NCBI GenBank assembly: GCA_047947115.1
Contig: CP170459.1
Location: 2,688,001-2,752,000 of the forward strand
Source of the DNA: Verrucomicrobiota bacterium
GTDB taxonomy: Bacteria; Verrucomicrobiota; Verrucomicrobiia; Limisphaerales; AAA164-E04
Reading direction: 5' to 3'
Length of the DNA: 64,000 nucleotides
Position numbers and translations under genes: made by a program. Of the stretch, positions 1 through 64,000 are shown piece after piece (position 1 is the first letter of the stretch; each line of letters opens with the position of its first letter). The notes under the pieces were generated by a model that ran no database searches, was not told where the DNA came from, and saw nothing but the letters and a program-made list of their open reading frames with translations.

Positions 1-247
1 ATTCCTTTACCTGATACCGGTTTCTGTGTTCAAATGGAACTACCACTCTGTTAGGTGAGCTTTTATGAAGATGTTGCGGATCTTGTTGCTTGTCAGTAGG
101 ATGCAGGCGGTGGATTGGGGGTTGTGCGCTTGAATGCATCCTACTCGAAGTCACCGATCATGGATTGCACGGCTTGGCGAAACAGGGGCGTGTGATTTTG
201 GATGCAAGACTGTGAATGACAAAATAAGAATCGTGAGTGACGAACCA

Positions 248-1540
248 ATGAGTTTAAGAGCCCTTTCATCGGGGTGGTTGGGATTTTTTCTGACTTTTTT
301 TGGAGTTAACTTCTGGACCTGCAGTTTGCACGCGGATTCCGAAGCACGGTATCGGGTGGTTGTTTCCACTGATATTGGAGGGACGGATCCGGATGATATT
401 CAGTCCATGGTGCATTTGTTGCTGTATGCCGATCGGTTAGATCTGGAGGGAATTGTTTCGTCCCCTTATGGGCCAGGACGTCGGGAACATATTCTGAAGG
501 TGATTGATGCTTACGAGCTGGATCATCCTCGTTTGCTAACCCATTCCGAACGTTTTCCTTCGCCCGATACCCTGCGAGGTATCACGCGACAAGGTGCGAT
601 CCATACACCCGGCCAGTCGGGCATTGCCGAGACGACGGAGGGTTCGGATTGGATTGTTCAGCGCGCGCGGCATCCGGATCCTCGACCCTTACATCTGCTT
701 GTGTGGGGCGGTATTGAAGACCTGGCTCAGGCCTTGCATGATGCGCCCGATATTTTGCCAAAACTGCGTGTTTACTGGATCGGTGGGCCGAACAAGAAGT
801 GGAGTGTCGACGCCTACAACTATATCGAACAACATCACCCCACACTGCGCATCATTGAAGCCAACGCGACCTATCGAGGTTGGTTTGTGGGGGGGAATCA
901 AAGGTCACCGTGGGACAATGAGAGTTTTGTTCGGTTACATGTCGCCGGGCATGGAGCCTTGGGAGATCATTTTGTAAGGGCCAAGGATTCCCTGAAGATG
1001 GGCGATTCTCCATCGGTGGGCTGGTTGTTGCACGGGGATCCTGGCGATCCTTCCCAGCCAGGATGGGGCGGTCGCTTTGTGCGTATCTGGGATGACCGGA
1101 AATCAGTCTTTTATCAGCCGACCACCGAAGCGGATGTGGTGGAAGCCTTCGGTGTGACCGAATTCGTTTTACCCAAGCCGGAGGGTTACACTTCCGAACA
1201 CCGAGCCATCATGGTTTTCGATAACGGTCGACCTCCATCCGTCGGTGTGGACGAAGGCAAGGCCTTGCGATTTCGTTTTTCACCCAGAGACGCCAAGGTC
1301 TGGACTTATGTGATTGAAAGTGATTTTCCAGCGTTGGATGGAATGTCCGCAAAATTGGATGCTCAACCTGCTTCCATTGAAAAAACCAGCCGCGCTTCGA
1401 AACGCCATCCCAACTGGTGGATTGATGATCCGGATCCGGATCAGGCGGAAGGCGTACATCCCGGAGCCAGAAGTGTCAATCGATGGCGCGAAGATTTCCT
1501 GTCCGATTTTGCCAAACGCCTGGATTGGTGTTTACAGTGA
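248..1540 (+). CDS. DUF1593 (Sde182-like, nucleoside-hydrolase-like fold) exported protein
   Basis: ORF 134..1540, likely start ATG 248 before a signal-like segment. Motifs VSTDIGGTDPDDIQSMVHLLLYAD, LVWGG, KMGDSPS and PGWGGRF are typical of DUF1593. Confidence 0.8.
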   Translation: MSLRALSSGWLGFFLTFFGVNFWTCSLHADSEARYRVVVSTDIGGTDPDDIQSMVHLLLYADRLDLEGIVSSPYGPGRREHILKVIDAYELDHPRLLTHSERFPSPDTLRGITRQGAIHTPGQSGIAETTEGSDWIVQRARHPDPRPLHLLVWGGIEDLAQALHDAPDILPKLRVYWIGGPNKKWSVDAYNYIEQHHPTLRIIEANATYRGWFVGGNQRSPWDNESFVRLHVAGHGALGDHFVRAKDSLKMGDSPSVGWLLHGDPGDPSQPGWGGRFVRIWDDRKSVFYQPTTEADVVEAFGVTEFVLPKPEGYTSEHRAIMVFDNGRPPSVGVDEGKALRFRFSPRDAKVWTYVIESDFPALDGMSAKLDAQPASIEKTSRASKRHPNWWIDDPDPDQAEGVHPGARSVNRWREDFLSDFAKRLDWCLQ

Positions 1541-1706
1541 TTGCAAAGGTTAACAGTAATCCTCCTTATAGATGTGAATAGAAGCGTATGTCGTCTTTTA
1601 CTGTTTTTACAAATGAAGGACGTCATTGAACGATTTTTAGCTCAATTTCTTGTCTGCGTGTCATTCGTTGATAAGATGATGTTCACACCCTGTAATTGAC
1701 GATTAA

Positions 1707-3134
1707 GTGATGAAATGGATTTCTCAACTCACGCTGGTGGCAGTGTTGTTTGCTTTTGGTAGTGGTTCCGTTGTTGCAAAAGAGCGCTTGTTTGTTCTGA
1801 CGGATATTGAGAACGAACCGGACGATGCGCAGTCCATGGTTCGGTTGCTGACCTATGCCAATCACTTTGATATCGAAGGTCTGGTGGCCACCACTTCTAT
1901 CCATCAGCGTGATCAGACTGCGGCCTGGCGTATTCGGGAAATTGTGGATGCTTACCGGAAGGTGCAGGCGAATCTCAGTCTGCACGAACCGGGTTATCCC
2001 ACCGCCGATGCTCTGCTTTCGGTTTTGCGCGAAGGGCGGCCTGATTACGGCATGAACGCCGTTGGGGAGGGGATGGATTCCTCCGGTTCGGATTGGCTGA
2101 TCGAGGTGGCAGACCGGGATGAGGATCGTCCTTTGTGGGTCACGGTCTGGGGTGGTCCCAATGTGTTGGCGCAGGCGCTCTGGAAAGTGCGCGCCACGCG
2201 TTCAGTTGAAGAACTTGCGAAGTTTGTGGCCAGGTTGAGGGTGTACACCATTTCCGATCAGGACAACACTGGACCCTGGATTCGCAAGACCTTTCCCGAT
2301 CTCTTTTACATCGCCAGTCCGGGCATGCATACAGGTGGTGCATATCATCATGCCACTTGGAGCGGCATCAGTGGGGACAAATTTCATGCGCGATTTACCG
2401 GAGCGGATTTCAGTTTGGTGAACAACTATTGGGTGGATCACAACATTCGCCGTCATAAAGGTCCACTCGGAGCGGAGTATCCGCGTATCGAATTTCTCAT
2501 GGAAGGCGATACCCCCAGTTTTCTGGGCTTGGTCGAGAATGGATTGAACACACCCGGCAAACCACATTGGGGAAGTTGGGGAGGGCGTTATGAGTTCTAC
2601 ACTCCACGTTATCAGCGATGGCATCAGGAGCCGGAGACTCGTCCCTTCTGGACCAATGCGGAAGATGAGGTCATGGGAGTGGATGGTAACTGGCACCAGA
2701 CGAATCATGCCACCATCTGGCGATGGCGTTCCGCATATCAGAATGATTTTGCAGCGCGGATGAACTGGGGGACGCAATCTTACGAAGAAGCAAATCATCC
2801 TCCGGTGGTGAAGTTGGGTCATTCAAACGAACTCAAGGCATCCAAAGGTGATAGCGTTCGACTTAGCGCCGAGGGCTCTACGGATCCTGATGGAGATGCA
2901 CTCTCTTACAACTGGTTTTACTATCCGGAAGTCGGTACGTTCACCACATCCAGCGGAACCAGTGGGCAACCCGTTAAGATCAAGAACTTCGATCAAAGAG
3001 ACGCTTCGTTCGTTGTTCCGAGCGGACGTGTGATGCCACCTGGAACAGGGACGATGCACATCATCCTGGAAGTCACGGATCATGGCTCGCCACGGTTGAC
3101 GCGATATGGACGAGTGATTGTGAATGTAGAATAG
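1707..3134 (+). CDS. DUF1593 exported protein with C-terminal Ig/PKD-like domain
   Basis: Signal peptide; [56 protein letters not shown]-terminal SxDPDGDAL...[10 protein letters not shown]. Confidence 0.85.
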
Positions 3135-3341
3135 GAAGTTTTCAATGGTGGTCACGCAGTCAGGATCTTACCGATATTTCCGCTAGTGTCAGCTATGCGG
3201 TTGTTGGGATGGCGGATGCGGTAAGGATTTCCCTCGTGAGGTGAGATGCAGGGTAGGGATATCCTAAGGTTTGCGCGCCGAGACGCCACGCTCTACCTGC
3301 TAGGACCATTCATTCACTATTCACTATTTTAAATTCACCAT

Positions 3342-4826
3342 TTAAACCTCTTCCCATCCTCGTGATCGGCTGAGTGCTTTTTGCCAACCTGCGGTGAGGG
3401 ATTTGACTTGTTTGGTGTTCATGCCGGGATTGAATTGTGCGTCCACCTGCCATTGCTTTGAAATATCCGCCTTATCTTTCCAATAGCCGACCGCGAGTCC
3501 GGCCAGATAGGCTGCGCCAAGCGCCGTGGTTTCGGACACTTTGGGGCGTAACACGGGAACTCCGAGCAGATCTGATTGGAACTGCATGAGCAGGTTGTTC
3601 ATGGAGGCTCCACCATCGACACGAAGTTCGGTAAGGTTTAATCCTGCATCCTTTTCCATGGCTTTGACGACGTCACCCACTTGATAGGCTATGCCTTCCA
3701 ATGCGGCGCGTGCTATGTGTCCGGCGTTGCTGCCACGGGTGAGTCCGACGATGGCACCACGCGCATACTGGTCCCAGTGCGGCGCTCCGAGTCCGGCAAA
3801 TGCAGGCACCAGATAAACACCGCCGTTGTCCTTGACTGATTTTGCGAGCGTTTCGATGTCGGCGGATTTCCGGATCAAACCAAGCTCGTCGCGCAGCCAT
3901 TGTGTGACGGCTCCTGCAATGAAAATGCTGCCTTCCAGAGCATATTCGGTTTCCTTTCCGATTTTCCAGGCTACCGTCGAGAGCAGATTGTTCTTTGAAA
4001 TCTTGGGGCGGTTGCCGGTATGCATGAGCATGAAACAACCGGTGCCGTACGTGTTTTTTACCATGCCAGGAGAGGAACAGGCCTGACCAAACAGAGCCGC
4101 CTGTTGATCCCCTGCGATACCTGCCACCGGAATGCTGCCTCCCAGAACGCTGGTTTCGAAATACACTTCGCTGGAAGAACGGACCTCGGGCAGCATGGAC
4201 CGCGGCACTTCAAAGAGTTCCAGCAGGGAGTCATCCCAGTCACCTTTTTTCAAATTGAACAGGAGCGTGCGGCTTGCGTTGGTGGCGTCTGTAAAATGAT
4301 GCTGACCGTTTGAGAGCTTCCATAACAGCCAGGTGTCCACCGTGCCAAAGGCGAGGCGACCGTTATTGGCAAGTTTCCTGGCACCTTTGACGTTCTCGAG
4401 GATCCACCGGACTTTTGTGCCCGAAAAATATGCATCTAATACGAGACCGGTATTTTTTTGAATCATGCCTGAAAGCCCCGAGTCACGCAGTTCGTCGCAG
4501 AATTTTGAAGTTCGCCGGTCCTGCCAGACAATGGCATTGTGGATGGGTTCGCCGGTTTCACGATCCCAGACGATGGTGGTTTCTCGCTGATTGGTGATGC
4601 CGATGCCTGCGATGTCTTTGGGGCTCAGTCCGGCTTGTCGTAAGGCTCGTTTGGCGACCTGCAACTGGCTGCTCCAGATTTCCTGCGGATCATGTTCGAC
4701 CCAGCCGGGTTTTGGGTATATCTGTTCGAATTCCTTTTGTGCGACAGCCTTGATGCTTCCTTTTTTATCAAAGACGATGGCGCGGGAACTGGTTGTTCCC
4801 TGGTCAAATGCGAGAATGTATTTCAT
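3342..4826 (-). CDS. glpK: Glycerol kinase
   Basis: [52 protein letters not shown] and LRVDGGA are FGGY/GlpK signatures. Confidence 0.97.
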
Positions 4827-4851
4827 GCGATAATGATGCGTTGAGTTGATT

Positions 4852-5592
4852 TCAGGCTGTGACCCAAAGGAGTTTGTAAACAACTGCGCCTATGATGCCG
4901 CCGATAATCGGTCCCACCACTGGAATCCAGGCATATGACCAGTCGTTGTCACCTTTCCCTGGAATGGGAAGGATGGCGTGGGCAATTCTTGGCCCCAGGT
5001 CCCTGGCCGGGTTGATGGCATAGCCTGTCGGACCGCCGAGCGAAAGCCCGATCGAAAACACCAGTAATCCAACCAAAAGCGGGCCCATTCCAGAGTCAAA
5101 ACCTGAACCGGCAACGAGGTTGTCCGGACGCAATATCGTGAGGACACCAAGCACCAGAACGAAAGTGCCGATGATTTCACAGATCAGATTGCTGATTGTG
5201 TTGCGAATGGCAGGTGCGGTGCAGAAGGTGGCGCGTTTTGCATCCTGGTCGGGGGTTTCCTTCCAGTGTGGAAGATAGGTCATCCATACCAGTACCGAAC
5301 CCATCACCGCACCGATTATCTGGGCGAGGATGTAGCCCGGAACCTGCCCCCAGGAAAAGTCTCCCTGGCTGATGGTTGCCATGGCGATCGTTACCGCCGG
5401 GTTCAAATGGGCGCCGCTGATGGCTCCTACCATGTAAACCGCCACCGCCACCGCAAGGCCCCATCCGGCGGTTATGACGATCCAGCCGCCCTGGTGGCTT
5501 TTGGACTTTTGTAGAACAACTCCAGCGACGACACCATTGCCCAGGAGGACAAGGATCATCGTACCGATGATTTCAGCCATGAACAGATTCAT
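4852..5592 (-). CDS. glpF: Glycerol uptake facilitator (MIP aquaglyceroporin)
   Basis: Two NPA motifs ([23 protein letters not shown]), six hydrophobic helices, directly upstream of glpK. Confidence 0.95.
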
Positions 5593-5697
5593 AAGGGATG
5601 GGGGCAGCGTATGGGATGGGTCATAGCCGGGCAAGCGCAATCATTGGCAAGTTTCCAGCATTGATCCCTCCAGGGCTTTTGTTTCATACTGACCCGA

Positions 5698-7347
5698 ATG
5701 GACTCGACCATCACACCTGAACAAGTGCGGATATTCACCATCCTGGTGCGTATCGGATTCTTCTGTGGTGTGGCCTGGGTGTTGTGGATGTTGATTGTCA
5801 AGAATGCCGACGTCCGCAAAAGCAACAAGGCGGTCAAGACCCCAAAACTTCAGCGTGTCAGGTTGGTGAGTTGGGTTTTGGTCTTCGCGTTCATGGGGAT
5901 TCTGGTTTACCAGGCAACCTGGCAGCTGGGCGGATTTCTGCGGCCTCGATTTCTGGCTTTCATGCAAAAACATGACCGTCGAAAGTTTAACCCTGCCCTT
6001 CAGGTACAGCGGGGCATCCTCTTTGACCGAAATGGCGCCCCGTTGGTCGAGAATCAAAAAAAGGACGGCATGGTAGAACGTCGGTATCCTTTGGGGCCGG
6101 CGGCGGCTCATCTCGTGGGGTATTTTGATCGGGTGTTTGGAGTGAATGGACTGGAGGCCATCGCCGATCCCGTGCTTTCCGGTCTCCAGGATATCTCAAC
6201 GGATGACTGGGAATCAGTCAGCAAAAAACTGCTGACTCGAAAGAAAATTCCCCAGGGCAAAAACCTCAAACTCACGCTGGATGCCAGATTGCAGCAAAGT
6301 ATTTACGCACAGCTGGCAGCGGGCCGATATGGCAACTCGGCCAAGCCGGCGGCCGGACAGCCATATCGTGGGGCCGTGGTGGTGTTGGATGTCCGTGATG
6401 GATCTGTTCTTGCGGCATGCAGTGCCCCTTCTTTTGATCCCAACAAGCTGTCTCGAACCACTTTTTCAAACCCGCAATCCGGGTCGCCTTTGTTCAATCG
6501 GGCGTTGCGCGGGCTTTATCCTCCCGGCTCCGTTTTTAAAGTCGCCATCGGTTCGTATTATCTGGAAAAGACACTTTTGGGGGCGGGGTATCCTCTGACC
6601 ATTGACTGCGGTTCTGAATATCGCACCCCGGACGGGCAAGGAATTATCCGTGATCTCAGTTATTACAGCTATCAGGCCCGAGGCAAGGAATGGCCGGGCT
6701 TTGGGGTGATCGATTTGGGGACGGCCATCGAACAATCCTGTAATGTTTATTTTGCACAGGTAGGGGTGACGATCGGCAAGGATGGATTCGACTGGTTGCG
6801 GCGTCTGATGCGATTTGATCAATCATTGAATTTGTATGAAGGACCTCTGGACCGTTTGGAGTCGGCCGTTTCACGGTTTCCGGAATTGTCTCTCAACGAT
6901 TCCTTCAGCATGGCGTTGATGGGGATTGGGCAGGGTGAGTTGATGGTGACTCCCATACACATGGCCATGGTGGCTGCTGCGGTTGCCAACAATGGGTTGT
7001 TGATGGAACCCCGTCTGACTTTTCAGCAACCGCTGAAAGAGTTGGGGCGTGCGATGAGCGAACGAACGGCGATTCATATGCGTGAGATGATGGCACGCGT
7101 TGTGACTGACGGAACCGCCGAAAAAGCGTTTGAAGGATTCTACATGACAGCCGGAGGCAAAACCGGCTCCGCGCAAAATCCGTTGGGTGATTCACACGCA
7201 TGGTTCATAGGTTACGCACCAGTCGAACGTCCGCAAATCGCTGTGAGTGTTGTCGTGGAGAACGGAGGATACGGAGGCAGTACCGCAGCGCCTATTGCCC
7301 GTCATGCCATGGATCAGGCTGTGCGGTTGAATTTGGTTCGGCCGTGA
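5698..7347 (+). CDS. Class B penicillin-binding protein (PbpA/PBP2-like transpeptidase)
   Basis: N-terminal TM segments; RGILFDRNG, RRYPLG; catalytic motifs SxxK (PPGSVFK), SxN (SCN) and KTG (GKTGSAQ). Confidence 0.9.
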   Translation: MDSTITPEQVRIFTILVRIGFFCGVAWVLWMLIVKNADVRKSNKAVKTPKLQRVRLVSWVLVFAFMGILVYQATWQLGGFLRPRFLAFMQKHDRRKFNPALQVQRGILFDRNGAPLVENQKKDGMVERRYPLGPAAAHLVGYFDRVFGVNGLEAIADPVLSGLQDISTDDWESVSKKLLTRKKIPQGKNLKLTLDARLQQSIYAQLAAGRYGNSAKPAAGQPYRGAVVVLDVRDGSVLAACSAPSFDPNKLSRTTFSNPQSGSPLFNRALRGLYPPGSVFKVAIGSYYLEKTLLGAGYPLTIDCGSEYRTPDGQGIIRDLSYYSYQARGKEWPGFGVIDLGTAIEQSCNVYFAQVGVTIGKDGFDWLRRLMRFDQSLNLYEGPLDRLESAVSRFPELSLNDSFSMALMGIGQGELMVTPIHMAMVAAAVANNGLLMEPRLTFQQPLKELGRAMSERTAIHMREMMARVVTDGTAEKAFEGFYMTAGGKTGSAQNPLGDSHAWFIGYAPVERPQIAVSVVVENGGYGGSTAAPIARHAMDQAVRLNLVRP

Positions 7348-7450
7348 ATGGATGCATGGTGAAGTAGCATCACGACTTGAGGGCAGGTAAGTCCCCGATA
7401 TCATTGGGATCCCGAACTGCCCGCTGCGGTTGTCGGGGGTGATACGCCTG

Positions 7451-8173
7451 TTATCTTCCCAAAGGAAGTCGTTCTGCCAGGCGTTCCGGGAGTCCGGCCT
7501 CGCGGATTTTGCGCATGGTGGTTTCCATGTCGTAATCCAGACGGCGGAGTTCGATGGTGCTTTCTTTGAGATCGAAGATCACGTAGGTGGCTTTAGGGAC
7601 ACCGTCACGTGACTGGCCGACGCTGCCGACGTTGACAAAATATTTTTTGCCCGGTTCCACCTTGAATTTGGAATAAGTGCCACCACGGATGGTGGTGTCC
7701 CGGACGAAAGCGACGGGCACATGGGTGTGGCCGAAGAAACACACTTTGGTGTTTTGGTAGGTGAAACTGGATGCGGCTTCGAGTTTGTTGAATACGTAAC
7801 CCCAACGTTCTGGAGCGTCTAAAGTGGCATGGACAATGGAAAAATTGGCCACCAGTCTGAAATACTTCAGTTCGCGTAACCAGGTGCGATCGTCCTCCGT
7901 GAGTTTGTCCTGGGTCCACTCGATGGCAGCTTTGGCGTGGGGGTTGAATCCCTCCAGATCCCCCTCCATGGAGCAATATTCATCATGGTTGCCTTTCACA
8001 CAGGGCATGCCCATTTCTCGGACGATGTCCAGGCATTCCTTGGGATTTGCGTTATAGCCAACAACGTCGCCTAAGCAGGCGTAATGTGTACATTCATTCG
8101 CTTCGGCATCTTTCAATACCGTTTGGAACGCTTCCAAATTCCCGTGGATGTCTGCGATGATCGCGTATTTCAT
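7451..8173 (-). CDS. Metallophosphoesterase (calcineurin-like, YfcE family)
   Basis: DIHGN, CLGDVVGY, KGNHD, GHTH and NVGSVGQ motifs. Confidence 0.92.
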   Translation of the reverse strand: MKYAIIADIHGNLEAFQTVLKDAEANECTHYACLGDVVGYNANPKECLDIVREMGMPCVKGNHDEYCSMEGDLEGFNPHAKAAIEWTQDKLTEDDRTWLRELKYFRLVANFSIVHATLDAPERWGYVFNKLEAASSFTYQNTKVCFFGHTHVPVAFVRDTTIRGGTYSKFKVEPGKKYFVNVGSVGQSRDGVPKATYVIFDLKESTIELRRLDYDMETTMRKIREAGLPERLAERLPLGR

Positions 8174-8200
8174 TACCTGTTTTGTCCCAATAAAATCAAA

Positions 8201-8491
8201 TTATCGTGTGATCTCAAACCCTCTGAGTTCACCGGTCGCCTCTGACCAATGGCATGATTCGTCCCGAATCATGGGGCCGAGCCCCGAATCCCTCACTGCC
8301 TGCATGAACGCTTCCAGTTCTTCCTTTTCACCTTCCATGACCAGTTCAACCTGACCATTGGTCAAATTCCGGACTGTTCCAGTGGCGTCAAACCCCGGAG
8401 CCAGGGATTTTACCGAATATCGGAAACCGACTCCCTGGACGCGTCCGGTATACAGAACTGTTGCCCTGCAAGCATTTGGATCCGTCATCAT
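8201..8491 (-). CDS. acyP: Acylphosphatase
   Basis: GRVQGVGFR and GTVRNLxNGxVE signatures, 96 aa. Confidence 0.92.
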   Translation of the reverse strand: MMTDPNACRATVLYTGRVQGVGFRYSVKSLAPGFDATGTVRNLTNGQVELVMEGEKEELEAFMQAVRDSGLGPMIRDESCHWSEATGELRGFEITR

Positions 8492-8659
8492 CTTGCCATA
8501 TATTCAGATGGCCATCATCTTACAAAGCTTAACAGCTTCGCCAATTGACCGCAGGAATCAAGCCATATTTACGCCTAATGAGGCAATGATTTTCTTTGAG
8601 AAGTCCAAAATTCCATCTGGAGCAGGTTTTTGTCTCGTTTTCAGCTCAGTCAGCAGGGG

Positions 8660-11569
8660 TTATGATTTCGGCTTTTTGATGTTCTTTCGCTTGGCCGCCA
8701 ACAGACGACTGGCCATGGATCCATCTCCTTCACCGCTTTCACCTGCACCAGCGGGTTGATCGGGTTCCGACTTTGCATCGGTACCCTTTCTGGGTGAATC
8801 TTGCGTATTCGGCTGAAAGAATATGTCCGGCGCCATTGATTCATCTGTTTCAGGCGCAAAAAGATCGCTGCGAGGCGTTGGGGCTGTTTGATTGGATTGC
8901 TTCGAACGGATCGCTTCCTTCCTTTTCAACAGGGCTTCCATGGCTTCGTCATGCTTTGTCTGCTGATGTTTGGAACGCATGAAGAAAATATTCTGACGTA
9001 TCCACATCCATGCCCGTTGCAGTTCTTCCCGTTCAAGCTGGATTCGGCGAATGCCAACATCCAATGGAAAGAGCAGGATGGCCGCCATCAATAAATAGGG
9101 CCATAAGTCTCTGGCTTGGAAGGTCCGCTTGCGGTCACGTGAATATGGATTATCCAGGGGATCCGCTGGATCAACCATCACTCCCTGGGCTTCATCGGCC
9201 ATCCGGGCGAGAAGATGTGTATTCGCCTCGCTGCTCAGATATTCGGGAGAGAAGTTGACGCTGGCTCCCACGACTTGCATGCCTTTGATGTCTCCTGATT
9301 CGTATTCGCTGAGGTTGACCGTGTAGGCCCCGATTTCTCTTGCAGGGAACTTGGCTTCGTATCGACCGGGCGAGGTTTGTTCCAGCCGAACATCCTGGGA
9401 TTCGCCTGTTGGACTGACAACTTTGGCGCGCAAATCGAGGAAATTGCGAAATTGTCCTTCCGCATCAATGGCTTCCACGCTGATCGATCCCACGCCTTTG
9501 TCCACCGCGACTTCAGTGGTGAAATCACTGTTTTCCACCCGTCTCAGGCTCCAGCGTGCGATTTGGGTCCAGAATTGTCGGTATTGACTCCATCCCATCC
9601 ACTCATTGGCCCATTTCGGTCGGGCATCGGAAGTGAAGGCGGCGGCGCGACCCAGTCCATACTGCCAGTGAGCAAAAATGGGATCTCCCTGATCGCTGAC
9701 CAGGGGGACTTCGGCGCGGGGTTTGGCCGAACTGCCCACGTAGCCCAGCAGTTGGGGAATGGCATCTCCGGAAATGCCGCGGATGGGTTCGGTTGAGGCG
9801 GTTAATTCCGGTTTGAAGGGATGTTCGATGATGGCGCTTTTAAGGATAACCGAGGATTCCTTCATGAAGATTTGGGGAAGGTTGCCCGGGTTCTGCACTT
9901 CGTAGAAACGTCCATTGCCGTTCTGGGCGATCCATTTCATGGTGTCCGGTCCTGCATGACCGGCAATGAGGATTGTGCTGACCGTGATCTTGTCCGCAAC
10001 CATGTTCTGCATCAGTGCCTGACTGGGCGCTCCTGGATCGCCATCGCTGAAAATGATCATGTGCTTGATATGGGCGCTGGATTTTTTTAAGGCATCGTAG
10101 CCTTGCTCCACGACGCCCTGAAAGCTCGGCAAATCTCCCTGATTCATGCCCATGATCTGTCGACCCATTTCCATTTTGTCACGGACTGGTGTCAGAGGAA
10201 ATAACCATTTTTCAGAGCCATCCCAGAGAATAATGCCCAGTTCGTCCTGTAGAGCCATGGTATTCATGACACCTACCGCGACCTGCCGTGCGATCTTATT
10301 TCCGCCAGGGAATTCCATGCCGTGCATGACCATGACCAGGGCTCCGTTGGGGAGGACCTTTTTACTGCTGAGTTCCATGTCCAGCGGCAAGGTGGTTTCC
10401 AATGGCGTACCTCGATAACCTCCGGCGGCCAGGGATTGATCGCCCCCGATGCAGACCAGTCCCACTCCGAAATCACGCACCGCACTCTGAAGCAGGCGCA
10501 TCTGGTCCATGCTGAAATCTCCCGCAGCGACATTGCTCAGGAAAATGGCATCGTAGCTTTGCAGTTCGGGAAGTGTTTGGGGTAATCCTGTAGGTGGACG
10601 GGTGATGACTTGAATTTGTGAGCTTTCCAGAGCGGCGATGAGGTTCGAGTCGGCAGCCATGTTTTCGGAGATAAGAAGAAGTCTGGGATCTCCCTGAACG
10701 GTGGTGAATCCAATGGCCCGGTTGTTCTGGGCCACGGAATCTCCTTCTGAAATCAATTGGACATCGTAAGTATAGAATCCGGGTTCTGTCAGCATCTGCG
10801 GTACCGCGAACAGGTTCTTACCGGCTTCGAGCCTGACGGGTTCTTCACCGATCAGCTGGTCATTGATGAACAACCTGAGCGTGGCGTCTTCGGGTTGGTC
10901 GGCCGTGGCGAAAATCTTGGCATCAAACGCGGTTCCTTCTTTCAACAAAGTTGGAACGCCGATGCGTTGAACCGAGACATCCTGACCTCGCTGGGTGCCC
11001 ATGGGGTAGACATCCAGACTGACATCCAGGGGAAGCGAGCTTCTTAATGCAGGGAGGGCGTCTCCAAGGTTTTCGTTGCCATCGGTCAGCAGCACAATGC
11101 GTTTCTGTCCAGTCTCCGGAAAAGCTGCGGTTGCCAGTCGAATGGCGGCTCCGATGTCGGTTCTGGATTCGTCGATGACCGATTGCACGGCGGGAAGTTC
11201 GTTACGTTCCAATACCGGTAGTTCCAATGCTGCTTCCCCCCCAAACACCACCACGCCCGCCTTGTCGACCGACTCTTTCATCTCCAGCGTGCGTTGGACG
11301 TATTGAACGGCGTTTTCTTTTTGTGTGGCAGGTATGCTTTCGGAACGATCCAGCAGGTAGATCACGTTCATCCCTTCCAACGGTCGCAACCACTGCAGCC
11401 CCGCCAATGCGAGTAGGACGCTCAGGGTGATGATCAGGCGAATGAACAGTACGGACCAACGGCGCCAGGGACCGATCTGCACATCCGAGTGACGTGCCCA
11501 GTACACCACCCAGGGCAACGCCACAAGGGCGCATGCCAGGAACCACGGATGTGTGAACTGAAAACTCAT
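8660..11569 (-). CDS. Membrane-anchored vWA-domain protein with glutamine-amidotransferase-like domain (BatA-like N-terminus)
   Basis: FTHPWFL N-terminus, MIDAS-type LLDRSES, VLLTDGNEN, second vWA (IIFSDG), WQYGLGRAAAFTSD, C-terminal TM and charged tail. Confidence 0.8.
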   Translation of the reverse strand: MSFQFTHPWFLACALVALPWVVYWARHSDVQIGPWRRWSVLFIRLIITLSVLLALAGLQWLRPLEGMNVIYLLDRSESIPATQKENAVQYVQRTLEMKESVDKAGVVVFGGEAALELPVLERNELPAVQSVIDESRTDIGAAIRLATAAFPETGQKRIVLLTDGNENLGDALPALRSSLPLDVSLDVYPMGTQRGQDVSVQRIGVPTLLKEGTAFDAKIFATADQPEDATLRLFINDQLIGEEPVRLEAGKNLFAVPQMLTEPGFYTYDVQLISEGDSVAQNNRAIGFTTVQGDPRLLLISENMAADSNLIAALESSQIQVITRPPTGLPQTLPELQSYDAIFLSNVAAGDFSMDQMRLLQSAVRDFGVGLVCIGGDQSLAAGGYRGTPLETTLPLDMELSSKKVLPNGALVMVMHGMEFPGGNKIARQVAVGVMNTMALQDELGIILWDGSEKWLFPLTPVRDKMEMGRQIMGMNQGDLPSFQGVVEQGYDALKKSSAHIKHMIIFSDGDPGAPSQALMQNMVADKITVSTILIAGHAGPDTMKWIAQNGNGRFYEVQNPGNLPQIFMKESSVILKSAIIEHPFKPELTASTEPIRGISGDAIPQLLGYVGSSAKPRAEVPLVSDQGDPIFAHWQYGLGRAAAFTSDARPKWANEWMGWSQYRQFWTQIARWSLRRVENSDFTTEVAVDKGVGSISVEAIDAEGQFRNFLDLRAKVVSPTGESQDVRLEQTSPGRYEAKFPAREIGAYTVNLSEYESGDIKGMQVVGASVNFSPEYLSSEANTHLLARMADEAQGVMVDPADPLDNPYSRDRKRTFQARDLWPYLLMAAILLFPLDVGIRRIQLEREELQRAWMWIRQNIFFMRSKHQQTKHDEAMEALLKRKEAIRSKQSNQTAPTPRSDLFAPETDESMAPDIFFQPNTQDSPRKGTDAKSEPDQPAGAGESGEGDGSMASRLLAAKRKNIKKPKS

Positions 11570-13929
11570 TTGCCTGTTGCCTTGTTAAAAGTCAGATCGC
11601 GACGGCGCACCCACTTTTGAACCCGATGATTGGCGGCATCCGCGATGTACAGATTGCCCTTCGAGTCCAGCGCAATGGACCACGGGTTGTTCAATTGCCC
11701 CGGAGCGTCCCCGGGGCCACCCAGTATTTCGATGCTTTCGTCCTGATGATTGAATACCTGTAACCTGCTGTTGCCGAATTCGCAAACAAAGAGATTGCCT
11801 GCGTCATCGATCGCCAGATCATAGGGATAACTCAGTTCTCCCCGTTCCCGGCCTGCCTGACCTAACGAGCGTTTCCAGTTTCCTGCCGGGTCCAGAACTT
11901 GAATACGGTGATTGCAGGAATCCGCGACGAAAATGTCGTCAGCTGGATTGCAAGCCAGACCTTCCGGACGGTTGAACTGGCCGGGTTGGTTGCCGATGGT
12001 TCCAGTCGAACCCAGGCAAATGGAACCGTCCGCAGTGAACCGCTGGACACGTTCGGCGGCCTGGTATTCGCTGATCACCAGCGTGCCATCGGATTGGAGC
12101 GCGGCTGAACGCGGGAAAGTCAGCAAACCTTCATCCTTTCCATATGCCCCCCATTGACGGATCAACTTGCCTTCGGATGTGAAATGGTTGACGCGCGAGT
12201 AATGAGGTTCCACCACGACAATGTTGCCCTCCGCATCCAGGCACATGCCTTTGGGTTTGCCACGCTCCAGTTCGGGCATTTGCCATTGGAGAACGTAGTT
12301 GCCATCCTGATCAAATTTTTGCACGCGTCCGGTCATGTCGACCACATACAGATAATCCTCTCGATCGACGGTCAGGGACCTCGGCTTGATGAAGAATCCC
12401 GGGCTGCGTCCCTGAGTGCCGATGATGATCGCCTTTTCAAATATGCGTGAATCCAGCAAGGCCTCATTCGGAGTTTTGGTTTCAATGTGATTCGAACACC
12501 CCGCCACGCAACTCGTCAGAATGACTGCCATGGCATGATTCCAGAATTTGGGGACGGATTTGGCAAGGTGGCAGCCCTTCGTTATGGCCCACGGCAGGAT
12601 GGCGATCATCAGCAGGAGCAGTGTCATGGCATGCACCTGGCTGTTATGGCCGTAATGAAGAAGGTTAAAAATGCGCAGCGCCAGGGTATCAGCACCTGGA
12701 GGCGTTACGAAAAGCAGCGTGTCCGCATCCCACAAAGAAAAGAGAAACACCAGGTACCATGCCGCTCCCAGCAACCATCCTATTTGTGGCAGGTAAAGAA
12801 TGCGCGCTCTTTGAATGACTGAGGGTGCATCCAGTCCGCCGGCGTCCACCAGGCTCCGATCCAGCATTTGCCTGGCCAAATGCACTCCCAGCCATCCCAA
12901 AGCAGCATACCGCAGCGTCAAAGCGAGGATGGTCATGGACAGGTGGGGACGATGCAAGGGAAACCAGTTTTGCTGGGTCAGACTCAGAAAGATCACACCC
13001 CAGACGCAACCGGGTAATAGAAACAGAAGCCATAGTATCTTTGCTCCTTTCCACCGATGGAGGGCTCCACCAAGGATCAAAGAGAATGTGGCGGTCAAGG
13101 TGCTGAAGATCAGGCTGTTGTTGAAGGCGGATTGTCCCGCCGCAAGGGCTGGTCGCAGATCCGCCCAGGTTTGCTTTGAAAACAGGAGTCCTAGGCAGGG
13201 AAGGACGGTGGCTGTTATGAACCATAATCCCGCTGCTCCCTTGAGCCCCCAGACCCAGTGGGAATCAAAATGCCTTGAGGCTGATAGCTGCGGTTGATCG
13301 TGCCTTCCAAAGGGCCAGCGGATGGAATCGGTTTTCAAGCATAACAAGACCACGGAAGAACTACCGATGAGCCACAGGATGCTGGATTGGATTTCTCGCC
13401 ATTCCAAGGTGGCGCTGAAGGTGACGAACAGGTCGGCTGTCCAGGTTTTGATCTGCAGGAGGGATGGTACGTTGAATTGATTCAAGGTCAGAGCGACCAC
13501 CACCAACATTCCGCCGATCAGCGCCGGACGTGCTGCCGGCCACAGGAGGTGCCTGCAAAGATTGAAGTTGCGCAATTCTGGCTCGACTTCCAACAGGTGT
13601 GGGTGCATCCGTTCGAGCGTGCCAAGAGCGCATAAAAAGGGAATGGGCCAGTAGAGAAAAGAGCACATCCACACGGCACCGCTCATGCTGTAGAGATTCC
13701 AATCCAGCCAGGGACGCAGCGATCCTGCTTCACCAAATAATCCCATCCAATAAGTCAGAAACATGAACTGGGGCAGGACCAGATTGAGAATGGCTCCCGC
13801 GACGATGACATTGCGAAAAGGTTTTGATGTCAGCCACGCCCCCAGTGCGGTCACACATCCCACGACCAAACTGACCGCACAGACGGCGGTGATCAGGATC
13901 AGTGTTTGTGTGACTAATTGTAGAGACAT
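11566..13929 (-). CDS. ABC transporter permease (FbpB/ThiP-like, duplicated) fused to C-terminal NHL-repeat beta-propeller
   Basis: About 470 aa of hydrophobic helices with two degenerate EAA-loop regions, then about six NHL repeats (GQFNRPEGLA...IFVADSCNHRIQV; GQLNNPWSIALDSKGNLYIADAANHRVQ). ATG at 13929 sits next to the upstream stop. Confidence 0.75.
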   Translation of the reverse strand: MSLQLVTQTLILITAVCAVSLVVGCVTALGAWLTSKPFRNVIVAGAILNLVLPQFMFLTYWMGLFGEAGSLRPWLDWNLYSMSGAVWMCSFLYWPIPFLCALGTLERMHPHLLEVEPELRNFNLCRHLLWPAARPALIGGMLVVVALTLNQFNVPSLLQIKTWTADLFVTFSATLEWREIQSSILWLIGSSSVVLLCLKTDSIRWPFGRHDQPQLSASRHFDSHWVWGLKGAAGLWFITATVLPCLGLLFSKQTWADLRPALAAGQSAFNNSLIFSTLTATFSLILGGALHRWKGAKILWLLFLLPGCVWGVIFLSLTQQNWFPLHRPHLSMTILALTLRYAALGWLGVHLARQMLDRSLVDAGGLDAPSVIQRARILYLPQIGWLLGAAWYLVFLFSLWDADTLLFVTPPGADTLALRIFNLLHYGHNSQVHAMTLLLLMIAILPWAITKGCHLAKSVPKFWNHAMAVILTSCVAGCSNHIETKTPNEALLDSRIFEKAIIIGTQGRSPGFFIKPRSLTVDREDYLYVVDMTGRVQKFDQDGNYVLQWQMPELERGKPKGMCLDAEGNIVVVEPHYSRVNHFTSEGKLIRQWGAYGKDEGLLTFPRSAALQSDGTLVISEYQAAERVQRFTADGSICLGSTGTIGNQPGQFNRPEGLACNPADDIFVADSCNHRIQVLDPAGNWKRSLGQAGRERGELSYPYDLAIDDAGNLFVCEFGNSRLQVFNHQDESIEILGGPGDAPGQLNNPWSIALDSKGNLYIADAANHRVQKWVRRRDLTFNKATGK

Positions 13930-13930
13930 A

Positions 13931-14908
13931 TCAGCGAATGAACGTTTCCCGCATCCAATGAAAGGTTTCCTTTTCCTCCGCCATGATTTCCGCCCAGTAG
14001 ATGTGAAGGAACTGATCGTCATGGGGTGGTGGCTCCGCGCTGACCAATGCCGAGGCATTGACCATGTCGGACAACACATTGTTGGCCTTGATGAATGTTA
14101 GAAATGCCATGGCCTCCGTAGGGTTGGGCGCGCCGGTTACCATGCCCACCGTGTTCGGGATGGCGCACAGCTCGTTTTTCAGGGGGATGGATGTCAGTGG
14201 CAGTCCTTTTGAAAGTCCCACTGCCAGATCATCCGAATCCGTCAACCCGACGGCGGCCTCACCGGCTCCGACGAGTCGAACCACCATGGAATTACCGTCC
14301 ACAATCTTGACTTCATTCTCGATCATTCTTCGGCACCATGGCTCCCAGACATCGGCTCCCCATTCTTCGCGCAGAGCCAGCATGTGGGTGGCCGTTGTGC
14401 CATACAAGGGGTAGGCCATGACCGCTTTTCCATTCCATTTTGGGAGTGTCAGATCCTTCAGCGAAGCGGGGGCGTTCTCTGACGAAACGAGATTGGTGTT
14501 GAGGATCAGGACGCGCATGCGATAACCGAGTTCCTCGAATCCCTGCACAGCGCCTGCTTCGGCAAGTTTACGAACCGCCAGTGATTCGTTGCTCCAGAAC
14601 AGATCGCAGACCGGATGGGTTTGTTCCGCCAGGATGCGCTTGGCGAGTCCCATGGTCTTTGCGGACTCGCTGTCGAACTGGGCCTTGATTTCGATGCCGG
14701 TGGCCTTGGTGAACTGATTGAAAATCGGTTCCGCATAGACACGATCCTGGGAAGTGTAAACCACCAGACTGCGCGTTGTCTCCTCTGGCTGCGAGGATCC
14801 GCATCCGGTGGCAAAGAGCAGCAGAGCCATCGGCAGAAAGCGGCATGCCAACCAGGGGTCGAGCGGCCAGTAATGGTTTGCTATTTGTCTGTGGAACAGG
14901 AGATTCAC
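13931..14908 (-). CDS. ABC transporter substrate-binding lipoprotein (Fe3+/thiamine-type, FbpA/AfuA-like)
   Basis: Lipobox-like ATGC, LVVYTSQD, CDLFWSNE, DLTLPKWNGK, GLTDSDD. Start uncertain (GTG 14908 or a later ATG). Confidence 0.85.
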   Translation of the reverse strand: MNLLFHRQIANHYWPLDPWLACRFLPMALLLFATGCGSSQPEETTRSLVVYTSQDRVYAEPIFNQFTKATGIEIKAQFDSESAKTMGLAKRILAEQTHPVCDLFWSNESLAVRKLAEAGAVQGFEELGYRMRVLILNTNLVSSENAPASLKDLTLPKWNGKAVMAYPLYGTTATHMLALREEWGADVWEPWCRRMIENEVKIVDGNSMVVRLVGAGEAAVGLTDSDDLAVGLSKGLPLTSIPLKNELCAIPNTVGMVTGAPNPTEAMAFLTFIKANNVLSDMVNASALVSAEPPPHDDQFLHIYWAEIMAEEKETFHWMRETFIR

Positions 14909-14909
14909 A

Positions 14910-16751
14910 TCAAGCGGTTCGTTTGTGGTAATACCACCACTCAAACATCAATACGCAAAAAGCGGCGAACAGCAGCCAGCGCCACATCTCAAGGTTGGCC
15001 CTTTGTTGTCCCTCAAGGGCTTTCTGGTTGAAACCACCCAGGTTGAGTTCTGTTCTCGGGCCGTTGTCGCTTTCCGAGGGATCGATCAGATTGGAGGCGA
15101 ACCACACTTCATTGGTTCCGTTCAGCAAGCGATAGATCCCTTGTTTGGAGGTGTCGGCGAAAACGACCTGACTCGAATCCGGCACGGTTTCCAGATGGGT
15201 CGTTTCCCCATTAGGGAGTTTCATCTGCAATACCCCGTTGTCTGCCCCGTCGTCTATCGTTGCCACGAGCGCATCGCCGGTGCGCACATTGACCATGGCC
15301 GCCTGGGTGGTGGATGGATTCAGCCAGTTGACGGCATTGGCGATAAAGATGGGGAAGGAAACGCGCAGAGGCCAGGTGGACTGGAGGGCGTCAAAACCAA
15401 CCCACACCGCACGGATTCCATCGGGTTCGCCTGCAAGAATCAGCGGGGTGGTTGTGGATTCCACCACCGACATCGCCCAGTCCGGTGTCTTCACCCCGAG
15501 TGTTTCGGCGATCTGTACGTCGTCCAATTGAACAAACCTCATCAGGGGATGGGCTGCCTTCCAGTCAACAATGACAGGGGATTCCACTGCGTTGACTTCC
15601 GGAAACCAGTTGGTGGATGTCACATGGATGGCAAGGACGTTGCCTTTTGGCCAGTTCAACGGAATGACATCGTCCAGCACCACCAGATCGGCCTCAGGGG
15701 AGTTTTCGGTGTATTGATCAGCCACGGCGAGTTCAATGTTGCGTGTCGCATTGAGGGCCTTTTCCAGAAAACGATTGCCGCGTGTCACCAGGAGTGTACG
15801 AACGGGCTTGGGTAACAGACTGACTACTGAAGCCTTGTTGTCGATACTCAGATCATCTTCGGCATTGAGTTCCAGCGTGAAGATGCCGTTTTCTTCTTGC
15901 GGAGCGATGAATGCCTGGGAGTCCGTCGCCCCGGGTTCCAGCGCCAAAGGACGCGCCTCAATCACTTGATCTTTCCATCTAAGCTCCACGATGACGTCTT
16001 GTCGATTGGTGGAATAATTCACAATGCCAGCGAAAATGGCACGTGTGGAGGCGTCGTCCGGGTTGGGGCGCACATCCATCGACACTATCCCGACATTGTG
16101 CCCCCGGGATCCGATGGGGTGATAGTGGACATTCAAGTCTTCCGGTTCAAATTCGTTCAGGTCCGATGCCGCCCCGTCACTGAACAGATGCACTTCCGCA
16201 TATTCCTGGTTTTTGGTCAGGGTTTGGGCGAGCTTGAAGGCATCCAGCAGGTAGGTGCTGGTGTCCGAAACCTGAATGGTGTCGATGGCTCGCTTCAGTG
16301 CGTTTTTTTCAGAAGTGGCCGATTGGAGAACCTGGGTTTGACGACCCGCAGCCAGTATCATCATTTGATCGGTGTTTCCCAGAGTGTCGATCAGAGCCTT
16401 GGCACTTTGTTTGGCCACCTCCATGCGGGTGGGGGAAACATCCACCGATTGCATGGATGCCGATGTATCCATGATGACAACGAGCAAACCGCCTTTGGAA
16501 ACTTCACCGGCAAAGAAAGGTCGGCCCAAAGCGATGACCGCCAGGGCCAGCATGAGGAGTTGGAAAATGAGCAGCCAATGATGACGCAATCGTTGAAAAG
16601 GTGCGCTTGCCTGCGTTTCCGCCAGAAATTTCCGCCACAGCATTGAGCTGGCCACGACCTGGACCTTGCGTTTGCGTTTGAGTAGGTAAAACACCACCAC
16701 CACCGGAAGGGTGAGGGCAAACCAGAAGGCGCTAGTGTTGAGGAAATTCAT
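14910..16751 (-). CDS. BatA/vWA domain membrane protein
   Basis: MNFLN...YLLKRKR...SSMLW BatA-type N-terminus, MDTSASM MIDAS motif, LFSDG, C-terminal TM ending EWW. Confidence 0.85.
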   Translation of the reverse strand: MNFLNTSAFWFALTLPVVVVFYLLKRKRKVQVVASSMLWRKFLAETQASAPFQRLRHHWLLIFQLLMLALAVIALGRPFFAGEVSKGGLLVVIMDTSASMQSVDVSPTRMEVAKQSAKALIDTLGNTDQMMILAAGRQTQVLQSATSEKNALKRAIDTIQVSDTSTYLLDAFKLAQTLTKNQEYAEVHLFSDGAASDLNEFEPEDLNVHYHPIGSRGHNVGIVSMDVRPNPDDASTRAIFAGIVNYSTNRQDVIVELRWKDQVIEARPLALEPGATDSQAFIAPQEENGIFTLELNAEDDLSIDNKASVVSLLPKPVRTLLVTRGNRFLEKALNATRNIELAVADQYTENSPEADLVVLDDVIPLNWPKGNVLAIHVTSTNWFPEVNAVESPVIVDWKAAHPLMRFVQLDDVQIAETLGVKTPDWAMSVVESTTTPLILAGEPDGIRAVWVGFDALQSTWPLRVSFPIFIANAVNWLNPSTTQAAMVNVRTGDALVATIDDGADNGVLQMKLPNGETTHLETVPDSSQVVFADTSKQGIYRLLNGTNEVWFASNLIDPSESDNGPRTELNLGGFNQKALEGQQRANLEMWRWLLFAAFCVLMFEWWYYHKRTA

Positions 16752-16763
16752 ATCGGTCGTGTG

Positions 16764-17660
16764 TTATTTCCAGAGCATGGCCTTTCTCAGGTCGGTCAAC
16801 AACAGTTGGTCCAGGTCGCTGTCGCTGGGTGTCAGGTTGAATCCAATACCTCGCATGCGGCAGAAATTCTTGAATTGTTCGAGGTAGGCGTTGACGGTTT
16901 TCTGATAGGCCTTGAGGCGGTATTTGCCGAAGGTCACCTCCTGGGTGGAACCATTTTCGGAGTCCACCACTTTCAAATCTCCGTAAACATTGGGTTCGAG
17001 TTCTTCGCGAGCAAGGACCATCAGGACCTGGACCTGGAATCCGCGCCCCAGCAAGGCTCTCAATCCTTCTTCATAACCCTCCGGATCCATGAAGTCACTG
17101 ATCACGATGGCCACACCGCTTTGGCTGGCCTGGAGCGCGCCTTTTTTGAGGGCCTCGTTAAGACGGCAGTCTCCACCCGCATTGAGTTGTCCCAGATTCC
17201 GGAAGAATTGCAGCGCCGATTTTTTGCCGCGAACACGTCGCAGTGATTGGCGAATGGCGGTTTCCCCGGTGTTCTCGGGAAACACATCTACTGTTACACG
17301 GTCAAAACCACAAAGGGCGACATAGCCCATGGCGGCGGCCACCTGACGGGCGAAGTCAAACTTGACCGGTTTGCCAAAAGTCATGGATTCGCTGGCGTCC
17401 AGGAAGATGGAGAGGGGCAGTTCCCGCTCTTCCTCGTAAAGCTTCAGGAACAGACGATCCAGGCGTCCAAAAAGGTTCCAGTCGAGATAACGCAGGTCGT
17501 CACCGGCGACATAGTTGCGGTGATCGGCGAATTCCACCGACTGGCCGCGCGCTTTGCTGCGACGTTCGCCTTTGAGTGAACTGCGAACACGCCGACGGGC
17601 GAGCAGTTCCAACTGCTCCAACCGTCTCAGCAAATCGTTCTGAATCAAAGGGCCAGCCAT
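16764..17660 (-). CDS. DUF58 family protein (MoxR-associated)
   Basis: GERRSKARGQSVEFADHRNYVAGDDLRYLDWN, LDASESM, VISDF. Confidence 0.92.
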   Translation of the reverse strand: MAGPLIQNDLLRRLEQLELLARRRVRSSLKGERRSKARGQSVEFADHRNYVAGDDLRYLDWNLFGRLDRLFLKLYEEERELPLSIFLDASESMTFGKPVKFDFARQVAAAMGYVALCGFDRVTVDVFPENTGETAIRQSLRRVRGKKSALQFFRNLGQLNAGGDCRLNEALKKGALQASQSGVAIVISDFMDPEGYEEGLRALLGRGFQVQVLMVLAREELEPNVYGDLKVVDSENGSTQEVTFGKYRLKAYQKTVNAYLEQFKNFCRMRGIGFNLTPSDSDLDQLLLTDLRKAMLWK

Positions 17661-17811
17661 AAGCGACATCATTCCAATCCGAACCGACCGCAGATGCAAT
17701 CTTTCTTTTGGCGATCCGAAAAGGGAATACCAGGATATACACGAGGGTTCGATCGTTTGTTTCGACCGACTTACAACGAAATATGATCAAAAGAAATCAG
17801 AGAAATCAAAA

Positions 17812-18226
17812 GTGTCCCCGCTGTGGGGCGCAGATCAAAAAACAGAAGCCCACGATCGGAGGGGTAAGCTCCGCCTTACGCCCACTTCAAACCTCACAGC
17901 ATTGGAACTATTTTCACGCTGCAATGGAAACGCACTGTCATTCGACAGATCTCAGTCGCCCCACGTTCCATATGAGGTGTTCAGGACCGCTTTTGAGGGG
18001 GAAGTTTGGGAACTCATCCCTCCTTTGTCTAAATATTGAACTGTGTCCCCCGCTGTGGGGCGCGATTATTTCCACGGGCTAAACCTATCAAAACCACAGA
18101 GGGCACAGAGCTCACAGAGAGTTGCAATAAGTTAGTGTAAAAAGTGTCACCTCTGTGCTCTCTGTGTCCTCCGTGGTTAACAAAAAATCCATTCACCCCG
18201 CACATTTAATCGCACCCCCCGCTGTG
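17812..18226. repeat. Cluster of REP-like palindromic repeats
   Basis: GTGTCCCC(C)GCTGTGGGGCGC at 17812-17831 and 18043-18063, partial copy at about 18215-18226; 28-bp imperfect inverted repeat at 18092-18119 / 18151-18178. Confidence 0.65.
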
Positions 18227-18277
18227 TGACTCCTCCTTTGGAACCGGATGTCGGCCACAGACCTGTCCTGGTGCTTC

Positions 18278-19129
18278 TTATTCTACAAATTCCAGTTCCT
18301 GACGATGCGGGATCAAACCCATCTCAAACGCCCGGCCCAGGAACCTTCGGATGGTTTCACGGCCTTTTTCGCCGTAATCCAGGGTCCAATCGTTCACGTA
18401 CATACCGACGAACTGATCCGCCAGATCCATCCCCATATCCCTGGCATACTGCAAAGCGTGAGCCACAGCCTCCGGCCGATGGTCCAGACTGAACTGAATG
18501 CTGCGGGTCAAAAGATCGGAAATTGATTTGCGGTCCTCGGGTGCAAAACGTTTGTGGATGACATTGCCACCAAGAGGGAGGGGTAAACCATCATTTTCGC
18601 GTCCCCACCAAACGCCCAGGTCTTCGCACAACTTCAATCCCTGGTCCTGATAGGTCAGTTGCCCCTCATGAATGATCAATCCCACATCCGCATCGCCACG
18701 ATTGACGGTGTCAAAAATCTGATCAAACGGGACCACCTTGTATGAGAACCCCGAAGCCGGTTTCCCGAGCCACAGTTGCAATGCGAGAAAGGCACTGGTC
18801 ATTTCACCTGGAACGGCGATGGTGCTCTTGGCAATTTCTTCTTTGGTAAAGCTTTGCTTTGCAACGAGCATGGGACCATATCCGTCTCCCATGCTGGCCC
18901 CACTCGGTAGCAGTGCATATTTGTCGCTGACATAAGCATACGCATGAATGCTGATGGCGCTGACGTCCAGTTCGCCGCGTGTTGCGCGTTCATTCAGCGT
19001 TTGGATGTCCTGCAGAATATGTTCGAAAGCAAGCCCGCCAGTCGGAATCAAATCCTTAGCCAGGGCATAAAACATAAAGGCATCGTCCGGATCAGGCGAA
19101 TGCCCCAGAGTAATCGTGCGATTGGTCAT
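18278..19129 (-). CDS. mqnD: 1,4-dihydroxy-6-naphthoate synthase (futalosine menaquinone pathway)
   Basis: LGHSPDPDDAFMFYAL, DIQTLNE, GASMGDGYGP, IIHEGQLTY, LPLPLGGN, MYVN. Confidence 0.92.
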   Translation of the reverse strand: MTNRTITLGHSPDPDDAFMFYALAKDLIPTGGLAFEHILQDIQTLNERATRGELDVSAISIHAYAYVSDKYALLPSGASMGDGYGPMLVAKQSFTKEEIAKSTIAVPGEMTSAFLALQLWLGKPASGFSYKVVPFDQIFDTVNRGDADVGLIIHEGQLTYQDQGLKLCEDLGVWWGRENDGLPLPLGGNVIHKRFAPEDRKSISDLLTRSIQFSLDHRPEAVAHALQYARDMGMDLADQFVGMYVNDWTLDYGEKGRETIRRFLGRAFEMGLIPHRQELEFVE

Positions 19130-19431
19130 GATGAATCAAATATAAAAATCTAACTAAGTCAGTCTTGATGACGTGCCGTTCCCGCATCAAAGACACACAT
19201 GCACTCTGTCCCAACACCCCCCACTCGGTCAAGGCTCGCAGGGGATCAGTCACAACTATTGGCGCAAAAAGTGCCAATAGTTGTGACTGATCCCAAGGGA
19301 AAACCCTTGAAATCTTCGGGAAAGGTCCTGAAAAAGATCGTATGCGGATATCTAACGTTTGTGCTCGTTTTCAACTGCGATGAGTGGGTTGTGATGGATT
19401 ATTTCGAGGATGCATTGTCATTTGGTAATCG

Positions 19432-21946
19432 AATGCCAGGAAATTCCCTTCCTTTGAGGAAGGTTATTACTCGGCTTTTAGTGTTCTTTACCGTTTTTCT
19501 GATTTCTCCGTGTTTGGTTGGGGAGGTTAATGAAAGACTCCTGATTGCTCCGTCTGCGTTCACTGCCGATTACTGGAGTGTCGAGGAGGGGCTTCCTCGT
19601 CATTCCATCACCGCCTTAACACAATCCACAGATGGTTACCTCTGGATTGGTATGTTTGATGGAATCGCCCGGTTTGATGGGACTTCTTTCCTATTTTTGA
19701 TCAACATTCCGTAGATGTATTAAAGAGTCATTCGATTCGCAGTATCCATGCCGATCACCGGGGGAAGGTTTGGTTTGGAACCGCTGGCGGAGGGATCAGT
19801 TGCTATTCCAATGGGCGTTTTGTCACTTATCATACCGAGGATTTTGATATCGCCTCCAATTATATTGGCGCCGTCATGGTGAATACCGAGGGCCACGTCT
19901 TCATGGGGAGTTCCGGGAATGGCATATCTCAGTTTCAGGATGGGCAAGTGATCGCCCGGAATGCCAGTGGAAAGTTTCCCGAACTCAAGGCCGTGTCGAC
20001 CTTGTTTCAAGATCGATTTGGACGTGTCTGGGCTGGAACGGATGGTGGTCTTTTGCGATGGATGGATGATCCGGATTGGGCCAGAAATGAAGGAATGCCA
20101 TGGATCACCGTGACGACTCAGATCCCAACCACCAAAGTTTGGAAACGTCAGGCCGTTTCAACTGGGATGCCATGCACAAGGTTTGGGCCAGCACCAGCGC
20201 TGGAGGGGTTTTGGTGATAGAGGAGAACACAATCAAGCATTACCCGCAGACGGAATCCATTCAGGACGCGATGATCACCTGCATGCTTGAGCGCTCTCCT
20301 GCGGAAACATGGATTGGAACCTATGGCCAGGGATTGTTTGAGATTTCGGAAGAAGGCATTCACCGACCATCTGGCATTGATTTGCCTGCTACCCTCAACG
20401 GGGATGGGATGGTTTATTCTATGATATTGGATGGGGCGGGAGGATTGTATGTCGGCACTTGGGGGCAGCATGTCTATCATCTTCCGAAAGAGGGGGCACC
20501 CTATCGGTTGGCAGAAGAGGTGGAAAATCGCACCGTGTTGACGCGTGTGCTGGCGATCGATCAAGAGGGAACATTATGGTCCGGCATCATTTACTGAGCG
20601 ATGGCCATCCGGAATGGTCCTATTATGGTAAGTCAGACGGATTGGGAACGTATGAAATGTCAGGGGGACACTTGGGGACGGTTATGAAAACTTCAGATGG
20701 TCGCTTGTGGTTTGGGACAACTTACGGTCTGGCGGTTGTGGATCCCGCAAATCTGGTAAATGAATCCGTGCCGCCAAAACCCGTCATTGAAAAGTTGGTG
20801 GTTGACGGCGTTCTGATGAACGGTATGGCGCAGGAGATCCGAGGTGCTCAGTGGAGGGGCTTGGAACAGCATGCGCCGGATACCACGAAGATATGGGATG
20901 ATGACGTTTCCGTGGAGGGACTCGGTTTGGCTCCCGTGATGTGTCGTTCTTCGAATCATCGTTATGAGTTCCATATAGGCGCGCTGCAATTTTCCCACCC
21001 ACAATCCGTATCTTTTCGCTATCGTATTCTGGGTTTTGATGAAGCGTGGCATGAGATTGGAAAACAACGAGTCATCCACATCTACGATCTGCCACCCGGG
21101 GATTACGATTTTGAACTGCAGGCTCGGTCTGTTTTACCTTTGTGGACTGAGGATACGGCTTTGATTGCCCTGATGGTGACTCCGCAAATATGGGAAACGA
21201 CATCGTTCCAATGGACATTCTTCTGTTTGACCGCTGGCGGGGTGATGTGGTTGGGGCGTTACCTGTCTCAACGTCGATTGCGAGTGCAACTGGAGAAAAC
21301 ATCGGAACAAAAGCGGTTGTTCGAAGATCCATCCCGCATACCCGAAACCTTGCATGACGATTTGGGGGCGAACCTGACGCAGATGGCTCTTCTCTCTGAT
21401 GCATCGCGTCGCGAAAAGGCATTGCCTGAAACAACACAGGCACACATCCGTCGCGTTGCATCACTGGCGCGTGAGAGCATCCGGCGGCTGGATGAAATCG
21501 TTTGGGCGATCAATCCCGCGAATGACCACTTGCAGCAATTATTGGATTATCTTTGCTCCTACGCGGATGAGTTTTTTGAACATTCTGACACGAAAGTGCG
21601 GTTCGAACTGCCAGATCAATTGGATGCTTTCCGTTGGCCGTCCAGGAGTCGGCTCGAGATTTTTTTGGCATTCAAAGAGTGCCTGAATAATGTGGCCAAG
21701 AGCGCCGAGGCAACTTTGGTGACCATTCAGCTTGAGCAAAGCAACAAGGGGTGGTTGCTGCGGATCCGAGACAACGGTAAAGGAATAGTTTCCGATAATG
21801 AGTCTCGGGGGCACGGATTGAAGAATATGAGAAAGCGTTTGGAACGCATCGGCGGAGGATGCCAGGTGAAAAGCGCACTGGGGAAGGGAACAACGGTGAC
21901 GTTTGCTTTGCCTGAACCCGGCGGCATTGGGGAGGTGAAATCATGA
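19432..21946 (+). pseudogene. Fragmented beta-propeller/Y_Y_Y/HisKA_3 sensor histidine kinase
   Basis: Propeller repeats (QSTDGYLWIG, DHRGKVWFGT, QDRFGRVWAGT, DQEGTLW, SDGRLWFGT) lie in different frames, with breaks near 19690, 20100-20160 and 20590. Y_Y_Y (LPPGDYDFELQA), TM, LHDDLGANLTQ, DNGKG and GHGLKNM are in the last fragment. Confidence 0.75.
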
Positions 21947-22584
21947 TGATTAGTGTTGCCATTGTTGAAGACGCAGCAGGTGTTCGGGAAAGCCTGGCCA
22001 TGTTGGTGGACGGGACGGACGATTGCCGATGTGTCGGTCATTACGAATCAGTTGAACTTTTTCTTTCAATGTTGAAGGACATCGAGCCGGATGTGGTGCT
22101 GATGGATATCAATCTACCGGGTGGTTTGTCGGGTATTGAAGGGGTGAGGCGTCTTAAAATTACTCATCCCAAGACTCAAGTGATCATGCTGACGGTATAT
22201 GAAGAGACCGAGAAAATTTTTGACGCGTTGAAGGCCGGTGCTTCCGGTTACTTGCTTAAGAGGGCGACTACGGAGGAAATCCTTGCAGCGATCCATGAAG
22301 TCAAGGGAGGGGGATCGCCCATGACACCTCATATCGCGAGGAAAGTGGTGCGGTCTTTTCAAGAGGTGAAGCCATCAACCCAAGTGCAGGAAACCTTGGC
22401 CAAACGTGAGAGAGAGGTCCTTCAGTCGCTGGCAGTGGGTTTCACTTACAAAGAAATTGCCGATACCTTGGGAATCAGTATTGAAACAGTCCGAACTTAC
22501 TTGCGTCGGATCTATAAGAAACTTCAGGTCAACACGCGGACTGAGGCGGTGGGCAAATATGTTTCAAATGACGGAACGGTTTAA
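21943..22584 (+). CDS. NarL/FixJ family response regulator (REC + LuxR HTH)
   Basis: IVED, VVLMDINLP, GASGYLLK, REREVL...YKEIADTLGISIETVRTY; overlaps the kinase stop (ATGA). Confidence 0.95.
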   Translation: MMISVAIVEDAAGVRESLAMLVDGTDDCRCVGHYESVELFLSMLKDIEPDVVLMDINLPGGLSGIEGVRRLKITHPKTQVIMLTVYEETEKIFDALKAGASGYLLKRATTEEILAAIHEVKGGGSPMTPHIARKVVRSFQEVKPSTQVQETLAKREREVLQSLAVGFTYKEIADTLGISIETVRTYLRRIYKKLQVNTRTEAVGKYVSNDGTV

Positions 22585-22679
22585 TGCTTCTATGGGCCAT
22601 CCGTTCCTTGTCCCCGAACCATGTGATGGCAGGTTTGGTGTGGTGCGATAGTATACCTTCTTTTTAACCTGAAACACCC

Positions 22680-25600
22680 ATGAGAATTTTGAATAAACGC
22701 CGTGATTGGTTCCCTTTCCAGTGTCGCTTTACCTGTGATTCATGGTTGTTGCCTATCAGCCTTTTAGCCAGCCTGTCGCTTGCGTTCGCTCAGGAGACCA
22801 TCAACGTGGATATCCAAGTCGACGGCAATGACTCTTACAGTGGGCCGAATGCTGCCGGCCAGTCCAATCCTATTTGGAATTATGCTGGAAGTGACCAAAC
22901 CAACTCGCTGGTGAACTCAAGTGGTTCCCCAACGGCGGTCGGTTTGACGTTGCAACACGCGAATGGTCGTTGGAAGACCGATTGGAGCACGCATGATTTG
23001 TTGGAAGATTTCATGTAGCGGGACGCCAATGCCGAAGGGCAGGTCATACTGAATGGATTGAATACGACGAAGCGTTATCATTTGCATGTCTATACCGGTG
23101 TCGAAGGAGGACAGTATCGGGTGGGAAGCCAAGTGCTGCACAGCGTGTATTCGGGTGCCAATGCTGGTGGAGATCCGGCGTATGCCGTCGGCACTTCTTT
23201 TGTTCAGGGAAAAAACGTTGTCACTTTTAAGGATCTTATTCCGGATGATCATGGCACAATGGTTCTTTACTACAGGGATTCACCATTGACCACAGCGCCA
23301 CATGGAAACAAGGCTGGTTTCACCCTTGAAGAAATACCCGACCTTTCAATTCCCATCCATGTGGATATCCAGGCAGGGAGTAGTGCTGGGTATGCCGGCA
23401 GTTCGGCATTCGACAGTGGTACGCCGATCTGGAACCACGTTTCACCGGATGCCGTATCAGGTTTGGTCAATGCCCGCGGCGAGAAAACCGCCATTGGTTT
23501 GGACATGTACGGAGCCAATGGGCGTGAGGTGACTTCCTGGACGACGCATGCATTACTGGGTGACTACCTCTACCGGGATCGCCACGGAACCGGAAATGCG
23601 GTGCTGACCGGATTTCCTCCCAACATGTCACTGGACCTGGTCCTCTACTCTGGTCTAGAGGGAGGCAAATGGGCGGCCAGTGGTAGAACAGCGCGCAATG
23701 CCTTCTCCGGCACAGGTGTCGGAGGGGATCCGGCTTATGCTCCCGGTGCCGCATGGGTGGAAGGGAAGAATTTTGTGGTCTTGCGAGGTGTGACTGCCGA
23801 TGGGAATGGCAACCTGCATTTGACCTACGGCGACAATCCTGATGACTCTGGAGATTACGGATTATTTGCGGGATTTTCGGTGGGGAAAGCCGGCACGTAT
23901 AGTGGGCCGTCCTCTTCTCCTGTTGCTCCTCCTCCGGCCACAAGTGGGACGCAGGTTGTATCCACCATTGCCGGGTTGGCCACGCTTTCACCCGGAACAG
24001 GCAGCACCGTGGTCATCAGTGGCCTGCCGGGTGGAACCAGCCTTACCTTGCGGGATGTTCAACCCGGACCGCCGTTGACCGCATCCCGGGGAGATTTGTA
24101 TTGGCTGGGATTTCCGATGCCAATCGCCAGTGTCGAGTGGGTTCCTGCGCGATCTGTCATTCGATTTAATGCAGACTTTGGATTGCCGTTTCCACTCTTT
24201 ACCGATGATTTCAATAATCCCATTCGACAGTCTGTCACACTGGAAGTCGACGCCGCCGGAAAGATTTCAATCATCGGAGGAAACATCTTCATCAAGGAAC
24301 TCAAAGTAGGGAAAACACTTCAGCTGGCCAATCTGGCCCTGCAGTTCGACAGCGCGACCAACACGGTGGGAGGCAGTGTTGAGGTGGCGATTGGTAATGG
24401 GAAGCCGGACCCTTGTTCTCCGGGGGAAAAAACCTATCCCTTCGTCGGTGGATTTATCAAGTTCCGCAATGGACAGCTGGATACGCTCACTGTCGGAGGA
24501 AGCAATCTCCGACAGCCAGTGGGCGCTGCCTATCTGGATCTGATCCAGGCAACTATTCGCAACTTGACCGATCCGAATGGGAATTGGGAAATCGAAGGGC
24601 GGATGCTCCTGAACGGTGGCTGCCCGATATCCATTCCCGGTGCAGACGTGTTTCCAGTGACCATTGATACCCAGGGGAAATATAGCAACGATCGAACCTT
24701 TTCTCTGAATGGGCAAGGGAAGATCTTCAACATTCAAGTTGCTGAGGCCGGTTTGACCGTGACACCGAGTGTGGTGGCAATGAATACCAAAATTGATTTT
24801 GCGGGGGCTTTCAACACCGACACCCGAATGACCATCGATTCGAATGGTGTCGCCGGTCGCTCGACCGGCACCCTGCGAGTGCCGGACAGTGTTGGTTGGG
24901 GATTAGGGGGGATGACGTTTGCCAATACAACTGCCACCTTGGACGGGAATGGGATCACTGGCAGTGTTTCCGTTCTGGTATCCCAGGGTTCCGCGGGATA
25001 TTGGACGGGGGGCTACAATAAGCGGGTGGGTTACAAAGGTCGCGCCTGTACACCCATTTTTGGAACTCCCTGCTGGGATGTTGATTTGTGTTGTGTCGAT
25101 CTCTGGATCCCTAAAGTGTGGGTACCCGCTATTCCGGAAGTCCGGTCAAATTTTGGCTTCTCCTATTCATGGTCTAACAACAGTTTGAATTTTCTGCCGC
25201 GATCAGAAGCCGTGCGGGATCCCTGGGATGATGGTTTTCGTCCGAGGATTCAGGTTCCGGAAAGTGGCGGATACCTGACACTTATGACCAATTGGGAACG
25301 TCTGGATCGTTCCTCTTCAGGATTTGGTGGGCGTGGATTTGAGATAGGATCCAGTGGTCAGCCGGAATCTGTCACTGACATTCCGGAGGGGACACCCAGC
25401 GCAATTTTCCGTCTGAACTACACGGCGGAGGATGTTGAAGAACCTTCATTTCAACTCACTCTCCCAAGTGGAACCATCCTGACATCAAAGTTGGGGGGAT
25501 TGCCGTTTGGTTACGAAAATGCCGCCGGATACAGTCGCTCCAATCCAAAAGCCAGCGAAGTGGTGATCCTGCTTTATAATCCCGCACCAGGACCATACAA

Positions 25601-27185
25601 AGTGGTGGTCGATCAGTCAGCATCCTTGGGCGATTTCAGTGTGGATGTGTTGGGTGAAACCACACCTCCATTTGGTGAAATAGTGCAAATGGAAGGTCCG
25701 GATGAATTTGGCTTGATCGAAGTTCTTTGGTTTTTGGAAGACATTGAAAATCCCGCGGAAGTTTCCTTCTACTTGCAACCCGATTCCGAATCGACTTCCG
25801 GTGGCATTCTCCTTGAGTCCGACATACGTAACGAATCAACTTCAGAAGATGATATAGAATATACCGTTTTCAATCTGGATGAAGTCGATGCTCCACCTGG
25901 ATTATATTACATCATGCTCAAGGTGAATGATGGGAATAACGAACCTTATTTTTCGTATTCAGATTACCAGATTGAATTTGATAACCCCGAGGCTCCGGAT
26001 CCCATCTGGGCCATATCCAGCGTGGCGGGTGACCGAAGCTTTACCCTCGAATGGGAAGCAAGCGACGCTGAAGATTTGGATCATTATGCCATTTTGTATT
26101 CAGAAGAACTGGACTCAGGAGAATTTGAGCACAGCATTCCAGTCGGAAAAGATGTGACTCGATATACATTGGATGGCTTGGAAAACGGAAAACCATACCT
26201 TGTGATAGTTGTGGCCCGTGATGTGGATGGTTGGCAATCTTGCGAATTGGATGTCCATCGTATCATCCCATCACGTGGCACCGGTCTGACACCGCCTGTT
26301 ATCGTGTCCACGCCGGACACCGATGCGACAGCAGAACATCAATACGCCTATTTTCTGCTTGGGTTCGATGGAGATGAAGCGATTGAAGCTGTGGATCTGC
26401 CTGATGATTGGGAACAAGCGGCTTTGGATCCCGACAGCTCGGAGCCAGCCTTAAGTTGGACCCTGGTGGCCGGACCCGATGGGATGACACTGGATCCCAG
26501 TGGCCTGTTGCTTTGGACCCCTCGGTCAGATGAGGTTGGGGAACATGACGTGATTGTTCAACTGAGTAAACCGTATCCGTCATTGACTGCAGATTCCTCC
26601 AAACCTCCATTGACGACTGAGCAGCATTTCAAGATCCAGGTGCTTGATGCATTTAATCTCAACGGACTTGAGGAGAATCCCTACACATTTATCAGCACAT
26701 CGCCCATCTACACCGAGGAAGGGGAGATCTACACTTACAAACCTCAAGTGCTGGGGCCGGATGAGGACACCCAAATCATCGTGGTCTTTGGTCCGGACGA
26801 CATGAATGTCAACGATGATAACGAGGTCGTTTGGGATGTGCCGACAGATGCACCCGGCTCTTTTGTGTGGTTACGGGGATTTACATCCGATGGATTTGTC
26901 GTGGAGCAGTTTTATTTCCTGCACGTACATTTATCCTGGAACCGTTTGCCGCAGGAACTGCGGATCACACAGATCGACCTTCTTGAAGAGGATGTGATGG
27001 TAAACTGGATAGGAAGTGCTCCCCAGGTGGTGGTTCAACGAGCGGACTCTTTGGAAAGCCCCCAATGGAAAACCATTTCCGATCCCATCGACCGGCACAC
27101 CATCAATCTGTTTACCGATCGAGACAACACCTTGGGTGCAGGTTATTACAGAGTGGTCGAAACACAGTCGGGAGCTGATCAATAG
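22680..27185 (+). CDS. Large exported multidomain protein (tandem N-terminal repeats, FN3, putative Ig/cadherin-like domains, C-terminal sorting-like domain) interrupted by an in-frame TAG at 23016-23018
   Basis: ORFs 22680..23018 and 23058..27185 share a frame. Signal peptide ends AFA-Q; two repeats (IxVDIQ...PIWN...GGDPAYA); FN3 (YTLDGLENGKPY); GPDGMTLDPSGLLLWTP Ig-like motif. Confidence 0.7.
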
Positions 27186-27382
27186 TATTTCAAGCTCGGA
27201 CCAACAAGTTCCCGTGCACAGGTAGATGGGGTTATTTTGTGCCGTGCGGTTGCGTGGCTCTTGAACCGCCCCGTTTTGTCAGCGATACGTGTGCAGGTTG
27301 GAGCCTGCATCGGGGTGTTTCCTTGGTGAGGTGAAAAGCAGCGGAAGGAGGCCGCAAGGGTTGCGCGTGGATGCGATCATCT

Positions 27383-27988
27383 CTACCTGGCATTCTCTTC
27401 GAAGAATTCCTGTTCGACGACTTCGCCGTGATCAAGCGTAACCTTAGCCTTGATGGATCCATTTTCATGCCATGAATGGGCCTCGCCGTGGGCGACACCG
27501 TTGGTCATTTGCATTTCTTCAGCCAATTGACCATTTGGATGCCATTTGCGAAAAGTGCCTTCGAACTGGCCGTTCTGAATGGTTCCCTCCGATTCCCTGG
27601 ATCCATCTTGACGCCATTTTTGGCGAAGTCCGTGTGCTACGCCTTTCTCGAATGATTCCTTTACCTGAAGTTGCCCGTTTTCGTGCCAACCTTCCGATAT
27701 ACCCTGCAATATGCCTTCGGATACCGCTGTCTGCGATTTGAGGGTGCCATCTTTGTAATAATCGACCACCACTCCCGTGAAGGGGGTGGTTTCATCAGGT
27801 GCGTAAATGAGGTCGTTTTCTTTACGGATATCCGATAATTTCAGGACGATTGGCTCGGGTGGTTTCACTTCCACATCGCGTGTCAGACCGATGTAAAATG
27901 CCGCAATCATCAGAACCAGCGCCGCCAACAGTGGCAGTGCGATTTTGGTTCCGATATACTTTTCCGAAGATTTTGATTCTGATTCCAT
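27383..27988 (-). CDS. Membrane-anchored MORN-variant repeat protein (YwqK-like)
   Basis: N-terminal TM, then repeated G...WHENGQL / WHPNGQL / WHENGSI units. Confidence 0.85.
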   Translation of the reverse strand: MESESKSSEKYIGTKIALPLLAALVLMIAAFYIGLTRDVEVKPPEPIVLKLSDIRKENDLIYAPDETTPFTGVVVDYYKDGTLKSQTAVSEGILQGISEGWHENGQLQVKESFEKGVAHGLRQKWRQDGSRESEGTIQNGQFEGTFRKWHPNGQLAEEMQMTNGVAHGEAHSWHENGSIKAKVTLDHGEVVEQEFFEENAR

Positions 27989-28283
27989 GAATGTGCGCTG
28001 ATGCGTTCAGGCAGCCTAAGGATGGCTTTTGAAGAAAGCAAACGAGAGAAGAATATTTTTCAGTTCACTCAAATATCACCGATCAAGGGCATGTTTGCCC
28101 TTGGGGTTTATTAACCGGATTCTGAAACACGGAACCATAGTACGGCCCGATTTCAGTAATCAGTTTTTCTGAGTGTTGCTCATGCTGGAATCCAACTGAT
28201 ACCGACGTAAGACTGAAACGGTTTTGAGAAATGTTGATTGGTGTTGGAAATCGAGTTTGTTTTCCCTCGCCAATGCCCAAGCA

Positions 28284-28553
28284 TCATTGTGTATCTTCGA
28301 TGGCTCTTTGCAATAAATTGGAGACGTCGTGTTGCTGAGCCCAAGATTTGAGGTAATCAAAGTGAAGGTCCCTGATCATGACTTTGATAATTCCGATGAC
28401 ATCCAACCATTGCTGTTCACACACTTCATTGCCGAGACGATCCCATTCCAGCTTTGAAAAATTAACGTGCTCTGGACTGGAAAAAGGAATTGTCGTATCT
28501 GAATCTGAGTGGGGGTTTTTCCAGACTATTCGACTTAACTGATTCCGGTCCAA
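28284..28553 (-). pseudogene. C-terminal remnant of a small nucleotidyltransferase-like hypothetical protein
   Basis: SPEHVNFSKLEWDRLGNEVCEQQWLDVIGIIKV...DYLKSWA resembles the SPEDxILxKLEWYR...RQWRDV...YLxxWA family from memory. No intact N-terminus; stops occur upstream. Confidence 0.5.
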
Positions 28554-28941
28554 ATCCTTCTTTTAGCTAAGTCGGTAATTCATTCGCCAACGAGCGGAAA
28601 TGTCTGGTAAACCAAACCACCCTCATGTCGACGGAATTCAACTGCGATTCCGGGAAATGGTAAAGATCAAACAAAAAACTGGGTCTGACCATGAATCCAC
28701 GAAAAACAAACGCTTCATCAGTCCAAGCGAAATGTGGCTTTTGACTTTCGCTGAAAACAGGAATCAGTTTCAACCGATTTATGGGTGTAGGCATACGAAC
28801 CTAAGATCCAGACCCTGTGCAAACACATTTGGGATAGAAAGGTGGCTGAAATGAAAATGAGATAGCAGAAATTTGAACAACATCTGAGACAAACTGAAAA
28901 TTGAAAGCATGTTCCCCCGCAATCCTCTATGGGGAGGTGTG

Positions 28942-29027
28942 TGGTACGCGAGAGAGGACTTGAACCTCCACGCCCTAAGGGCACCAGAACCTAAATCTGG
29001 CGCGTCTGCCAATTTCGCCACTCGCGC
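28942..29027 (-). tRNA. tRNA-Leu (anticodon TAG)
   Basis: Minus strand GCGCGAGTGGCGAAATTGGCAGACGCGCCAGATTTAGGTTCTGGTGCCCTTAGGGCGTGGAGGTTCAAGTCCTCTCTCGCGTACCA: acceptor stem, CCAGA/TCTGG anticodon stem around TAG, long variable arm, GTTCAA T-loop, encoded CCA. Confidence 0.97.
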
Positions 29028-29430
29028 ATCAATCGGTGAAACTCTAACGTGCTGTTCTGTGGTTTGGCAAGTCTCACCTTCGTTTCGTTTGAATCTATCT
29101 ATCATGGGGGGAGTGATGCACAGCGGTGGAATGCCTGTTTCACTTATCAAGAGATTTTTTAATCACAGTGTTCCGAACTGCGCTTCAGGGGTTTCGATCA
29201 GCATGACGCGCTCATGGACCTGCGGCAGCGGTTCCCTACCTGTTCCATGGTTCCGCTCTATGGGTTGGGTAGGCGTTTTTTGCTGCTTTTTTTCATAGTT
29301 TTGGCCATTCTGTCCCTTATTGCGGGTGTGAGTGGTGAATGGGCCTTTCTGAATAATTCACTATTCACGCATAAGGGATCGACCCGATCTACCCGCGACA
29401 GGGACGTCACGTTCTACCTTAGAGGATTGA

Positions 29431-30759
29431 ATGAAGAAGTGGATTGAGAACAGGTTTAAGTTGAGGCAGCTGGGTAGTGATTTTCGGACGGAAATCATCG
29501 CCGGGTTGACGACTTTTTCAGCGATGTCCTATATCCTGGCGGTGCATCCAGCCACCATGGCGGCGGCTGGCATGGAGCAGGCAGCGTTGGTGACGGTGAC
29601 GGCTTTGGCTTCGGCTTTCGGGTGTTTGTTGATGGGGGGGCTTGCGAATTCGCCGGTTGCTTTAGCTCCAGGGATGGGGATAAATGCCTTTTTCGCCTAC
29701 ACAGTTTGTGGGACGATGGGAATTCCCTGGCAGGCGGCTCTTGGTTGCGTTTTCTGGAATGGGATTCTTTTTTTTCTGCTGACTCTGACGGGGATGCGCA
29801 GGCGTTTGTTTGACTGCGTGCCACCGTGCCTCAAGATCGGTGTGCAGTGTGGTATCGGGCTGTTCATTGCTTTTATCGGGCTTTCTCAGTCCGGTTTGAT
29901 TGTGGATCATCCGGTTACATTGGTGACCATGGGGGAGATGCCATCTGCTCCGGGCTTGATGGTGTTGGGGGGAGTCGTTCTGATTGTTGGCCTTCAGAAC
30001 AGGGGCATTCCTGGTGCCATTTTGATTGGAATAATTGTGGTGGCTTTGCTTGGATTGTGGATTCGAGGTGAGGACGGCGAAGGTTTCACCAGGTTGCCCG
30101 AGCAGTTTTTTTCCAAACCAGTCTCCATGGCGCCTACGTTGTTGCAGGTGGATTTCCTGTTTCCGTTGCGTCAGCCAGCGGTGGCGTTGCCGATTGTCTT
30201 CAGCTTTTTGTTTGTTGACCTGTTTGACACGCTTGGAACTTTGGTGGGAGTGACCCGCAGCGCCAAGTTGTTGGATGATAAGGGTAATTACCCACAGATT
30301 CAGCATGCCCTGGCTGCTGATTCGCTTGCCACTGTCGGGGGGGCCTTGATGGGGACTTCCACGGTCACTTCCTATATTGAATCCACCGCCGGGGTGCGTG
30401 CGGGGGGGCGGACGGGCCTGACTTCCTGGGTCGTGGCGGGGTGTTTTGTGCTCTCCTTGTTTTTGACTCCTTTGATTTTGTCCATTCCGGTGGTGGCCAC
30501 TGCTCCTGCTTTGATTGTGATTGGATTAATGATGATGGACGGGATGCGGGATCTGAAATGGGGGGCTTGGGAGGACGTCTTTCCTGCGTTGATGGTATTG
30601 ATTGTCATGCCTTTGGCTTATTCCATCAGTGAGGGGATTGCTGTGGGATTCATTGTGTATGTCCTCTTGAGAGTCCTTTCCGGTCGATTCAAGGAAATCG
30701 ACTGGGTGACCGGGGGGCTGGCGGTACTTTTTCTCCTAAGGTTTCTTTGGCCTGATTGA
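29431..30759 (+). CDS. NCS2/AzgA family purine (guanine/hypoxanthine/adenine) permease
   Basis: TEIIAGLTTF, LAPGMGINAFFAY, GIGLFIAFIGL, FDTLGTL, TSYIESTAGVRAGGRTGL; SD-like AGAGGA upstream. Confidence 0.93.
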   Translation: MKKWIENRFKLRQLGSDFRTEIIAGLTTFSAMSYILAVHPATMAAAGMEQAALVTVTALASAFGCLLMGGLANSPVALAPGMGINAFFAYTVCGTMGIPWQAALGCVFWNGILFFLLTLTGMRRRLFDCVPPCLKIGVQCGIGLFIAFIGLSQSGLIVDHPVTLVTMGEMPSAPGLMVLGGVVLIVGLQNRGIPGAILIGIIVVALLGLWIRGEDGEGFTRLPEQFFSKPVSMAPTLLQVDFLFPLRQPAVALPIVFSFLFVDLFDTLGTLVGVTRSAKLLDDKGNYPQIQHALAADSLATVGGALMGTSTVTSYIESTAGVRAGGRTGLTSWVVAGCFVLSLFLTPLILSIPVVATAPALIVIGLMMMDGMRDLKWGAWEDVFPALMVLIVMPLAYSISEGIAVGFIVYVLLRVLSGRFKEIDWVTGGLAVLFLLRFLWPD

Positions 30760-30918
30760 TTTTTTTTAGTTTCAAACTATTTTCCATTTGAGAGAATTGG
30801 ATTTCATCCGATGTAGATGGCGGTGAAAGCCGACGACGCTGCAACTGGTGAGTGTGCGGGTGTCTGGAAAACTCTCGTACGGTGATCGGAACGAGTTTGA
30901 AGCTTCCCTCAAACGCAT

Positions 30919-31446
30919 ATGAAATGGAATATTCTGGTAGAACTTGAGCGACGCAAACATTCACGCGGGCAGGTCCGGAACACGGCGGCTCGTGGATTGG
31001 GTTTGGTCTCAGTGTTGTTGGTGTTTTACCTGGGGTTCGCTGAGTCGGTCGGTACATCCGAGCGATGGCAGCAGGTGGACAAAGTGATGCATTTTTCCCT
31101 TTTCGGTGTGTTTACTTTCATGTTTTTGCAATATGCGCGCTTCAAAGTGTTCCCCAAAATGGAGACTTGGTTCAGGGTATCCCTTATTTTCTCTGGATTG
31201 CTACTGTTAGGAGTCCTGGCTGAGTTTTCTCACTGGTTCATCCCCACTCGTACTTTTGAATGGTGGGATATGGCTGCCAATTGTGCCGGGATACTTGTTA
31301 TTGGGATTCCCGTGATTTGTATCATGCCTTTCCGTCAACGGCAGAATCAACTGGCGCATTTCGATCAGGCCAGGGCGTTTCGGGATGCGAATCATGCCGG
31401 ACTCAGATTGAGGCAGTATACGAGATCCAATGGGCGTCCAAACTAA
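30919..31446 (+). CDS. VanZ family membrane protein
   Basis: DKVMHFSLFG and E...FIPTRTFEWWDMAANCAG motifs. Confidence 0.8.
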   Translation: MKWNILVELERRKHSRGQVRNTAARGLGLVSVLLVFYLGFAESVGTSERWQQVDKVMHFSLFGVFTFMFLQYARFKVFPKMETWFRVSLIFSGLLLLGVLAEFSHWFIPTRTFEWWDMAANCAGILVIGIPVICIMPFRQRQNQLAHFDQARAFRDANHAGLRLRQYTRSNGRPN

Positions 31447-31517
31447 TCTCTCCAGATTGTTGCTTGAGTTTTTTTGTCATCGGTCGATTTATTAAGTAAG
31501 ATGAAAGTTCGACTGTC

Positions 31518-33500
31518 ATGATCAATCTTTTTAATCGAAACCAGAAAGAAGAAATGCCTCCGCCGCCCAAGCCAAGCGGGGACATGCTGGATGTGCTCGT
31601 CGTGGAATCAGATCCGAAGTTTCTCAAAAAGCTGACCACGATGGTGCAAAGCGCCCGGGTGCCTGAGAACGCTTCCTACCTGAACTTGGATACCGCCGAT
31701 TGTTTGCGGAATGCCATAGACAAGATTGAACGGCATCGCTACGACATCATTCTCACTGATGTGAATCTGGCGGACGCTTCCGGATTTCTGGTGTTGGAGG
31801 AGTTGATCGAGTTTGGTAATCGAACGCCCATCATCGTCCTCAGTAATATCACCAATTGGTCGATGATCATCCAGTCGGCGCAGGCGGGGATCAGTGATTT
31901 TCTTTTGAAAAAATCTCTGGATGCCGATGTGCTGATGCGTTCTGTTTTTTATGCCATTGAGCGTAATCGACTGGAACTGAAAGTGACCAGGGCGGAGACA
32001 TCCTATCGTTCCCTGGTCGATATCCTGCCGGTTGGTTTGTTCAGGTCCAACACCATGGGTAAATTTACCTATGTCAACAACGTCTTCGCCAATCTGGTGG
32101 ACCGGACTGCCGAGTCGCTGGAAGGGGTGGAGTTCAACAAGGTTTTCCATGGAGAATGTTCGGCAAAATTAAAGCAAACACTTTCCAAGGTCATCACCAG
32201 CAATACGACGGTTGAAGTCGAATTGCCCGTCGACAAGGATGGGAGCCATCAACGCACTCTGCTGTGCGTGGCAACGCCACTCTATGATCAATATGGAAAG
32301 ATCGAAGGCGTTCAAAGTGTCCTGCTGGATGTGACCAATCAGAAGCAGATACAAGCCGACAAAGAAGCATCCAACACCCTTGGCGCTTTGCAGTCTGGCT
32401 TGTCCACGATGGCAAATGAATTAAACAACGCTCTGGCTCCAATTTTGTTGGATGCAGAGAATCTCAGGGATTCCGATTTATCTGGTATTCCCAAAGACAC
32501 CATCGACCGGATTGAAAGTTCCGTTCAAAAGGCCAGAAGTGTGTTGAGGCCTTTCCTGGTTTCCACTCAGAAAGTGGGGCCGCGTTCAGAGTTGCTGGAT
32601 GCTTACAAGATTATCCTGCACAGCTTGGCCGATGTTAAGAATGGATTGCCCGCTTACCTCAAGTTGGAGACAAGTTTGCCGGAGCGGTTGAAGTCTGTTC
32701 AAGGAGATGCTTCCTTATTGCACAAGATGTTGGTCAACGTCATGAAAAATGCCGCGGAATCCATGACCCATACGGGGTTGATTTCCGTCGGGGCCGGTCT
32801 GGAATTGCTGGATGCCACATCTGATGCTTGTCTTTCTCTGGATTTGAAACCGGGTGAGTATTTGCATATCACCATCAGGGATCAAGGGCAGGGCATTGCG
32901 CCACATTTGGTACAACGTGTGTTTGAGCCCTTCTATACGACCAAGGAGGAACCTCATACCGGGGTGGGATTGACTGAGACATTGGGTATAGTCAAGAGCC
33001 ATCACGGAAACCTGAGGCTGGTGAGCGAGCCTTCCAAGGGGACGAATTTCCACATCTACCTTCCTGTGACTGATACCAAGACTCGTCCGGCAGCCAAGAA
33101 CAAGGATATTGTGCCAGCTCTTCAAAGTGCAAACGGCAAGAATCTGATACTGTTTGCTGATGACGAGGACAACATCATCAAATCAGTCACCATGTTGTTG
33201 CGCCACAAGGGTTACAAGGTTATTTCAGCGTCCAACGGCGCGGAAGCACTGTCGAAGTTCAGCGAACATCAGGCGGAGATAGGATTGGTGATTACCGACT
33301 TTGCCATGCCGGTGATGGATGGTCCAGCCCTGATCAGGGCCATTCGGCAGATATCTCCGAGTGTCAGCATTGTGCTCTGCACAGGGATGGAAATGCAGGA
33401 TACCTGTGATGAGATTAGTGGACTGGACATCAATGGTACGATTTTCAAACCATTCAGTGCCGCGACATTGGCGGAGATAGTTGCAACCCATTTGAGTTGA
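31518..33500 (+). CDS. Hybrid sensor kinase-like protein (REC-PAS-HisKA-HATPase-REC) with degenerate H-box
   Basis: N-terminal REC (ILTDVNL), PAS, MANELNNAL, NVMKNAAES, DQGQGI, FEPFYTTK, C-terminal REC (VITDFAMPVMDG). Confidence 0.85.
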   Translation: MINLFNRNQKEEMPPPPKPSGDMLDVLVVESDPKFLKKLTTMVQSARVPENASYLNLDTADCLRNAIDKIERHRYDIILTDVNLADASGFLVLEELIEFGNRTPIIVLSNITNWSMIIQSAQAGISDFLLKKSLDADVLMRSVFYAIERNRLELKVTRAETSYRSLVDILPVGLFRSNTMGKFTYVNNVFANLVDRTAESLEGVEFNKVFHGECSAKLKQTLSKVITSNTTVEVELPVDKDGSHQRTLLCVATPLYDQYGKIEGVQSVLLDVTNQKQIQADKEASNTLGALQSGLSTMANELNNALAPILLDAENLRDSDLSGIPKDTIDRIESSVQKARSVLRPFLVSTQKVGPRSELLDAYKIILHSLADVKNGLPAYLKLETSLPERLKSVQGDASLLHKMLVNVMKNAAESMTHTGLISVGAGLELLDATSDACLSLDLKPGEYLHITIRDQGQGIAPHLVQRVFEPFYTTKEEPHTGVGLTETLGIVKSHHGNLRLVSEPSKGTNFHIYLPVTDTKTRPAAKNKDIVPALQSANGKNLILFADDEDNIIKSVTMLLRHKGYKVISASNGAEALSKFSEHQAEIGLVITDFAMPVMDGPALIRAIRQISPSVSIVLCTGMEMQDTCDEISGLDINGTIFKPFSAATLAEIVATHLS

Positions 33501-33529
33501 AAATTCCCTGGCCCAATCCAGGTTGGGAG

Positions 33530-35784
33530 TCAATCTTCCATCATGCAAAGCAGGCAGGGGATGACAAGGCAGGTGGCGGCGAGTGCGATCAGAAACGTCA
33601 TCGCACAGAGGCTCCCAAACTGAGCCAAAGGCGGAAAGGATGATCCGCTAAAGACGGCAAAGGTGAAGACCAGGATCAGACTTGTAAAAACAATGGGGCG
33701 TCCTTTAACGCTTAAGGTTTCTTCCAGTGCTTTGCTCGGCGGTATTCCAGCAGAATGCATGCGTTGCCAGTAGGCGATAAAATGTACGGCATCGTCGATG
33801 GCGATGCCGAAAGCCATGGCTCCGATCATGACGGTAAAGGTATTGAATGGGATATTCAGCCATCCTGCGGCACCCACCACCAGGATGACTGAGCCCAGGT
33901 TGACGATGACAGCGATCAACCCCAGTTTGACGGATCTCCACAAAAGGACGAGCAGCATCAGGACAATTACGGCCGTCCAGACACTGGATTTGGCAAGACT
34001 CCGCACCATGCGATGGTCTGATTCCATGACTTGGTACAAACCGTCCGTCACGTTTAATTGACATTCCTCAGGCAGTTTTTTTTCAGCGATTTCCACGATG
34101 TCCCGTATCAACTGGACATATTGACTGCCAGGCATGTTCGGTGTGCGAATGATGAGAAACGACCTTTGGAATTCACGATCGGCGAGTGCCTGCATGAACG
34201 GGTAGTTCTGCATTTTCAATACGGTGGCAAAAGTGCCCATCACCAGATCTGATTTGGGGAGTTGGAAAGAGCCGGGAGCTTCCATTTCCCAGATTTGATT
34301 CATCATGGCCAGCAGTTGGGCGTAGGAATAAACACCTGTGACACCCGGTTTGGATGCTGCCTCAGTCTGGAGTTGCTCCAAATAGTTCAATACTTGGCGG
34401 CGATGAAGACCGTTGGGTTTTCCTGTGTCCACCTCCATTTGAAAGATGTTGGCACCCCCGTAAATGTTGTCAAAATGCTCCAAACCTTTGCGCGTTTCAG
34501 TTTCAGGGTTTAAAAACGATTTAATGCGAATATCGATCGATAAATGTTGAATGCCCCACGCTCCCGCTATGACAAGTAAGGCACAAAGCGGAAGGAACCA
34601 GTTTCGATGATTGAGAATGAGTGACAGGAATGGGGGGGGGGCTGTGAAGTTGAGTCAAAGTGGAGGCGACCGTTTTCTCGCTGGGAAAGGTTTGTAGGGA
34701 AAAGGAAATTCATCAAAACCATCCCGGGACCGAACGTGGCAAGATAAATCAATGCCACACCAGTCGCTCCCATCAAGCCGATCTCAGCAATGAAGGGGAC
34801 TTCGCTGCCGGCGAGTGAACCGATGCCCACCATGGTGGTCAGGATGGCAAACGAGGCCGATCTGAAGATGCGGGCGATGCCCGTTTGCACTGGATCCAAC
34901 GTTCCTTGGCGCAAGCATTGCTGGCATGAAGAGATGCAGTGCATGAGGAGGGTCCATTGAATCGTGGCCCAAAAAGGAAGCAACAGCCAGGCGCTCAATG
35001 GGATTCCAGTGCCTGTAAGGGAGAGAACGGCCATCCCCAATAAAAGGCAAAGCACCGATTGAATCAGCATGAACAGCATCAGGCGTAATGAACGTGTGAA
35101 TACCATCAGCATGAGCGTGATGCCGAGTGCCAGGGTCGGAAGCATCCATCGAATATCTTGTCTCAATGATTGCCGCACTTCGTGCTCCGCAAGTGGTAGA
35201 GCGAGATACTTGAACTGGAATCCCCGCTGTGTCCATGGATTTAACAATGCTTTCAGTCTGGGCAGCAGGTTCGTCTGCTGATGCCGGTTCAGCGATTCCC
35301 CGAAGGTGACATTGATCAAAGTATCGCGACCATTCGCAGAAACCATGACATTGCGAATGAGTGGATTGTTGAGGGAATAATCCTCCAGTTTTTTCAAGCC
35401 GGCTTTGTCCAGGCTGTTCGTAGTGGCCAGAGGGACCATTTGAAAACTGAATCCGGAACGGATTGGCTTATAGGAATGCGTCAGGCTCTTGATATCGGAT
35501 GCGCCTTCCAGGGACATGAGGGTCTCGCTTACTTCGTGCAGAGCAGTGAGTCCTTCAGGAGAGAATACACCTTTTGGACATTCCATGCTGACGACCAGCA
35601 CGTCCTGGTTGTTCAGGATCCCCCGTAATTTTGAGAAGGTTTCCTGCTGGCGTTGGTCAGTTTCAAGAAGTTTGTCTGCCTGAGGGGCAAATTGAATTTT
35701 CTTTGCCTCAAAGAACACAGGGATCAAGCAGATCAACAGGACCCACCCCATGCTCTTGGGAAACTTGAGAAACGGGTTGATCAT
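33530..35784 (-). pseudogene. MMPL/RND-family transporter split by a frameshift at a G10 tract
   Basis: ORFs 34567..35784 and 33530..34483 are the two halves of an MMPL protein (GIAIDDAVHF, GRPIVFTS). The second frame is open back to the homopolymer at 34632-34641. Confidence 0.75.
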
Positions 35785-35835
35785 GTTTTTGAATGCATCC
35801 GGTGTTTTAGTGGAAAGGGTGGGACGCCCAATGGG

Positions 35836-36912
35836 TCAATGCTTCGCCGGTGGCCACGGCAGGTCGCCGGCCACGGCCGTTTTCATGCTCCATAAATGGC
35901 CTCCTGCCGTGATGTAAAGCGTTTTCAAATCATCTCCTCCAAAGGCGCAGTTGGTGACCTCATCATTGGGGATGGATACCTGATCCAACAAGTCACCCCT
36001 CGCCGAAAAAACATAAATGCCAGCGGGATGGGGATCCCTGGTCTCGTGGGGTGGGTGATCCTTGTTCAGGCCTGCTGCCACGTAAACACGGCCAAGCACA
36101 TCCTGGGTCATGCCATCCGGACCTCGGGATGTTTTCCAGTCGAAGATCAGTTTTTGACTTCGGAGATTGAGTGTTCCATCTGATTTGAATTTAAACTGCC
36201 ACAGTTTACGTGCTCCCTGATGTGTATTGTTGTTATTATCTGCCACGTAAAGGTATTTACCGTCTCGCGAAACAAGTACACCGTTCGGGCGGTCGACTTC
36301 ATGGGTGATGACCCGGGTGACGCTGCCATCGAGCTGGATGCAGTAGACCCCTTCTACCAGGTTTCCATCTCCATCCCTCATTTCCATGCTGGATCGGTCC
36401 CCGTACCGGGGATCGGAAAAGTATATCCTGCCGGCTTCGTCCACAGTGATGTCATTGGGTGTGTTGTAGCGTGCACCCTGATAATTGGTCGTGAGAACGG
36501 TCAGTGTGCCGTCCAATTCCTGTCGGGTGACTCGACGTTGCGCCGGTTCGCAGGCCAGCAGTCGACCATGATGGTCGAACAGCAATCCATTGGTCCCGGC
36601 ATTTTCCCGGTGGACCGCAATGCTTCTGGAGAGTTGCCAGCGTTGAATGTTTTGATTGCCACTGAAGAGCAATCCCAACTCCGGGTGCCAGGCGGGACCC
36701 TCGCCCGCTCCTTCTGTGAGCCATTCAACCGGGGTCGCATGGTGAGCCCAGATGGGAGTTTGTTTGTCGGGGAGCGTCCTGCACCCCGATTGGATCAGCA
36801 ACACAGCGATGCACAACAAGCCTGCCATACATCGGCTCGTCGATAATAGAAAATACGATGCGGCAGGATGGTTGGGTAAGTGCCGGTGCAACTGCTCGTC
36901 ATGGGTGCGCAT
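35836..36912 (-). CDS. SMP-30/gluconolactonase/LRE family lipoprotein
   Basis: GEGPAW, NTPNDI, YFSDP, RPNGV, GPDGMT, TNCAFGGDDLKTLYIT; lipobox-like QSGC. True start may be 36828. Confidence 0.9.
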   Translation of the reverse strand: MRTHDEQLHRHLPNHPAASYFLLSTSRCMAGLLCIAVLLIQSGCRTLPDKQTPIWAHHATPVEWLTEGAGEGPAWHPELGLLFSGNQNIQRWQLSRSIAVHRENAGTNGLLFDHHGRLLACEPAQRRVTRQELDGTLTVLTTNYQGARYNTPNDITVDEAGRIYFSDPRYGDRSSMEMRDGDGNLVEGVYCIQLDGSVTRVITHEVDRPNGVLVSRDGKYLYVADNNNNTHQGARKLWQFKFKSDGTLNLRSQKLIFDWKTSRGPDGMTQDVLGRVYVAAGLNKDHPPHETRDPHPAGIYVFSARGDLLDQVSIPNDEVTNCAFGGDDLKTLYITAGGHLWSMKTAVAGDLPWPPAKH

Positions 36913-37044
36913 GAACCCATGTTACCTTCAGGTTGTTCCGTTCGCAAGAGTCCGTTGTAGCTGGGGAAATCACGTCGTCCGGCAGTGTTTGGGGTGCTTC
37001 TGTGTTTTTGTGTGGATGCGTCAGTTACTTATTCCTTCATTCCG

Positions 37045-37809
37045 CTACCACTCCCCACCTCTGGAAAATTTCTGGTGGGCGGCTTTGCTGAACTGAATGG
37101 AAGCTTCGTCTATGCTCCTCAGAATTTCTTCATTGGTGAGTCCGGTGCATGAACGCGCTGCGTCAATGACTGTGTCGCACTCATTGTTATCCATGAAACG
37201 TGCCGCTTCGAGGACCCGTTTCTCATCTTCGCGGGGGATGGCCAGGAATCCGTGTTTGTCAGCATGAATCAATTGACCTGGTTGGATGGTTTGACCGAAA
37301 ACTTCTACAGTACCGCCCCAGGCAACCGGCCAGGCATAGGCGTGTCCGATGCACAATCTTCGTGCCAGCGCCTTGAAACCACTGTTGGTCATTTCATCCA
37401 GATCTCTGATGGCTCCGTCTGTGATGGTTCCGATGCATCCAAGGGCCTTGTGCACATTGGCATTGACTTCGCCCCAGAACGAACCAATGACGTCGGGTTT
37501 GTCCAGATCCTGAACGATGACGATCTTGGGGCCGGGTTGGCTTGCGATATATTCCCGGTAAGCTCTCCAGGCTCCTTGACGCGCATGGGGGTGTTCAGGT
37601 TCGGATGGTTCGATGACCAACGTTACCGCATACCCTACCATTGGCCCCATTGAGGGCATGAAATCGGTGGTTTCTTCCAGATTGATTCCGTCTCGTGTCC
37701 GGTCGAGCCGGGTTATTTGTTCCCATCCATTGTAGATGGTCGGTGTGTTCCACCTTTTCAATTGCAGTAATTCCGAATGGCTCAGCCTGACTTCTTGTGC
37801 GTCTTGCAT
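37045..37809 (-). CDS. RraA/HMG aldolase family protein
   Basis: PMVGYAVT, FWGEVNA, TDGAIRDLDE, PGQLIHADKHG. Confidence 0.88.
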   Translation of the reverse strand: MQDAQEVRLSHSELLQLKRWNTPTIYNGWEQITRLDRTRDGINLEETTDFMPSMGPMVGYAVTLVIEPSEPEHPHARQGAWRAYREYIASQPGPKIVIVQDLDKPDVIGSFWGEVNANVHKALGCIGTITDGAIRDLDEMTNSGFKALARRLCIGHAYAWPVAWGGTVEVFGQTIQPGQLIHADKHGFLAIPREDEKRVLEAARFMDNNECDTVIDAARSCTGLTNEEILRSIDEASIQFSKAAHQKFSRGGEW

Positions 37810-37832
37810 ATTAAAAGTAACTCCCGTGTTTG

Positions 37833-38666
37833 TTAAATCACCAGATTTTCTTCCGATACCGCTGAGGTGTCATCCCCCAGAATTGTTTTCATTTCCTTGA
37901 TTTCCTGTCGCAGTGCCCGGGTGAACAGATAAAGGTCATTGCTGCGAACAATAAAGTTTTCCCCATCCCTGGCCCATTTGGCATGGAGTTGAGGATCTTC
38001 ACAAAAGTGGTTCCCTGCGATCAATCCTTTCGATCTTGCTTTGGTGATGATGGTGCGGATGGCATTATGGAAATCCGGGTGATCGTATTGTTCCGGAATC
38101 CCAAGACTGCAAGACAGGTCGTGCGGTCCGATCAGCACACCATCGAGCCCTGGAACCGAGAGTATCTCATCCAGATTTTCAATGGCCGGTCGGCTTTCGA
38201 TGTTGATTAACAAGAAATGATTGCGGTTTTTGGTTTCGAGATATGCGTTCAGATTGGGTTCCAGAGGAGTTCCTGTGTTCAGGAAGTGATCCAACCGCTT
38301 GCCTTTCAAAGGGCGCCATTTGACGGCTCCGACCAATGCTCGAACCTGATCAGGAGATTCAATATAAGGGGCGATTAGCCCAACGGCACCTCCGTCCAGC
38401 ACCTGGCAGGCTTCGTAGGGATCAGGGCTTGGGATGCGAACCACGGGGGGGAGTCCCAATGCAGCATACGTCCGGCACATCCATGATAATTCGGTTCGAT
38501 GAAGGGCGATGTGCTCGGTGTCGATGAATACAAAATCTATCCCTGTTTTGGCAACCAGCGGAGGCCATAGAGGCGATGCTGTCAGGATTGCTGTGCCGTA
38601 AGCGCGTTTCCCTTCAGCCAGGTGTTGTTTGAGTTTGAAACCATCCATTTTGCGAGCTGCGATCAT
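37833..38666 (-). CDS. HpcH/HpaI aldolase family protein
   Basis: DFVFIDTEH, VRIP, LDGGAVG, NIES...IGPHDLS. Confidence 0.9.
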   Translation of the reverse strand: MIAARKMDGFKLKQHLAEGKRAYGTAILTASPLWPPLVAKTGIDFVFIDTEHIALHRTELSWMCRTYAALGLPPVVRIPSPDPYEACQVLDGGAVGLIAPYIESPDQVRALVGAVKWRPLKGKRLDHFLNTGTPLEPNLNAYLETKNRNHFLLINIESRPAIENLDEILSVPGLDGVLIGPHDLSCSLGIPEQYDHPDFHNAIRTIITKARSKGLIAGNHFCEDPQLHAKWARDGENFIVRSNDLYLFTRALRQEIKEMKTILGDDTSAVSEENLVI

Positions 38667-38838
38667 GATGGTTATTGGGCTGCTTGTCTATCTGGAAAAC
38701 GGCGGGCCCCTACCATGATCCATTTCGTTTTCGCCACAGTGATGATGGTTTGTTCGCAATGGTTGAAAATAAACAGGTTATTCAGGTTGTTCAATTCTGT
38801 AACTATTTAAAAATGAATTAAAATCATTTAAAAAGAGG

Positions 38839-38896
38839 CAGAATGACTCATTAAATCAAAATGACTCAGTAAATGCGTCAAAAGTAGTCATTAAAT
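38839..38896. promoter_or_regulatory. Three tandem 18-bp repeats in the AT-rich region upstream of hsp20 (putative regulator-binding sites)
   Basis: CAGAATGACTCATTAAAT (38839-38856), CAAAATGACTCAGTAAAT (38857-38874), CAAAAGTAGTCATTAAAT (38879-38896). Confidence 0.55.
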
Positions 38897-39086
38897 TCAA
38901 TGGAAATATGATTGGAAATTTGTAAACCATTAATAATAAGCAAAAATTGAATAAATAAAAAACGGGTACAAAACCTGATAGATGTATGGAGTAATGAGCA
39001 TCGAGCAGGGAGTCCTGCTCTGAAAGAAAAGGCAAGGGCCTTTCGCAATGACAAAACTTATAAACAACAAGAAAGGATACATTATT

Positions 39087-39551
39087 ATGAACACACTCAC
39101 ATTGTTTGATCGCAAATGGAACCCATTCAAAGAAATGGAAGACTTACAGAACAGACTGAACCATTACTTTGGAACACCGACCCCAACCCGCACAGCTGAT
39201 GAAGAGTCCATGGCGCCAGCACGTTGGGCTCCTTTGGTGGATATCGTTGAGGATGAGAAGGAATACTTGATCAAGGCTGAATTACCGGAAATCAAAAAAG
39301 ACGATATTTCGGTCAAGGTTGAAAAAGGCGTCCTTTCGATAGCCGGTGAACGCAAATTCGAGAAAGAAGAAAAGGACAAGAAATATCATCGAGTTGAAAG
39401 GTCTTACGGTCACTTCACTCGAACCTTCAGTTTCCCTGAAGATGCTGATGCGGATCACGTAAAAGCAGAATTCAAGGATGGCGTCTTGCTGGTTCATCTT
39501 CCGAAAGCAGAGAAGGCGAAGCCTAAGCAGATCGAAGTGAGCGTTGCCTGA
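39087..39551 (+). CDS. Hsp20/alpha-crystallin small heat shock protein
   Basis: WAPLVDIVED, AELPE, GVLSIAGER, ERSYGHFTRTF, FKDGVLLVHLPK; SD-like AAGGA upstream. Confidence 0.95.
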   Translation: MNTLTLFDRKWNPFKEMEDLQNRLNHYFGTPTPTRTADEESMAPARWAPLVDIVEDEKEYLIKAELPEIKKDDISVKVEKGVLSIAGERKFEKEEKDKKYHRVERSYGHFTRTFSFPEDADADHVKAEFKDGVLLVHLPKAEKAKPKQIEVSVA

Positions 39552-39571
39552 CCAACCCGATTCGAATAAGA

Positions 39572-39613
39572 AAAGCGCGTGATCGGAGCAACCCCTTGCT
39601 GATCACGCGCTTT
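39572..39613. terminator. Probable bidirectional intrinsic terminator
   Basis: AAAGCGCGTGATC ... GATCACGCGCTTT inverted repeat between convergent genes. Confidence 0.75.
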
Positions 39614-39645
39614 GTTTCAAACCGGAGGAAAACCGGGGTTTTCCT

Positions 39646-41001
39646 CTAGGCCATCCAACCCGGTCGATATTCGCGCTGGATGATGTCTGAAATATCCATG
39701 TTCTTTGCCTGCAGACGTGTGCTGTCCCACTCGATCTTACCGCCGACTCTGAGTGCGGCATTCCCCAGCAGGATGGCTTCTGTCATTTGGGAGGCATAAT
39801 CAAAATTCGACATGGCAGGGCGACCTCCACGCATGGCTTCCACCCATTCGTTCTTCATGCCTTGGTCACCTTGACCATTCCGCGGCAGCCAGGGTGACGG
39901 TCCTTCATAGTCCTTAAAGTCGTCTCCTGGCAAGAGTTTCCAGTCAGAACCATAATCATTTGGTGAATAAAGCACCCCTTTGTCACCGACGAGCAATGAA
40001 CCGCTGTTGGTTGGCTTTTCACCGTAAAAGAGGTCGAGAGGAGGGAGATTTTTCTTACCGTCGGGGAATTTTCCTTCGTACCAGTAATAAGAAACCGGCG
40101 GCATGGTGCCACGGGCGCCAAACTCCGTTTTGGTGGTTGCCCAGGCTGGGAAGGTTTCGTTGTTGATGGGACCGTGATTGATGGATTCAACGCTGAGTGG
40201 GTGCCCCAAATTGAGAGCCATGAAGGCCAGGTTGGCGGTGTGACAGCTCATATCCCCAATGGCTCCCGTGCCAAAGTCCAACCAGCCACGCCAGTTAAAG
40301 GGGTGGTAGGAAGGGTGATAAGGTCGGTCCGGCGCCACGCCCAGGAAGAGATACCAATCCACATGATTGGGAACGGGCGGAGTGTCGGTCGGCCTGGTGG
40401 TGATATCTGGAGCCTGGGGCCAGACCGGGCGGTTGGTCCACACATGGACTTCCCTTACCGGTCCTATTGCTCCTGATTGAATCACTTCAACTCCGCGTCT
40501 TAGGCCGTTGGATGCCGTGCCCTGATTGCCCATTTGAGTGGCAACTTTATATTGGCGAGCAACTTGCCCCATTCGGCGTGCTTCATAAATTGAATGGGTG
40601 AGGGGTTTCTGGCAATACACATGTTTGCCAAGGCTCATGGCCATCAACCCGGCAGGAGCGTGCATGTGGTCAGGTGTGCTGATGGTGACCGCATCAATTT
40701 CCGAATGCATTTCTTCCAGCATCTTGCGGAAATCCTTGTAACGCTTGGCACCGGGAAATTTCTCCCCCTTTTCGTTCATCTTGTTCAGATCAATGTCGCA
40801 AAGAGCCACCACGTCTCCAAGGTTTCCGGCCTGATCAATATCCCCTGATCCTTTTCCTCCAATTCCGATCCCCGCAAAAGCGATGCGATCATTGGCTCCG
40901 AAAACACGTTTTGGGAAAAAATTGAAGGAGAAGGCGGTCGCCGCAGCAGTGCCGATAAATGAGCGACGCGACACATACGTTTTGGAGAATTTTTTCGTCA
41001 T
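39646..41001 (-). CDS. Gfo/Idh/MocA oxidoreductase with Tat signal
   Basis: SRRSFI Tat motif, GIGGKG, STPDHMH, HVYCQKPL, QMGNQG, GAIGDMSCH. Confidence 0.92.
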   Translation of the reverse strand: MTKKFSKTYVSRRSFIGTAAATAFSFNFFPKRVFGANDRIAFAGIGIGGKGSGDIDQAGNLGDVVALCDIDLNKMNEKGEKFPGAKRYKDFRKMLEEMHSEIDAVTISTPDHMHAPAGLMAMSLGKHVYCQKPLTHSIYEARRMGQVARQYKVATQMGNQGTASNGLRRGVEVIQSGAIGPVREVHVWTNRPVWPQAPDITTRPTDTPPVPNHVDWYLFLGVAPDRPYHPSYHPFNWRGWLDFGTGAIGDMSCHTANLAFMALNLGHPLSVESINHGPINNETFPAWATTKTEFGARGTMPPVSYYWYEGKFPDGKKNLPPLDLFYGEKPTNSGSLLVGDKGVLYSPNDYGSDWKLLPGDDFKDYEGPSPWLPRNGQGDQGMKNEWVEAMRGGRPAMSNFDYASQMTEAILLGNAALRVGGKIEWDSTRLQAKNMDISDIIQREYRPGWMA

Positions 41002-41221
41002 ATTCTTTTTATCTGAGTTAATGGGCTTTCTCAACTGGAATGGATACGAAACTAAGAAAATAATCCGCGAAAGGCAAGGCTTGTTGTGTGAATAATGAAG
41101 GGCTTCATGTGCTTGGTTTTTCTCTTCGTGACTTTTTTGGAACGAATTTGTTGGACCCATCCGGGCTTGGATTTTATGCTGCTTCCAGCAGTTAACCAAA
41201 AAAAGTAAATCACGCTGAACC

Positions 41222-41923
41222 ATGAAAAAATCACTTGGACGTGGATTGTCACAGTTGATGCGGGAGAACGCGCCGGAGGAGACGGTATCCAAGCTCTCAA
41301 GAGCGGCGTCTGCGCCTGAAGGCGGTCCCTCAGAGCGCCGCTCAGGTGTGTCCCGATTGATGCAGGGGCGTGATGAAACCAGACCTTCAAAACCGGAACC
41401 CATCCATCACGAAAATCCGTTCCAATCCTCTGAGAGTCGCCAGACCGAATTTTCAGTGCGCAGGGTACCTGACTGGATTTTTTACCTGGGAGATCTGGTG
41501 CTGCTTTCTGCCGTGGTCTGGATGGTAATTCTCAACCCTACCGCCCCTACCTGGGTTGAGTGGACTACCAGTTTGCTATTGACGATTGTTGCCGCCTTGA
41601 TGGGGATCTATCCGTGGGCCAGAAACGTCCTGGGAAATGACTCGATCAATCAGGGAGATGAAGTTCCCCAATGGAGTCTTGCTCACAAGTTGCTGCCGGA
41701 TGGCACTGAAAAAGTTTATGTGATTCATCTTCACGAACCTTTCACAGCTGTGGAAATTACCGAAACAACATGGAGTGGCGTTCAACCCAAACCTATCTGG
41801 TTGTCCGGTGCTCCGGATATTTCACCTGAGCATATGAAACGCCTGCTGCTGGGAGCTGCTGAATACTATAAGCAACAGTGCTCCAAGAACGATAGCCATA
41901 ACTCGGCTGTCAGTGCAGCCTGA
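41222..41923 (+). CDS. Hypothetical membrane protein with ParB-like N-terminal peptide
   Basis: MKKSLGRGLSQLM, polar linker, two TM helices, small C-terminal domain. Confidence 0.65.
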   Translation: MKKSLGRGLSQLMRENAPEETVSKLSRAASAPEGGPSERRSGVSRLMQGRDETRPSKPEPIHHENPFQSSESRQTEFSVRRVPDWIFYLGDLVLLSAVVWMVILNPTAPTWVEWTTSLLLTIVAALMGIYPWARNVLGNDSINQGDEVPQWSLAHKLLPDGTEKVYVIHLHEPFTAVEITETTWSGVQPKPIWLSGAPDISPEHMKRLLLGAAEYYKQQCSKNDSHNSAVSAA

Positions 41924-42138
41924 TCTTTCTTCCCCAAACAAAGTTAGTTAGGGGGCTGCAGCGGAGCTGATCGCTTTCGAGTCCCTGACAAACATCCTCA
42001 AACAATCCCAAGGGTGTCCGTATCGAGCGGCCGTGCATCACCTCAAAAAGTGTCAATAGTAGGGACTGACCCCCAAGAGGTACGGGGGGAGCTGCGGATT
42101 TCTTCTAATAGTTTGCGGCTTTTGGGTGTCCATGATGT

Positions 42139-45100
42139 ATGATGCATCGCATGTGCAGGTTTATTGGAACGTGTTTTCTTTTGGTTGTTTTTTCGCTGAG
42201 TGGTCATGCTCAGAAAAATCCGTGGGATGAGGTCCAGTTTCAAAAGGCAGAGCGCTTGTTCGGCGAGGGCTCTTATCAACTTGCATGGGAGGCATATCAG
42301 CGCATTTCTGAGGCTGATCTTGACGGTCAATCGGATGCGTTTTTTTGGCTGAAGTTCCGTCTTCTGGATGCCAAATGGAGGGCTGAAAGCGGATCTCGTC
42401 CCAATGATTCCGGTCAAACAGATGACATATGGGGAGATTTGGAACGTTTGATTTCGGATCGAGACCCTCGGACCGAGCCGGGTGAATTGGACGCCATCCT
42501 GATGGAGTCTGCGGGGGATTTTTGGTGGATCTCCCGTTTCAGGCGTGATTGGGCCAGAGCTTGGACTTATTACGAAAAGGCACTGGATATTTGGGCGCGA
42601 TCTCCGGACGTTTCTCATGCCAGAGATGAATATCTATCCATCATCTGGAAAGCCTCTCGTCCGGACGATGCCAATCGCTTCTACAGTTATGGGGGGTATG
42701 GAAACATCATTCCGGTGGAGGCGTTGGAGAATGCTGTTCGCATTGCAGAATCGCCTGAGGACATTGCTCACGCCCATTACCTCCTGGCCAGGTCACTTCA
42801 ATCGACGTACGGGCTTTCCGAGTTCACGTACGAAAGGACCCAGCGCGCATTTCAGCAGGCAACTTCCGGGCATGAAAAACATGCGTGGCTGGATGATGCG
42901 CTTGCTCAATATGCCCAGTGGCTTTCGCATCAGGGCAAACCTGTCAGGGAGGCCAGTGGTCAATGGTCGTTTCATTCCGATTTTCCGGCAGCGGTGAAGG
43001 TTTGGGAAAAACTGCTGGATTTGTATGAAAGGGAAGAAACGCGTTACCACAGTGATGCGGTCAGCCAGATCCGCGACATTACTGAAGCCCGTTTGGATTT
43101 GAACGTGGATGACGCTTTTGTTCCCGGATCCAACATTCGTTTTTATGCGAACTGGCGCAACATTAAGGAATTTCGATTGAAGTTGTATCCAATCGATTTG
43201 GTAAAAGATATTCAACTGACGGATGGTGAACTTGGCCCCGATGAATGCATGCAATCGGTTCAAATCGCGGGACGAGAAGCTGTCCTGGAAAAAAGCATCA
43301 CCACCGAAGACACAGGGCAACATGAGCCTGGATCTCGGGAAATCGTTCTCGAGGATTCTCTCAAGGAAGGGGCGTATCTCGCGGTGTCCTATGCCGACGG
43401 CGCTGAGGAACACAGGGAATTGGTTTTGGTCAGCCACTTGTCAGTCGTGGCAAAAGCATTCAGCAATCGCATGCTCATTTGGGTGTGCGATGCCAGGAAC
43501 GGGCTCCCGATTGCCAACGCGGAAGTCAAACTATGGAAGCGATATCGGGAAGATCGAAAACGCTTTTGGGAGGGGATGACCCGCATGACGGATGATCAGG
43601 GTCTGGTTGTGGTGGATCTGCAGGACATGACTTCGCACGAATGGTTGGTCAGCGCACGACATGAGCAGCAGCAAAACCTCACCATGTGCCGGACCACTGG
43701 GTATCGGGTGGGGGCTCAACAGTGGAAAGTTTATGCGTATACGGATCGGCCTGCTTATCGGCCTGAGGATTTGGTCCACTGGAAAACGATCATAAGATCT
43801 CGTTCAGAGGATGGTTATTCCACCCCGAGAGGGTATGATTGCAAAGTCAGGATTTATGACCCCAAAAATGCCGTGATCTTGGAAGAAGAGGTCACATTGA
43901 ACGATTTTGGATCTGCGCAAGGCGAATGGAAACCGTCCAAGGAAGCCGCGTTGGGGATGTATCGCATATCATTTTTGAACGGGGAAAACAAACAGATAGG
44001 GAGCGCGGATTTGTTCCGTTTGGAAGAATACAAACGTCCCGAAATGAAACTTTCCATAGGCTGGCCTGAGACCGTGAACAATCAAGAAGCACCCGTGTCC
44101 AGACCCGGGGATCGCATCAAGTTGGAAGTGACAGCAGGGTATTATTTTGGAGGTCCTGTGGTCAATGGCGAGGCAGAAGTACGTGTTTATCGCAGGCCTC
44201 ATTATTTCTCGTTTCCCGTTCAACGTCCCTATGCTTGGCTATATGAAGACTTCAACGCAATCGGGGAAAGAAATCAACGCAGCTATTGGCGGCGGAGCGA
44301 GACACTGGATCATGAATTGACGGCCAAAACAGACGCCAAAGGAAAGGCTGTCATTGAGTTTGAAAGCTCCGATGATTTGTCGAGCGACATGAACTATCGT
44401 GTCGAAGTGCGTTTAACGGACAGTTCCCGTCGGGAAGTGGTCGCCGAACACGAAGTGCGAGTATCACGTCAGGGGCATTTTGTTCAAACCAAGTTGGACC
44501 GCAAACTGGTGCAACCGGGGGAAAAGGCCACGTTCCATTTCGAGGTTCTGGATGTGAATGAACGTCCTCTCCAAATGGAAGGGGATATTAAAATCATACG
44601 CAAACGATGGCGCGAGGTTTGGTTGAATCCTGAAGGATTGGAATTGGAGGGTGCCGCTCTTGAGCGAGTGCGCCAAACACATTCCGTTTTTCCTCCGCCG
44701 TTGTCCCGACCAGACCAGCGTCCGTGGCGGTTGAAAGAAAAGGGCTACGCTCCGGAAGTCGTTATGGAACGAACCATCACCACCGATGGCCGGGGACAAG
44801 CCGAACTGACCTTTACACCTGCGCAGTCCGGATATTACACCGCACTTTGGACGAGTGAGGACAAGCGCCCGGGAGGTTTGGCCGGACCGGGTAAGGAAAT
44901 CAGGTCCGAGACCGATCTGTGGGTGCGAGGCGCAGGGGACGACGCAATGGGCTATCATAGTGAGAGTGTGGAAATCATCATCGATAAGGACACCTTCAAG
45001 TCTGGCGAAACAGCTCCGGTCATGTTGACCGTGCCCACCCATGATCGATGGGTGCTGTTAACCCTGGCAGCCGAAAGCATGATCGAGCATCATGTGATTC

Positions 45101-48100
45101 ACGTGGAAGGAACGACGCGGATGGTCCCCATTGAAATCCATGCCGCCCACGTCCCGAATTTTTACATTCAGGCGGTGATGGTGGGGGATTATCGAGTTAG
45201 CACGGATCAGGAGCAAGTGACGGTTCCTCCGGTTCAGGAATTTCTGAATGTGAATGTGAGGCCAGACAAAACCGATTACCGGCCACGTGAAAAAGCCGTG
45301 GTGGACATTCAGGTCACCAACAACGAAGGACAACCTGTCGAAGGCGAAATATCACTGGCTGTGTTCGACGAATCCGTAACCTACATTCAGCAGGACATTG
45401 CCGGAGATCCACGTTCATACTTTTATGGAGACACTCGCAGGTTGATCTCAGAGGAAAGGGGGCCGTGGCGTGGTTTTGTGAACTTGAAATTGCTCAAGGA
45501 TGGTCGAGTGATGTCGGAGGAAGAGTTAAGGCGATATCGCGAAATGGGGGTTGATCCGGAGAACCTCGAAAAGGACTTGAGTTTCTTTTGGGATCAAATG
45601 AATGCTCGAAAAGATTTGGGTTTTCCCGTGTTTGGAGGAGTTTCCGGATTTGGAGGGGGCGGTTATGGTGGGATGATGGAGGAATCACAATTAGAGCCCC
45701 TGACTGGCCTTCCACAAGCCTCACAAATGATGCGTCGGTATGGGCTCGTGCCAAGTGAGCGAGGCTCTATGGCTGGTGGGACTGCTCCTGGATTGATGGC
45801 TTTTGATGCGGCTCTTCCCAAGGCGATGGCTTCATTGGCTGAATCTTCGAGCGACCAGGTCGATGTCGTCGTTCGCAATGACTTGCGAGCCACTGCGTTT
45901 TGGGAACCCTCCATCCAGACCGATCATGAAGGAAACGGACGTTTCGAATTCGAAATGCCCGACACATTGACCACATGGAAACTGGATGCCAGAGCCGTAA
46001 CACAGGAAACCAAGGTCGGAAAGGGAGAAGCAAGCGTGGGCACCCGGCATCCCCTGGTTGTCCGATTGCAGCATCCAAGGTTTCTGGTGATAGGAGATCA
46101 GGCAGTGTTTTCCACGATCGTCAACAACCAGACCAATGCCGATATTCGGGCAAAAGTCACTCTTGAAACCGAAAACATCATCTGGGCTGAAACCATTGAA
46201 ACTCCCGGCGTGATCACCGTTCCCGCGCACGGGGAATACCATATCGACTGGCCCGGCGCTCTGGCTGTGGAGACAGGGGACATAAAGCTCCATGCCACAG
46301 TGAAGAGTGATGCCTACGCAGACGCCGTGGAAATGACCCTGCCCGCATATGAACATGGTATCGAGCAGTTCCTCGCCTGGACCGGGAAGAGTTCCGAATC
46401 CGAGGTTCAAATTCCGGTGCAGCTGCCGGGTAAAAGAAAAAAGGGGACCACTGAATTGGTCGTGCAAGTTTCACCCAGCCTTGCGGTGACCATGCTGGAT
46501 GCCGTGCCCTATCTGATCGATTATCCATACGGTTGCACCGAACAGACCTTGAGCCGATTCCTGCCCGCGATCGTTGTGCGAAAAACCTTGGCGGATTTGG
46601 GGCTGCCCGTAGATGCGATCGAAGCAGGGAAATTCGGCGGGGTGGATCCTGCTCATGTGCGAGCCACGCATCGATCGGGTTACGAAGCTTTGACGAACAT
46701 CGACAAGGTGGCAGAAGAAGGTTTGAAGCGTTTGAAGGATCTGCAGCATGCCGATGGAGGGTGGTCATGGTGGGAGAGTGGGGATGCGGATTTGTTCATG
46801 AGCGCTTACGTGGTGTGGGGATTAAGTTTGGCCAAGAAATCCGGACTGGAGTTTGATCGGGACCTGCTGATTCGCGGGCGCAATTTTCTGGCAACCCAAA
46901 TCGTTCGGTCGGAAACCATGCCCGATTTGCAGGCCTGGTTGTTGCATGCAATACACAGTGTGGGCGTGCGAGGTCTGGATGACAAACCGCGTCGGGCGGT
47001 CGAAGCGGCTTGGGACAATGCCTGGGGAAAACGGGATTCACTGAACGCTTATTCACGGGCCTTGTTGGCCTTGGCGGCTCACGATGCAGGGATGGCAGAT
47101 GAGGCCGAAACATTGGTCCGCAATCTGGAAAATGCTGTGGTTCACACTGAAGCCTCTGCTCCCTCCCAACTCCAATCAGGAACCTTGTCGGGTGGTTCAG
47201 GTGCCACCGCGCATTGGGGAGAGGACGGCATCTATCATCGTTGGTCCGATGGCGGGGTTGAGGCGACATCCGTAGCCTTGCGGGCTCTGCTTGTGATTGA
47301 TCCGGACAACGCTCTGATTGAACCGGTGGTTCGCTGGCTGATTCAAAACCGACGCGGGGCTCACTGGTCCAACACACGCGACACCGCGATGACCTTGCTT
47401 GCTCTTAATGATTATCTCAAGATCAGTGGTGAATTGGAATCCGAATTGCAGTATGAAATCCATGCCGGGGACAAACTGGTTGCGACCGAACGCGTGACAC
47501 CCGAAAACTTGTTCAAAGCGCCCAGCCGTTTTGTGATTCCCAACGATTTGGTGAATGATTCGACATCGATTCGAATTGTGAAAACGGATGGTGACGCTCC
47601 GGTTTATTACGCGGTGGAGGCCTCATGGTTCAGCTTGGCGGAACCCGTTCCAGCAGCCGGAAATCACTTGTTCGTTCGCAGGGATTACTTTCGGTTGAAA
47701 GAAACACCTACACTGCTCAAAGGAACGACCCTTGAGCGCGTCCCGATTGGGGAAGGGGAAGCCCTTGTCAGCGGCGATCGAGTTGAAGTGGTCCTGACCG
47801 TGGAGACCCGCAATCATTATGAGTATTTGTTGTTTGAAGATTTCAAACCTGCGGGATTGGAAGCGGTCGAGCTTCAAAGCGGCGGACTTGCATCGATGCG
47901 CCAATTGTCACGGCGAAGTATTGATCAAATGAAAGCCGAAGGTACGCCTTCCTTGACTGCAGATCGTTCCTGGAGATTTACAGGGCGACAACAGCGTGCG
48001 CATCAGGAATGGCGAGATCGCAAGGTCGCCCTGTTTGTGGATCGTTTGAGCGAGGGTGTTTGGGAAATGCGATATACCTTGCGTGCGGAAGTTCCCGGTC

Positions 48101-48231
48101 AATTTCACGCGCTGCCGGCGATGGGACATGCCATGTACATCCCCGAGATTCGAGGGAACAGTGAAGAACAGCTTTTTGAAATGGTGAAAGATCGGTCCTT
48201 ACAGGGTTTTGAATTGAATGCCCAGGAATAA
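42139..48231 (+). CDS. Bacterial alpha-2-macroglobulin family protein
   Basis: 2030 aa; YTDRPAYRP, EEYKRPE, MPDTLTTW, thioester motif YPYGCTEQT, QHADGGWSWW, WSNTRDTA, YTLRAEVPG...MYIPEI. Confidence 0.93.
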   Translation: MMHRMCRFIGTCFLLVVFSLSGHAQKNPWDEVQFQKAERLFGEGSYQLAWEAYQRISEADLDGQSDAFFWLKFRLLDAKWRAESGSRPNDSGQTDDIWGDLERLISDRDPRTEPGELDAILMESAGDFWWISRFRRDWARAWTYYEKALDIWARSPDVSHARDEYLSIIWKASRPDDANRFYSYGGYGNIIPVEALENAVRIAESPEDIAHAHYLLARSLQSTYGLSEFTYERTQRAFQQATSGHEKHAWLDDALAQYAQWLSHQGKPVREASGQWSFHSDFPAAVKVWEKLLDLYEREETRYHSDAVSQIRDITEARLDLNVDDAFVPGSNIRFYANWRNIKEFRLKLYPIDLVKDIQLTDGELGPDECMQSVQIAGREAVLEKSITTEDTGQHEPGSREIVLEDSLKEGAYLAVSYADGAEEHRELVLVSHLSVVAKAFSNRMLIWVCDARNGLPIANAEVKLWKRYREDRKRFWEGMTRMTDDQGLVVVDLQDMTSHEWLVSARHEQQQNLTMCRTTGYRVGAQQWKVYAYTDRPAYRPEDLVHWKTIIRSRSEDGYSTPRGYDCKVRIYDPKNAVILEEEVTLNDFGSAQGEWKPSKEAALGMYRISFLNGENKQIGSADLFRLEEYKRPEMKLSIGWPETVNNQEAPVSRPGDRIKLEVTAGYYFGGPVVNGEAEVRVYRRPHYFSFPVQRPYAWLYEDFNAIGERNQRSYWRRSETLDHELTAKTDAKGKAVIEFESSDDLSSDMNYRVEVRLTDSSRREVVAEHEVRVSRQGHFVQTKLDRKLVQPGEKATFHFEVLDVNERPLQMEGDIKIIRKRWREVWLNPEGLELEGAALERVRQTHSVFPPPLSRPDQRPWRLKEKGYAPEVVMERTITTDGRGQAELTFTPAQSGYYTALWTSEDKRPGGLAGPGKEIRSETDLWVRGAGDDAMGYHSESVEIIIDKDTFKSGETAPVMLTVPTHDRWVLLTLAAESMIEHHVIHVEGTTRMVPIEIHAAHVPNFYIQAVMVGDYRVSTDQEQVTVPPVQEFLNVNVRPDKTDYRPREKAVVDIQVTNNEGQPVEGEISLAVFDESVTYIQQDIAGDPRSYFYGDTRRLISEERGPWRGFVNLKLLKDGRVMSEEELRRYREMGVDPENLEKDLSFFWDQMNARKDLGFPVFGGVSGFGGGGYGGMMEESQLEPLTGLPQASQMMRRYGLVPSERGSMAGGTAPGLMAFDAALPKAMASLAESSSDQVDVVVRNDLRATAFWEPSIQTDHEGNGRFEFEMPDTLTTWKLDARAVTQETKVGKGEASVGTRHPLVVRLQHPRFLVIGDQAVFSTIVNNQTNADIRAKVTLETENIIWAETIETPGVITVPAHGEYHIDWPGALAVETGDIKLHATVKSDAYADAVEMTLPAYEHGIEQFLAWTGKSSESEVQIPVQLPGKRKKGTTELVVQVSPSLAVTMLDAVPYLIDYPYGCTEQTLSRFLPAIVVRKTLADLGLPVDAIEAGKFGGVDPAHVRATHRSGYEALTNIDKVAEEGLKRLKDLQHADGGWSWWESGDADLFMSAYVVWGLSLAKKSGLEFDRDLLIRGRNFLATQIVRSETMPDLQAWLLHAIHSVGVRGLDDKPRRAVEAAWDNAWGKRDSLNAYSRALLALAAHDAGMADEAETLVRNLENAVVHTEASAPSQLQSGTLSGGSGATAHWGEDGIYHRWSDGGVEATSVALRALLVIDPDNALIEPVVRWLIQNRRGAHWSNTRDTAMTLLALNDYLKISGELESELQYEIHAGDKLVATERVTPENLFKAPSRFVIPNDLVNDSTSIRIVKTDGDAPVYYAVEASWFSLAEPVPAAGNHLFVRRDYFRLKETPTLLKGTTLERVPIGEGEALVSGDRVEVVLTVETRNHYEYLLFEDFKPAGLEAVELQSGGLASMRQLSRRSIDQMKAEGTPSLTADRSWRFTGRQQRAHQEWRDRKVALFVDRLSEGVWEMRYTLRAEVPGQFHALPAMGHAMYIPEIRGNSEEQLFEMVKDRSLQGFELNAQE

Positions 48232-48426
48232 TGTCATCATTACCATTCCGAATATTACCATGGCAGTTAGCCCCCATAAGAGCATGTTGACACATTTCTC
48301 GGTGAGTGGTTGATTCGGATCGCGGATTGTTTCCCAGTCTTCGCGCCAGCGTGGAATCATTTCACGGCACCAGGCAAAGCCCAATCCACAGAGCGCTATG
48401 ACCATCAGGAATGCCACTCGAGACAT
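48199..48426 (-). CDS. Small hypothetical membrane protein
   Basis: 75 aa with two hydrophobic segments; follows the oxidoreductase on the same strand. Confidence 0.45.
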   Translation of the reverse strand: MSRVAFLMVIALCGLGFAWCREMIPRWREDWETIRDPNQPLTEKCVNMLLWGLTAMVIFGMVMMTLFLGIQFKTL

Positions 48427-48479
48427 GGTGTCTTCTCCATTTTTGTCTTCGCTATGTGAGGAGGATCAAACATCGATCT

Positions 48480-49823
48480 TCAAACCGGATAAATCCAAGG
48501 CTTTCGATAATCTCTGCGGACCATCCCATTCGCTTCCACGTCTCCGGGGATGGTTTCTTTGTCGCCGTCCCAGTTAATGCTGCGTCCCAGTTTGTGGGAG
48601 ATCATGCCCAGCATGGGGAGGACGCTGGATCGGTGGGCGACTTGGATGTTGGCAACGGTCGTTCCTCCATTGTCCGCTGCGTTAAGAAAGTCGTTCCACA
48701 AAGGTGTGATGTTGTGGCCATCTTGTTCATTGTCAAATTTCGGATCTTCGTGAACGATCGGGTCGCTGTCGTTCTTTGGGTGAAAGGTCCAGCCATCGCG
48801 CCAACCCATGTGGAACACGCCGCTGGTTCCGTAAAAGTAGGCGCCAATGCGATGTTTCTCCTGGTTGCTGCCCGCGTATTTTCGGTGCTCCCAGATGGCG
48901 GTGAAGTTCTCGAATGCGTAGGTTACCGTTTGGGTGTCCGGTGCATCCGTGGTGGAGCCGTCTTGATCATTGAATACGACGGGCCCCAGGATCGGGCGTC
49001 CACCGGTTGAGTAAACGCTCTTCGGATGTTGTTCATCCGTCCACCAGAGCAATTGGTCCAGCCAATGCACTCCCCAGTCCCCGAGGGTTCCATTGGCGTA
49101 ATCCAGAAAGTTTCGCCAACCACCCGGAGTCAATTTGCGACAATAGGGCCGATAAGGGGCAGGACCGCACCACGTGTCCCAATCCATGCCTGAAGGGGCT
49201 TTGCTATGGGGGGTGGGGGATTCCGGTCCGTTGCCTCCGCCACTGACGAAGAGTTTGACCATGCCGATTCTTCCTACTTTGCCGGATTTCAGAAACGCCA
49301 TACCGGATAGGTGATGCGGGCCGATGCGTCGATGCAATCCTACTTGGACCGAACGTCCGGCGGCTTCTGCGGCGTTCAGCATGCAGCGGCTTTCCCCGAT
49401 GGTATGCGCCGTGGGCTTTTCGACATAGACATGGGCTCCTGATTTAAGTGCCTCAATCGCCGGCAAGGCATGCCAATGGTCCGGAGTGGCGATGATAACG
49501 ATTTCGGGTCGTTCCTTTTTGATGAGTTCCCGGTAGTCTTTGTAGAGATTGGGTTTGTCACCCGTCAATTGATCAACCTCATCCTGTGATGCCAGCATGG
49601 GGCGTTCATAGACATCACACAACCCCACCACCTTCGCCCGTCCGGCGCTCATGGCTTCGCGCAGGATGTTCATGCCCCACCAACCACACCCGATCAATGC
49701 CGTACGGTAGCGGATCGGCGGCGCTGATTTGATATAGGGCATGGCTCCAAGGAACAGTCCGGCACTTAATCCTTGGTGCAGGAACTGGCGGCGACTGGAG
49801 CTTTTGAATGCTTGTTTCTTCAT
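48480..49823 (-). CDS. Gfo/Idh/MocA oxidoreductase with Tat signal
   Basis: SRRQFL, IGCGWWG, ATPDHWH, YVEKP, DWGVHWLD. Confidence 0.92.
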   Translation of the reverse strand: MKKQAFKSSSRRQFLHQGLSAGLFLGAMPYIKSAPPIRYRTALIGCGWWGMNILREAMSAGRAKVVGLCDVYERPMLASQDEVDQLTGDKPNLYKDYRELIKKERPEIVIIATPDHWHALPAIEALKSGAHVYVEKPTAHTIGESRCMLNAAEAAGRSVQVGLHRRIGPHHLSGMAFLKSGKVGRIGMVKLFVSGGGNGPESPTPHSKAPSGMDWDTWCGPAPYRPYCRKLTPGGWRNFLDYANGTLGDWGVHWLDQLLWWTDEQHPKSVYSTGGRPILGPVVFNDQDGSTTDAPDTQTVTYAFENFTAIWEHRKYAGSNQEKHRIGAYFYGTSGVFHMGWRDGWTFHPKNDSDPIVHEDPKFDNEQDGHNITPLWNDFLNAADNGGTTVANIQVAHRSSVLPMLGMISHKLGRSINWDGDKETIPGDVEANGMVRRDYRKPWIYPV

Positions 49824-49855
49824 GGGTTGCTTGGAAAGTGGAGGCTAATTGGTGC

Positions 49856-51070
49856 TCAAGAGCGAAGGTCCAGACAGATGAGTCGCCCTCTGGAATTGCG
49901 CAGGTAAACCAGGCCGTTTGACAACACTGGAACGGTCCAGCATTTGCCGTCCAATACATTTGCGCGTGCCGTGGGGTGGAATCCTTCGGGGGAAGCCTTG
50001 GCCACGATCAGTTCGCCTTTGTCGCTGATGACAATGAGCTGGTCGCCGGCGGCTGTCAGCGCGCCATACCTCAGTTCTTCCGCTTCCCAGACAACGTTGC
50101 CCGTCTTGAAATCCACACATTTCAGAGGAGATTTTTTTCCGGCATCGCCATCGAAACCATAGAGATGATCACCGATCAAAACAGGAGGATTTTGCTGGGA
50201 CTTCAGGTCGCTGTTTGTCCATACTTCGCTGGCATTGCTTCCATCCATGTTGAAAAGTCCGTTTCCTTTACCATATCCGGAACCGATCCAGACTTGCTCA
50301 CCCACTACAATGGGATCGGCCGCGTTGACGCCATAACGCGTGGGCCAGGAGATTTCCCAGGTTTTCTCTCCGGTGGCGGCTTCGGCTGCCAGGAAGCCTT
50401 TCCCGGAACTCAGAGCCACGAAATGTTTGCCGTCCAGGCTGAACGGCAGGGGAGTGGAATACCCGGCTTCTTCATCATTGGAACGCCAGATTGTCTTTCC
50501 TGAAGTCTTGTCCACCGCCATCCCGCCGCCGCCCACATTCAGGATCAGCATGTTGCCATGGACGAGCGGTGATCCGTTGAAACCCCAATCGGGCAGTCGC
50601 AATCCTTCTTCCTTTTCCAGCTGGCGTTGCCAGATGATATTTCCATCCGCCGCATTCAAACAGAACAGATCGCCCCACTTGCCCAAAGCATATACCTGCT
50701 CCCCATCGACGGTGGGAGTGGAGCCGGGACCTCCTTCGTAGAATTTGGAACCGATGTCGCTTGCGTAGCTATGTGTCCAGATGGTTTTACCGTTTGTTGC
50801 GTCGAATGCGTACACCGTATCCTTTTTGTCTTCGTTTCCCAAAGTAAAGACACGGCCGTTCGCAACACTCACCGAGGAAAACCCGGTGCCGACCGCTGCT
50901 TCCCAGAGTTTGGCGGGACCGGATTCCGGCCAGTTGATTTTCCAGTCGGTTTCCGAGGAAATGCCGTCGTGATTCGGACCGCGGAACATGGGCCAATCCG
51001 AAGCTTTGATCGGTGGGTGTAAGCTGACGATGACGCACGTGGCGCAGAGAGACAGGATGTGATGTTTCAT
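49856..51070 (-). CDS. PQQ-like (BamB-like) beta-propeller exported protein
   Basis: SDWPMFRGPNHDG, GFSSVSV, STPTV, repeated GkxxW blades, WTVPVLSNGLVYLRN...LICLDL. Confidence 0.88.
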   Translation of the reverse strand: MKHHILSLCATCVIVSLHPPIKASDWPMFRGPNHDGISSETDWKINWPESGPAKLWEAAVGTGFSSVSVANGRVFTLGNEDKKDTVYAFDATNGKTIWTHSYASDIGSKFYEGGPGSTPTVDGEQVYALGKWGDLFCLNAADGNIIWQRQLEKEEGLRLPDWGFNGSPLVHGNMLILNVGGGGMAVDKTSGKTIWRSNDEEAGYSTPLPFSLDGKHFVALSSGKGFLAAEAATGEKTWEISWPTRYGVNAADPIVVGEQVWIGSGYGKGNGLFNMDGSNASEVWTNSDLKSQQNPPVLIGDHLYGFDGDAGKKSPLKCVDFKTGNVVWEAEELRYGALTAAGDQLIVISDKGELIVAKASPEGFHPTARANVLDGKCWTVPVLSNGLVYLRNSRGRLICLDLRS

Positions 51071-51168
51071 GATAAGAAGCTTCCACTTATACACAAAAGA
51101 AGGATTGGTCTTCAAGTCTGGGCTCATGGAATTCTACGCATGAGGGCGAAGCAGGCATTGAATAAGTA

Positions 51169-51198
51169 TTGACAAACAACCCGGTCACCTGTCTTAAT
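51169..51198 (+). promoter_or_regulatory. Putative sigma70 promoter
   Basis: TTGACA-N18-CTTAAT about 60 bp upstream of ATG 51257. Confidence 0.45.
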
Positions 51199-51256
51199 CC
51201 CCACCGTTATTAAAAGAACCAAACCGACATTAATCTAGACAAAACCTTTAACGATT

Positions 51257-53095
51257 ATGAGCTTTTCAAAATCGACCTTCTTAGGTGCGGCGCTAGGATT
51301 GGGGCTTTCCCAGTTCGCGCAGGATTCAAATGCAGGTCTATTCAAAATAGACTTCGGGCATCTTCAAAACGAAGCTCCCATATTGGAATATGAAATCGAC
51401 TATTTCGATGGGGAAGTTTTTGGTGGACCTGAGGAAATCGATTCCCAGCCGGCAGAGCCTTTGACCGATTGGGATGTGATTCCAACCTTTACCTTTGCCG
51501 ACCCCAATGCGGAAGTGACCGAAGGAAGCGCCAGTCTCATGGGGGAAGCGAACGAAGCCGGCACCGAAGTCACCTGGTCCTTGCGTGATTTTTCCGAATC
51601 GGGCAGCGACAGTGATGTCACCATGACCATTCTGGACAACACGGCATTGCCTCCTGCGATGCTCGGGATGACTGCCAACAACCCAACCCACGAAGGTTTC
51701 AAATATGTGGATTTTGACGGGAACGCCATCCCACTGCCGCAATACCAACATGTCCCGGAAATTATTTATGACGGTGTCCTTGTTCCATTTGTGGTGAAGG
51801 ATGATTATCTCTACCGGAATCCGGACAATGCTGGAACCGAGTCCTTGATGCGTTTTGGAAATCTTGATCCTGGCTTTTACAAGGTCACCGTGTTTGAGGG
51901 GCGAACCACTGATGGCAATGGTCGATTCGGAAAAGTGTGGGCAGGTGATATCAACGGCTCCAACCATCCTGACGAACAGAACACTGGCAATTATGCCGGT
52001 ATCTATGATTCCGGGGAAATCGCCCCACAAGGACAGCCACGCTCCGTGGTGGTTGAAGTCAAGGCTGGCGAATATCTGTGGTTTGCTGAAATGGAGGATA
52101 ACTCCGGTGGCATTAGCGGCATGATCGTTCGTTCTGTTGATTTCCCACCTCCTCCCGCCGATGTGGCCACATCACCCGGTTTGTTCAAGATTGATTTTGG
52201 CCATCATGAAAATGATAAAGAAGGTGTGGAAGCGCTTTCAGATTGGAACGTGATTCCCACCTGGACATTCAGTGATCCCAACAGCGATGTCGCAGAGGGA
52301 AGCTCCAGCCTTGAAGGCACCGCCAATGCCGCTCAAACCGAAGTCACCTGGGCATTGACCGACTTCTCAAATGACAAGAATGCCAACGTGACCATGACTA
52401 TCATGGACAATGCAGCCTTGACAGCAGCCACAGGGCAGCCTCCTGCATTGGGGCAGATCTCCAACAATCCAACGCTCGAAAAATATGAAGGCCATTACGA
52501 TGGGGTTTTCATTCCTGCCATCGTCAAAAACGACTACAACTATCGCAATCCGGATACTGCCGGCTCCGAGCTTTTGATGCGTTTCGATGGACTGAAGCCC
52601 GGGACGTACAACGTGACGGTTTTCGAAGGTCGCACGACAGATGGCAACGGCCGATTCGGTAAAGTCTGGGTGGATGATATGAGTGGCGGCAACGCCCCTG
52701 CTGAACAGAACACCGGAAACTATGCCGGTATGGTCAACCCAGGAAGCGGTGCTGTGATTGCTCCTGCCGGAAACCCTCAGACCGTCACCGTCAATCTTGG
52801 CGAAGGACAGCATCTCTGGTTTGCTGAAATGGAAGACAACTCGGGTGGTATCAGCGGATTGATCATCCGTGGTGTCAGCGGAGGCAGCACCGGCGGTGGT
52901 GATCCCGAGCCGGGAGGTGGCCCTGCCAATGTGGCGATTTCTGCCTCGACGGACAAGGTGACCCTTTCATGGGAGGGTACGGGCGCTCTGCAAAAAGCAG
53001 ATGCCGTGACTGGTCCCTGGAGCAATGTAGCCGGAGCCACCAGTCCATATGAGGCTGCCGCTACCGGGGCGGCAGCATTCTTCCGAGTGCGATAA
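51257..53095 (+). CDS. Exported acidic protein with two tandem repeats (about 230-270 aa) and C-terminal sorting-like domain
   Basis: Signal peptide; repeats GLFKIDFGH...VTVFEGRTTDGNGRFGKVW...LWFAEMEDNSGGISG start at about 51335 and 52178; Gly/Pro linker; ends LSWEG...LQKADAVTGPW...FFRVR. Confidence 0.8.
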   Translation: MSFSKSTFLGAALGLGLSQFAQDSNAGLFKIDFGHLQNEAPILEYEIDYFDGEVFGGPEEIDSQPAEPLTDWDVIPTFTFADPNAEVTEGSASLMGEANEAGTEVTWSLRDFSESGSDSDVTMTILDNTALPPAMLGMTANNPTHEGFKYVDFDGNAIPLPQYQHVPEIIYDGVLVPFVVKDDYLYRNPDNAGTESLMRFGNLDPGFYKVTVFEGRTTDGNGRFGKVWAGDINGSNHPDEQNTGNYAGIYDSGEIAPQGQPRSVVVEVKAGEYLWFAEMEDNSGGISGMIVRSVDFPPPPADVATSPGLFKIDFGHHENDKEGVEALSDWNVIPTWTFSDPNSDVAEGSSSLEGTANAAQTEVTWALTDFSNDKNANVTMTIMDNAALTAATGQPPALGQISNNPTLEKYEGHYDGVFIPAIVKNDYNYRNPDTAGSELLMRFDGLKPGTYNVTVFEGRTTDGNGRFGKVWVDDMSGGNAPAEQNTGNYAGMVNPGSGAVIAPAGNPQTVTVNLGEGQHLWFAEMEDNSGGISGLIIRGVSGGSTGGGDPEPGGGPANVAISASTDKVTLSWEGTGALQKADAVTGPWSNVAGATSPYEAAATGAAAFFRVR

Positions 53096-53120
53096 GACGC
53101 CCCTTATCAACAAATTCATC

Positions 53121-53150
53121 AAAGGTCGGACCGATAGGTCCGACCTTTTT
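53121..53150 (+). terminator. Intrinsic terminator
   Basis: AAAGGTCGGACC-GATA-GGTCCGACCTTTTT perfect hairpin with T-tract. Confidence 0.85.
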
Positions 53151-53205
53151 GTTTTCCCGGAGAAGCTGGCAAATTCCCATGGAATTCAGTGCGGAATCAT
53201 TCCGG

Positions 53206-53934
53206 CTATTTTCCTGTCCCCAGTGGATGCCATTGATCCACTGGATTCGGATCTGAAGCATAGGTGGTTTCAAACCTTTCAACGGACGCATGTCCGTCCG
53301 CATATCCATAGACGGATCGATCATCCTTTCCATGCCTGTCTTTGTCGACCGAGGATGTCATGCCCTGATCCCAGAAATGTGCCATGATGTGATCGGCTCC
53401 ATCGGCGACTTCACCTAACAGAATGGTTTCGGTCGGTTGGGGGAGGGAAGTTTGCTTCCTCCATGTCTTGGGACGCCCACGGTAGTCATCGGCTTCTTCC
53501 AGTTCGAAGTAAACATTCAACCCATAACTCCATCGGGCAAGCTTTCCTGCTTTGGGGCATCTGAACACACCGTTGTGAAGTGCTGACATGCCCTCGGATG
53601 ATTGGAGTGCTTCCAGCCCGACATAAGGCCGGACCGTGATTTCCCATGGGGGTTGATGATAGGCGAAGGAAGAGTGCTGACTTCTGGGGAACGTGTCTTC
53701 GAAATCATCGGCATACATACGGATGCCAAGACTCAAATGGCGGATGTTATTAAGACATTGAATCCGTGAGGCACTGGTTTTTGCCTTGCTCAGTGCCGGA
53801 AGCAGCATGCCTGCCAAAATGGCAATAATGGCTATGACGACCAGCAATTCGATGAGTGTGAAACCGGAGCGCACGCACTTTTTATGAAAGCAAGTGCACC
53901 CATTCTGATCGGATTTGAATCGCATTAGATTCAT
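53206..53934 (-). CDS. Prepilin-type N-terminal cleavage/methylation domain protein with H-Xn-DG C-terminal motif
   Basis: [44 protein letters not shown]...YADGHA; ATGA overlap with the upstream gene. Confidence 0.9.
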
Positions 53935-54770
53935 TCTGCTTCTTCGTGTGATACCAGGCGAAAGAACATTCCTTGATACGAATGGTCCAGAATAACCGTG
54001 GCGTTTCCATCAATCATCACCGGCGTTTGATGCATGGGTTGCCATTCTCCTGACTCAAGATCTGTGGTCGACTGAAGATGGTAATGCCCGACAGGCTGTG
54101 GCCAACTTAGTACGATTTTCTGTGAAATACCTAATGCCGGAACGACGTCCGAATGCTCGGCTGTCCATAAAAGGGTGAAGGTGATTCCTCCGATGTCTGC
54201 TCGTCGTTTCCCTGAGTCCAGATCCACGACAAAGGCTTCGAAATCAGCCGACAATGGGCCGCTGCCTTGAAGCGCTGCGAAGGCCGGATGAAACATGCGC
54301 ATATCCCATTCGAAGATCTTGCTGGAATCATGTGTGCCGAACATGGGGGTCCAGATTTGTTCGTCATCACTGATGCTTCGATAGGTGTAGGCCTCCAAAC
54401 CGTGATCTGCTGAAACCAATTGGATCCAAATCGCCGTCCCAAGTGGGAGCAGATCGCTGGCTCCGTCCATGACAAAGCCGTATTGTCGATTGAATGCTTT
54501 CCCCTGGTGGTCGGGATCCAGGTCCTCATACCAAGGGGAGGTTGGATGGAAGTGCATGTCGGGATGACTTTCCTCCAAAGGTGTCAAATGGGGAATTTCG
54601 GAAGGCATGGTCACCATCAAGTGACCGTGTTCAGCCATATAACGAATGGCGGGCATGACCATGCCTCCCTGCATGGGGACTGAACCAAGTTGCGTTTCCT
54701 GTGCCTGTAAGTTGACGACAGTTGAAGCCGCAATAAGGGTCGATGTGACGATAAATGTGCTTAAATTCAT
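53931..54770 (-). CDS. Exported Met/His-rich hypothetical protein with C-terminal sorting-like domain
   Basis: Signal peptide; [38 protein letters not shown]-terminal LSW...LQSTTDL...W...FFRL. Confidence 0.75.
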
Positions 54771-54920
54771 GTATATTTATGGTTTTGTTTGATTTTTAAT
54801 GGCTTGAAGCCTGCGAGTCCTCGGGTGATGACTGCAGATGTCGCCTCGTGGCCCTACCGATTCAAAGGAGGCCAGGGTACACGAAACTATGTAGAGGCTT
54901 GGTTGCCTCCAATGTGTTGA

Positions 54921-55301
54921 TCACGACAAAACCAAACGGGGAGGGGGAAGGTCGGGAGGCGCGCGTAACGTTGTGAACCCGCGCACCACAGGAGAGGTGT
55001 CTTTCTGGACATTGGGTGCCATCAGAGCAATGGCAGATCCCTGGTGAAAGAGGTCCAGTTTGATGTTGGATTTGAGGAAGTCTTGATGTGATTCCTGTTT
55101 CTTACCTTCCCGGACGAGTCGGCAGATTTCGCAGGAAGTTTCGGAATCAAAAGTTTTTGATATGGCGCTGATCAAGGATCGATCTTGGGAAAAATCCAGG
55201 ATCATGTTCGCCCACCCAATTGTCTGCAACAGCCCCCAATGGCCACCAATACTGATGGTCAGGCTTACGACAACGATGAATCTGGCGAACAAGTGACGCA
55301 C
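54921..55301 (-). CDS. DUF2946-like small protein (N-terminal hydrophobic segment, CxxC, Pro-rich RAPP C-terminus)
   Basis: GGHWGLLQTIGWANM, FDxxxxCEIC, LRAPPDLPPPR. Confidence 0.7.
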   Translation of the reverse strand: MRHLFARFIVVVSLTISIGGHWGLLQTIGWANMILDFSQDRSLISAISKTFDSETSCEICRLVREGKKQESHQDFLKSNIKLDLFHQGSAIALMAPNVQKDTSPVVRGFTTLRAPPDLPPPRLVLS

Positions 55302-55403
55302 TTCAGGTGAACACTGCTCCGACCGTCCTGTGTAGTCAAAGGAAATGTTTCAATTGAAGGTTAGTCCGATGCAGGAACTCTTCAAATTCAATCCTCAAGT
55401 TGA

Positions 55404-55715
55404 CTAAGCTGCGCTTAGAGGACGTATGCGTTTTACATCTTTGTGGATCGCTTTGCTGGCGTTCCATAGATCAACTGCTCGTTGTGCGTTTAGCCAGAAT
55501 TCAGGGCTATTGCCAAAAAGTCGCGCAAGCCGCAATGCCATCTCTGGACTTATTGATCGCCGTTCCCGTAAAAGTTCGTTAATGGACTGGCGTGACACGC
55601 CAATCGCATTCGCCAAACCGGAAACGGAAAGTTCGAAATCCGGCAAATAGTCTTCTCGCAACATCTCTCCTGGATGCGTCGGTCGGCGTTTGATTCCTGT
55701 GTTTGCTATTCCCAT
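55404..55715 (-). CDS. higA: HigA family antitoxin (HTH)
   Basis: PTHPGEMLREDYL, GVSRQSINEL, ISPEMALRLARLFGNSPEFWLNAQ. Confidence 0.93.
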   Translation of the reverse strand: MGIANTGIKRRPTHPGEMLREDYLPDFELSVSGLANAIGVSRQSINELLRERRSISPEMALRLARLFGNSPEFWLNAQRAVDLWNASKAIHKDVKRIRPLSAA

Positions 55716-55728
55716 GGCATCTTTTTTA

Positions 55729-56010
55729 TTAGTGATAATCACAGACTTCTACTTCGTATGCATCACCATCTTTAAATCTGAAACATATCCTCCACTGATC
55801 GTTGATGAAAATGGCATGCTGACCCTTTCTATCCCCGGCAAGGGCATGCAGTCGATTTCCTGGAGGGGAACGCAGATCGTCTAATTTGGATGCCAAGTCC
55901 ACATACTCAAGCTTTCTGCCGGCACGTTTTGCAACATCAGCAGGGAAGCGTTTTGCTTTCCCTGATTCATATAACTCCTTCGTGCGTCGATCAGCAAAGG
56001 TTGTGATCAC
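55729..56010 (-). CDS. higB: HigB (RelE/ParE superfamily) toxin
   Basis: ITTFADRRT, DLRSPPGNRLHALAGDRKGQHAIFINDQWRICFRF, EVCDYH; toxin-first gene order. Confidence 0.93.
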   Translation of the reverse strand: MITTFADRRTKELYESGKAKRFPADVAKRAGRKLEYVDLASKLDDLRSPPGNRLHALAGDRKGQHAIFINDQWRICFRFKDGDAYEVEVCDYH

Positions 56011-56044
56011 TGCCAAAGTGTAATGTATGGCGTGACAGTGTCAA
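56011..56044 (-). promoter_or_regulatory. higBA sigma70 promoter with overlapping palindromic operator
   Basis: Minus strand TTGACA-N16-TACACT, then 6 nt to the GTG start; imperfect palindrome TGTCACG-N5-CATTACA between the boxes. Confidence 0.7.
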
Positions 56045-56075
56045 TGTTTCCTTCTTTTGAAAAATAGATTTGCCA

Positions 56076-59000
56076 TTACGGCGCTATCGTCCACGGTCCG
56101 TTCACCGTGGGTGCCGTTTCCAGTGGTCCTTCCACCTGGATGAGGATGGTTGTTGGATCTTCTCCAAGGATGATCAGGTTTCGACCACGATAGAATCGGG
56201 CAGCCTCTGTGGCTTCGATGGAGAGTGTGCGAATGCTTGGTCCGACGACGGGTCCGTCGCATTCGTCCGGGATGCCGTTTCCGTCCAGATCATCGACAAA
56301 GCCCAGGGCAATTTCGTCCGCATCGAGGATGCCGTTCATGTTGCAGTCACCACTGCCGAATGGATCGCATTCGTCCGGTTTCATGTCGTCATTCAGATCA
56401 TTGGAAAATCCCGATTGAATGTCGCATCGATCCGGAATGCCGTTGCCGTTGCAATCGGCGACCAGACCTTCGGTAATGGCAAGGATGTCGTTGACCCCGT
56501 CTCCGTCGCAGTCTTCACCGCTCGGAATGCTTACCATGTATTCGCGAATGCTTTGGGTTTCTCCGTTTGCAAAGGTGGCGACTAGGTGGCCGATGCCGGA
56601 TGCGTGCGGTTGGAGTTGGATGCTGCGGAACTCGCCGCTTGCTTCATGTGTGATGGGTGTCGGACCGGATATCAGTTCACCATTTTCATTCACCCACGCA
56701 GTCAACACTGCCGCTTCGTCCGCTCCTTCGATCCATGCAAGGAGATAGGTGTTGATCCCATCGATTTGTAACGGCAGGACATTGATGTCGTTGCCCGGTG
56801 TGAATAGTGTCGTGGATGGCATGGGGGTAAACTGGCCGCTGTCTGCATCCCATTGATGCAAGGTGATCGATTGATCTTCCATGATGCCAGCCGTGATCAG
56901 ATTTCCCTGATGGCCCTGGTGCACGTCGAAGGGTGAGCGAATGTTTGAAAGAGCGAGACTTGGGGACGGCCAAGTCGCTCCATTCCAGTCCAGAGTATAA
57001 AGTTCATTGGCAGGATTGGAGACGCTGAGTTTGGCGGCGATTTCATCCACCGCGTTGAGTTCATAATGGACCCATTCACCGTTTGCGAGCGCCAGATCGG
57101 GTCCCACCCAGACCCCGTTAATAAAGGACATGGTATGGAGGGAACGGTTCCGACCCAGCGGACCTTCATCTGTGATGAAAAATGCCGCCATGGCACCGGT
57201 GCCGATGGATGTCAGGTCCAATTGATAAATGGCGTCTTCGGAGGACATCAATTCCACGGGGGTGCTCCATTGTCGACCGGAAGGATCCGATTGCAGTGAT
57301 TTCAAAACCGTCGAGGGGTAGGGGGTGAGGATATCGGTGTCTTCCAGTTCGCTCCAGACGACCAACCATGAACCGTCTGCAAGTTGTTCGGAAGCGACGG
57401 AGACCATGCCATGGGACCGGGCGAGTTCCTGGGGTGCCTGCCATCCATTGTCAGTCATTTGACTCATCAGGAGGGTCATTTCACCTGTTTCTGGATCGGT
57501 GCCGGTGTAGACCAGAGAGGTGCCGTTTCCTGATGAAAAGTCCATGTGACCCGCATCATAGAAATCCTTCACGAGTGTTCCACCCGTGCCGACGAATTGT
57601 GACGGCAGGGCGGTCATGGGAGTGATGATGATGGATGAGGTGTTTAATGGAGTTAAATCAAAGGTCGGCACGGAAGCACGTTCGATGTTGAAAGTAAGCA
57701 GGTCGTATTGCCAGGATTTGCTGATACTGGTGACGTACAGGTTTAACTTGGCTGAGAAGACAAAACTGATGGCTCCTGTGATTTTCTTGACGAGAGGTTG
57801 TCGCCCCAGATCGTTGATATCGATAAACACTCCGTCCACATCCGACTGTCCTTTTGGGGCTCCGAGTTGAACCTTGCCAGATGCAGTGAGTGAATTATTG
57901 GCGATGCTTCCCTTGAGTCCCAACGCTACCCGGACGATTAATTTCTTCTCATTGGAGATCTTGGTGTTGTCCTTGATATCGGTGGCCACGTCATTGACCG
58001 TGCCAATCATGTTGTATCCGGGCGTGGTGGGGGGCGGATCGTTCCGGCCTGTCGTGGCCCCGAGATCGCGTCCTTTGGGGATGCTGTGCTCGAACTTGAC
58101 GGTCACCTTGGCACCCGTGGTCACTTCAAAAAATGCTTCCAGGCTGAGTGCGGTATAACCAAAAATATCCTCGATGGCTTCATTGAGTTCCTGAATGGGC
58201 TTACCGTATGGCAGCAGTTCGATGACGGGGGTAATATCGACACCGACACCCAGGTCAACGGTTCCCTGAGCTTCGAGGATGCCTGTGGACATGGACAGGC
58301 GATTCACGCCGGCGCTTCCTGAGTCAAAGGTCTGGCAGTTGGCGAACTTTGCGGAGATGCTCACCTTGGGCCCGCTGAAATTCACTCGATCACCGACGAG
58401 TTCCTTTGCTCGGGCCGCCAGTTTGGGAATGTATTTGTCCTTGGATCTTTCTTTGTCAATTTCGGCTTCATTGGCAAGAACGACCGCAATACATGCCTGA
58501 TTATCGCCCCCGGAAACCTCAAATTCTGCATCCACTCCCGCACCGCTGATCTTTAAGCCCATATATTTTGCAGCAAGCGACATCGGACCCCGCTGAGGGC
58601 TGTCTTCGCCGATGGGGAGTTCGATGCCCAGTACGTATTTGTAGGTTATATAGAGATTGTCTGCCAATAGATCCTCGGTGGGATTGAAGACATACCGGCT
58701 TTCGCTATCAGGCGCGGTGTTGATGGGCACCACCCCGATACGTGCTTCTATTTTTCCGGATTGAGCCAGTTTCAGGAATCGATCCCCAAAATTCTTGTTC
58801 AGTTCGCCGGTTCCTTGTCTTTGGGTGGTAGCTTGGGCTTCCTCGTCCTCATCCTCTTCAGGAGCACCAACGCTTGGAAGTGTGGATGCGGCTCCGACAA
58901 CTTCCAGAATGTTGGCAGCCCAACGTGGCATGGTCATCCCTCTCAACGGGGCGGCTTTTTTGGGACCATCGTCGCCGGGGACATCCGGTAGCTCATAATC

Positions 59001-62000
59001 ATGGAATGTCACTCCACCGTTTTTGGAGATCACCACCGCCATGGGTTTGAATTCACCTGCCGGCAGTTCCCAGAGTCGCAGTTTTCCTTCGAACTCATCA
59101 TCCTCGTTGATATCTCCTTTGAGGGCAATTTTATGAACCACATAATAAGGTTCACCATCTTTCTGTGCGCTGGATATTTCCGCCAGCCATTCCCGTGTCG
59201 TGACATAATTCACCGTTGATGGAATGCTTAAATCCCAAACTTGTTCATCGTTCACGCTTGGATTTTTGAAGAAGCGCTTGTCCACCAGCCAAACCTCTTC
59301 GATTTCGTCTCTGACTCTGCTTGTTTGATCAGGTGTGGCTTGTTCGTTTTCGCCCACAAAACCTGGTAATGTCAGCGAATAGCTTTGTGGGTCGGCTGCA
59401 ACTTTCCAGGTGGCAGTCAGTTTCCCGCGGCTTGCTTCCGGATTCAGACCTACTGAACTCAGGTTGCTGTCGGTAGCTTTGGTAACTCCGGGGATGAACA
59501 TGCCAAATCGGTTCAATGTAAACTTGGTGACCTCCGGTCCCGGGACTTTGCTCATGGTCAGGTTTTGATCAAGAAAATCCGGTTCGTCGAGATTGGTGGG
59601 CGCATATTTGATTCGGAGTGGTTTGTATCCTCTTCGGTTGATGTCCAGAAAAGTGGTCTGAGGAACAAGTCGCGCCACGGAAAATCGACCGTTGGCATCG
59701 GTAATGGCATTGCTGATGGGATTGCCATAACGGTTGCGTGCCACTATGGCGGCGCCGGGAATGTTTTCTCCGTCCTCGCCTTTCAGCGTTCCCGTGATCA
59801 ACATGGCTCGTTGCATGTTTACGGTAAGCCTGAGCAATCTTGCTTCGGGATCGATCACTTCAACTTTGCTGGGAGGCCAGAAAGCATACGTCCATTGCCC
59901 CGGTTTCTGTTCGGCTCCAGAAGGGTAGGGATTTCCCGTGAATGTGGATGTTTCCCCTGCTGGAAGGGTTTGAGGTGGATTCCCGTTGAAGCTTACTGTC
60001 ACGTTTGGAATCTGGCGATTGGGATCACCTGTGCTGACGGCTCGAATATCCAATTGATAATTCTTCAGATTTCCAACCTGAGTGCTCCCTGCCGAATTTC
60101 CCAAATAGATGGGGGAATTTGCCAGGGAGAAATTGTCAAGCGGCCCACCTATGATCGCACGTTCCAGATTTGCCGGGCCCGCCCCACCAACTTTAAACCA
60201 ACTGGCATTTTGTAGCCAGACAATGTAGTTGCCCTTTGGAATACCTTCCCCAAAAGCATAGACGAACACTTTGTTTCCGGTTGCCGAACTCATGAAGAAT
60301 TCCGGTCGTTGAAGGCCATGGTATACATATCCGTCGTCTGGCCCATCGTAGCGTGAGCTTTCTATGAACACTTCCCCTTTGTATTTCCAATCTGCTTCGA
60401 TGTTGAATTGTTCCGTGCAATGGGAAATACCTGGAAAAAAGTAAGTAGGGGTGAACGGTTCGACTCGGGGCAACACTCCCGGAGCATCCCAGCCCTCGAT
60501 TGAAAACTGCACGGGGGGAGCGTCGTAATCTTCATGGATGAGTTCCAAGGTGTAGTCGCCGGGCAGCAGATATTTCATCAGGAAAAAATTGTCACTTCGC
60601 ATGGTTGTTTCCAGAGTGACTGGTCCTGTGACCCGGATGCGGGCATCGGTGGCCAGGAGGTGCTTGTAAGGAAATGTTTGGAGTCCGGTGCCGTCTTCGT
60701 TCATTCTGAGAACCTGGTTTCCGAAAGGTTCATTGGTTGTGTTGATTCGTCCGCCTGTATGGATGTAGTGCCGATGCACAAACAGATCCAATTGATAATG
60801 GTGGGATGAATCAAACCGCAATCCCGCCTTGTGGTGGCCGAATTCAAAATTGCCGTAAGGCCAGGTGTCGGGATAAGGCCACCCGGATTCCACGGGAGGG
60901 ATGCCGCCGGTCAAATCTCCGAATTCGACGTTGTGTCCTGCGTAGCCATTCATGGTCGGGATCTTTACCCCATAGATGCCGGGGAGAATGGTGGCGGTGT
61001 AATTGCCTGCTTCATCGGTGTCGACGCTCAATACTTTGTGCGTATCGTCCAACTGTTGAATGATTTGGTGTTCGATGAACTCGATGCCATCGTGAGCGAT
61101 TTGATAAAAGACACGGTTGGGTTCGGAATAACAAGGTTCGAAATCCAGATTGCCATTTGTGTCGGTGGCCCACAGGCGCCCTTGGATGGTGGCCGGAATG
61201 GGGTTCAGATCGATGAACGCGGTCTCTGTTTTCCCTGGATCCACTTCAGCATAGGTTTCTTGGGGGAAGAATTTGATGTGAAACGCCTCAGGACCTTGTA
61301 ATGGTCCTGACTGACTTGGAAGGTTTTGGAGTGTTGCTTCGTGCACGACCTGCAGCCAATACCTTCCAGGCATTAAATTTTCGAACAATACTTTGACGAA
61401 CAATCCATCCTCGTCCAGAGCGGTCATGGCCTCTCGCGTGATGCCTTCAGCACTGGAACCATCCACCCCTCGAAGTACAACGCGGGCGCCTTCCAGAATG
61501 TCCGTGTTCTCATAGGGTGAATCAAGGATCACCTCCACTTTGGTGGGCAACAAGTCGAGTTGGTGCTGATTTTTGCAAAACCACCCGCGGGTTGTTGCCG
61601 GATTTCGAATTCCTTGGGTTCATATCCCAGCTTGGCGACGGACAGTTTGTAAGGAATTCCCACCAAATTCGTATAGGCGTGTTTTCCGGCAGTGTCCGTT
61701 AACATGGTGGTTTGAGGTAGCACAACACTGTCGAATTGAAAATCGTAACCGGTCATCTGCAGCACCACATCACGCATCGGCGCGTTTTCCTCCTCATTGA
61801 CAGGGTTATATCCTTTGACCTCCACTTCCATGCCTGTGCGAATGGGTTTCATGTAAACGCCGGCCATGTGATCCCGAATCAGCCTGAGCTTGTCGCCTGC
61901 TATGGGGCCCAGGGACGGATCGGGTGTGTAGACGATATCTTCCCAACCGGTACGTCTCATGGTGAACCGATAGAATCCGTTCTCCAAAAACTGGATGGAT

Positions 62001-62248
62001 CCTTTGCACAGTTCATTTGCATTCGCCCGGAAAACGCTGTCCGCATTGCCTGAAATGGTTCCGTCCGGCAACCAATATTCGGCTTCGATTTGAGCACCTT
62101 CCAACGGTACCATGGTGGCGAGATCATAAACCTCAAAATCCACATCAAAGACGGGCGTGACATTGGCCTGGGTAAGGCGGATGAGTTTGTGGGGTTTGTC
62201 AGCTTGATCCTCAACAACGTGCCTCCTCTTAACACGATACGACATCAT
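56076..62248 (-). CDS. Very large exported protein (carboxypeptidase-regulatory-like beta-sandwiches, C-terminal DCNxNGxxDxCD repeats), frameshifted near 61570
   Basis: ORF 61529..62248 joins the 1825-aa ORF (alternate frame NQHQLDLLPTKVEV). TDEAGNY and TDANGRF-type repeats; four DCxxxGxxD repeats at about 56260-56520. The 5' end is also disrupted. Confidence 0.65.
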
Positions 62249-62414
62249 CTTGGCGCATTCACATAGAGATTGACAAGTTTAATACACGAAAAGAAATCCC
62301 GCGACCCTATGATCCAACATGAGGTATTCGGGTGCTTCGGAATGTTTCACACTGATCCGGCCCTGACACGAAAATGAGCTTAACAGCTGAGTATTTGTTG
62401 ATTATCCTCGAGGC

Positions 62415-64000
62415 ATGATGCATTCCGATCGATTTCATTTACGCATATTCCAATTGGTATTGGTTCTACTGTTACCGGTTCAAATCACCCAAGGCGCGGA
62501 TTTGGGGGATTTGAAACCCGTTGAACAATGGGAACCGGTTGCCTCAGGTGTCTGGAGGGCTGAGTTGGGGGAAATGCAGGGAGAAATTCGTTACTCGGAC
62601 CTTGCGGCCGCTCCTCCACGGTTGGATGCTTTGAATGAATTGTCGGAAGCGACTTTTCCATTTGCCGGCGGCTCCGTTGGATATCTGGCTGAGAACGGCC
62701 ATCAGGTTATGGTGCGTATTCCAACTAGTCCCGATGAAACCTTGTACGGATTTGGATTGCAGTTGGACGGGATCAAACATTCACGAAAGGTCATGACCTT
62801 GAACGTTGATCATTGGAGTAAGGGAGGGGGGAGAACGCATGCTCCTGTGCCCTTTTATATCTCAAGTAAAGGGTATGGTGTGTTTTTCAATACGGCCCGG
62901 TTTTTAAAGATCTACAATCAGGTTGGTAATCGCAAGGATTCCCTCAACAACCCTTCCGAAGTCGATCGTAATCCTCCCGAGGACGAACCCCAACCCGGTC
63001 CATGGCTGGCCCAACCACCCGGAGACTCGGTGGAGGCACAGGTCAACGGTCCGGGACTGGAATTGTTGGTGTTTTCCGGAAGCACCATCCTCGAAGTGGT
63101 GCAACGCTATAACCTCTATCATGGCGGGGGAACATTGCCCCCACTTTGGGGATTGGGATTCTGGCATCGTGTACATGCCGAGTTCAACGCAGATCAGGTG
63201 CGTCAGGAGCTTGCTGATTTTGAAGAAAAGAATTTTCCTGTGGATGTGATCGGGTTGGAACCGGGGTGGATGACCAAGTCCTATCCTTGCACCTTCGAGT
63301 GGCAGACCAAGCGTTTTCCGGACCCCGAAGGGTTCACCCGTGAGTTGCTGAACAAGGGCATCCGATTAAACCTATGGGAAAACCCCTACATTTCCAAGAA
63401 CAGCCGTTTGTATGAACGTATGTTTCCACTCTCGGGATCGCATCTGGTTTGGCTGGGGATCGTACCTGATTACACCATACCGGAAGCAAGGCGTTTGCTG
63501 GCCGAGCAACATGGCGAAGATCACATCGCCATCGGGATCAGCGGATATAAAATCGACGAAGTGGACGGATACGATTTCTGGTTGTGGCCGGATCATGCAA
63601 CGTTTCCATCAGGCGTATCCGGAGAGGCCATGCGTCAATCGTATGGCCTGCTCATGCAGAACATGCTCTACCAGGATCTGTTCAAGCAACGCAATGTCCG
63701 CACTTATGGGTTGGTGCGTGCGGCGAATGGTGGCGCTTCGGGGTATCCTTTTGTCATTTACAGTGACGCTTATCGGCACAAGGAATATTTGACCGGTATG
63801 GCGACGTCGAGTTTGTGTGGGATTCTTTGGACACCGGAAGCGCGGTCCGCTTCGAATGATCGCGAGTGGTTGAACCGAATGCAGACAACTTGTTTTTCGG
63901 CTCTGGCACAATTGAATGCCTGGTCATCCGGTAAGAAACCTTGGAGTTATGATTCCGTGACCGATGCAGTCCGGGAATCGATTCGACTGCGGATGCAATT
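62415..64000 (+). CDS. Glycoside hydrolase family 31 (runs off window end)
   Basis: Absent from the ORF track because it has no stop in the window. My translation gives a signal peptide, ETLYGFGLQ, HAPVPFYISSKGYGVFFNT, LPPLWGLGFWHR, FPVDVIGLEPGW, LNLWENPY and GYKIDEVDG. Confidence 0.88.
   Translation, partial: MMHSDRFHLRIFQLVLVLLLPVQITQGADLGDLKPVEQWEPVASGVWRAELGEMQGEIRYSDLAAAPPRLDALNELSEATFPFAGGSVGYLAENGHQVMVRIPTSPDETLYGFGLQLDGIKHSRKVMTLNVDHWSKGGGRTHAPVPFYISSKGYGVFFNTARFLKIYNQVGNRKDSLNNPSEVDRNPPEDEPQPGPWLAQPPGDSVEAQVNGPGLELLVFSGSTILEVVQRYNLYHGGGTLPPLWGLGFWHRVHAEFNADQVRQELADFEEKNFPVDVIGLEPGWMTKSYPCTFEWQTKRFPDPEGFTRELLNKGIRLNLWENPYISKNSRLYERMFPLSGSHLVWLGIVPDYTIPEARRLLAEQHGEDHIAIGISGYKIDEVDGYDFWLWPDHATFPSGVSGEAMRQSYGLLMQNMLYQDLFKQRNVRTYGLVRAANGGASGYPFVIYSDAYRHKEYLTGMATSSLCGILWTPEARSASNDREWLNRMQTTCFSALAQLNAWSSGKKPWSYDSVTDAVRESIRLRMQ

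Follow-up and report, generated by a model that had tools for sequence, protein, structure and literature searches.

The locus raises the question of what a short peptide with a CxxC motif and a proline-rich tail does at the head of an operon whose other two genes encode a methionine-studded surface protein and a pilin. It lies on the minus strand of the window, the whole 64,000-nucleotide stretch of DNA that was analysed. On sequence comparison, we consider it most likely to be a copper-responsive leader cassette akin to those of CruR and CutF, with a cargo that has not been described in the literature searched. Its features are as follows.

54921..55301, minus strand: leader ORF, 126 aa, GTG start; candidate metal-sensing arrest peptide, from sequence comparison
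55218..55283, minus strand: leader residues 7-28, predicted hydrophobic segment (signal anchor or signal peptide; Kyte-Doolittle)
55203..55241, minus strand: leader H21-W22...Q26...W30-x2-M33 motif (overall H-W-x2-L-Q-x3-W-x2-M)
55122..55133, minus strand: leader CEIC (C57, C60)
54954..54965, minus strand: leader RAPP, present in the query copy, not conserved
54936..54947, minus strand: leader PPPR (residues 119-122), the conserved tail, where stalling is predicted, 61 residues past CxxC
54926..54934, minus strand: last leader codons, predicted 9-bp pairing with 54788-54780; a clade feature, not family-wide
54771..54920, minus strand: spacer, 150 nt, structured; the start region at its end is A-rich and has no Shine-Dalgarno match
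54892..54911, minus strand: spacer hairpin 1, from folding
54843..54887, minus strand: spacer hairpin 2, from folding
53931..54770, minus strand: gene 2, 279 aa, predicted secreted protein
53206..53934, minus strand: gene 3, 242 aa, type IV pilin-fold protein of the DUF1559/H-Xn-DG kind
53121..53148, no strand assigned: hairpin of 12 bp separating the cassette from the convergent gene at 51257-53095, listed as terminator-like on the plus strand

An earlier note on this DNA had described three co-oriented genes, and a re-check of the ORFs places all three where it put them, with genes 2 and 3 overlapping through ATGA. The CEIC, the RAPP at 54965-54954, the 150-nt spacer and the hydrophobic segment at the leader N-terminus (residues 7-28 by hydropathy) are likewise present. 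The 12-bp hairpin likely marks the end of the operon, behind the pilin gene; a promoter scan upstream of the leader returned no site.

The cassette is conserved well beyond this genome. We took the best 80 of 115 confirmed GTDB loci, picked by gene 2 only, and found the leader upstream on the same strand in 80/80 (two of these leaders are split by frameshifts, and one spacer holds a regulator ORF) and the pilin directly downstream in 72/80, three of the eight misses ending at a contig edge; the loci are related, so that these counts overstate their independence. A second and possibly overlapping set, the 30 best loci of the gene 2 (Met-type) domain, has the leader at 30/30. Of 301 genomes of the order, 58 carry gene 2 and 56 the pilin subfamily: 55 have both, three gene 2 alone, one the pilin alone and 242 neither. 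Of 58 pilin matches, 51 lie within 1 kb of gene 2. The distribution is therefore patchy (58/301). The nearest gene 2 relatives are marine Verrucomicrobiota of the genus holding SCGC AAA164-E04, and cultured Limisphaera strains also carry the cassette (L066, L080). Judged by this shared neighbourhood, which the earlier note had proposed checking, the leader, gene 2 and gene 3 are one conserved, predicted operon. The earlier note knew of no description of the combination; in agreement, we found no published account of a surface-protein/pilin cargo behind such a leader in the literature searched, most subscription papers lying outside that search.

The leader has no Pfam or NCBIfam match in a profile scan, but it belongs to a large family: a search of 50%-identity representatives recovered 1604 at E<=0.001. 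The home genome holds a single copy. To define its conserved features we aligned 150 sequences: besides the query and four close relatives, these were 145 of the 149 other matches listed, four of odd length being omitted. W30, M33, C57 and C60 are invariant (150/150), and the hydrophobicity of residues 7-28 is alike in query and family (19-residue Kyte-Doolittle means of about 1.35-1.7). Most homologues have H-P-C-x-x-C, with histidine before the CxxC in 119/150; the query has threonine there, an observation that speaks against reading it as a copper sensor. The conservation check suggested by the earlier note thus gave a divided result, upholding the CxxC but not the RAPP that it had taken for the arrest motif. 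RAPP occurs in 3/150 aligned leaders and in 1/80 cassette leaders, and relatives at 67-71% identity to the query already have RCSPP or RRSPP in its place, which rules it out as a family motif. The conserved tail is instead P116-P/x-x-P-P-P-R122 (PPxPPPR): PPxPPP is found in 87/150 leaders, and in 131/150 the last 12 residues include PP with R or K immediately after it. The gap from the CxxC to the last proline is 59-68 residues, with a median of 61, in 142/150 aligned leaders, those in which it is readable. Because full-length matches favour equal lengths, we re-measured the gap on leaders picked through gene 2 alone, and it is 59-67 in 76/80. The linker between the cysteines and the proline tail is variable in sequence and fixed in length, which fits a nascent-chain ruler.

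The earlier note had likened the leader to DUF2946-like copper-sensing leaders. The general layout holds, with an export signal, a CxxC and a Pro-rich tail in a first gene ahead of a conserved two-gene cargo, while DUF2946 membership does not. The PF11162 (DUF2946) HMM matches 0/150 members of the leader family at E<=0.1; across 151 genomes of the phylum, none of the 11 PF11162 matches coincides with any of 41 leader matches, and the true DUF2946-like genes occupy separate loci. Profile comparison by hhalign with a shallow set of six DUF2946-like sequences gave 2% probability, only the CxxC stretch being aligned. With no PF11162 match, separate loci and a different motif spacing, the leader is by these tests not a DUF2946 member. 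In the Atlas, DUF2946-named clusters at 0.90 share 90-98 features with the leader, which is a lead only.

Within the parts of PMC9426467 that we could consult, CruR (Bp2923 of Bordetella pertussis, DUF2946/PF11162) resembles the leader in its operon-first position, export signal, CxxC, fixed gap to a Pro-containing tail, long spacer and copper-related downstream genes; OprC-type and other TonB receptors likewise stand behind other members of our leader family. In the CruR family 45 +/- 2 residues separate CXXC from RAPP, and an insertion of five residues spoils regulation, so that the fixed spacing is functionally required (PMC9426467); the arrest itself is shown in PMC12992588. The leader differs in having 52 residues between CxxC and RAPP, a family tail of PPxPPPR rather than RAPP, an additional invariant Q/W/M motif, an N-terminal 60 residues far more conserved than in DUF2946, and a surface protein and pilin as cargo. 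The accessible supplement of PMC9426467 has one Kiritimatiella entry and no Verrucomicrobia name.

CutF of Rhodobacter capsulatus, as far as it is described in the portions of PMC9973294 and bioRxiv 2025.02.05.636593 available to us, shares with the query leader a signal, a Cys motif and a PPPRL ending (the CutF tail is PEPEGPPPRL) and, in the query clade only, a possible pairing across the downstream start region. The differences are a CxxC in place of CxxxC, spacers mostly longer than 100 nt without a Shine-Dalgarno hairpin, and a cargo that is not a multicopper oxidase, although one sits two genes down in L207. By the rules used in PMC9973294 for CutF-like proteins, the leader has 126 aa (<150), PPP at 119-121 (PP in the last 15), an export signal by hydropathy and a same-strand neighbour at 150 nt (<1000); it is also first in its predicted operon, and leaders of its family stand upstream of copper-homeostasis genes, the gene order of the CruR/CutF type. 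File S1 of that paper lists 5,334 CutF-like proteins and may include members of the leader family. Like ApdP/ApdA (PMC12992588, consulted in part), the query leader is a small exported protein with RAPP close to its C-terminus, and by analogy it may stall at RAPP too; the differences are that RAPP is not conserved across the leader family and that no sec or yidC gene follows the leader.

The spacer behind the leader is structured in the query. Both hairpins reported by the earlier note fold, 54911-54892 at -10.6 kcal/mol (0/200 shuffles as good) and 54887-54843 at -18.3 kcal/mol (6/200), and the whole 150 nt has a folding z of -3.4. In an alignment of six close relatives, no hairpin columns are conserved beyond the nearest pair. 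Family spacers span 72-679 nt with a median of 213, and a Shine-Dalgarno match is found in 11/73 loci; long spacers and few such matches argue against a general hairpin of the CutF type and fit the Rho-dependent scheme of CruR, whose spacer is 162 nt (PMC9426467, consulted in part). The home genome encodes both Rho and EF-P. The last leader codons of the query are predicted to pair with the -18..-10 region of gene 2, and blocking the footprint of a ribosome raises the predicted accessibility of the gene 2 start from 0.51 to 0.82 (from 0.46 to 0.67 in L003). Such pairing is unsupported as a general feature: cognate against swapped leader-end/start duplexes gave p 0.054 in 74 loci, and accessibility rose by more than 0.15 in only 5/68 (six loci with frameshifts or unsure starts had been excluded beforehand, and the accessibility test omitted spacers >300 nt).

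A C-rich stretch extends over 55100-54920, and silent positions of the leader tails lean to pyrimidines in 53/74 loci. C>G skew as a rut signal was dropped, as it did not differ significantly from controls after the stop (p 0.12) or at silent sites (p 0.18). YC dinucleotides after the stop number 12.2 per 60 nt against 10.1 in controls, among loci that are related. In metatranscriptome contigs, pieces fall on the leader in 8/8 runs and on gene 2 in 2/8, none bridging the spacer, and in two studies contigs break off at 54925 and 54915 with no loose ends. Termination behind the leader would be compatible with such ends, but genes cannot be ranked from contigs, and we do not count them as evidence.

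Gene 2 was described in the earlier note as an exported Met/His-rich protein. The composition of the query bears this out (5.4% Met and 5.7% His, shares reached by 0.9% and 4.4%, respectively, of 3329 long ORFs of the genome), but His richness is ruled out as a family trait: the family mean is 1.9%, and while five methionines and one histidine are conserved, the other histidines are not kept across homologues. In 104 sequences the kept residues are M33 (101), M37 (101), M39 (100, with His in 4), M101 (99), M159 (104) and H161 (104), which we regard as candidate metal ligands. Distant variants exchange Met and His at the ligand places, with M-x-H at both sites. The predicted model (pLDDT 92.6) consists of a signal helix (signal peptide about 1-23), a beta-sandwich (24-208) and a small C-terminal domain (about 209-279). 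This last domain recurs at four other places in the home genome, once at E 7e-9 and three times weakly, and some relatives (L114, P0259) have PEP-CTERM in its stead; both observations fit a sorting role.

The affiliation of gene 2 is less clear from its fold. It has no Pfam or NCBIfam family in a profile scan, no Foldseek match at E<=0.001, and no solved structure at Z>=8, the best (Z 6.2) being generic beta-sandwiches that include cupredoxin domains. Its Atlas model resembles the choice-of-anchor M fold, an actinobacterial surface-anchored domain, at TM 0.61. The query does not match NF040463 (ZepA) or NF038134 (choice-of-anchor M); 3/104 homologues match NF040463 at E 0.03 or worse, which is noise level, and none matches NF038134. 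A ZepA family search of two genomes returned no match anywhere, the controls included. As described in the accessible text of PMC10957091, the zinc exoprotein ZepA (All3515), like choice-of-anchor M proteins, is secreted, anchored at its C-terminus and metal-binding, all of which is predicted for gene 2. Both have His ligands where gene 2 has candidate Met ligands, and neither gives a significant profile match; ZepA, moreover, is under Zur control, whereas gene 2 is predicted to be under the leader and is paired with a pilin.

Gene 3 is a prepilin-type protein with a DHIMAH segment, as the earlier note had it. It has the N-methylation motif (PF07963, E 1e-8, above the cut-off; G|FxxxE N-terminus) and ends in RH...DGH, its motif being spaced H-X11-DG. 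It falls just short of PF07596 (DUF1559; 22.6 bits, cut-off 23.3), and TIGR04294 is not listed at E<=1. Along its length the predicted model (pLDDT 92.9) resembles type IV pilins, and each of the 19 highest-ranking structural matches is a type IV pilin or pseudopilin, the best with Z 5.4, rmsd 3.8 and 122 residues aligned. Across its subfamily, H87, H182, M184, H201 and H215 are invariant (69/69); PRSxHS and DHxM (D181-H182-x-M184) are also invariant; the last His of DHIMAH varies (His in 35/69, Asn in 32/69). The N-methylation helix, pilin fold and RH...DGH end are common to the DUF1559/H-X9-DG proteins of PVC bacteria (PF07596, TIGR04294). What sets gene 3 apart is PRSxHS, DHxM and the link to gene 2: the home genome has 85 pilin-motif ORFs, and the subfamily profile gives gene 3 308 bits but the other paralogues at most 133 (79/85 scored). 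By profile and neighbourhood, gene 3 belongs to a distinct orthologous pilin subfamily tied to gene 2. The home genome also encodes a prepilin peptidase, secretins and assembly ATPases.

A sister cassette is found in relatives. In L065 and L078 a second leader stands ahead of a different pilin and surface proteins with His ligands; the His domain occurs in 79/301 genomes of the order and is absent from the home genome. Its 30 best loci have an adjacent pilin with DH(F/Y)H in 27/30 and a leader in 23/30 (1.5 kb examined), while the 30 best Met-domain loci have a DHxM pilin in 28/30. The ligand type thus matches between pilin and partner, although the contrast amounts essentially to one evolutionary comparison, not sixty. 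In L205 both domains are fused and lie between one pilin of each type. An hhalign comparison found no match between the Met and His domains, and their kinship rests on third-party fold hints only; the His domain matches choice-of-anchor M weakly (E 0.003-0.08). Leaders of the two cassette types interleave in a quick tree with many open forks and have the same invariant residues, so that the sensor does not reveal two metals.

The genes behind other members of the leader family bear on which metal is sensed. Leaders occur in 33/151 genomes of the phylum (41 matches), and we surveyed 39 regions holding the 40 matches outside the home genome. The first gene is a MetA-type barrel in 13/40 (six by Pfam match, seven by eye), a TonB receptor in 10/40 (three best matched by the TIGR01778 copper receptor, OprC-type), a member of the gene 2 family in 5/40, TonB in 3/40, an ECF sigma factor in 3/40 (one each of the last two scanned) and a beta-propeller in 1/40; in 2/40 a tandem leader pair precedes cytochrome c, SCO and a TonB receptor, and 3/40 are unresolved. 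The predicted cargoes of the family are thus mostly importers, and the neighbours overlap those in the part of PMC9426467 that lists them for CruR homologues. The earlier note had set this cargo against a TonB receptor, which is right for this locus but not for the leader family. The same leader motif heads His-type cassettes and ECF sigma genes, so that the motif alone does not name the metal.

The copper context comes from the surroundings. After the cassette, SCO or CusF-SCO genes follow in 13/80 loci (11 Pfam-confirmed) and HMA genes in 4/80, together 15/80, against a background in the home genome of three SCO matches in 6.08 Mb; with the OprC-type receptors behind other leaders, this sustains the copper handling that the earlier note proposed. 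CusB/CusA-type efflux was found in 3/80 by a scan of listed downstream ORFs, which covered 63/80, mostly short ones being dropped. Efflux genes of this type lie directly behind the cassette in L013, L033, L068 and L202, and a multicopper oxidase with CusB in L207; these five loci fit induction by copper. No zinc-uptake genes were seen among the 63 downstream proteins scanned.

The leader is very probably a cis-acting, metal-responsive regulator, and the metal that it senses is probably copper. As to direction, the chances that the cassette is on at low copper are about even; we favour this direction since importers predominate among the cargoes and SCO/CusF genes are commoner neighbours than efflux genes, while five loci point the opposite way. 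The full proposal, in which the leader senses copper by stalling the ribosome and, at low copper, maintains expression of a pair predicted to capture copper at the surface, we regard as evenly poised. The nascent leader would enter the membrane through its N-terminal helix, and the ribosome would pause on reaching the PPPR tail, when M33, C57 and C60 would already have left the tunnel, the CxxC lying 61 residues back. Without Cu(I) the pause would persist, covering the C-rich stretch and keeping Rho off, so that transcription crosses the 150-nt spacer, following the logic of CruR; in the query clade the paused ribosome might also free the start region of gene 2. Binding of Cu(I) would release the pause and expression would stop. 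The gene 2 product, once secreted, would be tethered to the surface through its C-terminal domain and would bind Cu(I) with its Met/His pairs. Gene 3, processed by the prepilin peptidase, would join a filament, either of type II secretion or of a type IV pilus, and there collect copper or hand it over through its His/Met site; alternatively, gene 3 could pilot the export of gene 2.

The opposite sign, in which copper induces the stall and opens the gene 2 start as in CutF, so that the pair would be a surface copper sink at excess copper, is possible but rather unlikely. The CutF-like PPPRL tail, the predicted pairing of the query leader end with -18..-10 and its gain in accessibility, and the efflux or oxidase genes in five loci speak for it, but the pairing is not general (p 0.054, 5/68, Shine-Dalgarno in 11/73) and both the importer-dominated cargoes and the balance of SCO/CusF over efflux neighbours point elsewhere. 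The leader might instead sense zinc, nickel, cobalt or several metals, the pair being a general scavenger like cyanobacterial ZepA. The interleaved His-type and Met-type leaders with the same invariant residues, the weak match of the His domain and the TM 0.61 of the gene 2 model to choice-of-anchor M, and the 3/104 ZepA matches are consistent with this idea. Thioether-rich sites without Cys or acids, however, favour Cu(I), the SCO, CusF and OprC neighbours are copper-specific, no zinc-uptake gene appeared downstream and the ZepA matches are at noise level, all of which make it improbable.

That the leader is a stable small membrane protein, a metal chaperone or secretion monitor rather than a metal-gated cis regulator, is slightly more doubtful still. 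The strongly conserved N-terminal 60 residues suggest a folded domain, and RAPP-type peptides also monitor secretion, according to the sections of PMC12992588 consulted. Against it, the leader is always first, with a long spacer and unrelated cargoes behind it, it has been duplicated ahead of a second cassette (L065, L078, L115), and the fixed Cys-to-Pro gap over a variable linker fits a nascent-chain ruler.

On the preferred reading, a copper-responsive leader ahead of a surface capture pair, copper-sensing leaders would also include a large family without annotation (1604 representatives), whose ruler length and tail are different and which would escape surveys based on RAPP or DUF2946. Through this family it can be learned whether a PPPR tail switches genes on or off in response to copper. 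PVC genomes carry dozens of DUF1559/H-X9-DG pilin-like proteins, to which the literature searched assigns no function; the cassette gives one pilin subfamily a specific partner together with a candidate metal and switch, and is thus directly testable. More tentatively, Verrucomicrobiota may use nascent-peptide metal sensors of their own to run filament-based metal capture, with matched-ligand pilin/surface pairs in Cu(I) and second-metal versions. The matching of Met with Met and His with His could then reflect hand-over on a filament of type II secretion or of a type IV pilus. If true, this would add a new route by which copper is acquired and give a DUF1559-type pilin subfamily its first function.

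The leader family also heads a sister cassette, in which it is combined with a DH(F/Y)H pilin and a surface domain with histidine ligands, itself a weak match to choice-of-anchor M. This arrangement occurs in 79 of the 301 genomes of the window's order and is represented by the following loci, as well as by L211-L240:

L065:6178-9085, sister cassette
L078:9442-11600, sister cassette

The methionine and histidine types are also found mixed. At L205:4073-6787, a single protein fuses a His domain to a Met domain, flanked by one DHFH pilin and one DHIM pilin. Two further loci (L202:1574-9867 and L203:1665-4955) have a variant order of leader, pilin and then proteins whose tandem domains have Met and His exchanged for one another, together with a His domain whose histidines have been lost; in L202 the variant cassette is followed by CusB.

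The home genome, G000, encodes two further pilin paralogues:

G000:C1:3284400-3285179, pilin paralogue with a DHTH motif
G000:C1:418219-419121, pilin paralogue with a DHTH motif

It also contains two rho-like genes (G000:C1:4133302-4134540 and G000:C1:5683551-5684636), one exceeding the TIGR00767 cut-off and the other narrowly missing it. Within the window, the neighbours of the cassette are:

51257-53095, plus strand, large unannotated secreted protein with an internal repeat and a short C-terminal domain like that of gene 2
55404-56016, minus strand, toxin-antitoxin genes of the HigBA type (PF05015, TIGR02607), a pair immediately preceding the leader
56076-61553, minus strand, large unannotated secreted protein ending in a short C-terminal domain like that of gene 2

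One metatranscriptome contig joins 55418 to 56004, indicating that the HigBA module is absent from a relative.

Typical cassettes were also observed in records titled Bifidobacteriaceae, Bifidobacterium or Akkermansia (L025, L038, L055, L059, L067, L072, L076). These cassettes cluster with Limisphaerales sequences, and the titles are probably mislabelled.

In two Kiritimatiellia loci (L063:5900-6010 and L074:5905-6015), the leader's Pro-Pro-Arg codons and gene 2's Shine-Dalgarno region share 9 nt of complementarity; constrained folding revealed no gain in access.

Other lineages in the phylum sample carry genes that are truly DUF2946-like, having CxxC together with a RAPP, RGPP or CGPP tail (L151-L154, L157, L160). 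The leader family itself heads other genes. At L115 (G123:C6:67000-75000), a tandem leader pair precedes a small exported protein, followed by cytochrome c, SCO and a TonB receptor. In three genomes (G132, G093 and G111), a family member heads an ECF sigma factor gene (L133, L136 and L144, respectively) and a second leader copy lies in front of tonB; here, a sigma factor may be gated by a nascent-peptide sensor.
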